A stretch of DNA of 63,885 nt, counting the filler, from Olpidium bornovanus S191 (taxonomy: Eukaryota > Fungi > Olpidiomycota): NCBI GenBank assembly GCA_017911155.1. It is 31 parts of 31 records of this genome, joined end to end, with 100 filler letters (N's around TTAATTAATTAA, not from the genome) between each part and the next. Parts side by side here need not be neighbours in the genome. Positions count along the whole stretch, not along the records: positions 21,623 to 24,695 come from JAEFCI010011222.1; 30 more parts are not named here. One strand, given 5' to 3'. Shown here one piece after another: positions 1-63,885 of this stretch (position 1 is its first letter; every line of letters starts with the position of its first letter). The notes beneath the pieces are model-generated. The model was given only the letters and a program-made list of their open reading frames with translations. It ran no database searches and was not told the DNA's origin. The position numbers and the translations under genes are program-made.

Positions 1-1034
1 CATGATCTCGCAGGAGATTGGGCTGCTTTCTCCCGGCGGTCTCAAGTCCCTCTGCCTCACCAGCACTCACTCGGGAAGGGCATTTATGTCCCCAACGACC
101 GCCGCACTTATGTTGTCGACCATCTTCGAGAAAGACGACGACAAGAGGGTGAGAATGGAGCCCGTCTCGATTATGATGGACTGAATTTGTTGGTTTTGGG
201 AGGATGGGGTCGACGCCGAGTTCGATCGTCAACCCACGCCGGAAGGCCTGGCTAGGCGCGGCCGTCGGGATTTTCTGCTCAGCCACTTTCGTCCTACTGT
301 CGCGACATTTGACCGTTGATGGATGGACGCTGTCGTCGAGGTGCTGTTTCCACCAGTAAGTGGCACGGTGGAGGACCGGAAGGGGCATCACGTTTTACGG
401 TAAAACTCTGTGTTATGGCTCACGCCCTTCCGCGACATCCCGTCTACAGGAGTGGCGGGACGCGAAGGTGAATAATGGGAGCGAACGGACGAACCGCGAA
501 GCGTTTAAAGAGGTTGGAATTTTTGAGGACAATTTCCGCGTCGGACCGGTCGTTTTTGCACCAACTGGCCTTCTTACCGGGGTACTCCTTTCCAGACAAT
601 TATCCGGCGCAACCAGATCGCTCCTCGAGCGCAGGCAGCGGGCGTGGCCGGGCAGATGTGCGCCGTATTCAGGCATCACGTGTCTAAGGCGCGGCTCAGG
701 CGCCTCGGCCAACGGGGCTTCCCCGTAATGGTCGTCACCGGGGACAAAGACAGGGTGGGTTTTGCGTTCGCTCCTCGCGTGTCTTCGCAACTTTTTCGTC
801 TGACGTTGCCGCCGCCGCCGGTGTTTTGCGCCTTTTGCCCGCGCCCGCGAAACCGCGGAGCTTTGTCAGCTCATCCCGCCGCACAACTCCACCTACCTCG
901 CACAGCACATCGGCTGTCCGCTCGTCGTGTTGGAGGGCGTCGGCCACGGGCCGGGCAGGCAGTGCACGGCAAAGTACAACGCCGTGCTCCTGCGGTTCTT
1001 CGAGCAGGCAGAGGGACGGTTGCTCGCCGACTAA
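1..1034 (+). CDS. Alpha/beta hydrolase, 3' part (multi-exon, 5' truncated)
   Basis: Post-nucleophile helix MISQEIGLL...KSLCLTSTH, the VMVVTGDKDR acid strand, and a last exon after a CAG acceptor reading LIPPHNSTYLAQHIGCPLVVLEGVGHG...LLAD* with the catalytic His (GHG); TAA at 1032-1034. Confidence 0.75.
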
Positions 1035-1544
1035 GTTGGCCCGCAATCAGGGGACCAGGCGGTGGACAGGATGCGGCCGTTATTCCTTGGAACCTTTCGA
1101 TGATTTTGCGGCGCTATCAATCCTTTCCTCACGGGTGCCCGCTTTCACATATATATGCGTCTTCCCCGCCGGCCCCGGGCCCGCCCCCTATGCTAAGCGG
1201 AAAAAACTAAATCAAGAACAGAAAAATACTACGTCTCCGGGACTGCACGGCAGGATTCGGGCGTATTTGCACGCGCGCTTCGCACCGGTGGGGGGAGGGG
1301 GGAGGGGGCGGGGCGCGCAGTGCGTCCGTGACTCGGTCTCCCCCTTCCCCGCTTTATTTTTTGTTGCGGTTTCGCCCTCTTCTTCCCGTCTTCTCCCCTT
1401 TAGTTGCTGTTCTGCCGTGTTAAGGGCGGAGCCGGGCTGCGCCGGTTCCCCCCCAGGAGTAGCACTTTGATGATCACGTGGCCAGTAGAGCGCATCGTAC
1501 AGTTCACAGCACTCCTCCTCGCACAAAGGGGAGGAGCGTCCATG

Positions 1545-1644
1545 NNNNNNNNNNNNNNNNNNNNNNNNNNNNNNNNNNNNNNNNNNNNTTAATTAATTAA
1601 NNNNNNNNNNNNNNNNNNNNNNNNNNNNNNNNNNNNNNNNNNNN
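1545..1644. other. Artificial contig-joining linker (N44-TTAATTAATTAA-N44); first of 30 copies in the window
   Basis: Identical 100-nt structure recurs at 1545, 3764, 5165, 6823, 9520, 11003, 15070, 17822, 20242, 21523, 24696, 27609, 29087, 31456, 34883, 36356, 39836, 41019, 42485, 43630, 46652, 49463, 50631, 53384, 55007, 56679, 57818, 59511, 60929, 62721. The 12-mer places stop codons in all six frames; genes are cut off at every copy. Confidence 0.97.
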
Positions 1645-1867
1645 CAGTCACTCATTCGGGTTTTCCGCGCCCGGGCCGATGAGCGTAACGCCCACACCAG
1701 GAGCAAACCGTTGCACCTGGGAACCTGACCAGCCGCGCTTCCCGGCGTTTGACCTTCCGCAGGTACTCGAGTAGCCGGGTACACTGCGTCGACTTGCCCG
1801 CACGGTCGCACCCTTCCAGGATTATGAGCGCCCCGCGCACCGGCCCCGGATCCGCCGGCTTCGTCAT
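1645..1867 (-). CDS. CDC8: Thymidylate (dTMP) kinase, first exon (3' truncated)
   Basis: MTKPADPGPVRGALIILEGCDRAGKSTQC...VRFP matches the dTMP kinase P-loop region; GT donor at 1716. Confidence 0.9.
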
Positions 1868-3541
1868 CGAGTGGCGCGAATTTGAGATCCAAGCGAAATG
1901 CTTTTTTTCCCCAGTGAATTTTGCAAGACAAACCGAACGATCAACAGAGATATCGCGCGGGCCCCGCCCGCCCTTTACCCGCCACCCTCCCGGGTTTTAT
2001 CAACAAAAAGGCGGACGCGGGTGGAAAGCGCGCGGCATCTCCCGCGGTCCGCACGGTTGCCGGCAAACCGCGACGCGAAAGGGAAAAGAAAAAAAAAGGA
2101 AAAAAAAGAAAAATAAAATAAAAAAGAGCCACCGGGCATCGCCCTCACAGGACACCGTGGCCCGGCGAGTCTCGATGAGCTCGCCGACGCGCGCCACCAG
2201 GCGTGCCGTCGCGCGCCCCAAACGCTTCCGGGCGCCGGGTGCGCGAAGCTCACAGGTTCCTTCGTTTTGCAAACGGACGCGCCGTCGCGGACGAGGCCCC
2301 TCGTTAGAACGCGCGTAAAAAAAAAGATATAAGTCACAAACGGCCGCGGAAAGTGGCGGCCCGTGCCTGATTTACGAAGGTAATCACCTTGACGAGGTAA
2401 ACTTGGTCAAGAACATATACACTACCGGGAAGTTTGAGGGAGGGGTGGGGGGAAGAAGGGGGGGGGGGAAGCAACAGAGCGGGAGGAGAACCGTGGTACG
2501 CGCGTCGGTAAGACCGGGAGAAACGTGCGCACACCATTCACGGTTCCCGCCGAGGCCTGCACGCACCGGCTTCGGAATTTGCACCCGCTTACCCGCGAGC
2601 GCGGCAACAACGGTGCAGAAGCGCTTCTCCAGCTAATGCGGAGGTTGGGGCCTGCGTACCCGCTCTTCTCTTCCGTTCGCGTCGAAGCAATCTCTGCTGA
2701 AGGAGAAGGGTTGGCTGGGTCCGTGTGGAGGGTGGGGTTGGGCGGGGAAGAGGGGGTGGCGGTCTCTTTTTTTTTTTGTTTTTTTTTGTCCTTGATACGA
2801 AAATTCGACCCACCATCTCCCCCAACCAGGATTTTTTTTTTGGTGTCTCCGTCCCACTCCCAACGGTTGACATGATCATTTCAACAACGGGTCTCCTCAG
2901 GTACAGAAATGGATCTGCCCGTCGCAGATGAGCTATCATGTACAAGCGCGGTGTTGGCACCTGGGGGTTTGTCTCAGATGTTTTGACAACTGCTACTTGC
3001 TGCACTCGCCTGCTTCCGAGCTTTGCCTGCACGCACCCTCTGAATCCTGGGTCGCTCGCCATTGACTGTTGAAGGCGACATCTTGCCTTGGCCGGGAAAC
3101 ACCCCGTGTGTCAACGCTCCTCGCGTAGGTGAAAGACCCTTACTTGGATCAACGGAGGCTCCTTTTTTGGCACGTGTGCAACCCACGGCGTTAAAGCTGG
3201 TGCCGCGTCCGCTAAACTGCGCGTAAGGTGGAAATTGGAAAAGTCTGAATTGGATGGTGGTGACCTTCGGGCCGCGGGGGGGGGGCTGCTTCCAACGAGA
3301 CGCCCGTCGACCGCGCCCTTCGTTGAGTTTATCGACTGCGCCGGCAGTCTGCTGTTGCCGGGGACTGAACCGATGGTCCGGTTTCTGGGTGATGGGAATC
3401 GTTGTGCTCTTCCCCACAGTATACCGTTCTGCGACTGCTCTATCCCCGCAGTTTGACGCCAATGCCGCAAGGCTCATAACCGCGGTGCGCTCGCCGAGGA
3501 CTGCGTCGTCGTAACCGGGAACTGTCTTCGGGAACACTCAC

Positions 3542-3677
3542 CGCTGTTCCCCAAGGAAGTCGTCGTTGTTGCGGCCATTCTTCAGTAAATCCAGATTAAG
3601 TTCTGGCAATAAAATGGTAACCGGGATTCGTGCCGTCATTTTCAGCGCCGCACGCAAGTTGAGTCGAGTTACAACGC
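3542..3677 (-). CDS. Exon of an unidentified multi-exon gene
   Basis: Pyrimidine tract plus CAG acceptor and GTGAGT donor bracket one open frame, VVTRLNLRAALKMTARIPVTILLPELNLDLLKNGRNNDDFLGEQR; the other two frames have stops. Family not recognised. Confidence 0.35.
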
Positions 3678-3863
3678 CTGTAACAAGGCCGGAGCTCGCG
3701 TCGAAAAAGAGCAAGGGAAGGGGCTGCCTGGAGGCCAATTTTCTACGACATCACGCCTGCATGNNNNNNNNNNNNNNNNNNNNNNNNNNNNNNNNNNNNN
3801 NNNNNNNTTAATTAATTAANNNNNNNNNNNNNNNNNNNNNNNNNNNNNNNNNNNNNNNNNNNN

Positions 3864-5163
3864 CATGGCAGAGTGCTTCTGTATCCGTTTTCGACCGTGA
3901 CGAAAAACCTCGCAAGTTTTTCGGGCGGGATCGAGAAGCGCGGGCCGAACTTTTGTTTTTCGAAGAGGTAATGAGCGAGGACGCTCAGCGTGCGACCGTT
4001 CGTTTCCCGTTCGAAGTCGAAGATCGGCCAGTCCCACTCCTCGACCCGCGCGAGCAAGCCCATCACCGCGTCGGTGAAAACCGTCGCCGTCCCGTCGCTG
4101 ATGGAGACCGGTCCTCGCGGAGAGAGGATCTGGAGCTTTTCGGCCTCGAGAACATCCCGGGACTTCCGGGTGGCGCCGGACCCGCCCAAGACGCACAGAT
4201 TTTTGTGCGAATCCGCGCGCGTTTCGGCGGACGCCGCGGGGGCTGGGACCACCGCCAGCGGTTCCAGCACGTTCGCCGTCGATACTATCAGCGACAACGT
4301 GGTGGACGCCTTTCTGCGCAACGTCGTGACGGAGCTCCGCCTCGGCGCGTTGGAAAACGTGATGCTCCGCCGCCTGGCGGCCGTTCGAGGCCGATGCTTG
4401 CGCTGTGTCAACTGTTAAGTTCCAGACGAGCGGAGGCGGCAACTCGCAGGATTATTATGCGGCTGGGCCGTACGCGAAGAAATAAACCGAAAGGCTGATT
4501 TGAGAAACCAAAAAGGAGGGAGACGGAAGATCTCACCTCAGAGAATAGCCAGGCTTCCTGGTCGGCGGAGATCTTTACCTGTCCGCCCTCTACTTGGCCC
4601 TCGAGGTCCGGTAGAAGGATGTTGTCCGAATTCGTTAGCATTTCTAGGATATTCTCTAATACGTTTATTTGCGATTGAGTTACTGCAGGGTCGCTGAAAC
4701 AGCGGAACGGCGGGAAAGGCAAGGGGAAATCAATTGTAAGCGTGACAATCGCGAATCAAAAAAAAAAACTAAACCGGCAAAGTCAAGGCAATTTTCGGGC
4801 ATCGCACCAAATCAGCGAGCGGATGGCGGCTATCGACTTCTCCAGCGGAGAGTCAAAATCCGCCGCCTGGTAAAGGTACGTTTTCCGGAGGCGTTTAAGC
4901 TGGTCGATGAGCTTCCCAGCCTGTTTGGTGTAATGCCGCTTCTGCATAAACCGGTATCTAAACGAGCCCTCGCTCTCGTGGGCCTGAAAGCACGCGACGA
5001 CGCCTATGCTCAGCACGCACGCAGCGGAGAACCAGGCGTTGAACGTGTCCTTCGCGTGTAGCAGCGAGACCAGGCCGAAGCCCAGGCTGAGCGTAGGGGC
5101 GAACGCGAGGGTCCAACGGAACTTGATGCGCATTAAGGACAGCGGGCAGTAAACCTTCACCAT
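3864..5163 (-). CDS. Class I 3',5'-cyclic nucleotide phosphodiesterase with upstream transmembrane segments (partial at both ends)
   Basis: EWDWPIFDFERETNGRTLSVLAHYLFEK...FSIPPEKLARFFVTVENGYRSTLP is the start of the PDEase_I catalytic domain, just before YHNxxH. Upstream exons encode hydrophobic helices and ADFDSPLEKSIAAIRSLI-C-DPAVTQSQINVLENILEML, spliced in frame. Confidence 0.85.
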
Positions 5164-5831
5164 GNNNNNNNNNNNNNNNNNNNNNNNNNNNNNNNNNNNN
5201 NNNNNNNNTTAATTAATTAANNNNNNNNNNNNNNNNNNNNNNNNNNNNNNNNNNNNNNNNNNNNCATGGCCGTAACGTATACCACCGCCATCTCACCTGG
5301 AGATTGTTTAGCTTTTCCCCCATATTGCTACATCGCGCGATTCCGTCAATTTCGGCAATTGCAATGCTGGCGAGCGGGGCGGAGCGCACCGTCGCACCTT
5401 GTTAGATTTGCGATTTGGACTTCTTTCGTAGCCGGTCGACGATTGCGATGCGGTCCTGCAGTGTTCCGGTCGTGCGTGCGCGCTTGCGGAATTTTCGACA
5501 TATGCGGTTGTCGCGCTGTCTCCCGCATGTTTGGGATAGGCGCGATAGTTACTAAACAAAAGCAGCAAAACATCAGTGGGTCTGCGCGATAGTGTGGGTT
5601 TGTCGACACGCGCTTCGGACAGCCGAGGTGGTGTAAGATGCCCACCACGTATTGTCCACATCTGTCGACGGCTGTGTAGAGCAAACTGAAGCCGGCGGCG
5701 GCCGGAACTGCAGCGAAGGCGTCAAAAAAAATCCGTGTCTTCCGCAGGTGAGCCGGTTCGAACCGCGACACGCCAGGAAGGAGAGAAGGAACGCCAGGGC
5801 AAAAAAAGCGCTCGGGTCCGGACCGGCATAC

Positions 5832-6387
5832 CGATAAGATCGCAGGGTCGCGAGGCAGGGCGGAGTCGTCCGCTGTCCGCGGCGCCGGCGAAGGTTTGGG
5901 CGCGCGGGACCCCGGCGCGAGTTGTGAGGCCGCGCAGCCCGACGCGCGTCCCGTTCGAGAGCAGCCGTCGTGCACGATTTTGAGGTCCAGGATGCGGGTC
6001 GCGGCGATGCTGAACCGCGCGAGGTGGGCCCTTGTGCCGCTTTGGCTGAGGGCGACTGTTTCCCGGAGAAGAAGCGAGCGGGAAACCGTCAGAGGTATGT
6101 GCGTGTGACCCGCGGTCCAGGACATGCACACATACAACTGTTCGCGCGGGAAGGAGGAGGTTCCTTTATCTCTCTCCCTCTCTTTCTTTCTCTCCCTATC
6201 CCTCTCCCTCTCTCTCTCTTTCTCTCCCTCCCGCCGCGGTTTTGCTTTTTTTTTTTTTTTTATGGTTCTTACCGTCTTCCAACGTAAGCTTCTTCTCGAC
6301 GGGGTCAAACTCTGCGAAGACGCCGCTCAGCGAGGCGTCCTCCTCCAGCAGCAGCGACACCCGGGAGCCGATGAAGGCGTCGACCAT
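5832..6387 (-). CDS. LSm-domain mRNA decapping factor, Edc3-like (N-terminal exons)
   Basis: Spliced MVDAFIGSRVSLLLEEDASLSGVFAEFDPVEKKLTLEDVALSQ...FSIAATRILDLKIV...PRDPAILS resembles the N-terminal LSm fold of Edc3/Lsm14-type proteins; intron phases are compatible. Confidence 0.55.
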
Positions 6388-6448
6388 TTCTTCTTGATTT
6401 TGAGGGGACGGAATTGGAAAAGAAATGTCGGATAGAAAGCGAGCGAAC

Positions 6449-6459
6449 GAGAGAAAAAG

Positions 6460-6501
<42 letters not shown>

Positions 6502-6580
6502 GGAGAGAGAGAGGGAGAGAGAGAAAGAGGGAGAGGGAGAGAGAAAGAGACCGAGAGAGAGAGAAAGAGAATGAGAGAGA
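6449..6580. repeat. (GA)n-rich microsatellite upstream of the LSm gene
   Basis: Imperfect GA dinucleotide array; similar arrays near 14160-14240, 20845-20890, 33050-33105, 54850-54910. Confidence 0.9.
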
Positions 6581-7966
6581 CGGCGACTTGACGCCGCGTG
6601 TCGAATCGCGCGTGGAGGAACGTGGCCGACGCAGAGGCGGGGCGGGGAGGGTGGGGCCGGGGCGTGCGGGGTCGGGGGAAGCGGGAAGGGGGCGGCGGGT
6701 CGGGGGGGGGGGGCTGTTGCCGGCGTCTTTTGGGCCGGGCGAAAAAAAAAACGGAGCTCGCCTCATCCTTCCCAGTGGCTGCCTGGGCTTCGGGGAACTT
6801 TTTCCACCTTGGCAAATTCGCGNNNNNNNNNNNNNNNNNNNNNNNNNNNNNNNNNNNNNNNNNNNNTTAATTAATTAANNNNNNNNNNNNNNNNNNNNNN
6901 NNNNNNNNNNNNNNNNNNNNNNATCTACTAGGTAAACTAAATCGGCAGCAGCATCCAACAAGCACCTGCCTCTCGGAGAATTCCCGGCTCCTGCCGTCTA
7001 CTTTATGCGAACCTCGGGAGAACGCTCTGTTGCCCTGACCATGATTTGCGACACGGATTGGGCTGGATGTCGATAAACCAGAGCGTCTCCTCCGGGTAAG
7101 GTGATCATGCACAATTGCGGCTTCATCTCATGGCACTTCTGTCTGGCAAAAATGCTTCGACACATTGTCATACGAAGGCGAGTTCCCCGCTGGATCTGCT
7201 GCTGCCCAGGAGGCAAATTTGAGCGATCCCTGGTGGAGAGCGTTAAAACCGTGACTCTTAGATAGCAGTACAGTTGATGATAGAAAACACTGGCACCTCT
7301 AACCTGGCAGCCGACGCCAAAACTTTGCGAAGGTTTAAGCATATGAATATCAAGTACCAACACATGGGGTGGCGCGCAGCTGAAGGAATCATGCCACGTC
7401 GAAACAGCCCAGAATTCTGCCGACATCTTTGACAAACCTTTGCAAAGGGTGAACTTCGGCAAGTTTGCGAAGATGCTTGGGCCACGAGAAATCTGATTAA
7501 CAAAAAGTGCCAAGGGCCCAGTAGATTGGCCGACCACGGGACGTGGAACATATGGCCCGTGTTGAGGGGGAGTGGAGAAGAAAGAGGAAAAAGGGGGTTC
7601 AAGTCCTTCTCAAGTTGCAGCGTGCGGCACAGGCAAGTGCCGCTCCAACTCTCAGTGATTTCGTTGAAAGCCCACGCTACGAATGGCTAACGTCAGAGAG
7701 CGAACGACGGGCTCCTCTTGCAGATGTCGACAGAGAAGCCCTGCTTCGCCTCTGCTTCCCGCCTCCCCTCGAGCTCTCGAATTCTGTCGTGCGCGCGCGT
7801 TCCGTCGTCTCCTTTGCCCCTCGGGGACTCGGCGGTTTTCCCCCCGCCGCTCTCCGCGCCCCGCCCGCCCGCCGCCCTCCCGCCTTCCCCGCGCGGACAC
7901 CCCACCCTCTCCCCAACGGGGAGGAGAGAGGACGACGCGCACCCTCCCCGCTCCTCCCCGAACGAC

Positions 7967-9001
7967 ATGAACCCCGCCTGCCGCTGCGGCTGGGCCGCCG
8001 CCCCGCGGACGCTTTTCCCGCGCCTCGTCGGCCACGCGGCCGGCCGCACCCCGCGCGCGAGCGGCGGCGGACCGCGCCCCCTCGCTTCTGCGGCTGCGGC
8101 GATGGCGGCCGCCGCGCGCGCTGGTTGCACCGGCGTGCGTGCCGCCCCGGCCTCGCCGCTGCCGAGGGCGACCGTCGGCCCCGCCGCACCCGCCGCCGCT
8201 TCTGCAGCCGGCGTCCCGCCGCCGCCAGTGTCCCACCGCTGGCCCGGCGGATCCTGGCGGGGTTTCGGCTCGGGCGCCGCCGCGCTGGCGTCGGAGGCGT
8301 CCGGAGGAGTCCACAACCCCGCGCAGCTCGTCAAGGCCGCGCAGGAGGACCTCGAGGCCGGGGTGACGCTGATGGAGGAGGGCCACGTGCAGCTTGCCAT
8401 GGACAAGTGAGCGAGCAACCCCACCGGAAAAGGAGGGGGGGGAAAAGCTCCCGTGATAATTTTTTGCCCCCTTCGTCTGGAATCGCCGGCTGCGGTGCGG
8501 ATGCTTGCAGGTGGAGGAGGGTCAGGACGAAGAGGATGGTGGGGTGGGTGGGGCTTCCTCAGAGATCTTGGGCCGCTATATTGCTAACGCCCCGACGGTT
8601 CTCAACGCTGAATAATTGCTTGCCGCAGGTTCCAGAACTCCATCCTGCTTAACCCGACGGCCCTCGCGTACTACAACCAGGGCGTGGGCTACTACAGCCA
8701 GAACGACGTCGGACCGGCGATAAAGTCGTGGGAAAAGGCTATCGCTATGCAGCCGGATTTGGCCGACGCGTACTGCAACCTCGCCAACGCATACGTGGTA
8801 CGGACACTGCCACCAGCGGGCAACCCTAAACATCACAACTTGATCTTGCCGCGCCCGCCGTTTTGCGCCCGCCAGCGACTTTCACCCCGTTTGCCTGTCA
8901 AAAACAAGCAAAAATGAAACGCGGCTTCGTTGCTCGCCTTTTTTTCCTAAACCTTTCACCCGCTCGGGCTCCTCGCACGCTCTCTCAATTCGCGCGTCCC
9001 C

Positions 9002-9038
<37 letters not shown>

Positions 9039-9327
9039 GCAGTCTAACCTGAAGGACACGAAGCAGGCCCTTGACCACATCAGCACTGCGGCGCGCCTCT
9101 CGCCTACGGACCCGGAAATCCAGTTCAACTACGGCCTCATCCTGGACCGCGCGGGCAGGCTCGAGGAGGCCGTGAAGCAGTACAACGTCGCCAAGGCTCT
9201 TGGCGTTGCCAAGGCCGAGGCGCTGGCCCGCAACGCCGGGGCCAGGCTGCTGGCTGTCAAGCAGCCGGACGATGCGGTCGGAAAGGGTGGCGCGACAACG
9301 ACTGACAACGAAGGGTCCACGAAATGA
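7967..9327 (+). CDS. TPR-repeat protein, probably mitochondrial; join(7967..8406,8629..8797,9043..9327)
   Basis: TPR-like helices ALAYYNQGVGYY...AIKSWEKAIAMQPDLADAYCNLANAY and PEIQFNYGLILDRAGRLEEAVKQY. Splice sites keep frame; GCTAAC branch point at 8583; Arg/Ala-rich N-terminus. Start codon is inferred. Confidence 0.8.
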
Positions 9328-9619
9328 GGTTCGGAGAACGCGTTGGTCATATCGGAACGGGCAATGAGGCGCTCGATATAGAGTTCGCGCGCCCAGTCCG
9401 TCCACACCTTGATTTCCCTCCCGCCTCCTTCGCCCCCGTCCAATTCCCCTCCCCTTCCCGATGTGCGCGGTTCGCCTGCGAACGGCCGCGAATGAGTCCC
9501 AAGCGTGGGTTGGGCCATGNNNNNNNNNNNNNNNNNNNNNNNNNNNNNNNNNNNNNNNNNNNNTTAATTAATTAANNNNNNNNNNNNNNNNNNNNNNNNN
9601 NNNNNNNNNNNNNNNNNNN

Positions 9620-10480
9620 CCTCCAGGAGGAGTTGCACCACCAGGAGGAGGCGGCGGATTTTCCGGAGACCGCCCCCTAGTCTTGGAGGGGAGGCGGTCA
9701 GGACGGGAAAGTCCAATGAGGCGTCACGATAGGGAAGGAGGCGGAGGGCTGAGGAGGCAAGGAGGCGTCGAGGGCAGGTTCGAAGGGCAGGATGGGGAGC
9801 AGGATAGCCTGGGCGGAGGGCAGTCTCGCGTGCATGCAGTATAAAAGACGGTAGACAAGAAGGTGAGGCCCGTAGCGGCCGGGCTGCCGCCTGACGCCCA
9901 TGAACGGTGAGGTGCGGAAAACGAGCACTCGATGGCCCGAGTTTCCTTTGAGAAGATCGCGAGTTCGTTGCTTTTATTGCGTTCGATTCTACGTTCGGTT
10001 TCGTTCGTTTGGTGCGTTCAAGCTCAGAGGAGAAGAAAAATCTATCTGCGTACAGCCGTCGAACGCGTAAACTAGCTGGGGGAAAGAAAATCTATCTGCG
10101 TACAGCCGTCGAACGCGTAAACTATCACCACGCGTAAATAAAAATCAAAAAGCAATAAACGGGCGACTCGAAGGGGGCAGACTCAAATCAAAAGTTACAG
10201 AATCGAACTTGAATAGAATGAAATCAAATCAAATAAAGTACAATCGAAATCGAAACAAAATAAAGTCGAAATCAAAACGGAATAAATCAAAATCGAAGTT
10301 AACAAAATTCACACCACACCGCTCCGATCGAAGCATACGGCGGCGGTCAGCCGGTTCTTGCTGGAAAACATACTCTGCAGGTATGGGCCTTGCGTACGCA
10401 TCAGAGCAGACAGGGGGGAGTTGCGTCCGAAGGACGTGCGTGAGTTCTTCCCGTGGTTCGGAATAGACATACAGATAGAG
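9620..10480 (+). mobile_element. Probable end of an LTR retrotransposon: ORF end, polypurine tract and LTR-like segment
   Basis: TAG (9678-9680) followed by GGAGGGGAGG (9685-9694), then a (TG)TCAGGAC-like start; TATAAAAG at 9840; internal direct repeat. The right boundary is uncertain. Confidence 0.45.
10037..10124. repeat. 38-bp direct repeat, 2 copies, 50-nt period
   Basis: AAAATCTATCTGCGTACAGCCGTCGAACGCGTAAACTA at 10037-10074 and 10087-10124. Confidence 0.9.
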
Positions 10481-10702
10481 TCTGTCAGACCAGTACGTAC
10501 TGGTTTATTATAATAGTAATTATAGTATGAATTATACCGTACCAATTAAGATATGTATTATGCTTACCAATACCTTAAGGTTATCGATAAGGGTGTACAG
10601 CTTATAATAGGAAATGGAGTGAGTGTAAATAGATTGATTTTAACTAATACTACAAGATATTACACCTAATTAATTTAAACCATTTATTTAAGGAAATAGT
10701 GC

Positions 10703-11002
10703 ACATACAATCCGGAGGCCAATGGGAAGGCCGAGCGCGGCCATCAGACCCTGGTGAGTGCCTTGGTGAAAAGTTCGGGCTTTAGCGCCAAGCGTTGGGT
10801 GGATCTTTTCTCTTTTGCCCTGTGGGCGGATTGTACCACCACGCACAGGACAACGGGATACGCGCCAATCGAGCTGCTCCTTGGGGCTAGGCCGCAGTTG
10901 CCGGTGGAGGATGCAATAGCGAGTTGGGCGGTTTTGCCATGGGCGGACCGAATGTCGCGGGAGGACCTTCTGGCGGTAAGGATGCGCCAGTTGGAGCGGA
11001 GG
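10703..11002 (+). mobile_element. Ty3/gypsy integrase core fragment
   Basis: YNPEANGKAERGHQTLVSAL...WVDLFSFALWAD...TTGYAPIELLLGARPQLPVE...SREDLLAVRMRQLERR: typical rve-domain C-terminal half including the catalytic Glu region. Confidence 0.85.
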
Positions 11003-11102
11003 NNNNNNNNNNNNNNNNNNNNNNNNNNNNNNNNNNNNNNNNNNNNTTAATTAATTAANNNNNNNNNNNNNNNNNNNNNNNNNNNNNNNNNNNNNNNNNN
11101 NN

Positions 11103-11134
<32 letters not shown>

Positions 11135-11188
11135 ACTCCCCCAAGCATCCCCGTCGCTTTTCAACGCGCGAGCAAGCCGCCGACCTAC

Positions 11189-14162
11189 CTCGCTTCCAGG
11201 AAGAGAAACTCTTCCTCATTAAAATGTGATTGAAAGCAGTCACCTCTGTGAGCATCAGCATTTCCTTGATGACCTGGTCAATGACGACTCCGTCGACGTA
11301 GAAACACTGCAGAAGGAAACCAACGTCGGGTTGTTGGCTTTTTTTTATTTATTTTTTTTTGGCCGAAGAAAGTAATTTGGCCGAACACGCAAGCGCGAGC
11401 CGCTCCTTACGGTCATCGTTTTCCATATCGAAGTGAACAAGGCCAACAAGTCGTCCACGGTCGTCGCAGGCTGCCCTTGCTTGATGAACCTGTTCAAGAA
11501 CCCGCCCTCCGTCGCCATCATTCCGCCCAGCGACTGGCTCTCCACGATGCTCGGGATAATCATCTTCCCCAGCCGCTTCTTGATCTCGTTCAGCCAGACG
11601 TTGTAGATTTCTTGGAGGAGGAGCTCCAGTTCGGCCTTGATCCTCTGCGCCGTCCGGTCCGTCTCGCTTTTCTCCGCCTCTCGCCGGCCGTGCTGAAATG
11701 AATGCGGCGAGGGCAGCGGCTTCTCGTGCGCGCGCTCCGCGGTCCGGCCGATCGCGAGCAGCTCGTGGATGTTAGTCAGCCAGAAAGCGCACGTGTGATC
11801 GTCTGCGTTCGCCTGAGAAAAGCGTCAGCGGACGTGAATATTTTTTTTTTTTTTGGGGGGGGGGAAGGGGGGGGGGGGGGGGGGGTTCCGGGGAAAGCTG
11901 GCCACAGAATTGTACTTTAAAAACAACTAAAAAAACCAGGTCTTCTCCGCGCAATCTTACCGAGATCAGCTTCCTAATCGCTTGTATGACGCTCACCATC
12001 AGCAGCTGCAGCTGGCTGTTAAGCTGGTACTTCCGCATTTGCGTTGAACAGAGGCCGATCAAGTGCGCCGGGAAGAAAACCTCTCGTCGGTCCAAGCGGT
12101 TTTGCGTGCTCGGTAGGGGCGCCCTCAAATTTCGAACGAGGGAATCCACAATCTCGTTCACCAGGCCGGATTCGCTGAGCGCCTTGACGAGGGCCTGGCA
12201 GCGAAAGAGAGCGCTCCGGTGAGCCTTGGGGGGAAGAGGCAACCGAGCGAAAGGCGGGGGGGGGAGGTGGGGGGGGAAGGAAGGTGGTGGAGGGGGGGAA
12301 AAGGTTCCGGCGCCAGCTTACATCGCGCGCTTCGCGATCGCCCTGCGTGTGATACGTAACGGCTCCGAGCGGGAAACCGGCGCCCGATTGAGACCGCGAG
12401 TGCGACTTCCCGGCGTTTTTTTTGTTTTTTTTTTTTTTTTCCGCCGGGGCGCGCGAAGGGGACCCTCGTTATTCCCGCACTCCCTCGAGCCGGTTTTCCG
12501 TCCCCCGCTCGCAAACGGTCTATTTTTTTATTTTATTTTTATTTTTTTTTTTTTTTTTGACTGGAACCCTCACCTTTTTCGTCGGCTCGGCGGCGCCGGC
12601 GCCTTTTTGCGGAAGGTGCAGAGCGCCGCCGATCGACGTCACGCTGGCGATTTCCGGGAGGATGTACTTTCTGTCGAGCGGATCCGGCTTGCCGTTAGGC
12701 GTCGACTTGACGTGTATCGCGCCGCGGTTGGCCGCTGCGGCGTTGGACACGAGCTTCGCCAGTTGGTCCTTCAGCTGCTCGTTTTCCCGCTGGACGGCGG
12801 CGAATGCGGCCGCGTCCGGCCCGGACAGCGCCCAGGCCGGCAGCGCGGCCGCCGCGGCTCTGACGGGCGAGGCGGCCCGGGACTTCGCCGGGGGGAGCTG
12901 CCTGGCGGCGAGGTCCTCCCGCAGCCGGTCGATCTCGTGAGTCAGCCTGGCGATTTCGGAATCTTTCGCGGACAGCTGCTGGTCTTTCGCGGACAGCTGC
13001 TCGTTCTTCGCGGACAGCTGCTCGCCGAGCGACGACACCTTGCCCTGGAGGGCCCTCTGCTCGGCCAGCGCGGCGTCGAGGTCCTCCTTGAACCCGGCGG
13101 TTGCCGCGGCCAGGCGATCGCGGGCCTCCTGCGCCTTCTTGTTGCTGCTGTCGGCCTTCTTCTTGTAGTCGCCGTTCGACGCCTCCAGCTCCCTGATGGT
13201 CTCGTGCAGCTCCTTGTTTTCGTGCTCCTGCTTCTGCAGGCTCTGGGTGAGCTCGAAGACCTTGTTCTCGAGCGTGTAGGAAACACCCTTGAGGTGGCTG
13301 GCCGACCTGGTGTCCTCCCGCAGTTTGGCCAGTTCGCGCCTGGCATGCTTCCGCCTGACGCACGACTGCGCGAAGACGACGGCGCGCCGGTACCGGAGAT
13401 AACGGGAGCGGCGGCGCCTGGTGTTGTCGCGGGGTGCAGGAGTGTGTGTTTTTTGGTTTGTTGTTGTTTTTATTGTCGTGTTGTGTCGCGTTGTTTGTTT
13501 TCCAAAGCGCGTCGTGTTGTTTGTTTTCCAAAACGCGTCGTGATACATTTTTTTGTTTTTTTTTTGGAGGGGGGGGAGAGTGTATGGTTGGGAGTTTGCA
13601 ACGGGTCAGCGTGGCCGACAGCGAAAAACGACGCGTCCAGACAGCGGCAGCAATGGAAACACCAACAACCACAACAACAACAACAACAACCCCCCCCCCC
13701 CGCAGCCTCCCCCGCGCCGTCCTCGCCTCCCGTTTCGCTCGCGCCCACCGCAGCCGCAAAAGGGGCGGACCGCAGGGGAACGCTCCTTCATTATTCGGCC
13801 CAGACGGCTTACCCGTCCCCCACCGTGATTGACGGTGTGACGTTCGTCCCCCCCTTCCCCCCCCCCCCCCCCTCCTTCCCCGCGCGCAAACACCCCCTCT
13901 TGTTCGACCGTCCTCACCATCGGCGGTACGCTGTCTGGATCCGGACGGCAGCGAATTCTTGCCGGAGGTTGGCGTATTTCCTGCGCGCGTGGCGGCCGCG
14001 CACGACTTTTTTTTACGGTTTTTTTTTTTTCGTGATGAGAAACGAAAAAACGGAACCGGTATAAGAATTCGCGCGCGAACGACAGGGGATTTTTCGCGGG
14101 CGCGCACCCGCGCGAAAAGCGCGTGACAGGTGGGCCGGCGGGGTGTTACTTTCGTTCTTCCC

Positions 14163-14229
<67 letters not shown>

Positions 14230-14914
14230 CTCTTTTTTCCCCTCTCCCTCTCTCTCTTCCTCCCACCCCTACTTCCCCTCGTCTTCCAGCGCTTTCTTTT
14301 TTTTCTCCAACGTTAAAAACCGGGCGCGGGGCCCCCTCGGCCACAGTCACACAAAGCGCACACTCACATCCCGCACGCCGAACTCACCCGCCTGCAGCTT
14401 GATCACGCGTTGCCGCTGCAGCAGGTAAACTTTGCGCTCGCGGTGCGCTCGCCAGCGGCTCTGCAAAGCGACGGCGGCCTTCTTTTCTTTCAGCTTTTGC
14501 AGAGCTCGCTGGGCGATCTTCCTGCGTATTGCTTTGTAGAAAAAAGGAACAAAAAAAAAACACGGCGAGTGGGGGGGAGGGGGGTGGGGGTGGTTGCGAG
14601 AGAGGTGTGCGGGTGAGATTCTTGGGTCAAAACGTTTTCCCGGACGTGAGGAAGCCTCCCCCCACACAACACCCCACCCCTATTTTCCTTCGCCTTCGTT
14701 TTGAACCCTCCGCGGGCGGTTAAGCCCTCGGGGAAGACCGGGGTGGGGAAAGGGGGGGATAGCAGGGTAGAGGTGACTTACTCGTCTGCACGAGGATGCA
14801 AGCCTTTCGTAGCCGACGGTAATAATTCCGGGCCAACATCCGCCTGACGTTCTTTTGGATAAGCGTCGTGTACGTGTTCAGCGCTTCCGACCGCTTCCTT
14901 TCGAGGTACGCCAG
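11189..14914 (-). CDS. MYO2: Class V myosin: neck (IQ motifs), coiled coil and globular tail/DIL domain (partial)
   Basis: LAYLERKR then IQ motifs (IQKNVRRMLAR, LQSRWRAHRERK, IQTAYRRW, AQSCVRRKHARREL), SYTLENKVFELTQSL, a coiled coil, EVFFPAHLIGL, and AFNHILMRKSFSSWKRG (DIL start). Multiple GT-AG introns. Confidence 0.92.
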
Positions 14915-15036
14915 CTGGGATTTGAGGCCCAAAGAACGAAGATCTCATCAGAACGCGGGGTGGTAAAAGGGGAAATTACCCGTTTCGTTTCAGGGCAGTG
15001 TTAGACTCCGAGGGGGAATAAAAGGGGGGAAAAAAG

Positions 15037-15069
<33 letters not shown>

Positions 15070-15169
15070 NNNNNNNNNNNNNNNNNNNNNNNNNNNNNNN
15101 NNNNNNNNNNNNNTTAATTAATTAANNNNNNNNNNNNNNNNNNNNNNNNNNNNNNNNNNNNNNNNNNNN

Positions 15170-15760
15170 AACAGATATCAGAGCAGGAAAAGAAATGACA
15201 GGTGATTACATTTTCTGGTGTGTCAACGTACTTCTTTTGGATGAAACCGCGCGCAACATAACGAGATTTGTAGAGTACATCAACGTCATGTTTAGTTTTT
15301 AATTGGTATACCCATATTCTTGTAATCAATTTGACATTGCGTGGGAGAGTGACAAGCTAGATAACGCTATTCTTTATCAAACTTTTGAATTCTCACTTTA
15401 TCAGGCGTCCCATTTTGCTTCGTCGGTTTGGGTGGTTGCTTTGCGGTATGGAAACATGGCGGACCCAGGTGTCCCAAATCGACGTTGGTGATATGGAGTG
15501 CAAATGCTGGGAGCGCATGGCGGCTAAGATAACGTATGGCAAAGCGTGGTGGGATGTTGAGCTTCTTTTTTTGAGTACAGGCGCAGTTTGTGGTTGCAGT
15601 TGAGATTTTCTTTGGGTTCCCACGAGTTAACGTATAATATTCGAACGGGGTTTGTTCTCTGGTTGCTAACCGTGCTTGGAGTTGCTTGTGCGAGGGGCAA
15701 AATATTTTTCGGAATATGTCAACTTTGACTCTGGGAAAATTTGAAACTACTGGCAAGTCG
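15170..15760 (-). mobile_element. Degenerate Ty1/copia pol remnant (RT start)
   Basis: ITRIWVYQLK...LYKSRYVARGFIQ resembles the copia RVT_2 motif KWVFKxK...YKARLVARGFTQ; frameshifted, AT-rich and CpG-poor. Confidence 0.7.
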
Positions 15761-16055
15761 AAAAGGTGTTCACACTAGGTACATTAATGTATTATGGTCC
15801 CATATGGATTGCTTAACGGGTGCATGAAGCTATGGGCATATGATATGCTAGGACCGTACAACGCAACGGCCAGCTTGCTCAACGGAGGGGGGCTGGGCAA
15901 CGTGCTCGTGACTCCTCAACCGAACGTCTTTTTTATTCTTCCTGAGCAAAACCGCAAGCATTTGCTGCTCTCTATCATGCTCCTGACCAGCCCGTTCCTG
16001 TCCTTTCGCACATCCAAGTTGACATGGGGGTCAGAGCCGAGCGGGGTTGCATCAA

Positions 16056-16063
16056 TCACGTGA
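16056..16063. promoter_or_regulatory. E-box (TCACGTGA) upstream of the chitin synthase
   Basis: Perfect palindrome about 190 nt before the predicted ATG, adjacent to a GC-box-like CCCCGCC. Confidence 0.35.
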
Positions 16064-16247
16064 CCCCGCCTGCGTGCGGCGCACAGCGTGGCGGAAACAC
16101 ACGGAACGCCCACACGCCCCTCCCGCACGCACGCATTACTGCGCTCTCGCGTTCGGCGTCACCACGCGCGCCGCGGTTCCCTCGCCGATCCCGAGGCCTC
16201 CCCATGCTCAGCGCCGCCAAAGGGAGACGGCTCGTTCACCGAACGGA

Positions 16248-17821
16248 ATGTGCTCCCCGCCACCGCTACTCCTGGAAGATCTGTACACGGAAACTGTCTC
16301 CGGTGCCCATGCCGGCCCCGCAGTTCTCGTTTCGCAAGTGCGGGGCCCACCCCCGTCCGCCTCCGGCACCCCCGCTTCGTCCACGTCGTCGTTCGCCTCC
16401 AACTCAACGACAGTCGACGAAGCCGCAAGGGCCGTCAACGTCGTGCAGCAGGGCCGACCGACCAGCACATTGCGACACATGTCCTTTCGTGAGCCGCCAG
16501 TCAAAGCGGTGTCGCCAAGCATGAACCTCAAACGCTCAGCGTCGGCCTCCGACGCGGCCGGCGTCGGAGACGCGTCCCCCAAGAATTGGTCACTTGACAA
16601 CGTCAGCAAATCGTTCGAGGAGCGCGAAAGATTGCGGATTCAAAACGAGAAATACTATTACTCATCCAAGCTTGGACGCCAGGCGTCCATAAGGTCTGTT
16701 CACCAGCCGCGGGTACAGAGGGACCTTGCACCGTCAGAGAAACGCGACCAGCGCGCTATTCAAAAGGCCGTCATGGCGCAAAAGTGGTCTTTCCTCGTCG
16801 CCCTCTTTGGCCTCAACATGGCCCTTATGGCACTGCTTCTGTGAGTGAATGAGGATGGCCGCCGTATTTTGCCAAATGAAGACGTACGGCTTACGAGGGT
16901 GACTGATGCAAAACCTGCAGTTTCATGGTTCTTGGCACCGTCGAAACTGAGTTGAAGCTCAGCTGGTTTCTGTTAATTTTCAAGGCACGGGATCTGATAC
17001 TTATAGCCATCTCCGCGTCAACGTCCCTATGGTTGGGATGCGCACGCGTCAGCCGTTGGCTCGTCGGTCCGAAAAGTTTCCCTACGACACCGTCGAGACT
17101 CGTAGTAACTGTTGTTCCATGCTACTCCGAAACTCAGGAACAAGTCATTCGAACTCTCGATTCGATAAACAATAATGACTGGGGAAATCATAGGAACGTG
17201 TTTCTGCTTATCACAGATGGAGGTCCGACAAAGGACTTGCACGAGGTGCTGGACAACATCACGGCGCAGTTCGAACACGACTACTTGACATGGCGGGGCG
17301 ACAAAAATAAACTGAATGTTACTGTGGGAATTATTGGCGACGGCACCCCGTGCGTCATCCTGGCGAAGCGGAAGAATGCCGGCAAGAAAGACAGCCTGCT
17401 CATTTCCCATCAGCTGTTCACCCGCCCGCGGCCAACTGACGGAAGCCGCATCGGCGCCCTGCGCAACAAGGTTAAAGACGCGGTCGCCCGCGTTTTCGTA
17501 GCACCACCTGCGCAGAACTTAAGGTCTTCCTCTGGGGCTACCTTCAAAACTCCGCCGCGGGATGCCAATTGCGCAGCCGGCGCAGGTCCTGGTCCTACCG
17601 GCGTGGATTCTGGAGAGAACATCGCGGCTTCTGGTCCCCGGTCTTCGCGAATTCCGCTTTGTCCGACCTTTTTTGCCTCGTCCGGCCTACTGGAGGACGC
17701 CATGTACCCGAAGCTGCGTGTGCACTCAACGCGAAGTGACGTGACATATTCCGCCAGCAACTGGGCTTGCTTCCTTGGAAGCCACGCGGACTCTCCTATC
17801 GACTGCTCGTTGGGAAATTAC
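16248..17821 (+). CDS. Chitin synthase (GT2), compact type; join(16248..16840,16921..>17821)
   Basis: Two TM segments followed directly by VVPCYSETQEQVIRTLDSI, FLLITDG, YLTWRG and ILAKRKNAGKKDSLL. One 80-nt GT-AG intron restores frame. The contig ends before the DAD/EDR/QRRRW motifs. Start codon is inferred. Confidence 0.8.
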
Positions 17822-18041
17822 NNNNNNNNNNNNNNNNNNNNNNNNNNNNNNNNNNNNNNNNNNNNTTAATTAATTAANNNNNNNNNNNNNNNNNNNNNNN
17901 NNNNNNNNNNNNNNNNNNNNNAGGGACGACAGCAGTCGCGTGGGGTCGGCCTTTCCGCTTTCCCCCCCCCCATCCCCGCGCCCTCTCTTCCCGCTACGCC
18001 AGACCTGACGGCAATTTTTCTTTTTTTTTTTTTTTTTTTTT

Positions 18042-18457
18042 GAGTTAATCTATAGTGCGCACACCGTGCGCAAAATAACTATTTTACGCACCCCGTACAA
18101 TCACAGCCAAATAATAAAAGCTGCCTTTTAACAACTTTCACAACTAGGGTTAGGGTTAGGGTTAGGGTACGAGGGCCGCGCGGTGCTTCAGGCAAAGCAC
18201 AGCAGTGAGGGTGGTTGTGGGGTGTTCAGTATATCATATTTGACAAAGACACGACAAAGAAGACAAAGTGGTCTGGTTTGCGTATTGATGCGGCATGGCC
18301 TCTCCGTTACAGGCGGGCGTCTAGCAATTTTGGGGGTGGTTTGCTGCGTATGTTGGTGCGGCATGGCCGCGCTGTTTCGGTCGTCTAACAATTTCGGTGT
18401 GGTGGTAGGGTGCGTAAAATAATACGTTGCGCACGTGTGCGCAACGTATCAAAACTC
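18042..18457. mobile_element. MITE-like non-autonomous element with hairpin-bearing inverted termini and internal TTAGGG repeats
   Basis: GAGTT...AACTC ends inside T-tracts; imperfect ~40-bp inverted repeat (18056-18093 vs 18408-18443); perfect 13-bp-stem hairpin at 18422-18449; no coding capacity. Confidence 0.6.
18145..18167 (+). repeat. Interstitial telomere-like repeat TAGGG(TTAGGG)3
   Basis: Read directly from the sequence; internal to the contig. Confidence 0.9.
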
Positions 18458-18989
18458 TTTTTTTTTCTCCTTTTTATTCCGGTAATAACATGTCATTACC
18501 GGAAAGAGGCGAAGGGGACGGCTTAAACAGGTTTAATAAAAAAAAAAAACAACAAAAACCGGGATCGGCTGATTGCGCGTACCATCCATCCAAAACGCCC
18601 GCTGTAATATTACTTTTCAGACACGGGGGGGGGGGGGGGGGGGGGAGAGGCAGAGAGAGAGGGAGGGAGAGAAAGAGACGAGAGGGAGAGAGAGAACGTC
18701 GCGGAGTTTCGGGGTTGAATTGTGCGCAGTGCTCGCCCGGACTCAGCCTTCCCCCCCCCCTTTTCCAACAAATCCCTCCCCCCACCCGCAACTCAAAAAA
18801 TTCGTCGTTTTTTTTTTACGTTGGCCACGGGCGTTCATGTGACCTTTCGGCGGTAAATGGCAACACCGGTCCTAGGGGCCATAACACCACGTGACCTGGC
18901 CACAACAAATGTTCGGAAAAAAAGCCAAAAAAAAAGAAAGACTCGCGCTTTGCATTAACGAGCGAGGAAACCGGAAACGCGACCAACCA

Positions 18990-20030
18990 ATGTCTGCGTT
19001 TGCGGACGAGAACGGAGCTGAAAACGAGGAACTTTCGCGGCCACGAGGTGACGGCCCGTGGAACGGCGAGTCGTCGTCCTCAGACGACGACGGCGACCTG
19101 CTGATCCTCGCGGACGGCCGAAAAGAAGAAGGTAACGTCTGCTCTTTGCGTGCTACCCGTGCGCTGAGCGGTCCCAATTCAAACTTTTTGCGGCGCGCCG
19201 CGACCCGCCGTTTCTGCTTCCGGCTAACACCCTTCCCGCCGTCGGTCGACGTTTTAACAGGAGACGCGCTGTGGGACGATTGGTACGCAGACGAGGACGA
19301 GCAGGAGCGGTACCGATGCCTGTTCTGCTCGTTAGACTTCACCGAGATCCCGCCGCTGCTAGACCATTGCACAGACCAGCACGGGTTCGATTACCGGAAG
19401 GTGAAGAAGGATACAGGTGGGTGACGGAGCACGAACCGTGGGAGGAGCCTTGCGTGGATCCGAACGGGAGCGCAAGTCGCTGGAGACCCCTGGAGGCGGG
19501 TTGGGCGCTGCGCAACCTTGTACTGGCCGCGCAAAATGGAAAAAAAACACCGTACTTATGTACACTTTACTTCTCGGCGTTGCGCTTGGCTTCGAATATT
19601 TTTTGCAAGACCTTGACTTTTACGGCACAATAAAGCTAATAAATTACATCCGACGGAAAGTTCGCGACGAACCTGCTTCTCTGACGAGACTCAGTGATGC
19701 GGACTTAGACGAGATGACTTGCCTCGGTGACGAGTTCTTGATTCCCGTCATGGAGGATGACGCCCTCTTACGCGGTAAGCGCGATCCGTGGAATGCAGCG
19801 TTTTGTGGAAATAGCGTGTTTGGTCTGGTTGACCGTTTGCCTGCACGTTGAGACCTGGACGATGCGGACGACGAGAACACAAATGCGGAGGCGACGGCGA
19901 TCGCCGGGCCTACACCAATTTCTGGAAGCGATAAGAACATTGCCGAGCTGGAAAAGCAATTGTGTCAGAGTCAACGAGAGTTGTCTTGTGTCATGGACCA
20001 GTTTGAGCTATACCGGAAATTTGTGAGGGA
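18990..20030 (+). CDS. RMT3: Protein arginine methyltransferase 3, N-terminal zinc-finger region (partial)
   Basis: WDDWYADED...CLFCSLDFTEIPPLLDHCTDQHGFD / LDFYGTIKLINYIRRK / FLIPVMEDDALL matches the PRMT3/Rmt3 C2H2 region; the methyltransferase domain is not in this contig. Confidence 0.8.
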
Positions 20031-20840
20031 AAATTTCCTATAAATCTGTTGGTTTCCGATACCCTCCGAAGCTAGCTTTTGGTAAGGTCGAATTGTGGAG
20101 ACAGCTTGCGTATTAATGTCTGTTTGTAGTCTAATTTACGTACCTCTGGACGCTAGTTCCTTCTTCAAAACTCCGACATTTTCCCGTCTTAACAATATGT
20201 GTAGCCTTGACCACGAAAGTGCAAAATAACAAACACTGTAGNNNNNNNNNNNNNNNNNNNNNNNNNNNNNNNNNNNNNNNNNNNNTTAATTAATTAANNN
20301 NNNNNNNNNNNNNNNNNNNNNNNNNNNNNNNNNNNNNNNNNCATGCAAATGGACCTCTTGACCTGGGGTGTCACACGTCAGTTGAGGTTCGGGGGGAGGG
20401 GAAAGCGCGTCGTCTTCTGCGTGGACTTGCTGATGGTCCTTTGAAAGTTGCTGGGTAGCATAACTCCTTGAAACTGGTGCGCCCAACGCGCGGCGACAAG
20501 CATAGGGTTCCCCACCTTGGCCGCGACGGAGATGAAATTTTTTAAGCGTGGCCTTTAAAGCGGATTGGGGGAGGGAGAAGAGGGAGGAGGGGGGGGGGAA
20601 GAGGGAAGGGGCCACACGCACGGAGAGGAACGAATAGTTCGACTAGAAAACTTCGAACGGGCAGGCCGTTTACGGCGCGATACCGCGCTCCCCAGCGCAC
20701 CCCACCGGCAGCGAGATTCGGACAACTATAAGAAAACCCGAGAAATGGCGAGGCTACGCGGCGGCTACGGCAAGCCGAGCTGGAGTCAAAACGAACAAGA
20801 CGCCTTCGCAAAATCCCACGAGGATGTGTGTGAATGTGAG

Positions 20841-20882
<42 letters not shown>

Positions 20883-21900
20883 AGGGAGGGAGTGTGTGTG
20901 TGTGTTACCCTCGAAGTCTCCGCGCACTGGATTCCGATCCCTGGGCGAGAAGCCGGACGGCGGAAGGGACTGGCGATAGCCGCGACGATCGTGATTCTCT
21001 CGACTCCGCAGCATTCTGCCCTCTTTGAGGATGTGCGGCGCGCCAGGCAGAAGCCTCAGCCGAATCGACTGGGCCAATCAAATCTGGACACGGTCCGCCA
21101 GCCGGTTGCCAAGCAACCCTTTCCACAGCCAACCCCCCCCCCTCCACCCCCACTTCCCCCCCGTTCCGGCCAGCCTGGAAGCACGGCTTGCCCGAGATCA
21201 ACGCGCCCGCGCTCGCGTTCGAGCGCTCCCCCCTCTTCCTCCGCCGCAACACAAAGAAGGAAACGAAAAAGATCGTTTGCTTGGCGGATAGAATCACAGG
21301 CTTTCCGGGGGGCAAGAGGAAAAAGGGGAAGAGGTAAGTTGTAAGATGTAATGGCCCGGGGCATCCGCCTCATCGCAAGGGATGTATCGCCCGCGGCGAG
21401 GTCATGCTTCAACTCCTGAACGCATTCTATTATCTGCATTTCCGCCGCGGCGTCGGTGAGGCCCCGGTTTTTTCTAAAAGTTTTTTTTCGGCGAGTACTA
21501 AGACCGGGCCGGGGGAATTGACNNNNNNNNNNNNNNNNNNNNNNNNNNNNNNNNNNNNNNNNNNNNTTAATTAATTAANNNNNNNNNNNNNNNNNNNNNN
21601 NNNNNNNNNNNNNNNNNNNNNNCATGCAAATAGAGCTTTATGGGAAACGAGCGACCAGACGGGGCTACAAAATACGGAAAGTCAATCGGGCAAATGCTGC
21701 GGTCGGCTACGTCGTGGCGCGTGTGAAAGAGTCCCGACAGAGAGAGAGCCTTAGCTGGCGGCCGCGGCATGCGGAAGCATAACGGCGAAAGACCTAGACC
21801 GCGTGATGCTTTCTGGTGAACAAGCGTGGGGGGCAGAAAGGGGGAAAATAATAAAAAAAAAACCCACAACAGCGGGGGGAGGAGCGGGGAGGGAGGGTGA

Positions 21901-22881
21901 TCAGTGCGCCACGACGGGGAGCATTTTGCAGTCGCCGGGCGGCACGTGCTTCAAGGTAAGCCTGCCGCCGCGGGCCCGCCGAAACAATCCCCGAGAAGCC
22001 CTCGCGCGGTGCTGACCGTGGTCCAAAGGCGACGAATCGTCCGGGCGCTGCGAGCCGCGCCTCTCGCCGGAGGAGGGGACCGGCGGCGACGGCCGCCCCC
22101 GCGCCGCTTTGGCCGCCGCCGCCGGCGACCGCGGGAACCGGGGCGCCGCCCCCGCCGCCGGCGACAGGTCCGGGGGATAATTTGACGGCGCGAAGCCGGG
22201 GGGGCGCCGCCCCCGGTCGGAGTACCCGGCACCGCGTCGCCGAGGGGGGCCTTGCTTCCCGCCGCGGATGCCCGCCGGACGCCGCGGCGCGGCTCCGCGG
22301 GGAACGCCGGTGGCGGCCGGCGGCGCCCCGGATGCGCGCGGCGCGGCGCCGGCGCCGGACGCGTCCCGGCTCGTCAACGCGGGCCGCGAGGACCGCCGCC
22401 GCCGCGGCGGGAAAAACTCGTCCGCGCTCGCGGCCGGCGCATCTTCATCCTCCGCGCGCCGCAACGCCGCCTCCGCCTCCAGGCCCTCCTCGCCGTCCTC
22501 CTCCTCCTCCTCCTGTTCGTCGTCCTCCTCCTCGTCGTCCACCTCGTCCTCCTCGTCCTCGTCCTCCTCCGCCTCGGCTTCCGGCGGCGCCTCGCGCCGT
22601 TCCCGCGACGCCTGCGGCAGCTGCCTCGCCGCCTCCGGCGCGGCCCTCTCCGCCTCCAGCGCAGCCCTCTCCGCCTCCAGCCTCTCCGTGGCCTTGCGGT
22701 AGGCGCTCCTGAGCTGCAACAGCTCCAGGGCGTCGTTGAAGGTGAAAGGGGCGGGCTGGTCGGGCGCCCTGCCCGGGTAGTCCTCCCGCGCGTAGGTGTA
22801 GAGCACGGTCACCTCGGGCGCAAACGAGACGGTCCGCTCCTTCAGGACGGCGGCGGCGGCCGTGGAGATCCTGCGGAGCAT
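21901..22881 (-). CDS. Uncharacterised protein with a PP1-docking (RVxF-type) motif and an acidic tract
   Basis: MLRRIS...LKERTVSFAPEVTVLYTYAREDYPGR resembles the KxVxF...TYsxeeYdR PP1-binding segment of Bni4/neurabin-type proteins; followed by a short coiled coil and a poly-Glu/Asp run. The 3' end is uncertain. Confidence 0.5.
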   Translation of the reverse strand: MLRRISTAAAAVLKERTVSFAPEVTVLYTYAREDYPGRAPDQPAPFTFNDALELLQLRSAYRKATERLEAERAALEAERAAPEAARQLPQASRERREAPPEAEAEEDEDEEDEVDDEEEDDEQEEEEEDGEEGLEAEAALRRAEDEDAPAASADEFFPPRRRRSSRPALTSRDASGAGAAPRASGAPPAATGVPRGAAPRRPAGIRGGKQGPPRRRGAGYSDRGRRPPGFAPSNYPPDLSPAAGAAPRFPRSPAAAAKAARGRPSPPVPSSGERRGSQRPDDSSPLDHGQHRARASRGLFRRARGGRLTLKHVPPGDCKMLPVVAH

Positions 22882-23033
22882 TGGCTCTTTTTTCTTTTTC
22901 TTTTTTTTTTTTCGTCCTGTCTGGCGTGGGGGCGGCGCCGTTGGCGTTCTCTCTTTCTCTGTTCTCGCCTCTTTTTTTTTTTTTTTTTTTTTCTCCCCCC
23001 TTCCCCCCCCCCCCCCCCCGACCCGCTGCCAAA

Positions 23034-24103
23034 ATGGTACTGGCCCCCGCGCGGTTCGCCGCTCCTCTTGCTGCGCGCTCCCTTCCGTCCCCGTCCCCGT
23101 CCCCGTCCCTCCGTGTCGGCCGTCGTCGCCCGCAACGGCCAGAGGACGAGGAGGAGTGGGGCGACGGGCGACGTGGGGGGCGCTTCTTCCGCCCTGACCT
23201 GCGAACCCCGCGCCGTCGACGGTCGTGGTTGATGCGCCTGGGCGACACGTAGAGATAGCCGTAGCGCCCGCCGGGAAAGCCCGGTAGGCCGAGCCCCAAG
23301 CAGAGGACCCGTCGTGAGCGACGCGAACCCACACGTGCACCGCACGGCGCTTGCCGTGTATTTCGCCGCGGAGGACGACCTCAGTGCGGCAGAAAAGGGT
23401 CTTGCTGCAGAACCGGAGTTCGGGAAACGCTGACCTGCGCAAACTTTCCGGTCGTTTCTGGCGTTTTTAGGTCAACGTTCCGAAAACCCGCAACACCTAC
23501 TGCAAGGGCAAGAACTGCCGCAAGCACACCCCTCACAAGGTTTCTCAGTACAAGGCCGGAAAGGCCTCCCTTTCCGCGCAGGGTACGTGTCGCTTGCGTA
23601 TTCCCGTGTTTGGCAGCGTTGTTTGCCGGCGGACTTAGTAGCACACTTGCCTACTTCGTTTGGCTAATTCCGGAAACGACGCTGGAGGCGGCACTGCTTC
23701 CTTTTTAATCGTTTTTCGGGTAAATAGGTAGGCGACGTTACGACCGTAAGCAGTCCGGTTATGGTGGCCAGACGAAGCAGATTTTCCACAAAAAGGCCAA
23801 GACGACAAAGAAGGTCGTCCTGCGCCTTGAGTGCACCGTCTGCAAATACAAAATGCAGGTTCCCCTGAAGCGCTGCAAGGTGTGACTGCGACACGACGGT
23901 TTGCATGCTGTTCTGTGCGCTGCTCGTCCACTGACTCCCAGATTTTCGTTCGACTTTCCCTGCGCAGCACTTTGAGCTCGGTGGTGAAAAGAAGGTAATT
24001 TTTCCCACTGTGTTTCACAAGTTATGCGTACCTTGTTGGCTGGGCAAACTCAACCTTTTTTTCTGTCTACTTGCAGACCAAGGGCGCCGCACTTGTCTTC
24101 TAG
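23034..24103 (+). CDS. RPL42: 60S ribosomal protein eL42 (L42/L44/L36a); join(23034..23036,23471..23582,23728..23879,23968..23994,24077..24103)
   Basis: The five exons total 321 nt (106 aa + stop): [106 protein letters not shown]. Confidence 0.97.
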
Positions 24104-24891
24104 CATACACTGTATAAATCCTCAAATAATACCTGTTCACGACACAACTGGATTTTTAGTTTGCGGCGGGTGATGCAAACATCTGCGCTGTTTTACCTGC
24201 GATGAGGAAAGTTCTCGGTTCTCCGTACATGGGAACACGGCGGTGCTCGAAATTTTTGTTTCTCAAGAGGATGTGGTTGCGGGCGTTTCCTGCCAGTTTG
24301 ATTGTTAAACCCCGTGGCGTCAGTGGTGGTCTACAACCCTCGCTGAATTATAAATATGAAGAGTTGTGCGAAATGATGTCTTGCGTCCGCATCAAAACAT
24401 GGCTTGTTGGTGTTAATTATTGAACGTCACACGCTGCCAGACGACTGGTTTGCAAACGAACGGCTAATGTCGTTTGAGCCGGCAAGTACCTACTGAAGTC
24501 TTCGTCTTTCTGGAACGACCCCGTTAAGTAAAAAAGTCTGCAGTCACCCGCTTCGAAACACCGGTTGGGAATTGCGGCATGGTGCGGCGCACGGAAGGGC
24601 GGTGAAATGGTCTTCACAACAACCAAAGAACCACAAGCAAAGCGGAGGAAGAAGCAAATGGTGTATCAAATGAGAGCACTATATCTGATCACGGANNNNN
24701 NNNNNNNNNNNNNNNNNNNNNNNNNNNNNNNNNNNNNNNTTAATTAATTAANNNNNNNNNNNNNNNNNNNNNNNNNNNNNNNNNNNNNNNNNNNNGATTT
24801 CGGAAAGCGAAACCGTGCTATAGCGAAACCTTCTCCAAACTCTTCCTTACCCCACTTAAACGCAAACAAAAAGAAAGAACAAAAACTCACC

Positions 24892-25542
24892 CCAGAGGGA
24901 ATATAGCGCGGACATGACGCCCATGAACAGTATAAAGTATTTGAGGTAGTACCCGTGCACGTCCGGGTGGTCCAGCTGCGGCACCCACCAGAGGAGGGCG
25001 ATGAGGCCGATGAATCCGAGCGTCACGACCCGGGTGAGCATGTTCCGGGCCCAGTACAGGGTGAACAGCAGGGCGAGCGAGACTAGGATGGAGACCACCT
25101 TCGAAGCGAGGATGTCGAAGCCGGCAAAAACCTTATTTTTTTTTTCGGTTGTTTCGGTCGCGAAAACCGACGCGGGCAGAGGCGAGGGAGAGAAAGGGGA
25201 AAGTAAGAAGGGGCTAAAGAGTGAGCAGACGACGGGCTTTCCAAGAAGGGAGAACCCGGGCCGTATCAAGTTGAGAGAGGCGCGGGCAACCTTCTCCTTT
25301 TTCCTCACCATGACGCCACCGAAGACCGTCGAGCCGATGTACCCGGCGGGCAGCGTCACGCACTGCGTGCCGCCTCGCATGCGGGTCACTCCGCCCTCGT
25401 TGGGATCGACCTCGATGCCTTCGATCTGCGCGCCCGTGCCCTTCCCAGCAGCTTTTTTTTTTTTTTTTTTGTTTCCCCATCGCGCGCGACGAAGGAAAAA
25501 TGGAGAGGGAGGGAGAGAAAGAGAGTCGGTAAAACAACCAAG

Positions 25543-25574
<32 letters not shown>

Positions 25575-26036
25575 AAAAAAAGTCGGCCTCACGGTTGCCC
25601 GCCGAGCCATCCGGAACACCGGCGCGTTTTTCGGGACGTTCAAAAAAAAACACACACACAACACACTCACCGGCATGTCCGAACTCGTGAAACGCGATAG
25701 TCACGAGCTAACGAAACAAAAAGAAAAAAAAAAGGAGAGAAAAAGGCCCCTGGGACGTCAGACGGTGGAAGAGCAACGAATTCGGGATACCAAGAGCGAC
25801 CGATCGCCCGTGTCGGCACTGGCCCCCCCCCCTGGTTCTCCTCTCCTCCCTCCCCCTCCCGCGCCACCCTTGCCCACCTTGAACGGGTACAGCAAGTGCT
25901 GCAGGTACGGCAAGTGCCAGAGCACGCATATGCCGACGACGTACCCGATGATGAAGTGGATGGTCTTCCACTGCTCTGCGGATGGGGCCAATATGCTCTG
26001 GGTCACGGCGTCGGCAGTGGTGGGCAAGGCCGCCAT
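24892..26036 (-). CDS. Peptidase M50B-like membrane metalloprotease (3' truncated)
   Basis: LLYPFK-LVTIAFHEFGHAAAGKGTGAQIEGIEVDPNEGGVTRMRGG...LPAGYIGSTVFG followed by several TM helices; HExGH motif; four exons splice in frame. Confidence 0.88.
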
Positions 26037-26356
26037 GGCTGCCCTCTCTTTCTTTTGGTTGGCTCAAAGAACGCCCCTTTCGACCACGAAAGGGGGGAAG
26101 CGGCAGCTTCAGGTCAAAAAGCTAGAGGTTGAGATGTTCGGGGGGGGGGGGAGGGGCCGGGGGGTGTTCGTCCCCGGAGGAAGAAACCGCCGGCGTTCTC
26201 CATCATTTTCCCGGCGTAATGCTGAGGAGGGGCGCGGGGGATGTTGCGCCACGTGGACGCGGGGAAAATAACCGGAAGTTCCCAGTGAACAAAACAAACT
26301 TTTTCCCGAAAGGAAAAATAAAAAAAAATTACCGAAAAAGAAAATTCTTAGCACTG

Positions 26357-26366
26357 GTCACGTGAC
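26357..26366. promoter_or_regulatory. E-box GTCACGTGAC upstream of the M50B gene
   Basis: 10-bp perfect palindrome about 320 nt upstream of the minus-strand ATG; GC-box GGCCCCGCCCC near 26410. Confidence 0.35.
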
Positions 26367-27910
26367 ACGCCGCGCCCGGGATTTCAGGCCGCCCGCATCC
26401 TCCTCGCGCGGCCCCGCCCCTGCGCACGCGCATTCTTCCCTTTTTCCCCTTCGTCCCGGGCCGATTTTCGTCTGCGGATGAGGAAGGAACAAAAAAGAAA
26501 AACCGTCGTTCTTTTTTTTCATTTTCCCCTCACGAGCTGCGCATCCTTGCCGGCGCGTTTGCCGAATTCGTCAACGCGGCAATTTCGGTCAACTGTAGTG
26601 ATAACGTTTGGCGCTTCTTGTACACCCTTGCCCGTCGTGTTTTCTGGCCTTCTGGAAAAAAAAAGAGGCGGGTCAGCGCGGCCTCATACGCAGCAGGAGA
26701 GTTGTGGGAGAAAGGGAGACGCGCAAAAGAAAGCCTGGATTGCCGGGTTGGCCCCTCAAGCTGCAGAAGAAAACAACCAGTGGCGCATGGGGAGGGGAGC
26801 CCGGTCGCGGGAATGGTTGTTTTCGCGGTTGCGGTTTTTGGTTTTTTTTACCCGAGGTTCTTTCGTCGCCTTGTTCGCCTTCGTCGAGGTTATGCGTCCT
26901 TCTTCGCGCGCGGGGTGGATAACAAAGCGCCCTTGCGCCGCCCCGTGTGATGCTTGTGTAAAGCGGAGACCTCACCCGACCGCATACCTCCGTCCCCACC
27001 CAACCTCCCTTACGCATCTCCACGAGTTTTCTCTTTTTCTTCAAGCACCCTTTTCTTTCGCTCTCTCCCTCGAAGGGTTTTTTTTGTCCCGGAAAGGAGA
27101 GAAACTTGTCAAACGTTTCCAAGCGGTGCTCCCGGGCAACGGTTTCTGCCTCAGCCGATCCGGCTAAGTTTTATTCCAACCAGGCAGTCTAGCAGCCTCA
27201 AAGAGCAATGGTACGAGCGCGACGTTACCCATCTAACTCTACCAAAGTGGATATCTTAAACATCTCGATGCTTTGAGAGAGCCCATTGGATGCACCTAAG
27301 GAATTAAAAAAATCTGCAACTATGTGTGGCTTCATGGTCGCTTCCAATAAGTCGATGCCTTCCTAGTTGATGCGCAACTCGTTCTCCATATTCATTAATC
27401 ATAAATTGCTGGTTCTAGCGGGCGGTTGAGGATTATATTCGGGCCTGACAACAGGTTTCTACCCAACGCAGCAAACAAATCTGAATACATGAATTGACTG
27501 TGGAGGAAAGGAAGCTGATACGTCCGGCATAAAATTTATATTACGCTTGCTCGCGACCGGCAGCCCGCCGGGGGCGGGGAAGAGGGCTGGGCTCCGCCCG
27601 GAGAGAGANNNNNNNNNNNNNNNNNNNNNNNNNNNNNNNNNNNNNNNNNNNNTTAATTAATTAANNNNNNNNNNNNNNNNNNNNNNNNNNNNNNNNNNNN
27701 NNNNNNNNCATGACCCCAGACAAGGAGCGGCGGGACGAGGGGCTCCCGAGATGGGCCTTTCGGTGTTTCTTTGCTTAAGAGGCATGAGGAGGGCGGCCTA
27801 CATGGGGCGTCCCGCTTCAACCGACGCTGCGGGCGGGCGCGCGCGTGTCAGGGAAGCGCCCCGGCTTCCGCCGTTTACCCTGTTGACGGCTTTTGCGGGA
27901 ACGCAATAGG

Positions 27911-27918
27911 TCACGTGA
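27911..27918. promoter_or_regulatory. E-box TCACGTGA upstream of the COX20-like gene
   Basis: About 125 nt upstream of ATG 28043. Confidence 0.35.
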
Positions 27919-28042
27919 TCGGTGTCGCGGAACCGGAACCATAACCACAAAACAAAAATGCGGGGAGACGCCGGAAAAAAAAAAAGAAAAAAAAAACAAA
28001 CGAAACGGCCGTTCCGCGCGCTCCCTCCGCCCCGCGCGCATA

Positions 28043-28941
28043 ATGTCTACGGCCGCACCGCCCTCGGCGCCCGACGGCGACGGCGAGGACCCGCTGGCGA
28101 ACGCGACCGTCTTCAGCGATACCAACCGCGCCTTCAGGGGCTCCCTCTCCAAGGAGGAAATGGAAACGAGGCTCGCGGCCGCGCGCAGCGGGCAGACCCT
28201 GCCGATGCAGGATCAGCCGTCGCTGGGCGAGGTGTTGGGCAAGGTGTACCAGGTTCGCCGGAACGGAGCGCGGAGAGGGGGGAAGGAGGAGGGGGAATAG
28301 AGCGAGAATGGCGTGTTTTCGTGACATTGCGGTGTCGCCCGAAGGCGCGTGCGCCCCAAAACAAAAACAAAACTAAAAGAACTGTTGGCAAGGAATGGGT
28401 TACGGCATGTTTATGTATTTACACGAAAGTGCGACATAATTTCGTTTTCCGCCGCCCCCGTAAACCCCACGTGCTCTTCTCGAACCGCCGAACTAAAAAA
28501 CAAAGGTGTTCCGCAAAGGAGTAAGTTCAATGGCGGTTGCTGCTTGTATTTCTTCTCTCGATTTGAGGGCCTTCCTCCTCTTTCCTTCTCGGCCTTTTTT
28601 TGTCTGATTCGCGCTTTTCCCGCCCTGTCGGCTTGTGTTTCTCGGTAAAAAAAAAGGAATTTACTAGAGTTGAGTGTCTGCGGGAAGCGTACCTATACGG
28701 CATTTCAGTGGGGACTGGGTTGTCGTTCACTTACTATTTCGTGACACGTAAGTTGTTTTGTCGGCTATTGAGCGGGAATGTGTGTGTTTGTTGGGGATGG
28801 GGGATGGGGGGTGCGGGTGCTATATCCGCGCACAAGCCACTGAGGCAGTTCCCGAAACATTCTGGAAACGGGCACAGGACGCGCCCACCCGTCGGTGAAC
28901 ATCTTTTTCAGCTCGTTGATGCTGACGTCGTTCGTGAAATG
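28043..28941 (+). CDS. COX20: Cytochrome c oxidase assembly factor Cox20-like (3' truncated)
   Basis: EFTRVECLREAYLYGISVGTGLSFTYYFVTR and SVNIFFSSLMLTSFVKW resemble the Cox20/FAM36A pattern (Cys, then two TM helices, then Trp). Confidence 0.55.
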
Positions 28942-29268
28942 GTGAGTTTATCGTTTCCCGAACCGCGTGTCTTTGCCGTTCTGGGTGAGCGGCCGCGTGT
29001 GGCAATATTTTTCTCCGGCTAGATTCTTCCGGTTTTTCGCGCGCTACCGGGGCGGGGCGGGGGCCTGGGGCGGACGCCGCGGCGGGNNNNNNNNNNNNNN
29101 NNNNNNNNNNNNNNNNNNNNNNNNNNNNNNTTAATTAATTAANNNNNNNNNNNNNNNNNNNNNNNNNNNNNNNNNNNNNNNNNNNNCGCCTTCCCGACTC
29201 GCCGCCCACTTGTTCCAAATATCCCCACGGGAACAAACATAAAAGAAAAAAAAAAACAAAAAAAAGAG

Positions 29269-29308
<40 letters not shown>

Positions 29309-29926
29309 GATCCAATTTGGGTTTGTGCCGTGCGGCGGGTTTTATTTCGCGTTTTTCTTGGGAGGCCGTTTGCGCACCGTGCGCGTGACGTTTTGTACAA
29401 ACCCCCCCCCACTTGAGCAACTTGCAGTTTAAAAGAGAACCGACTCTCCGGTGTGGTGTGGTTGTTGGACCATCGGGAGGGACCAGGACCGGCGCCATCC
29501 CAGGTGTTTGGCTGCGTAATTACTTACCCCACCGGTTTTGATACGAACGAGATCAGAGGGGTTTATACGTTTCGCAGTTTAAGCGTGCGCAGAGAGAGAG
29601 CGAAATTACGGACAGCCCGGTCGCAGTAGGGGGGGGAGGGGAAGGAGGGGGATCTTTAATTGTCCTCTGGAAAAATGGAGGCAATCCACCCCACACACGG
29701 TAAAGCGGGAAAGCGGCAAAAAAAAAAAATAATAATAATTCTAACGCCTGTAGTGCCCCTTTCTCTCCCCCCTCCATGAAAATAAAATCACGCAAGGAAC
29801 CTCAGTAAAGTAGCTTCCCCCTCCCCCAATTCCCCTTCCTTCTTCCCCCCCCGCCCCCCCCCCCCTCCCCACCTCACCCAAAAAACGCCCACCCGGAAAG
29901 TTTCGCGCGCGAGACAGGCCCCGGCG

Positions 29927-31285
29927 ATGGCTCCCCGCGTGAAGAGAGCGGCCGCGCCGAAAAGGAGGAAGTCGAAGGGCGACGCCCGCACCGACGGCTC
30001 TGATGGAGACGCGTGCGCCGAAGCCGCCGCGGAGTCCGCGGCGAGCGTTTCCCTGAGCTACATGACAGAGCACCTCGGCTGCTCGCCCGTGGACGTCATC
30101 GACGAGATCATCAACATCGCCAACACCAACACGTACATGGCGCTCGCCGGCCTGGCCATCTTTACCGAGGAGCAGTTGGGCGCTGCAGAGGAGCAGAAGA
30201 CGGTGCGGAGAAGCGGGGGGTGGGGGGTGGGGAGGGATAGTTCGTTTTCCGCCACGCTTTATTTGTCTTTCCGGGACGGGCGCAAACTTCTCGACGGCAC
30301 GCCCAGTCGCCCTTCCGCGGGGGCGGGGGTGCTGCCCGGATTGGCTTCTTACAACCGGGATCCTTTTTTTTTCCACTTCCTGAACTAGGGCATGCATCAG
30401 ATCGAGTCGCTCGTGGAGCACAAGCTCGACAAGGCGTTCGATTCGTTCGAAATGTTCGCCATGCGGAACCTCTTTACCTTCCCGGAGGAAGCGGCTCCGC
30501 TTTTGGAGCACTACAAGGTCCATTTTTTTTTTTCTGTCGAGAACCCAGTGTGAATGTTCTTCAGCCATCACGGGTGGCGACGCAGCAATATTCGGGCGGC
30601 CCCTGACGTAGAGCGGAAACCGCAGGGTTGGGATTTCAGCTTGACGGAAGATGACGCTCGGCTGGACAAGGAGATAAGGGAGGTTCAGAAGATGCTATTA
30701 GAGGGAAAGAGGAGGAGTTCTACCAAAACGGTGTTGCCCACGGAAAGGCCGGAGCATGCTTTCCGGAGGGGAGGGCTCTGACGTTTGCTCTGGTATTTCG
30801 AGTTCACGGAATTTAATGAAGAGGTGGATAACGGCTGAGCCTGTCCTTTTCCATGCGGATTTTTCTTTTTGTTTTCGCTCTAGGAGCGGAGAAAGAACCA
30901 CCAACTCAAAAAACACATAAACGCTACGAACACGAAGTTGAAAACGTACGATAGCTGCTGGCGGCAACTGAACTTCATAATGGGCATCGGCAACAGCATC
31001 AGCCAAGGTAGGCGTTTTTCTGACTAGTGTCGTTGGCCAAGACACCTCGGGTAAATGCTTTTATCCTTGTTACTCACCATCGACCCTCCCTTCACCTGCG
31101 CAGACACACATATCTCCACCGCCGTGTCCTCGGTCGCGGTTCTCCTGCGCCACCTCACCGAAGCCGCCAGCACTGCGATTGATTTGTCTAGCCACCCGAT
31201 TTTCACCAAGCAACATTCTTCACCAAAGCAAGAGGTCAAGTGCGAAGAGAGTGATACCGGCTATGAAGAAAAAATGAAAGACTGA
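29927..31285 (+). CDS. MIS12: Kinetochore protein Mis12/Mtw1
   Basis: MTEHLGCSPVDVIDEIINIAN and GMHQIESLVEHKLDKAFDSFEMFAMRNLF match the Mis12 domain; the 3' exon structure is approximate. Confidence 0.85.
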
Positions 31286-31555
31286 GTGCTGCTGAGTTTT
31301 GTGGGATTTTGGGTATCCAGAGGGCCTCCAAGCGAAGGGAAAATCGGGTGGCGATGTTGGTCGATGACGGCGACCAGTCGACGGTTTTTCTTTTCTTTTT
31401 TTTTTTTTTTTTTTTTTTGGGGTGGGTGGAAAAGGGGTGGAGGGGAACGGCGAAANNNNNNNNNNNNNNNNNNNNNNNNNNNNNNNNNNNNNNNNNNNNT
31501 TAATTAATTAANNNNNNNNNNNNNNNNNNNNNNNNNNNNNNNNNNNNNNNNNNNN

Positions 31556-32971
<1,416 letters not shown>

Positions 32972-33046
32972 GGCGAGGGGGGGGGGTAACTCAAGAGCGC
33001 GCGGCGGACGGGGGTGGCTGGGAGAAGAAGGGAGCCTGTTTCCGCC

Positions 33047-33105
<59 letters not shown>

Positions 33106-33639
33106 CCGTCGCCGCTTGCGTGTTGCTGGGTTGCGTGGGTCTGCCGTGTTCTCTCTCCTCTCTCCTCCTCCTTTTCCTGCGGGAAACGCCTCCGGGTTCA
33201 CCGCAGGCTTCGGTCGAGAAAGGCTCCGCGGCAGAAATATTTGCGGCAGGTTTTTATGTGGCAAATGCAAAATGATTTGCGCGCGGGGGAAGGAGGGGGA
33301 GGGGGGTACTCTCACACTGTACAATTCGAGTCCGTTTTTAAGAGGAGCTCCAAAGAGCTTCTGTAGTCCGCCGATCTGCCGGTTTTATATGTAGAGGGAA
33401 GGGGGGAAATCTCGGGGCGAAGTGCGCGCAGTGCTACGGTAGCTCAATAAATTATTCCCTCGTTATTTCTAACCCCCCCCCCCTCACTACGCGCACTAAA
33501 GTCGCCCATGGTCAAGCCAAACTTCGCCATCTTCACTATGCTATCTTTCCCTTTCTGACTCCATGGCGGTTTCTCGTGTGTACTTTTCTCAACCCAGGTA
33601 TGATCCGACATTGATTCATATCCCGGAACTTGGCAAACT

Positions 33640-33830
33640 TTGGACCATTTAGAGGCTTTTTCAGGAGTTCTGCCAGGTTATCAGCTGTGGCAATGCTCTC
33701 AATTGCGACCATGCCTTCTTGCACGCATCGACGCAGATGAAGATACTTGATGTCAATGTGCTTTGAATGTCTTGACATTTTGACGTCCACAGCCAGTTCT
33801 GCCGCGCCAGTGTTATCGATCATAAAAGGA
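33640..33830 (-). mobile_element. Ty1/copia RNase H remnant
   Basis: IDNTGAAELA...SKHIDIKYLHLRRCVQEG...TADNLAELLKKPL...FAKFR. Confidence 0.85.
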
Positions 33831-33954
33831 TGCGCCATGGCAGTGGACGCCTGCGCACCAAGCGGCCGTCGACGCTCTGAAGCAGGCCCTCCCTTCGTCA
33901 CCAGTCCTCCACTACTTCCGTCAAGAGCTCCAGACCGTCGTGCATTTGCGATTG

Positions 33955-34080
33955 GTAGATGGGTTGGCCAGATTGATGAAGGAGGACACGAGCACCTCGT
34001 GCTATATTGGAGCCGCAAAATTCAGAACCGGGAGATGCGCTACTGTGTGTACGAACAAGAGCTACTTGCCTTTGGTAAGG
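33955..34080 (+). mobile_element. Ty3/gypsy RNase H remnant
   Basis: GQIDEGGHEHLVLYWSRKIQNREMRYCVYEQELLAF resembles PIAYxSRKLxxAExNYxxxEKELLAI. Confidence 0.75.
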
Positions 34081-34086
34081 TCCACA

Positions 34087-34590
34087 CTGCAGAGCCGGAG
34101 CCGGAGCGGAGCGGGAGCGGGGCGGCCGGAGGTGGCGCGACGGGCGGACACCGGGCGGCGCTTGGCGGGAGCGAGGCGGTCAGAGGTGGCGCGGCGGGGG
34201 CCCGAAGGCGGTGCAACGGGCGGGCACCGGATGGTGGAAAGGGAAAGCGTGTGTTTTTTTGTTGTTGTGTTCGGGTGAGGGCGAAGCGCGAATTCGCCTG
34301 TGGACGCACTCCCCGGGGAGGGAAGGGTTTCTATCCCCCCCCCCCTCTCCCCCGGGGAAGCCGTCCAGTCCACCGGGGCGGGCGCTTCGATGGGCACATC
34401 AAAGCGAAGTCGTTACAGGCGCTACAAAGAGTGCATGGGTATAAAGTCGGTACGGGCGATACAGGCGCTACGGAGAGCGCGTCGACAGCTGATCCGTCGA
34501 AGAGCATTTCAACGGGCTCTTTGAAGAAAAGCAATAAAGGTGCGGTGTCGAGACAACGGGTATTGAGACGACAGGCAGCACTACCTCTAC
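34087..34590. repeat. Dispersed unclassified repeat, copy 1 (copy 2 at 51012-51399)
   Basis: Colinear similarity from CTGCAGA to CAGGCAGCACTACCTCTAC between two different contigs. Confidence 0.85.
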
Positions 34591-34623
34591 TTCTAACCTT
34601 CATTAAGCAGCACCTCCCCCACC

Positions 34624-34780
34624 AATTATACTGAGACATATGCCCCAGTGATGAAGTTTGGGACTCTACGCTATCTCCAAAGAATGGCTGCATTTCACAA
34701 CTTTTAAGTTGAACAAATGGATGTGGACAGTGCATTTCTCTATGCAGACTTGGTTGGGCCACACATGGGTTGGATTATCC
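34624..34780 (+). mobile_element. Ty1/copia reverse transcriptase remnant
   Basis: NYTETYAPVMKFGTLRYL...FHNF*VEQMDVDSAFLYADL, with an in-frame stop. Confidence 0.85.
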
Positions 34781-35207
34781 CCACGGCTCCAAGGACATCG
34801 GTCACCGAGAGCAAAGGGTATAAATAGACACCATTGCCCAGATGTTGGCTGTTAGAATTAACAGATCCACGCAACCACACTANNNNNNNNNNNNNNNNNN
34901 NNNNNNNNNNNNNNNNNNNNNNNNNNTTAATTAATTAANNNNNNNNNNNNNNNNNNNNNNNNNNNNNNNNNNNNNNNNNNNNCATGACGCGTTAATTGAA
35001 AAGCGTTCTTCCCCAACTGCCAAGTTTTTGTGGAATGCGCACTGGTCCAGCCTCCTGCCAAGTCCTCGAAAGTGACCCCCGGAAGTTGCGCGGATTAGTA
35101 AGGTGATTCACCCAACTCCCCACTTTGTGATTCGAGGGCATTGGCTCTCCGCTAGGGATGCCGGCGCTGCGGAACGCCGCTACCGGTAGACCTGTATCAC
35201 TGTGGAC

Positions 35208-35287
35208 CACGTCGACTTGCTGCGACACCGTGGAACACGTCGACTTGCTGCGACACCGTGGAACACGTCGACTTGCTGCGACACCGT
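35208..35287. repeat. 28-bp tandem repeat, ~2.9 copies
   Basis: CACGTCGACTTGCTGCGACACCGTGGAA at 35208, 35236 and 35264 (last copy truncated). Confidence 0.92.
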
Positions 35288-35570
35288 ACCGGACTAATTC
35301 CAACCAAAACGGCCCCTGTTTGCAGAGCGTTGTACCTGCCTTGCTTGCGTTATTCCATCGCATTCTGCCTGCTGTACGGAAACGGGCAATGGCACGGAAA
35401 GACACCGAGCGAAGATATCGAAACGTCCCTTCCAAAACTGCGCGCCTCTGGACTGTGATAGGCCGAAATCCTGCGCGGCAATCAGCCCTCGATGTTTCAC
35501 AAAGAGGGAGCCGGCAAAAGTTGGAGCGGATTCGCCAAACGCATGCGGGTGTGACTGGCATACGCCCCGG

Positions 35571-36355
35571 TCATGTCTTGCGATTCTTTCTCGGCTCCGG
35601 AAACGACAACGGCACCGTCAGGGCGGCCCTGCGCATTCGCTTCGCTTTCGCCTCCGCGGGCGAGACGCCGATCGCTTCTGACGCCGAACGGCCCACGGCC
35701 TCAATCCTGCAACCTAGAGAGCGCAGATGCTCTATGATCTTGATAGGTCCGATCTCCATATCGGCAGCAAGCGGGGCCGGGTCCACGTTGTAGTCATCGA
35801 TCCGGAGCGCCAGAGCAAGAGCGTAGTTGGTGGCCTTGTCCTTCGACCGTGGAGTAATCTTGTGGCTAGCAGAACTTGGAGTTACTCACGAAGTGCGCCT
35901 CCAGTGCCGACTTCAAAGAAAAAAAAACCAAACAAACAAACAAGAATAAGGCCGTACATCTGTTGTTTCCCGTCCACCACGGTTTCCGTGAACCGCCGAA
36001 GTAGGCCACTGATGATTGCTGGCGGGGGGTTCCACAGCAACTTATTCAGGATGTCCGCGTTCACGTCTTTCCCGCGAACTGTCCGGAATCGCATGAGAAT
36101 AGCGAGGTAGACCAGTTCACGGAGCCTGTTCACATCCTTCGCCGCAGCGGCCTGTTGCATCCGGTCGTTGACGAACGACGACGTCCTGTAATATTCAGTA
36201 GAAACGATTGGACGATCAACCAGCAACAGGACCGGCCCTGGAAACGTCCCAAGCTCCACAGCGGGTACGATCCGTGACGCAAGGTCGACAACTCCCGTCT
36301 CACTAACTGGAACGGGAGACACGAAATCATTTGCTCCTTCGAGGTCGCTTCCATG
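35571..36355 (-). CDS. RPA49: RNA polymerase I subunit A49, 3' part
   Basis: SSFVNDRM...LRELVYLAILMRF...LLRRFTE and KDKATNYALALALRIDDYNVDPAPLAADMEIG...LRSLGCRI...AALTVPLSFPEPRK* match the A49 C-terminus. Confidence 0.85.
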
Positions 36356-37225
36356 NNNNNNNNNNNNNNNNNNNNNNNNNNNNNNNNNNNNNNNNNNNNT
36401 TAATTAATTAANNNNNNNNNNNNNNNNNNNNNNNNNNNNNNNNNNNNNNNNNNNNAGCATGACGGAAGGCTAAGCGTATTGCGCGCAGGACACCTAGCAG
36501 TGCCCACCCTGGAGTTCGGTAATCCCTGAAGCAGGAATCTGCAAGCAATTGACATATCAGCAGCGTCGTCGTCGTCCTCGTCGTCGTCCTCGTCCCCCCC
36601 CGCGTCCGTTGTGCCGCCTCTGGAAAAAAAAAGAGAAAAAATTATAACGATCTGCAGCAACACCGGACAAAACGGTCCCACCAAGTCAATGTTGCCTGTC
36701 GGCTGACCGCTGTGCCCTCGCTTTTGGCCGCCTTTTGTTCTTTTCTTTCAAATTGTGACGTTTTTTTTGACACCGCGGAAATTCTCTTATCACTTACAAT
36801 TTCGTGATTCCTCCAACGGAAGGCTGCTGCTTGGGCCATTCGCACCGGGGGGTTGACGCTGTCAAAGACCGCGAACGCCAACGCGGAGGAAGAAGAGGGA
36901 GAGGGAGAGGGAGAGCAGCTTCGGCGCGGGCGAGCGCATTGGCGGTGGCTGGTTCCGTTAGGCGCGTGGCGACCGGGCGGGGATTGGCGGCCGGTGCATT
37001 TTCACAGGACCCCTCTCTCCGCCGTTCAGCAGCCGCCCGCCGCCCCAGCCCCAGCCCCACCCCGCACCGCGCAGGTCCGCCGGTCGGACGCACCCTCTCC
37101 ATTCCCGCCGCCCCGTTAGGCACCGATACCTTCTCCGTTCCCGACGCCCTTCCGGCCCGCCGTCGTTCCGCGGGCATAAAAGGGAGACGGGTTGTGGGGC
37201 CGCGGAGGGGACGCGTGGTAAAACG

Positions 37226-38540
37226 ATGCTTTCTACCGGTCATACCCGTCCCGGCACGCGCGCCGCCGACGACGTTCCCGAGACCCACCGCGCGCAGAAG
37301 CACCCCCGGAAGCTCCCGGACGCCGCTCCGTTGACGTTCCCCCAGGGCCGAAGCAGGGTCGCGAGCGCGGACCGCACTTTGCTTGGCCCTCGTCTTCATG
37401 ACCGTGCGGAGGCAGGGCGAATGCTGGCGGAGCGCCTGGCGTACTATGCCAACTCCGATGCCGGTAAGCGCCAAACGGTCCGTCGCGTAGTCTGGTCCCG
37501 TCAGCTTGTCCCGCCTCGCCTTGCTATGCTAGGCTCAAACGCGCACGCGTCGTCCCTCTACCCGTGGCGAATGCCGCGCGTTTGGCCAGTCTGCTGAACA
37601 AAGCACTGAACAGTTTGCCGACTCATCTCCAATAGTTGTCGTTGCCGTTGCAAACGGCGCGGTTCCAATCGCTTGCGAGGCGGCCGCCACGTTGGGCCTC
37701 GAGCTCAGATACCTCGCTTTCAGCGTCATCGCCTGCCCAGCTCATCCGCAGCTTGCGATCGGGGCTGTATCCGAACCCGGCGGAAATGCTGTCCAGAACA
37801 AAGAGCTGCTGGACAGCGTGAAAGTAACAGATGATGAGTTTCGCCGCCTCTGTGACGACCAGGTGAGTTTCGTGCGCGAGTTATGAGCAAAACATACTTG
37901 CGCCGACGGGTCGGCGGGTCACGTTGCATGCCTCGGTTTCGGTGCGTCGTTGTTCTCCGTGCTACTCACAAAGCGATGTACTCACATATTCAGCGGGCGC
38001 ACCTGGTCGCCATGACCAACTCCTGGTCAGGCCTGGCCCTCCAATTGGGAGACATCTCGGGGAGAACTGCCATTGTCGTCATAGACGTGGACGAAGTCAA
38101 CAAGGTTGGACTTGTCCGCCTAGTCATCCGGCTGTTGCTGGCTACATGCCGCGACTCCCCTCCAAAGTCTTTGGTTATTGCCAGCCCTGCTATCTCCCCC
38201 GATACCGTCCAAATGGTCAAGCCTCACGCCGGACGCGCGGAAAGTCTCGTTTTTGACGGCTACATTGAATGGATATGTATCGAGGGCGGGGAGAGGAACG
38301 TGCCGGAGAAGCTGGGTAGGTCTGATTGAGTTACCGTCACATTTGTGTTGTCATTCATATCTAGTTATACCCTGCTACGCATGCTGATATACTGCACTGG
38401 CAAACTTGGTAGATCACTGCTACACGAACTTTTCGCCCGTGTCCGACAACGAGGTGGCTTACATCCTAAAAAACTTCTCGCAGAGAAATCTTGACTTTTG
38501 GCTACCTGGCGGTCTCGCTCCATTTGATGCGCCTCAGTGA
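37226..38540 (+). CDS. COG1926-like phosphoribosyltransferase-fold protein, four exons, degenerate PRPP-binding loop
   Basis: Spliced product: LHDRAEAGRMLAERL...VVVAVANGAVPIACEAA...HPQLAIGAVSE...DISGRTAIVVID...PKSLVIASPAISPDTV...YTNFSPVSDNEVAYIL. This follows the prokaryotic pattern FxDRxxAGxxLA / VLALPRGGVPV / PELAIGAV / GRTVILVDDG / YxDFxQVSDEEV. Introns start at 37464, 37863 and about 38277. Start codon is inferred. Confidence 0.8.
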
Positions 38541-40558
38541 CCATTTCGCTGCCACTTCTCTTGCTTGTTCTTCTGTCTGTGACAGCTCTTTTCCAGAGAC
38601 AATATCTTTCACATGCCCTCCGTATTCTGTCGGTCTTTCCGCGCCGAGTCGTGCATGTCTCACAGACCATAACGGTGAACACAGAGTCTCCATGGAACAG
38701 ACGTTATGTCCAAAAGGATATGGTGCCTGCGTTGCTTTTATTGTGGAAAGCCCGCCGACCGGCCGGCGTATCCAGTGTGCCCTTTTTGTGAGTCCGTCCC
38801 ACGATGTTTCATTCTGCGTTGACCTTCCCGGATGGATCACAGCCCAATTGGCGGAGGCAGCAGATGGGCGTGCCACCTACAGCAGTGTGAACGTCAGCAG
38901 GCGATCTGCGGAGCGTGCAGGGGAGTGACGGGGTGGGTGGTGGGGTTGTGTGCGGGGGAACAAGAAGGATAAGCAAAACGTGGAAACATTAGGGGTTCTC
39001 CCACTTGTCATACACAACCTGTTCTAAGCGGGAACAAAGGTGTAATTGAATTGATTCCGTTAATAATTAAAGCAGTAACGTTACAAATAGGGCTAAATAT
39101 TTCCTTTATTAAAATTCAGTTGTGCAACTTGGTCCTGTTGAGTCGATCCCTCCTAAGGCTTGGGTGGATATCACTTAACCTGCGGTCGTGGTGACTGTCG
39201 ATGATGACATCGCAGCAGCAGCCGAACCGTGTCCGTTCCACACGTGTTGATCAGTGCAAAACCTACTGCTAAGTTGTGGGGCACGGGCCCAGCGCGCTGT
39301 CAACCGATCATCCTCTTTCAGTACCGTCGCGGCATCCGTTTGCCCATCCTTCAACAAGGCACAAATGAACAAGCCTGTATTTCGACAAAATGAATCCTTT
39401 TGGCGTAAGGCCGATCCAACCGGCGTAGAGCTTCGGCTGCATCCTTGTCGTTTGGCGTGTTAATTCAGTTGGACGATTCCTGGGGGGCGGCAGGGTTTCT
39501 GCCGAACCTTCACACCTCATTACACCGACGTTGCTGAACTGCCTACGAGCTGTTATGCAAGAGGGGGACGTGGAAACAGGCGAAGGGATGCGACGAAATG
39601 ATGGACGAACTGCGAGCTCGTTTGGTGCGAACACTGATCCTGCCGCCGTTGGGTTATGCGCCAGGGTCAGGGTAGACCTGAGGGCAGCCGGCTGGTTCTT
39701 GAGCCAAGATGCGGCATGAGAGCGTCGACCGGCTCGTTTTCGGAGCCACACGGCCTTGCGGAAGGAAGTACGGCCAGGTGAAGAGGGAGACCCTAGCAGT
39801 CGAAACGCCGCTTTTCGGAGGAGCGGCGATCGATCNNNNNNNNNNNNNNNNNNNNNNNNNNNNNNNNNNNNNNNNNNNNTTAATTAATTAANNNNNNNNN
39901 NNNNNNNNNNNNNNNNNNNNNNNNNNNNNNNNNNNGGCAACGCAGCGTCACCGGGGTGTACTTTATCGGGCTGAGTGTGCTGCACGTCCGCGCTGTCCAC
40001 CGCGGGGTGTCGCCGTGGTCTGTAAACGCCGGGTACGGCGTGGGATTCCAAGCATGGGCGAAAACAGGATGGGTAAAAGAAACATTCGCTGCGGGCACAA
40101 AATCCGAGATTTTTGCCCGCGTTTTGGTATATAAGAACCTCGGCATCAGCAGCTCGGAAAAAAAAAACCAAGTCCCGTTGACATTCATTTTTTTTTTTAC
40201 ATCGCAGCAGCCGTCCTTTGCTCGAAGAGATTAATCTGATGTTTGCGCGCGATAATATGGGATCCTCGCATTGGGGAGTGGCTTCCCTTACTGTATTTCC
40301 TTTTTTTTGTATACGACGTGGGACAGTTTGCTCAGGGAATTAATCTGAAGATTGCGCGTGGGGGAAAAGGCAGGAAGGAGGGGGCGGGGGTGGGGGGAGA
40401 GCGGAGGGAAAAGGGCAAGGGGGGGACGCACCGGGCGCACTGGTCACGTGGTCGATGAAAACTCGTGGGGACGCGTTTCAGGTTGCTTCGCCCGTCGAGT
40501 GACCCTGGAACCTCACAGAAAAGTTTTAGCCCTCCTGTAGCCGCCAAAGAGACGTACG

Positions 40559-40867
40559 TCAGCCCTCAATCGCCTCCACGACGCGCGGAAAGCCCGGGCA
40601 TACAATAAGAATTGAGGGGCTGAAAAGGAAACTCGCCTGTCCAAAGTCCTGCGTGAACTTCTCGTGTTCAGCCAAGTCCTTTTCGTTGACCGTGGGCCTG
40701 CCCGTTTTTACCGCTCGAAGGAAGTCGTAAACGGTCAGTGCCGGCTCCAGCAGCTGATCCGATTGGACCTGCATCCACGTCATCTCGGTGGCTTCCGAGT
40801 CCCCGGGAGAGCACGGAGTGAGATGCGGCGTAACTTTCGACGGGTCCTTCCTCGACGGCGCCTGCAC
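40559..40867 (-). CDS. VPS4: AAA ATPase Vps4, C-terminal exon(s)
   Basis: LTPCSPGDSEATEMTWMQVQSDQLLEPALTVYDFLRAVKTGRPTVNEKDLAEHEKFTQDFGQ is the Vps4_C domain. Confidence 0.95.
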   Translation of the reverse strand: MQAPSRKDPSKVTPHLTPCSPGDSEATEMTWMQVQSDQLLEPALTVYDFLRAVKTGRPTVNEKDLAEHEKFTQDFGQASFLFSPSILIVCPGFPRVVEAIEG

Positions 40868-40933
40868 CTGGAGTTGCGGCCGCGAAACGGGCGCTGTGGG
40901 CATTTCGCGAACCACCCCCCCCCCCCCCCCCAC

Positions 40934-40970
<37 letters not shown>

Positions 40971-42137
40971 CGCCCACCCGCCGCGCCACTCCAACAACAA
41001 CCCCCCACCACCCACACANNNNNNNNNNNNNNNNNNNNNNNNNNNNNNNNNNNNNNNNNNNNTTAATTAATTAANNNNNNNNNNNNNNNNNNNNNNNNNN
41101 NNNNNNNNNNNNNNNNNNCCACGAGTTATCGTAATCCACGTGACTACTGCGCTCGGTGCATGGCTCCACCGCCTTCTTCCTTCCTCCCACCCCTTTCTTT
41201 CTCCACTATTTGCAAATTTCAGACTAATCTAGGAGCAACATGCTCCACACTGTACAAAAAAAAATGGAAGAAAAAATTGGCCAGTGAGACTTTTCATCTC
41301 CCAGTGTGGGAGGATCCCATATCGCGCACGCATAATCTCAAATTTGATTCGTGCAAATCTCTTGCGGAATCTGGCAACGCAAAGTTAACACAAACGCCTG
41401 GGCTGCACGCGGCGAGGCTGCGAGCGGTCGAAAGGAGGTGGCCGAAGGCAACAAGAAAAGAACACCCCCCCCCCTCAAAAGTGAGACCGGTTTAGAAGAA
41501 TGATAAAACAAAAAAAAAAAATTCGACAGTCAGGGAAATCGTTTCCCTTTACGGGCGAGAATTTCCCGCGGACGGGTTCTTGTTCTTGCTCCCCGCATTT
41601 GCCCCATAATGCTAGTATATAAAATCTTGGTATCACTCCTGTTGGGAGCTGGATAAACAATCAGCATCAATTACACCCGCGGCGAGAGAGCGGGCACCGT
41701 CTCCCCCACTCCCCCATTCCCGCTCCAGGCGGTGTTGTGCTTCGGCGGACCCGATCTCGCCGACTCAAAAGTTTGTCCTTCGGCTTATTTTTTTTTTTGA
41801 AGTAATACAGGATGCGCTCACAGGGGCACTTAACCGCGGTGCGCCCTTAGCACTCCCCTCCACCCTGTAGGAGAATTGAGGAGGAAATTACGAAGCCACG
41901 AGTCACAAACGCATCGCGCGCACCAGGCCCCGTTCATGCTCCCATAGAGTTTCCGCCGTACAACAGAGGCCTACAGCAGACGGCCCCGGGACGAAAACAA
42001 AGAAAGCCCTCGGTTCCAAAAAAAACTCTTTTCTCACGGCCTCGCCGGGTGCCCTCCCGCCGTCTTTCTTTCAGCTCCCACCGTTTTCTCGCACTTCCGC
42101 GGCACTTTTTTTTTGGGTGTATTAATTTTAGTTTGTA

Positions 42138-42300
42138 CGAACTCACGCGAACTCAACACGAACTCAAGGAGCTACAAATTCAAAAAGAGACGGTCACAAA
42201 CTAAAATCTGCATCACGAACTCAAAAGAGACGGTCACGAACTCAAAAGAGACGGTACCCTGAAAAAAGGACGGTATCACTAAAAAAGAGACGGTACCCTA
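42138..42300. repeat. Cluster of short dispersed motifs (CGAACTCA and AAAAGAGACGGT)
   Basis: At least five CGAACTC and five AAAA(GA)GACGGT copies with irregular spacing in non-coding DNA. Confidence 0.8.
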
Positions 42301-42584
42301 TTGGTGACTGGTGTCCCTGTATGTATTTTTCGCACTGTAACTCCTGACTAAATTAATTCGAAACCAAGCTTTGCCATTGGCTCAATATTCATCCCTGTTT
42401 CAACTTGTAATGCTGCTACAACATGGTTGGCTTCCAATCGATCATCGGTGGACGGTACTGACTAGACTGGTTGAGCCAGGGTCGNNNNNNNNNNNNNNNN
42501 NNNNNNNNNNNNNNNNNNNNNNNNNNNNTTAATTAATTAANNNNNNNNNNNNNNNNNNNNNNNNNNNNNNNNNNNNNNNNNNNN

Positions 42585-43629
42585 AGCGTCCTCGCTGTGC
42601 CTGCTGGCGTGAGGGTTCGCTCACCGGTCTCTTCTTCCTGGCTTTCTTCGTTCGCCGTCTTTTTCAGGTGCTCGACGACAGCAGAAAGGATTTCCAAGAT
42701 CCATGCCTCCTCCGCTTCGTCGGCAAAGACAGCGTCTCGATCGGCCCACGCAAGTACCAGGTTCCAGCAAACGGAGGCGGCTGTCCTGCGAACGGCGACC
42801 CCCCCGGATAGCAGGCCGCGGACGACCAGGGCCGTCACCGGTTCCCGGTCGGTACGGGACGAGGCCGCCGGAAGGAACAGCGTTGAGCGGAACCGTGGGA
42901 ACGAGAGCGCGTTGCACGCCTGGTGTTGTTTTTTTGGTACCGGGTATTCGCCAAGCAAAAGTTAGCAGCGACGGAGCGCTTCTGTCAGGCGTGGTGTGAT
43001 AATACCTTGTCTAAACAAATGAAAACGCGCGCTTCCTACCGACCACTCGCAATGCCGTCAACGTGGTCTTGTCACACTGGCGACCAGGCGCCGACGCCGC
43101 GTGCTTTAGAATTGACTGAGCCAACGCGTCTACCTCCGTCGTCGCTGCGAACATTCCGACGGCCAGCAAACGAAACATGTCGAGAAACGGCCAGACCTCG
43201 GCCGGAAACGCCTCCCGCTCTCCCGCTGCAACAGCCGCCGACGACAAAAGGATCTCCCAAACCTCCCGCAGCACGCGCAGCCAGGAGTCCGCCTGCGCCG
43301 ACGGGATGTCCGCATCGCGTTTGTTCGTTTGCTGTTCTGTGCAATACCGCATCACCCAGTCCTCCATCATCCGCAGCTCTTCAAAGCCGCGCGTTCCGGC
43401 TCCCGCCGGAAGGCCCGGCAACATCTCAAACATCCGTTTCACGTTTTGCCGCGTCGTGAAACGGAGCACGACAGGCGTCGTTCCTACCGAGCGGAGCGAA
43501 CGCAGAGGAAGGTTGCCGAAAGGAGATGAGCACTTGACGCCGATTGGCTCAAGCGGAGGTTCGGACGGCAGCGGCGCGACCAAGGGCGGCGGCTGCTGTG
43601 GTCTAGGGAGACGAGAGCTGCCGAACATG
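42585..43629 (-). CDS. PUL-domain protein (PLAA/Doa1 or PPPDE-thioredoxin-PUL type), partial
   Basis: VWPFLDMFRLL, LTALRVVxNAL, VRRTAASVCWNL are ARM-like PUL-domain signatures. Confidence 0.65.
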
Positions 43630-43729
43630 NNNNNNNNNNNNNNNNNNNNNNNNNNNNNNNNNNNNNNNNNNNNTTAATTAATTAANNNNNNNNNNNNNNN
43701 NNNNNNNNNNNNNNNNNNNNNNNNNNNNN

Positions 43730-46650
43730 AGGAGGATGCGGGACGAGATCCACCCCGCGAGGTTTAAGAAATGCGAGATCATCCTGCGGGCCGCGTGCCT
43801 CTGCCAGTCAAGGGCCGGGAACGAGTTGTCGCGTTTGCGAGAGGGCATGCAGATCCGCGGAAACTCGCCCACGTGACGCATGGACCTGATCAGGCCGCGC
43901 ACGGACCGCTGCGAGTGGACGACGAGGAGGGTCGGCCGGTGATGTTCGCTCTGGTAGTCGCTCAGGGCGCGGTCGACGAGCCGAGCTCCTTCGTTCTCGC
44001 GGGCCACGTGGTGGACGGTAAACTCAATGTTCTCCGGATACTCGAACGCCAGCTCAGCGCCGGGGTCCAGCTGTGAGGTAAGGCCTGGAGATTCGCCCTG
44101 CCTGTTCGCGTACATCGCCCCGAGGTTTGGCATCTGTTCGGCGTTTCGTCCGCGGTCCACAACGACCACTGTGGCCCTGCGCGTGGCGGTGCTGAAGACG
44201 GCGAACAAGTGGCGGTCCTCGGAATTCGTATGGTACAAGTACAGGTAGCGGATGGATCTGCCGCCGTCGAGGTACGAGTTCGCCATCTGTCGGTCGCTCT
44301 TGAGGTCAGATATGCTGAAACCTTTCTCCAGGTTCTTCCTCAAGGGCCCTGCAGTCTGGTTCGCGACTTTGCAGACACACCCCAGGTCGAGCAACGCCCT
44401 GACGATAAGAGGCACCTGTGTTTCGTACACTCCGGCGACGTCCCTGTGTCGGAAAAACCCACTGAGCGTTTTGACGTTGTCAAGGTATATCGCCTCCGGC
44501 ATCTGGCATTCGTAGAGGTGCCGGACGGCGTGGCCGCGGGGAAGCTGCCGGACGACTTTGAGGACGAACACGGAATCGTCGACGTACTCCGGGGGCTGCT
44601 CCTCGCGCAGGTTGACGTAAAAGATCCGCGGAACGGTCAAGCGGACCGGACGCAGCTTCCGGTCGATGACGATCCACATCCGGAAGTCACCGGGCGTGTC
44701 TGTCTCGTCGATCTGCAAAACCTCCCATGTCCTGCTCACGAGGTCTTCGGCCTGCCGGCGGAAATAGCCCGACACGCCTCCCGCGAAGGCCGCCGGTTCT
44801 GCCGCGGTCGGCCCGTCGCCGGACAGTTGCCTTCTCCGCTTCCTCGCCAGTCTCCGCCGCCCCCACTTCAGCTTCTGATACCGCAGCCAACCTTGGTAGT
44901 CTTTCTGCTTGTCTGGCATAGGCCGGCCGTCGGCTTCGGCTTCAGCTTCGTCGATGTCGTCGGCAAGTGCTTCATTCTCTTTGCCCTTCGCCTTTCGCTT
45001 CTTGGAAAACACAATCTTCTTAACTCCGCCCGCCGCCCCGTTGGCGGAGTGTCCGAAATCCTCGATGTCGACCAACTGCTTGGGGCCTGCGCTACCGACA
45101 GGAGCCAAGTCGACGCACGCCCGTTCGCCGGGAGGCAGCCTGCCAAACATGTCGGTTATGCGATTTTGTTTGAACTTGTCCTCCTTGGCCATCAATCGAC
45201 GGTGCAGCCAGTCAGGGTGGCTGACCCGAGGAACAGGGTTGGCAACCTTTTGCATGGCGGCGGGGATCGTGATGATTTTTTGAACGACGGAAGCGAACCG
45301 CTCGATGTAATATTTCCAGTCCAGCAGAGTTCGAATGTTAAAATCCGTCTGGGAATTGTCTTTGAGCCATTTGCGCAGGAAGTGCTTCTTCTTCGCCGGC
45401 TCGGCCGAGAAAATAGCGACGGGTATCGCGCGTTCGGTGACAGGCGCTCCGAGCGGTTTCTGGGAAATGATGAATTTGCAGGAGAGGCCCTTGTCCTTTA
45501 CCATCTGATCTCCCAAAAATTCCGCCAGCCGCTTGGCGGTGCTGATAGACGACGACTTCTGGCCGTCGTATTCGTCGAGCGCCCGCGACATGCTCCGGTT
45601 TTCCGAAATCAGTTCGATCAGCTCGTCGTCCCGTTGGGTGCTCCCGCGGCTGTACAGAATGTCTAGATACTCGTTTGCGATCCTCGCCACCGCGGCGTAA
45701 CACTCCTCCAGCGTTTCGCCCTCGAGGAACACTTGGAAAATGTGGCTCTGGAAGATCTTTATGAGCTTCAGCTCCCCGCGACGCTTCACCTCGAAACCCT
45801 TCAGTTCCGCGAGCGAGCCGTCCTCGTTGAAGACCGCGTAGCGCTTCTTCAGCATCTTGTCTTCCTCCTTGGAGGACGGCAGGATCATCGCGCGGTACGG
45901 CCCGTCGACTTCAAAAAAAATGCTGTTCTCGGACCTCACCTCGTACTCGCAGGTGTCCGGATCTTTCAGCGTGGCGTACTGGTGGTTGGTAAACCGCGCG
46001 TGCACGAGGTAGTTGAGCACGGTGCAAGGGTACGACACTGGGAATTTCTTTCCGTTGGCGAGGGCGAACGCGAAATTCTCAGGAAAACTCCGCGGCAGGA
46101 TGCACCAGATGCCGTCGGTGTCCAGCTCCAGCGGCCGTCCGAGCCGGTCGATAACCTCGCGGGCCATCTGGATGATGCGTGCGCCTGTCAGGCACACGAT
46201 GCCCGCCATTTCCATCGAGTACCAGCGGGACCCTTTCCGCATGACGTAGCCGTAAAAGCTGTTGAGAATGCACTTGTGCGCGAGCTGCAGCGAATCGTAC
46301 AGCACGATCATCTTCTTCGCTTCGTCCAGCTGCGCGGCGTCCCCGGTCTCCGCCGCCTCGTCGGCCTTCTTTTTCCACGTTTTGTGGAGGCCCTTATACT
46401 CGTACCGGCGGTCGCGGAAGCTGCGAACCGTGTCGACGTAGAAGGGGTTCTCCCGCTGGCACACGATCTCTTCCCGCTCAACCACGCGCGTCTCGTACGT
46501 TTTTTTGTATACCTTCCGCGAGTATTCGGCCAACCGCGAGGCGATGCGCGAGTTCTGCTCGGTGGGCGTCAAAGACATCCACTGCCGTCGGGAACCACCG
46601 CCCTCGGCCTTCGGCGGAAAAGTTTCTGACTCGAGCTGGTTGCGAATCAT
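43730..46650 (-). CDS. POL2: DNA polymerase epsilon catalytic subunit, internal 2.9-kb exon
   Basis: CQRENPFYVDTVRSFRDRRYEYK, SLQLAHKCILNSFYGYVMRKGSRWYSMEMAG, LELDTDGIWC, FFEVDGPYRAMILP, KKRYAVFN, ELKGFEVKRRGELKLIK. Confidence 0.99.
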
Positions 46651-47511
46651 GNNNNNNNNNNNNNNNNNNNNNNNNNNNNNNNNNNNNNNNNNNNNTTAAT
46701 TAATTAANNNNNNNNNNNNNNNNNNNNNNNNNNNNNNNNNNNNNNNNNNNNCATGCAGCTGGCGGGGAACGGCCAGGAATACGTTTAAGATTTGGACAGA
46801 CAACTTCTAATGAGGACAGACAGATTGGCCGAATTGAAAAGGGGGAAGGGGGAAGGGTGCCAGGGCGGCTAGGGGAAAGGGGACAGGGGCCCGGGGACGT
46901 GGAACACCGTCCCAGAGCAGTATGTCCGCCGTTTTGGATCTCCAACCGGATGTTTCCGGGAATGCGCGAGCCGCAGCTCATATGTGTACTTTTGCGGCTT
47001 CTGCGCTGCTCGTCCCGCTCGCGGCCCCCCCCTCTTTCGTCCCCGCCGCAGCCGTCGTCGTCCGAGCCGCCCTGCTTGTCGCGTTCTTTGCCGCCGATTT
47101 GCCGGGCGGCGGCGGCGGCGGGCCCGCAGCGAGCCATCGCGGCAGCCGGGCAGGATTGGGGGCCGGCGTGGAACCGGCGGATCCCACAGTGAGACAAACA
47201 CCGCGTCTCTAATCTCGAATGCGAAAAAAAAATAAATCACGGTTGGTAAGAATCCGCGGACGGCTTCTCCGGCAAGTGGTAGCCTTGCTAGAGTCACGCT
47301 TCGCCGGCATAAAAGGTCGCCTTGCTGACCGGCAGCGCACTCCCGCAGTTTGTGACAACTTTTTTCCCCTTTCGTCAATCAAAAATAATCCTGTGTGGGC
47401 TTCATGTCCATGTGAATACGCGTGAATTTTCGCCGTTACTCTCTATCAGCAATTGACGGATGGCGAATTCGGTGGGGGAGCGGAGGGAGAGGGGAGGGGA
47501 AGGGGGGAAAG

Positions 47512-47667
47512 CCTGCGAGGGTATTTGGTCAACAAACAGCGGGGTAACTGCCCGCGGCTACTCTTCCATTCACGACTTTCACGTCAACATGCTCTCACAT
47601 CTACCTGCGAGGGTATTTGGTCAACAAACAGCGGGGTAACTGCCCGCGGCTACTCTGCCATTCACGA
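47512..47667. repeat. 64-bp direct repeat, 2 copies separated by 28 nt
   Basis: 47512-47575 and 47604-47667 differ at one position (T/G). Confidence 0.92.
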
Positions 47668-47917
47668 AATGGCCAACCACGCGCCGGTTATTGGCCGGTG
47701 GGATGCCACAAAGGTCGAACATGGACAGTGAGGGCGCCTCTTGCGTAGCGTAGGCGTTTTGGCCAAAGACCAGAATTACGGCATGGTTTTCAAAAGTACG
47801 ACTTCCGTTTTCCAAAGGCTGCATGTTTGTATGCTTCTTATCTGTTCTAGAAAACTGCTTTTGCGGCAAGTAGAAAACGCGCTGTCGCTACATCTATGCG
47901 GGAGTAAAAGCAGAAGG

Positions 47918-49345
47918 CTAACGCCCCGAGGTCTCGGGTACGGTAAAGGTGGACCCTGTCTGCTTGAGGCCGTCGCAGGAAAGTTTCCCGCCGAGCATGG
48001 TGCCCTCCATGAAGTCAAGCAACGTACGCGGCCGTTCCACCACCTTGGTCGGGACGAAGTGCTCGTTGGTCCCGCTGTCTGCGAGTAAAAGCTCTGCTAT
48101 GGAAGCGCCGTCCGTACGAGACTCGTCCGCGTAGAACTCCTCAATCTTCTCGTCAAGGTTCTCCTCGGTGACGAAGTTGTCTGCCTCATAGTAGAGCTGG
48201 AGGAGGACGTTGATGCGCTCACGGGACAGCCGAAGCTCGTGTTCCTTCCGGTTGCTCTCCCTGCCCTCCTTTATCAACCAGCGGGGGAGATTCGCAAAAT
48301 CACCTCCCTTGGGGGTGATCCGGAATGCATCGGCGTCGGTGGCAGGGTTGCCCGCTCGGCCAAGGACGGAGCCATCGGTGCTTGCCACGGATTTCCACCT
48401 CTTTCCCCGGGGCTGTCCCGTAGCGGTGATGGGCTCGTCTAACCCGTCGTTCCGGTAGATAGACCCGTCCGAGAGCGTAAAAACGGCGTTGCCCCCCGTG
48501 CTCCTCCACGGGTCATATATCCCTTTGACGTCCAAAGTCTCCAGTTCGTGCTCGGGACCCAGGGTACGGCTCGTTTCAATGCCTTCAGGCAAGAACCTCC
48601 CCGTCGCCTCTTCTTTCTCCTTCGACATCTCCGGGTTGATAAGAGCCCCCTTCCTTCCCGCTTTCAAGGCGGCGTTCTGCTCCCTCGCCTGGTTTGCCAT
48701 GGCCAACTCGCGCGTGTACTTCTCGCGGAGGCCGGCCATCGTGTGCTGGTATTGCAGGAAAGGGTCGCTGCCGTAGGCCGGTTCCTTTGCGAAATCTTTG
48801 TGCTGGAAATCGGGGAGACGCTGGCGAAGCGGAGCGCGCAGCTCCGCATTCGATTTGCCGAGGATGTCGGGGTGCAGCACGCGGAATTCGCTGTCCCAGG
48901 GCTTCGCCTTGGCCGCCGCCACCGCGTTCTTGACGGGCGGGGCTTTGCGGGGTCGCGCGAACGGCGCGACGTACCCCGTCTTGCCCGCGTTGTCCCGCCA
49001 CCAGTGTTCGTCCGGCCTGGGCGGCTTGCCCTGGCGCCCGAGGTCCGGGGTCCTCCTGGTCGGCGGGTACATCTTCTCGTGCTTCACTTCGGAAAAGCTC
49101 GGGTACTGGAGGACGGACTCGTGGCTCGACTGAGCCGTCGCGTGGAGGCCTCGCCGTCCGGGCTGCGCCGCCTCCTCGACCGCGGCAGCGCTTCGGTACA
49201 GCGCGGCGCGACACAAGGCGCGCCCCTCGGCTGCGCTGCCTGACATGGCGCGGGCCGTGGGGGGACGGCAAGCGGCGGAGCTCCAAGTCGCCGCGGTCGC
49301 CGCCCCGATGACGGCCGCAGCGCTCGCGGAGGTCTTTCCCGGCAT
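47918..49345 (-). CDS. Intronless 475-aa protein, probably a mitochondrial ribosomal protein (mS26/Pet123-like)
   Basis: Long ORF with an Ala/Arg-rich presequence-like N-terminus; RERINVLLQLYYEADNFVTEENLDEKIEEF resembles the Pet123/mS26 LYxxAxxFI...LDxxIxxxF segment. The family call is from memory. Confidence 0.5.
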   Translation of the reverse strand: MPGKTSASAAAVIGAATAATWSSAACRPPTARAMSGSAAEGRALCRAALYRSAAAVEEAAQPGRRGLHATAQSSHESVLQYPSFSEVKHEKMYPPTRRTPDLGRQGKPPRPDEHWWRDNAGKTGYVAPFARPRKAPPVKNAVAAAKAKPWDSEFRVLHPDILGKSNAELRAPLRQRLPDFQHKDFAKEPAYGSDPFLQYQHTMAGLREKYTRELAMANQAREQNAALKAGRKGALINPEMSKEKEEATGRFLPEGIETSRTLGPEHELETLDVKGIYDPWRSTGGNAVFTLSDGSIYRNDGLDEPITATGQPRGKRWKSVASTDGSVLGRAGNPATDADAFRITPKGGDFANLPRWLIKEGRESNRKEHELRLSRERINVLLQLYYEADNFVTEENLDEKIEEFYADESRTDGASIAELLLADSGTNEHFVPTKVVERPRTLLDFMEGTMLGGKLSCDGLKQTGSTFTVPETSGR

Positions 49346-49368
49346 CCTCTGCGGTGCGGGCGGGGGAA

Positions 49369-49462
<94 letters not shown>

Positions 49463-49562
49463 NNNNNNNNNNNNNNNNNNNNNNNNNNNNNNNNNNNNNN
49501 NNNNNNTTAATTAATTAANNNNNNNNNNNNNNNNNNNNNNNNNNNNNNNNNNNNNNNNNNNN

Positions 49563-49606
<44 letters not shown>

Positions 49607-49719
49607 GGCCGCGATTCTCAGCAAAAAAAAAAAAAAAAAAGGGGCCGCGATTCTCAGCAAAAAAAAAAAAAAAAAAGGAAACAGAAATCAAACCCCCCCA
49701 ACCCGCCGCCGCCGCCGCT

Positions 49720-50405
49720 TCACATTTCGTCCCGGCGCCGCTTCCGGCGCTTGGTCTGCGCGTCGCGGACGCCGCGGAAGTGGAACTGGGCGCTGTACGG
49801 CTCCTCGACCGGGCCGCCGCCTGGCTCGCACTTCAGCGCGCCGCCCGGCGGGGCCGCCGCCGCGTCCCGCACGCGGATCACGTGACGGACCTCGTCCATC
49901 AGGCCGGGCCCGGTGCCCAGCGCGCTCCTCCGGCGGAACGCCTGGCGGTCGGGGATTAGCGTGGCGGCGGGGTCGGCGGCCGGCGGGACGGCGGCGAACA
50001 CCGCGGGCCCGCCGTCCGGCGTCGCGCCGCCGTCGCCGACGGGGACGAAGTCGCCGTGGACGGCCGAGTTGTCGGCGAAGAGGGCGTCGCGGACCGCCCG
50101 CCCCAGGTCGGCGTTCTGCAGGAGGTCGGCGGGCGAGCCCCCCACAGCGCCCCCGAAAGCCGCTTGGACGTGCGCGGCGTCCACGTGCGGCTTGAACAGC
50201 CGGAGCTCCCACAGGTGCGTCGGCCGGTCCCGCCCCGCCCCGCCGTAGTCCTCGCGCGAGATCCCGACCGCCCTCAGCGGCGGGAAGTCGTCGCCGAGCG
50301 GCTGGCCGGCCAGGTCGCCCAGCAGCGACCCCTGCCGTGCGTACAGGACCGCCGTTGTCCGGATCGGCGTCGTCACGTCCTTGGCGATGCACTTGTGTTG
50401 CTGCA
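49720..50405 (-). CDS. Hypothetical protein, internal or terminal exon
   Basis: Open frame of about 225 codons with high GC3 after a (CT)n-CAG acceptor; family not recognised. Confidence 0.55.
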
Positions 50406-50504
50406 GAGAGAGAGAGAGAGAGAGATAGAGAGAGAGAGAGGGCGCGTGCGCCGGGACCGCGGTGAGAACAAAAAGTTCGAGGACCTGCGGGACTGAGCTC
50501 CAAA

Positions 50505-50586
<82 letters not shown>

Positions 50587-51011
50587 AAAAAAGGGGGGGG
50601 AAAAAAAAAAAAAAAAAAAAAAAAGCGCCGNNNNNNNNNNNNNNNNNNNNNNNNNNNNNNNNNNNNNNNNNNNNTTAATTAATTAANNNNNNNNNNNNNN
50701 NNNNNNNNNNNNNNNNNNNNNNNNNNNNNNCATGTGTTTTAAAAATAGGGGACAGTGGTTGGGACCGGCGGCGGGCCGAGTCTAGCTGGGCCTCCCACGG
50801 AGGCCAGGTTCTCCTCTCGACCTCCGTACTACCCCGCTAAGCGGTCCCACGCCAATTACCATACGCGATAAGTATATTACCTCCACCCTATACCAATAAT
50901 TGCGTACTGCTATGGACAATGCCCATAAACTATGTGGTATAAATCGTGCCAATGTGAGTCATTACTATGGCATTATATTTAAACAGAACGGAGTTTTGGT
51001 AAGGCCAATAG

Positions 51012-51399
51012 CTGCAGAAGCGGAGGCGGAACGAGAGCGGGAACGGAGGAGCGAGAGCGGGAGCGGAGAGCGTTTGTTTTCTTGTTGTGTTTCGGGTGAG
51101 GGTGAAATGCAAATTCACCTGTGGCGCACTCCCCGAGGGGGTTTTTACACCCCCCTGTTGAAGCTGTCCAGGCCACCGGGGCGGGTGCTTCGATGGGCGC
51201 ATCTAAGTGAGGTCGTTATGGGCGCTACAGAGAGTGCATTGGAGTGAGGTCGGTACAGGTGATACAGGCGCTACTGAGAGCGCATCAATTGTCACCAGCC
51301 AGTCCTTCAAAGAGCACTTCAACAGGCTCTTCGAGGAAAGTGTTTAAGATACGCCATCGAGACAACAGGTGTCGAGACAGCAGGCAGCACTACCTCTAC
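51012..51399. repeat. Dispersed unclassified repeat, copy 2 (CpG-depleted relative to 34087-34590)
   Basis: Colinear with copy 1; many CG to TG/CA differences. Confidence 0.85.
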
Positions 51400-52151
51400 G
51401 TATAAACCTCCGCTACGCAGCGCGTCCCCCACCACTTTACGGGTATAATTTTGGTTCAAAATCTAATCTAGTTAATACACTAACTATATTAACATATCAA
51501 GATTTGAGGTTTTGTTACCGTCTGTTCGGGTTTTCATTGGCAATTTTCGAGCGGGGTTTTTTGTGGTACAAGTTGGAGGAGCTCTGATTTTATTGCCAGG
51601 GTTACCCTGGAATTTCAGCTAAGATGCATAATGGAGTTTAAGGTCTGGGTTACGCCTAAAAAGGGAAAGAAGCCCCTGTGATGCATTTTGCTGGTTCTCG
51701 TTGGTCTATTTTTAAGGACGCTCCCTATCCAGAGTGCACCTCTTGTGCTTTTCCATGGGGCGCCTCGTTCTGGTATGTGCCCGTTATGCTCCTGGGAGGG
51801 GGGGGGGGCGTCCTCTTTCTGGCGTGCGTCCCTTGTTCGACGAAGGAGGTGTCCCGTTCTGGTGCCCTTCATAATCATGCACCAATATAAGCTGCTATAC
51901 CATTTCAACCTGACCCACCCCCCGCTGAAGTTTCTGACGTTAGACGAGCCACGGACGTCCTTTTTGTCTTTACTTTTCAGTCTCGTTTCAGATGGATGCA
52001 TCTCCCGCACGACGCCCCGTCTTAGAATGCAGCAGGACCTTTGCGCAGCCAGGAAAACGCCGAACGCAGTTGGGTCGCCGCAGGCAAGGGACCAGAATCC
52101 GCTGCGCTTGATTTGAATGCAATTGGTCGCTGTTCACTTCGCAGTGCATTT

Positions 52152-52187
<36 letters not shown>

Positions 52188-52246
52188 CTTTCTCCCCCGC
52201 GGTCCCAAACACCCCTCGCCCATCCAACTTCCCGCACATAAAAACG

Positions 52247-53383
52247 ATGAGCCCCGCGGTGCCGTCGCAAGCCTGCCTGGGCCGCCTGCTGCTCCTCAGG
52301 CCCATCGCCGGCACCCCGTCGCGGCCGCAGGCCGCTGCTGCTGCTCTTACGGCAAGGCGCTGCACCTGCCTGCCGCGCCGCCGCCCGCCCCCGGGGGCGC
52401 CGCGGACGGTCACTCTCGGGCAGGCGCGCCAGATCGACGTCCAGCTGCGCACCTTGTTTCCCGAGCAGCCGCTGAGCCCCAGGATCGTCACCGCCGAGAT
52501 CCCCGGCCCGCGTAGCCTGGAGTCGTTGCGACGGATGGACGCCGTGCAGGACGCGCGCTCGGCGATTTTTGTCATGGATCCGGAGAAGTCGGTGGGAAAC
52601 TACGTCGCAGACGTGGACGGTCGGTGTCTCCCTCGCGATGCCGCTGGGAGTTGTGGTCGCGCGGCGCGTTTTGGAAAAAGGGTGTCGCCCGCTCCCGGCG
52701 CAAACGGCCGCTGAATAGCCGATTGCTGTCCCCGTCTTCCCAGGTAATCTGTTCCTCGACATGCACTGCCATCTTGCAAGGTAACCGGTTCGGGCTGACC
52801 GAATCCCCACGAATAGTGGGAAGGCCGCCGCGTCGCCTGTCGTTTTCTTCCGTCAGGCGCGCTGAGCCTGCCAACGGACGACGACCTCGGCGCCCGCAGG
52901 TAACTAAACGCCCAGCTGCAGCCTGTCACTAGGGTACAACAACCCGCAACTTGTGAAGGCAGCGAACAGCGACGAGACCGCGTCCGCGTTGGCAAACCGC
53001 CCTGCGCTGGGTGTGCTGCCGACCAAGGAGTGGATCGAGTTCGTGGAACAGTCACTGATGAGGGTGTCGCCCAGGGGGCTGGACAACGTGTTCACCACCG
53101 CTTGTGGGAGCTCTGCAAACGAGTGCGCCGTAAGGGAGCCGCGTTGTTCGCTCGTTCATCCCCGTACCCCATCGTCCCCCCTTCTTCCCGCTCCCTCTCC
53201 CGGTCACCGTTACTCCAGACGTTCTGGTGGCTGACCTCAGTTTTGACGTACGGTCGACGCAAAGATCAAAGTCGCTTTCATGCACTTCCAACACCGAAAG
53301 CGATTTACCCAAGCTGGTGTCGCGGCGCGGAGTTGGCACGACGACTTCACGCAAGAGGATATTGCTTCTTGCATGCGGAACGA
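52247..53383 (+). CDS. UGA1: 4-aminobutyrate aminotransferase (GABA transaminase), 5' part with mitochondrial presequence
   Basis: EIPGPRS, DPEKSVGNYVADVDG-NLFLD, SLGYNNPQL, ANRPALGVLP, LDNVFTTACGSSANE, FTQEDIASCMRN. Confidence 0.95.
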
Positions 53384-54595
53384 NNNNNNNNNNNNNNNNN
53401 NNNNNNNNNNNNNNNNNNNNNNNNNNNTTAATTAATTAANNNNNNNNNNNNNNNNNNNNNNNNNNNNNNNNNNNNNNNNNNNNCATGATGGGAAAAATAA
53501 AATAGGAAACGTTTGTGTCGCGAGCGACAGGCGGGGAAGGGGCGAAAGAGCCCGCGCCCGGAAAAAAAACGCGCGGGGGGCAGCAAATATCGTAATTTTA
53601 CAGTTGTCTACTGAAGGCAAGAAAGGGTTCCGGCGGATATGGTGTACCATACCCTCTTATTTTTTGTTCCCTTCGTTTCAGTTCGAACGCAATGAACCGG
53701 ATTGAAACAAGCGCATGGACCTAGCTCGTGGCAGAGCCTTGCGCATTCTTGTGGCGTCGTCCACGGCGACCGAGCCACAAGGTACCGTTGATTGCGGCCG
53801 GAATTTGCCACGCGATTTAGCAGCGCATTCTCTTTGACACTGTGCGTGGGACAGTACCGTGATCACACTGTGCTCGAGTGGACCCGTCCAGTATGGCCCC
53901 AGTCTCCTCGTGGAGACACCATCTGACGACAGCGTCGCAGCCAGACAGAAAAAAAAAGAATGCGCGGATGCAGTGTGCCAAAAAATGAAGCTTCCCCGGA
54001 GAAGGATTCGACTGAAACAGCCGCAGAGGCGGGTGCAGTGGACTTGCAACGGAACATAGCGGATTTGCCTTGAGTCGGCAAAAAAGAGGCGTCGCTCTCC
54101 GACGGGCGGAGTGGTGCGGGTGTTCCCGGACTGGCCCTAGACAGCGTGCGATTTCTGCGACGCAACAGAAGAAGCCGAAAAAAGCAGGGTGCAACGCTTC
54201 CTTTTCCGCCGCCGCAGCGTGGAAGCGGCGGTTTCAAAGCACGCAGGTGACTAAGTTGAAAAGGCGGGCCAATTCAACAGCCAAAAAAATTAAAGGGCTG
54301 GGGGGGAGTGATCATGAAGATGACTATTTACTGGAGCAGGTGGGCCAAATCGGGAGAGAGAGATAAAATAAATAACGGAGAAAAAAAGAGAAAAGAAAAG
54401 AGAGAGAGAGCGAGAGAGAGAAAGAGAGAGAGTTTATGAAGTGGCAGATAATGCAAAGGTGACATCCCCTTTTTGTCCCGGCACACAAGACCCCAAGAGC
54501 CAATGTATAACTCGCCATGCAGAAGGAGCGGGGAAGGGGGGAGGATGGGAGCGCGCGCGGTTGGCCCCTGCCCCCTTTTTTTCTTCCCCACGGCC

Positions 54596-54629
<34 letters not shown>

Positions 54630-54771
54630 CCCGGGCCCCTTTTCGCCGGCCGGCCGGCCGCCTCGCCGGTAAACACGAACGCTGGGCTGGTTCCAGGTCC
54701 TCCGGATATTCTGGCGCTGGGTGCCCAAGTTCAACGGGATCCCTGGCGCCAGGCGTCCCTGCATCCACCCG

Positions 54772-54833
54772 ATGGGCAAGGCGAAATTTTACGCGGTGAA
54801 GGTCGGCAGGGTTCCCGGCGTGTACACGTCCTG
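54772..54833 (+). CDS. RNH1: Ribonuclease H1, first exon (hybrid-binding domain); gene truncated by contig end
   Basis: MGKAKFYAVKVGRVPGVYTSW followed by a GTGAGG donor matches the RNase H1 N-terminal (Cauli_VI) motif KFYAVxxGRxPGxYxxW. Confidence 0.8.
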
Positions 54834-55106
54834 GTGAGGGAAAAAGATGGAGAGAGAGAGAAAGAGCGAGAGAGAGAGAGCGAGCGAGAGAGAGAGAGAG
54901 AGAGAGAGACAGTCTCGGAAGGGCCGGGCGGGGGAAGGGGTGTCGGCCGATTTCATCCTCTTCTCGCCCTGGCAAGGGACACCGGCGCGGGGCGGGAAAG
55001 GTTCCGNNNNNNNNNNNNNNNNNNNNNNNNNNNNNNNNNNNNNNNNNNNNTTAATTAATTAANNNNNNNNNNNNNNNNNNNNNNNNNNNNNNNNNNNNNN
55101 NNNNNN

Positions 55107-56490
55107 GTAAAGCAGGCCCGCGCCCCAAACGGCCTCCGCGGCGTACTTGGCGACCTCGAGGTACTCTTCGTCGCCGTAAATCTCGTACGCCTTGGCGGCA
55201 CACAGACCTATCCCGGGTGCGCCATGGCAGAACTGAACCAGCCGGTAATCAGACTCCGACTGGCGGTGCCCTTGGTCGACGTGAATGGGGAATCTCCAGT
55301 TTGGCCGAATGAGCGAGAACAGGTGGGATAGAGTGGCTGGGTTTTGTCTCACGCGGCGGATGACATGAGATTAGCCAAACCCGGGGTGAGAGCGGCAAGA
55401 CGCAGCGGCGAACGGCGTGGGGCACAAAGAGGGGGGGACAGAGATCGAAAGACGCAAACTCGGAGCGTCCATGTAGGAAGCAATAAAAATTTCACAAAAA
55501 CGATGGAACGGAGCAAGAAGGAAAACCCACCCCTTATTTCCTTTTCGTATTCCTCGGCCAGGTCTTCGAAGGCCAAAAGGCAGGTAAGTATACCGGCCGA
55601 CCCATGAGCTCCTCCAGCGTAGAAGCTTCCGTGCCATTCCCATGTCATGGGGCGTTTCTCTTCGGGCATCTCGGGAAGCTCCCTGGCCGCCGTGACTTGC
55701 CCGTCTTCGATGATCGCCTCGTAGACCGAAGCGACCAGTGCGGGAGGCACCAGAGGCTCAAGCAGGGAAGCCGGGATGTACTTCTGCAAGAATTTCAAGG
55801 CATACAGGTACCCGGCGCGCCCTGCAAGTTTTTTAGACGTAAAGACAACGAATTTGAACTCGGACCCGCGAAAATAATCGGCTACACTTCCGCGGCGGGG
55901 TTGGGCGAACGGCGCTACCATATAGAGGCTCAGACGGCGTCCGTGGCGACAGAGCCGTCTTCTCAAGAGCCACGACCTGCTCGATACAGTTCTTGGCCAG
56001 GTCCTCGATACCGCAGTGATGAAAAACTGCCCTCACAGAAAGGGAGGGCGACGCGTTACGCGAAGCCGCGATCGGTCGCGGCCTTGTTATTTTTATTTTT
56101 TTTTTATTTTTTTTTTATTTTTTTTATTTTTTTTACGCAAAAGCTTCCTCCTTTTATACCAACAGCTCCAACAGCGTCTGTCGGCAAGCCGCACGGCGGG
56201 TTTCGAAACGAGGACGGCGTAAGCGGTTCGGTTTCTCCGGACTCGGTCGAGGCGAGAGAAGACGGGCTGCCTGGCGCTGCCCGCCGAGGGGGGGAAAGGG
56301 GGGTTACGTACACACTCCGACGGCCGAGATGATGAACGAGCACTCGTGCTTGCGCGCCTCGCAGTTTTCCAGCGCGTCTTCGACGTACATGCGGGCCAGC
56401 GCGAGCGCGCCCTTTCCCTCGAGTTCAAAGTTCTGGAAGTTTTTCGCCCCGTTACGGAACCGGAGGCGGGTTTCTCGCAAAGCCGACCCG
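55107..56490 (-). CDS. LanC-like protein (LANCL family), partial
   Basis: SEPLYG-RAGYLYAL (spliced), TWEWHGSFYAGGAHGSAGIL, LVQFCHGAPG, YLEVAKYAAEAVW...GLL. Confidence 0.9.
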
Positions 56491-57917
56491 GCCCCGGGAG
56501 GGGAGGGGGGGGGGGGAGGGGGGGCCGGGGGGGGGGGGGGGGCGGGGGGGGGGGGGTATTCCCTGCTCTCCCCCACTGACCAACAAAATGGTCTCCCCCA
56601 TTCGACCTTCCCCGCTTTCGCGTTACATGTTTTCGACATTTTCCAAGCTCGCCCACCCAGATAAAAAGGAAAAAAAAANNNNNNNNNNNNNNNNNNNNNN
56701 NNNNNNNNNNNNNNNNNNNNNNTTAATTAATTAANNNNNNNNNNNNNNNNNNNNNNNNNNNNNNNNNNNNNNNNNNNNGACGACTCGGGGCGCGCGCCGG
56801 GGTGCGCGTCACCGGGTGGGCGTGGCAGCGCGCCGCGGAGGGGGGGGGGGGGGGGGGGGCGGGGGGTCAGGGAGGGTTGGTACGGGAAATGCTGACCAAC
56901 GAGGAAGTTCCCGTAGAAGCGGCGCGCCGGCGCGGAAAAGGAACCTTGGCTTGAATCGCCGCCGCGATATCCTGCTCGCTCTTGGCGCTGCGCAGCTCGT
57001 GCAGCGCCAGCCCCCTCTGCGAAAGCTCGGTTTCGAAAGGTATTGGCTCGAGCCACGCGCAGTCCGGCTCAAATATCCGCGCGTCGCCCATCTCTCCGCG
57101 ACCCTGCCGCCGCCTCCTCTGCTCGTGGCAAACGCCGCGCGCGCCCGCTGAGGCAGGCTAAGCCCCCTGGGACGGGGGCCGTTCCGGGGGTGAACTCCGG
57201 GTTTCGATTGCTGCGTGCTCGCGAACAGGTCCCTGCGTGGGCGAGAGGAGCAGGAATTCGCTGCCGTCTGCCAGCAACGGCGGCTTCGCACGCGGCGGTC
57301 AGTTTGGCAGAGTCCGTTGGTCTCTTGAAGCGGCCGGTTGATACTGCGGAATGTCTCGGAATCTCGTTTGTTGCGCCGGCAGGCGCCGTCGTGCGCCACT
57401 TGGCCAGCTTCGCTTGAATCAATCGCGCCGGGTCGGAGAATCTTTTTTGGGCGAACGTCGTTTGCACCCCACCCCGCAAGTGAACTGATAAATTGTGAAG
57501 GGGAAGTTACCGATGCAGGCCCAATCTGCGAAATAATTTATACATCAGGGCCAACGGCCAAAAATAATTTCAAAATGGAACCTGGTGACTGACTGTGACA
57601 AATCTGCCTCGGAGCAACCAGGGATAGAATGATTTGCAGGCGGATCGGCTGGGGCAATTTCAGGGAGAAAAAAACTGACGCGCGTCGGCTGGGAGCACTG
57701 GCGGAAAATTGCGTCAGAGGCTGGTCGTGCCGGGTGCAATGGGGAGCAGCAGCCTGGGAACCGCTTGCGTTAAAGGTTGGGGGAAGCGTGGCGACGTCAG
57801 CTGGGTTACGGCATGAANNNNNNNNNNNNNNNNNNNNNNNNNNNNNNNNNNNNNNNNNNNNTTAATTAATTAANNNNNNNNNNNNNNNNNNNNNNNNNNN
57901 NNNNNNNNNNNNNNNNN

Positions 57918-58880
57918 CCGCGGGCGCCACCACACTGGTGGGCCCGCCCGTGCCGTCCTTGGTCTTGGTCTCGATCTGGAGGTCACGTGATGTCGCGACT
58001 AGACACACTGGTGTGTCTAGTGATCTCGGCGATTTCTGGATCACGTGACCGTTGCTCGGCAGGCGTTCCCGAGAGGGGCTTGACGCGGCCTGAGGGGTTT
58101 GGTGCCACCGTGGCGGGCGCGCCGTGACAGAAGACGGGGTGGATCTGGGGGAAGGGCGGAGGAAGCGCCAGTGTGTAGTTGTCCTTTTCGTCTTTGTCGG
58201 TGACAAGAAAAGGCCCAACATAAGGTGCCGCGTATTTTCGGGATAGCAGTTTTTCCTCGTGTCGGAGGCCTTCGCGGAGGAGGAGAACGTGGTCGCCAAC
58301 GGCGTATTGGATGTCTTGCTTGTGCGGTAAGGTGTAAGCGTTTTGCCGGTGACAAGAAAAGGCCCAACATAGGGTGCCACGTATTTTCGGGATAGCAGTT
58401 TTTCCTTGTGCCGGAGGCCTTCGCGGAGGAGGAGGACGTGGTCGCCAACGGCGTATTGGATGTCTTGCGTGTGTGGTACGGTGTGGGCGTGTCTTGCGCA
58501 GCGTGGTACGGGCGCTCCGTGTGGGGCGCGTCGTGCATGGGCATGCCGTGCATGGGCGTGCCATGCATGGGCACGCTGTGCGAGGGCGCGCCGTGCGCAA
58601 AGGGCGTTCGGCGGCGTGGGATCCTATGTGTGGTTCCACGTGGGTGCGCGGAGCGTGCGGGTGTGGCCCCCTGCGCGGGCACGCCGAGTGTGTGGGCCCC
58701 CCTGCGTGGGGCCACCACGTGCCAAGGGGGGGACTGGCCACACCAGGCAAGGGGGCGGTGTGGGCCCACACGCCGCAGCGCCGCGCGTGTGTGTTGTGTG
58801 TGCGAAGGCGGAGGGCGCTGCTGCGACACCCGTGCTCCCTTTGGGGTTGGCTTGGTTCAATGATTCCAGTGTGGAATCAT
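57918..58880 (-). mobile_element. Rearranged, probably non-autonomous Ty3/gypsy derivative (integrase C-terminus duplicated)
   Basis: YAVGDHVLLLRE...KLLSRKYAAPYVGPFLV...NYTLALPPPFPQIHPVF (GPY/F-type integrase tail). The segment is duplicated with a 149-nt period (58199 and 58348), which shifts frame. A 15-bp tandem array lies at about 58533-58590. Confidence 0.75.
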
Positions 58881-59610
58881 AGAAGGCTTACTTGGTTTTT
58901 GGGTTTTTGGGTTTTCGGGTTTTCAGTGGGGGGGGCGGGTTTTCGGTGGGGGACTGGTTTTCGGTGTGCCCGGGGGCCGGCGCGCTGCGGCCGGCGCCAG
59001 CGGCGGCTCGAAAAATATTTTTGTTCCCGCTCCAGCCTTTTTTTATCCTCTCTGTCCTCCCTGTCCTGCCGGCATCAAGCTTTTTTGGTTCCCTTTTTGG
59101 CTTTCTTTCTAATGCCTTAGTCACCCTGCCAGCGTCCAGCTTTTTTTCGCTTTTCTTCTAAGGCCTCAGTGCGCCCGGCCGCCCTCAGCCTCCCCTCGGG
59201 CCTCCCTCAGGCTGACTCTGACAGCAAGAGGGTGTGCCACTGGAGTTGTTCATCAAACCTGAATATTCAGCAGTGGACAAGAGCAGAATACGTGGGAAAT
59301 ATGAGACAGTGCTGGTCACGTTGCGAAACAGCTATTTCTGTGTACTTACCGTCCTGTACTGTCGGGGCAGGTAACTGGACAGAGGAAAGGTGGGAATCTA
59401 AGCCGGCAGCAGCCTCACCGGAGTGGGTAGCTAACAAGGAAGTACAAGCAAAGAAGCCACAGATTAGGAAACGCGAGAAAGAACCAGAAGACCAAGCGAG
59501 CCTCACTTTANNNNNNNNNNNNNNNNNNNNNNNNNNNNNNNNNNNNNNNNNNNNTTAATTAATTAANNNNNNNNNNNNNNNNNNNNNNNNNNNNNNNNNN
59601 NNNNNNNNNN

Positions 59611-60928
59611 CTTCGACCAGGTGCAGCAGACCGATCCGTAAGTGCCGCATTGCAAATTATTTAGTTTTTCTGAGTTATTTTAAGCTCGCCCAAATAGGTT
59701 TGAACTTATTTTTGGAACTTGTTAGTTCATGTAAAGCCCTCAACGAGTACTGGCACCACCATCTAAAAGTCTTCACGACCAGCGCGCAAAACCTCGTTGA
59801 ACGCGCTCTCATTGAAATTGCCGCAGTCCGCCCGTGGGTCGAGGGAATGTATGCGGGGATCATGGGCGATAATGACGACGTCCGGAGGGAGAAGCTGTAT
59901 GCAGTCTGGATGGCCTCTTTTGCCGTTTACGAGTCCATCGTCGACTCTTTCATCCCCTTTAACATTGGCGTGGGCCCCATCGAGTTGACGGACCAGCAGC
60001 TTAGCCGGGAAAGGACGATTTTGTACCTGTTGCAAATGCTGGTCACCGTCAGCCATCCTCCGATCAAAGCCGTGGAGGCTGCCCTGCTTCGCGGTGAGGA
60101 TTTTTGCGTCAACCGTAAAAAAAAAATTCCAAAGTGGAAGAACAGAGTCGGGTGGATCAGCTGGCTTGTCGGGTGTGCCGAAACGTCCATCAACCCCTCC
60201 CCAACCGTCAGCAACCATGCTGCCCAGGTTATTAGGATGTCCGACGTCATCAAAGGACAGCTGAGTGCAATGGCCCTCGAGACCCCCACAGATTTCGTTG
60301 CGCGCGTTAGGCGTCCGGACGATCTGTTGGCCGAACTTTCTAGCTTGTTTGCCCAGTCCAAATTCCTGGCGCCCCGCCTTCCGCGCGACGAGTGGTAACC
60401 TTTGTTTTGTTTTTTTCCCGTTTTCTTTTTTTTTTCTCCAGGATTATCCTCTGATCGAATCTTGTAACGTTGCCGCTGGTTTAGGCCGCTGGATTATTTG
60501 CTAATGGACAGCGCCGGGGAGAACCTTGTTTGGGTATTCCGCTCCGCCGCTGCATTCTTCGGCCACGCCTCCGAGGAGGAGCCGCCGAAGTCGGTCATCT
60601 ACTTTATCCCCCGGAAGGAGTGCCTGGAGAATCTCCGGACTCTCCGTGAACTCGTCGCTGACGCAATCAGCTGGGATGACCCGGAGCACGAGGAGCCTTT
60701 TGAGCCGATCCCGGACGTTCCCGAGGAAATCATCGACGACGGGACTATTCGCGATTTCTTGAAAGAGATACAGTCTTCGCTGTTCCGGTCCCTGGTCGCC
60801 AGGCTGCCCATGCCCGTGGGGTTCCCGCCGCTGTACAGCAGCACCCCCGACTTTTTCGACGAAGGGTTCGCGTCGCGCGTGTCCAGGTGCCTGCACCGGG
60901 TCCACGACGTCGTGATGTTCTTCGTCAA
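59611..60928 (+). CDS. Hypothetical helical protein, internal exons
   Basis: Open frames of about 230 and 140 codons with plausible GT-AG boundaries; family not recognised and the junction near 60440-60510 is unresolved. Confidence 0.55.
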
Positions 60929-61028
60929 NNNNNNNNNNNNNNNNNNNNNNNNNNNNNNNNNNNNNNNNNNNNTTAATTAATTAANNNNNNNNNNNNNNNN
61001 NNNNNNNNNNNNNNNNNNNNNNNNNNNN

Positions 61029-61872
61029 ACCGAAGAATGCCGGCCAAGGAGTGCTACATCGGGGATTCTCTAGACAACCGAAAAGTCGTTGAGCAGAGAA
61101 ACTGCTCTTGCACGCGAGAAGATTTCGAATGGTAAGTCGCCGCAGCATGTGCGGAGAACGCGGCAGCTTCTGATTTCTTGGCCGCGCCCCTGCAGTCGCG
61201 GTTTTCCGCCACCGCCGCAGACCTTTTGACCCCGGCCGGCCCAAACGACTCCGCGAACGACAGCGACTTCAACTTTAGGCCGGACGGCAGCGGCAACTGC
61301 GTGCTGGTCGACGGCGAACAACCGGTTCAGACGTCGTGCCTCGCGAAAAGCACCGCTTCGTACACGGTTTCGACAGGGTACCGGAAAATCAAGATGTCCA
61401 CATGCGAGGGAGGCCTAGAGTTGGACAAGGGCGAGGTCCATTCATGTCCCGGGCACGGCGGCCTTTCCGCCGGTGGGTGGGCGGCCATCATTCTAGTGCC
61501 TGCGTGCGCAGTCGGCGCGTTCCTGTGCTTCCATAAATACAGGAACTCGTACGGAAGGCTGAGGTATGGCGTTCATCCGCATGTTTCGGCATTTGGGCGG
61601 GCGGGGGGGAAGTGGAGGGCCAGGGAGGCAGCGTGTTTTCAGTTTCTAACTTTTTTTTTTTTAAAAACCGACGACGACGTTCGAATTGCTTTCCGCCCGC
61701 CAGGCTCCCCAACTCTATTCCGCGAGATGTCCCGATGCCTGCGTTTTTGGCGAATTTCGTGGAGCGACTACGGTCGCCATCCAGACGCGGAAGCCGCTAC
61801 TCACGGCTGGCGACGGACGAGCAGCCGATCGACGTGTTGATGGACGATTACGACAGTCCGGATATTCTCTGA
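61029..61872 (+). CDS. VPS10: Vacuolar sorting receptor Vps10/sortilin, C-terminal part
   Basis: AREDFEC-DFNF...GNCVLVDG...C...STGYRKIKMSTCEGGLELD...CPG (10CC module), a TM helix, and a cytosolic tail ending in an acidic DDYDSPDIL*. Confidence 0.92.
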
Positions 61873-62938
61873 AAGGGCCTGCCCGCCCCAGGTCAAAAAG
61901 GAACGTGAAAGCGAGGGGTGGTCGCATTTCCTTGTACACTTCGTGCCCTTCACGCGGGGTGTGGTTTATCAAAATGTCGCAACCTGTTGGGGGGTTTTTT
62001 TTCTTTCAGGTTTTCGTCCTTTTTCCCCCCTCATTTCCGTGCTTGCTTTTGCATCAAGGCCCGTGTCGGTTCGTTTTTTCAAATTTTTACATAGCTTCGT
62101 ATTCGCCGTTTTTTTTTTTTTTTTTTTTTTTTTTGTTTTGTTTTGTTTTGTTTTTCAGAGCACACGCGTGCAGAGGAGACGGGGGGCGGCGTAACAGACA
62201 ATAGCAGAGAACCCCCGGTGCGAAAACGCCAAATTGCCTAAACGCGATCGAGGGCCCCCCGGCGAAATGTCTTTTGTACATTTTAGGGCAGCGGATCGTG
62301 GATCGACCGGCGATAGCCCGTGACAGGTTGACAAAGGGCGGTGCTGAACATGACCAGTCACGCCGCCGCCAACTCACCGTAGCCTCCCCCACTCCTATGC
62401 ACTCAAACCACCTCCACGGTCGCCCGCGGGGGGACCTCCGCCCGCCTTTGTTGCTGCTGTCGAACGAAAGAGCCGTCATCCCCTGAGATGGTTCCCGGTC
62501 AGGTGGCTGACAACAGCCCCTTTTGCGGACAGCCCCCACGCCTCGCCGGGACTTTCTCTCCCGGCTGAAAACAAAAGACAGAAACCAACACATAAAAAAA
62601 ACGAAAAAAAAAAAAAAAAAAAAAGAAGGCAATCGCGCTGCCGGAAAGGATGTAGTTTTTTTTTCGGGAAACTTTCTGGCGCTGCACGGATCATCTTCAT
62701 CAACATGGACCGAATAGTAGNNNNNNNNNNNNNNNNNNNNNNNNNNNNNNNNNNNNNNNNNNNNTTAATTAATTAANNNNNNNNNNNNNNNNNNNNNNNN
62801 NNNNNNNNNNNNNNNNNNNNAAAAACGCTCCCCGCTTGCGCGAGGAAAAACTAAACACCCCCGGGGTCGGGCCCCGCGACACGTAAAATCAGTACCCGCC
62901 GGTGCGTATTTTCGCGGGCCAGCGCAGGGGGGAAAAAC

Positions 62939-63708
62939 ATGTCAGACGTGCCGGACGGCGTCCGGCCGGCGAGGCGCAGCAACCAGCGGTCCGTGGGCGC
63001 CGGGACGTACGGGAGGCCGAGGCCGCCGTCGGCTGCGACCGAGCGAGGTGCGGTGTCGAGCTGCCCCGGTCGTTGCCCTCCCTCTCGCCCTCTCTCTCTA
63101 CCTTTTCCCCTCAACCTCCCCCCCTCCTTCGGCTGGGAGACCGCGACGGGGAGTGGGGTGGCCAAAAAAAAAAAAAAGGAAAAGAAAAATTAGCAAATCT
63201 CGCAATCGGCGAAAGCGGGGCGCACTACAAAAACGCGTTTCCTTCATCGCGTTGGTTCTTTTTTTTTTTTTTTTTTTTCGCCCGAAAAAATTTTCGCGAC
63301 GAAAGCAGTGCTGCTAAAAAAAACGTCGCCCCCTTCCATACCTTCGAAGTTCATGACCTACCACTACGACACCAGCGAGAAAAAAGCGTTCAACAAGACT
63401 TCCAGGAGATTCTCGGCGCCGCAGGTAAAAGAACAAACAAAAAAAGAAAGAAGAAAAAAGAAAAATAAAAAAACGACACCCGGAAACTGATTTTCGCCGC
63501 ATTTTCCTCCTCGACTTTATCTGCGCTCCCCCACCTCACCCCCCACCCCCCCCTCCACCGGCCCGCGCCGCCCCGGCCGCGGCATTGGACGCGTGGAATT
63601 TGACCGCAGGACGAGCTTCCGGGGCCCGGGCACTATAGCTTTCGCGAGACGCCGGCGTCGGCGAGCGTCTCTTTGTCGAAGAAAGGGCTGGGGGGGTTTG
63701 CGTCGAAG
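62939..63708 (+). CDS. STPG1: STPG1/MAPO2-like sperm-tail PG-rich repeat (SHIPPO) protein, 5' exons
   Basis: Spliced SIPSKF...SEKKAFNKTSRRF...DELPGPGHY...SASVSLSKKG parallels, from memory, animal STPG1 SIPFK...SEKKGFNSQAKRF...DIPGPGFY...SNSVSLSKKG. Exon 1 (62939-63047) and exon 2 (from 63194) join in phase. Confidence 0.75.
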
Positions 63709-63885
63709 GTGTTGAATAACGACTCGTCGAATCACGTTTTCTTTTTTTTTTTTTTTTTTTTTTTTTTGTCGGGTGGGGATGTTTTTTCAAAAAAAGAGAT
63801 GACACGCAGCACAGGCGACGATTCGAAAGGGAGCGCGAGCTCCGACCGCCGCGGAGCGGGTTCGGTGCGAAGTGTGGCGTCGGCT

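Follow-up and report, generated by a model that had tools for sequence, protein, structure and literature searches.

The window (the whole stretch of DNA that was analysed, 63,885 nucleotides with filler) contains a complete gene for the ribosomal protein eL42 (yeast L41/L42/L44, human RPL36A), in which codon 56 specifies glutamine, the residue that acts as a cycloheximide-resistance determinant in several yeasts. We put at about 70% the probability that this is a working eL42 of a fungus outside the Saccharomycotina and that its Gln56 confers the drug tolerance predicted by analogy with the known glutamine-type proteins. The gene lies on the plus strand within the piece at 21623-24695, and its spliced product has 106 amino acids. 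A sequence-only reading of the same DNA had placed CAG at codon 56 of the complete spliced gene; its coordinates proved to be exact, and the glutamine aligned with Gln56 of Candida albicans eL42. Gln56 is a discrete residue, and a chance pattern is excluded.

Table 1. Features of the eL42 locus, in positions of the whole stretch
Feature	Position	Strand	Basis or remark
Divergent 326-codon ORF	21904-22881	-	Begins 152 nt upstream of the eL42 ATG
Pyrimidine-rich intergenic stretch, 82% C+T on the plus strand, with T12, T21, and C17 runs	22882-23033		Between the divergent genes
Putative start codon ATG, the sole coding bases of exon 1	23034-23036	+	Comparison; followed by donor GTACTG
Intron 1, 434 nt	23037-23470	+	Acceptor AG at 23469-23470 confirmed by the X1 contig
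Exon 2, residues 2-38 and base 1 of codon 39	23471-23582	+	X1 contig, profile
Intron 2, 145 nt, phase 1 in codon 39, GTACGT..AG	23583-23727	+	Absent from the spliced X1 contig
Exon 3, residues 39-89, with the E-site loop	23728-23879	+	PF00935, 5.5e-20
Codon 56, CAG (Gln); Pro in nearly all homologues	23778-23780	+	Read directly
Predicted intron 3, 88 nt, GTGTGA..AG, at the K89/H90 junction	23880-23967	+	Frame, GT..AG ends, homology
Exon 4, residues 90-98 (HFELGGEKK)	23968-23994	+	Gene reconstruction
Predicted intron 4, 82 nt, GTAATT..AG, 3' of K98	23995-24076	+	GT..AG ends, homology
Exon 5, residues 99-106 (TKGAALVF) and stop codon TAG	24077-24103	+	Gene reconstruction

When compared with the Pfam profiles, exon 3 matched the Ribosomal_L44 family with 72 bits (cutoff 25), and exon 2 extended the match to profile positions 1-20. 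The window protein was also matched by 54 eL42/L44e chains in the PDB. All four zinc-ribbon cysteines (C12, C17, C74, and C77) and the basic E-site loop are present, and the drug-facing residues around Gln56 (K55, F58, H59, and K60) are unchanged. Each of the four introns starts with GT and ends with AG. The first coding exon is modelled as a lone ATG after the ATG-GT structure of relatives: position 23034 is the sole ATG followed by GT between 22900 and 23470, an intron directly after the ATG also occurs in Basidiobolus ranarum, Allomyces macrogynus, Blastocladiella emersonii, and Chytriomyces sp. MP71, and the donor of A. macrogynus at this site is the same as that in the window. The phase-1 intron in codon 39 is common to the window, Basidiobolus, and Chytriomyces, and Allomyces and Blastocladiella have an intron inside codon 98, 2 nt from the position of intron 4. 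The first introns of A. macrogynus (about 700 nt) and B. emersonii (about 590 nt) are very long.

Judging by its position, the pyrimidine-rich stretch upstream of the gene is presumed to hold a bidirectional promoter and a short eL42 5' UTR. The divergent ORF beyond it looks like real coding sequence (GC3 of 0.91-0.96 and GC2 of 0.55 over its first 600 nt) and would encode an N-terminal RTVSFAPEVTVLY segment and a long acidic run. Searches of this ORF returned no Pfam family, only low-complexity noise, and no such called gene or product was on record; the Rfam search of the piece gave no match. In A. macrogynus (L082) and B. emersonii (L083), a CytochromB561_N gene is located divergently upstream of eL42, and the upstream ORF of the window showed no similarity to it. 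Within the piece (21923-24695), the GC content drops from 0.83 at 22100-22400 to 0.46-0.53 at 23600-24600, and GC3 is 0.75 in the eL42 coding sequence versus above 0.9 in the neighbouring ORF.

Among solved structures, the best match of the window protein was C. albicans eL42 (7pzy), which has the motif QTKQIFHKK and agrees with the window at every position from residue 41 to residue 74. In the four alignments listed after it, headed by 7r81 and 7olc (which we take from their entry codes to be Neurospora and Chaetomium), residue 56 is proline. Besides the identical segment, C. albicans eL42 (7pzy; PMC9132455) shares Gln56-Ile57 and the length of 106 residues with the window protein. The two proteins differ elsewhere: the window residues R40, T75, Y79, M81, and V83 correspond to K, V, T, A, and L in C. 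albicans, and position 22 is proline in the window but glutamine in the ascomycete group. The N- and C-terminal parts of the window protein are of the non-ascomycete type, unlike those of C. albicans, and its gene has four introns.

The functional effect of Gln56 has been demonstrated in C. albicans by structure and by cell-free assay. Cryo-EM showed that the Gln56 side chain of C. albicans clashes with the glutarimide group of cycloheximide, and C. albicans extracts keep translating in the presence of the drug, whereas translation halts in those of S. cerevisiae and rabbit (Zgadzay et al. 2022; PMC9132455). Gln56 is the resistance determinant in K. lactis, and an engineered P55Q substitution caused complete cycloheximide resistance in C. 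elegans with no visible cost (PMC12132315). The claim that a proline-to-glutamine change at residue 56 is an established cause of resistance is upheld by these three cases. The primary work cited in PMC12132315 (Kawai/Takagi 1992; Dehoux 1993) is quoted there for natural Gln56 in L41 as the resistance determinant in K. lactis, Candida maltosa, and Schwanniomyces occidentalis; these proteins share the natural Gln56 with that of the window, but all three species belong to the Saccharomycotina, unlike the window. P56Q is also mentioned as a selection marker in Salpingoeca rosetta, S. pombe, and CHO cells. In these systems and in C. elegans (P55Q), sensitive laboratory backgrounds were engineered to carry the same substitution, whereas the glutamine of the window is natural.

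The mechanism is thus established on a loop identical to that of the window, and its effect transfers across opisthokonts; we infer that it operates in the source organism as well. The E-site loop of eL42, which lines the pocket seating the glutarimide ring of cycloheximide, here carries Gln56-Ile57 in place of Pro56-Val57, and the glutamine side chain would narrow the pocket and repel the drug. Ribosomes with such an eL42 would bind cycloheximide weakly, and related glutarimides probably likewise, and an organism with such ribosomes would tolerate cycloheximide. The source is probably cycloheximide-tolerant, because Gln56 makes yeast ribosomes insensitive.

The gene was also sought in public sequencing runs. 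No single public run was found to contain the whole stretch; the runs that match it in part (holder runs) share 6-16% of its words. Four runs were aligned to the stretch, and X1, X5, X18, and X24 were among the runs examined. A contig of 529 nt with a depth of 140 in run X1, which is labelled RNA as a guess, joins 23118-23282, 23470-23581, and 23727-23874, with GT..AG at both joints; it is the one assembled contig in which expression is seen. It confirmed that intron 2 is spliced out and that intron 1 ends at the acceptor 23470/23471. The contig equals the window in its 5' part and differs from it by 4 and 12 letters in exons 2 and 3, respectively. All 12 itemised differences are at third codon positions and synonymous, four more near the ends of the pieces having been left unitemised. 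Positions 23778-23780 are identical to those of the window, with the codon well inside the ends of the contig.

The X1 contig is therefore a second, diverged copy (a paralogue, homeologue, allele, or the gene of a close relative) with the same protein segment and Gln56, and eL42 is under purifying selection. A diverged copy that has synonymous changes and retains the same CAG argues against both a sequencing error and a pseudogene. No alternative letter at codon 56 was found in contigs within 90% identity in the runs aligned to the stretch, and run X5 contained a DNA-like contig identical to the window over 23199-23438. The large raw RNA runs X18 and X24, which bear the species label of the holder runs, had 0 and 1 reads on the eL42 gene. 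For a ribosomal protein gene such counts indicate that the holder-run label is probably not the source; the labelled species is probably a host or an associate. A separate record of run X1 (record 2, at 23495-23529) is a contig of 92 nt with a depth of 9 that encodes a different eL42 N-terminus, MVNVPKERR... (AAAATG GTG AAC GTC CCC AAG GAG CGC AGG); residue 56 is outside its span. The fragment derives either from a further eL42 gene or from a different organism present in the X1 sample.

The sole transcript form seen, that of the X1 contig, does not use the donor after the ATG at 23037; instead, a donor GTAGGC at 23283/23284 is spliced to 23471. In the resulting mRNA, an upstream ORF of 73 codons runs from the ATG at 23034 to the stop codon 23250-23252, and no in-frame start precedes Val2; this mRNA therefore cannot make eL42. 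This form would be a minor or unproductive one that the assembler retained, and the true 5' end, a few bases of UTR and the ATG, would be a short tip of the kind clipped by de Bruijn assemblers. The 23283/23284 donor could reflect regulated unproductive splicing or an assembly path.

Candida maltosa has proline-type and drug-inducible glutamine-type genes together. If the source had such a two-gene system, a Pro56 copy elsewhere would supply most ribosomes, and tolerance would be weak or dependent on induction. We regard this as unlikely, even though at least two diverged eL42 copies or alleles exist, X1 contains the third eL42-like fragment with a depth of 9, and the only transcript form seen from the window locus is non-productive. 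Both readable copies have CAG at codon 56, the contigs within 90% identity contain no other letter there, and the depth of 140 of the diverged copy is typical for a main ribosomal protein gene. The part of the genome visible to the analysis is the 3 kb around eL42; were a Pro56 paralogue located elsewhere, the drug-sensitive ribosomes built with it could limit tolerance to a partial or conditional one.

Gln56 is rare. Pro56 had been described as the usual residue, and the counts bear this out: the homologue set of 382 sequences, selected by similarity to fungal queries from a database clustered at 90% identity, in which variants may hide in clusters, contained 374 Pro and 6 Gln in 380 motif instances. 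The six Gln56 homologues were from two Ogataea species, three yeast-like sequences, and Ophiostoma piceae. Among metagenome loci related to exon 3 (80 loci, 81 instances), 79 instances had Pro, one had Gln, and one had Thr; the Gln56 locus (L067) is from a Candida-like yeast, the Thr is in a degenerate copy, and the Pro56 set spans algae and animals besides fungi. The word searches used alignments of the window exons with full-length relatives, as well as the L067 loop region, as queries, and ten clusters were opened. They did not return the window's own protein; the best identity was 91%, to Radiomyces (Mucorales), with Microbotryum, Phenoliferia, Chytriomyces sp. MP71, and Rhizomucor next at 89.5%.

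The named early-diverging fungi were uniform at residue 56. All named zoosporic fungi surveyed, about 33 species, had Pro56: approximately 28 chytrids (including Spizellomyces, Batrachochytrium, Synchytrium, Rhizoclosmatium, Chytriomyces, Cladochytrium, Rhizophlyctis, and Powellomyces) and five blastoclads (three Allomyces species, Catenaria, and Blastocladiella). Pro56 was also found in all of the approximately 40 zygomycete-grade and other early-diverging species surveyed. If the source is zoosporic, its Gln56 is an exception among such fungi. The rarity of Gln56 outside yeasts had been overstated, as the filamentous ascomycete O. piceae has it. Three Smittium sequences (P0141, P0381, and P0382) are named '60S ribosomal protein L44 Q' yet have Pro56; the label was copied from the glutamine-type protein of C. 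maltosa, and the name is misleading. A soil metagenome contig (L063, Ga0137420_1403966) has two eL42 copies on opposite strands, of which the intact one has Pro56 and the second reads GGQTKTVF, has frame damage around it, and looks like a pseudogene.

Two further residues of the window protein are unusual. Residue 40 is Arg (codon 23731-23733), whereas it is Lys in 198 of 198 fungal homologues, and residue 36 is Ser (codon 23576-23578), whereas the same 198 homologues have F, A, Y, V, or W and none has Ser. Lys40 of yeast eL42 is a site monomethylated by Rkm3; with Arg at this position, an Rkm3-type monomethylation of Lys40 therefore could not occur in the eL42 of the window. Gln56 might be functionally tolerated drift or one part of a wider lineage-specific change of the E-site loops (S36, R40, Q56, and I57), arisen without selection by glutarimide antibiotics and with any drug tolerance as a by-product. 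The presence of S36 and R40 in the same protein, the wild-type appearance of homozygous P55Q C. elegans (PMC12132315), which indicates near neutrality in the laboratory, and the sufficiency of one base change from CCG to CAG all speak for such an origin. We nevertheless hold it to be improbable, slightly more so than a two-gene system: the proportion of Pro56 among the motif instances and its conservation in algal and animal loci show that the position is strongly constrained, and the known Gln56 exceptions are organisms noted for cycloheximide tolerance.

An artefact, be it a sequencing or assembly error, a contaminating yeast contig, or a pseudogene, is largely refuted: the contig that carries the gene is only 3 kb long, its GC content shifts sharply, and the species label of the holder runs is seemingly not that of the source, but the independent contig of the diverged copy has the same codon, the X5 DNA contig agrees with the window, the frame is open with canonical splice sites and synonymous itemised differences, and the protein is unlike that of a yeast (P22, T75, and Y79, four introns, and the best identity to a mucoralean).

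The placement of the window protein was examined in a maximum-likelihood tree of 50 rows and 105 columns. A strongly supported split (100/98) separated an ascomycete-type group from the early-diverging fungi and Basidiomycota; all six other Gln56 rows are on the ascomycete-type side and the window is on the opposite side. The nearest rows were Radiomyces, Chytriomyces sp. MP71, Umbelopsis, and Basidiobolus, with no well-supported clade holding the window. Placing the window beside the ascomycete group cost only 1.6 lnL units and was not rejected (AU test, p = 0.18). Among five columns that separate the groups, the window is non-ascomycete at P22, T75, and Y79 and ascomycete at V4 and A30. A contig of Basidiobolus ranarum (P0101) proved to be unrelated DNA: it has a GC content of 39%, and exon 3 alone of the window DNA aligns with it, at 75%. 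By its sequence, the eL42 of the window appears to be of the early-diverging-fungus/Basidiomycota type, with a weakly supported placement, and its source is probably outside the Ascomycota. The protein is fungal and, in view of the four introns of its gene and its different termini, certainly not that of a Candida-type yeast.

On this tree, Gln56 requires at least three changes, and its origin in the window is likely to be independent of the yeast and Ophiostoma cases. The independent evolution proposed in the sequence-only reading holds to this extent; in the AU test, uniting all seven Gln56 rows cost 34 lnL units and was not rejected (p = 0.07, 105 columns). A wider interpretation, which we offer tentatively and consider rather doubtful, is that of an early-diverging and perhaps zoosporic source fungus with Gln56 fixed in all eL42 copies and an E-site surface remodelled with S36 and R40. 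It would then represent the first case of natural resistance to glutarimides at the target site outside the Dikarya, of at least a third independent fungal origin, in a lineage shaped by glutarimide-producing actinomycetes. Selection by soil streptomycetes is speculation.

The eL42 of Ophiostoma piceae (EPE08299.1, P0199) has Gln56-Ile57 as in the window and comes from a filamentous, non-yeast fungus, but the protein is that of a Sordariomycete (TSCKAKKQLPLKRTK) and, unlike that of the window, is placed among the ascomycete-type sequences in the tree. The eL42 of Ceratocystis lukuohia (P0278) has Pro56-Val57. Ophiostoma is a classic cycloheximide-tolerant genus, and Ceratocystis is sensitive. 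Gln56 versus Pro56 would simply explain the cycloheximide character that has long been used to separate the two genera. A cycloheximide medium is mentioned for an ophiostomatalean fungus in PMC7441637, which cites Harrington 1981, and our literature search found no paper tying the Gln56 of Ophiostoma to its cycloheximide tolerance.

In the sequences surveyed, residue 56 tracks the known tolerance, Candida, Ogataea, and Ophiostoma having Gln, whereas Pro is found in Ceratocystis and in zoosporic fungi such as Blastocladiella and Allomyces, on which cycloheximide has classically been used. The eL42 of the window is an added case of a known natural target-site resistance, the mechanism itself not being new; as a further lineage, after several yeasts and Ophiostoma, it strengthens residue 56 as the main route to glutarimide tolerance. 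Should the source show the phenotype that its sequence predicts, cycloheximide would not serve to block its translation (for example in ribosome profiling, chase, or germination studies), a P56Q marker would be useless for selection in it, and cycloheximide media could serve to isolate it selectively.
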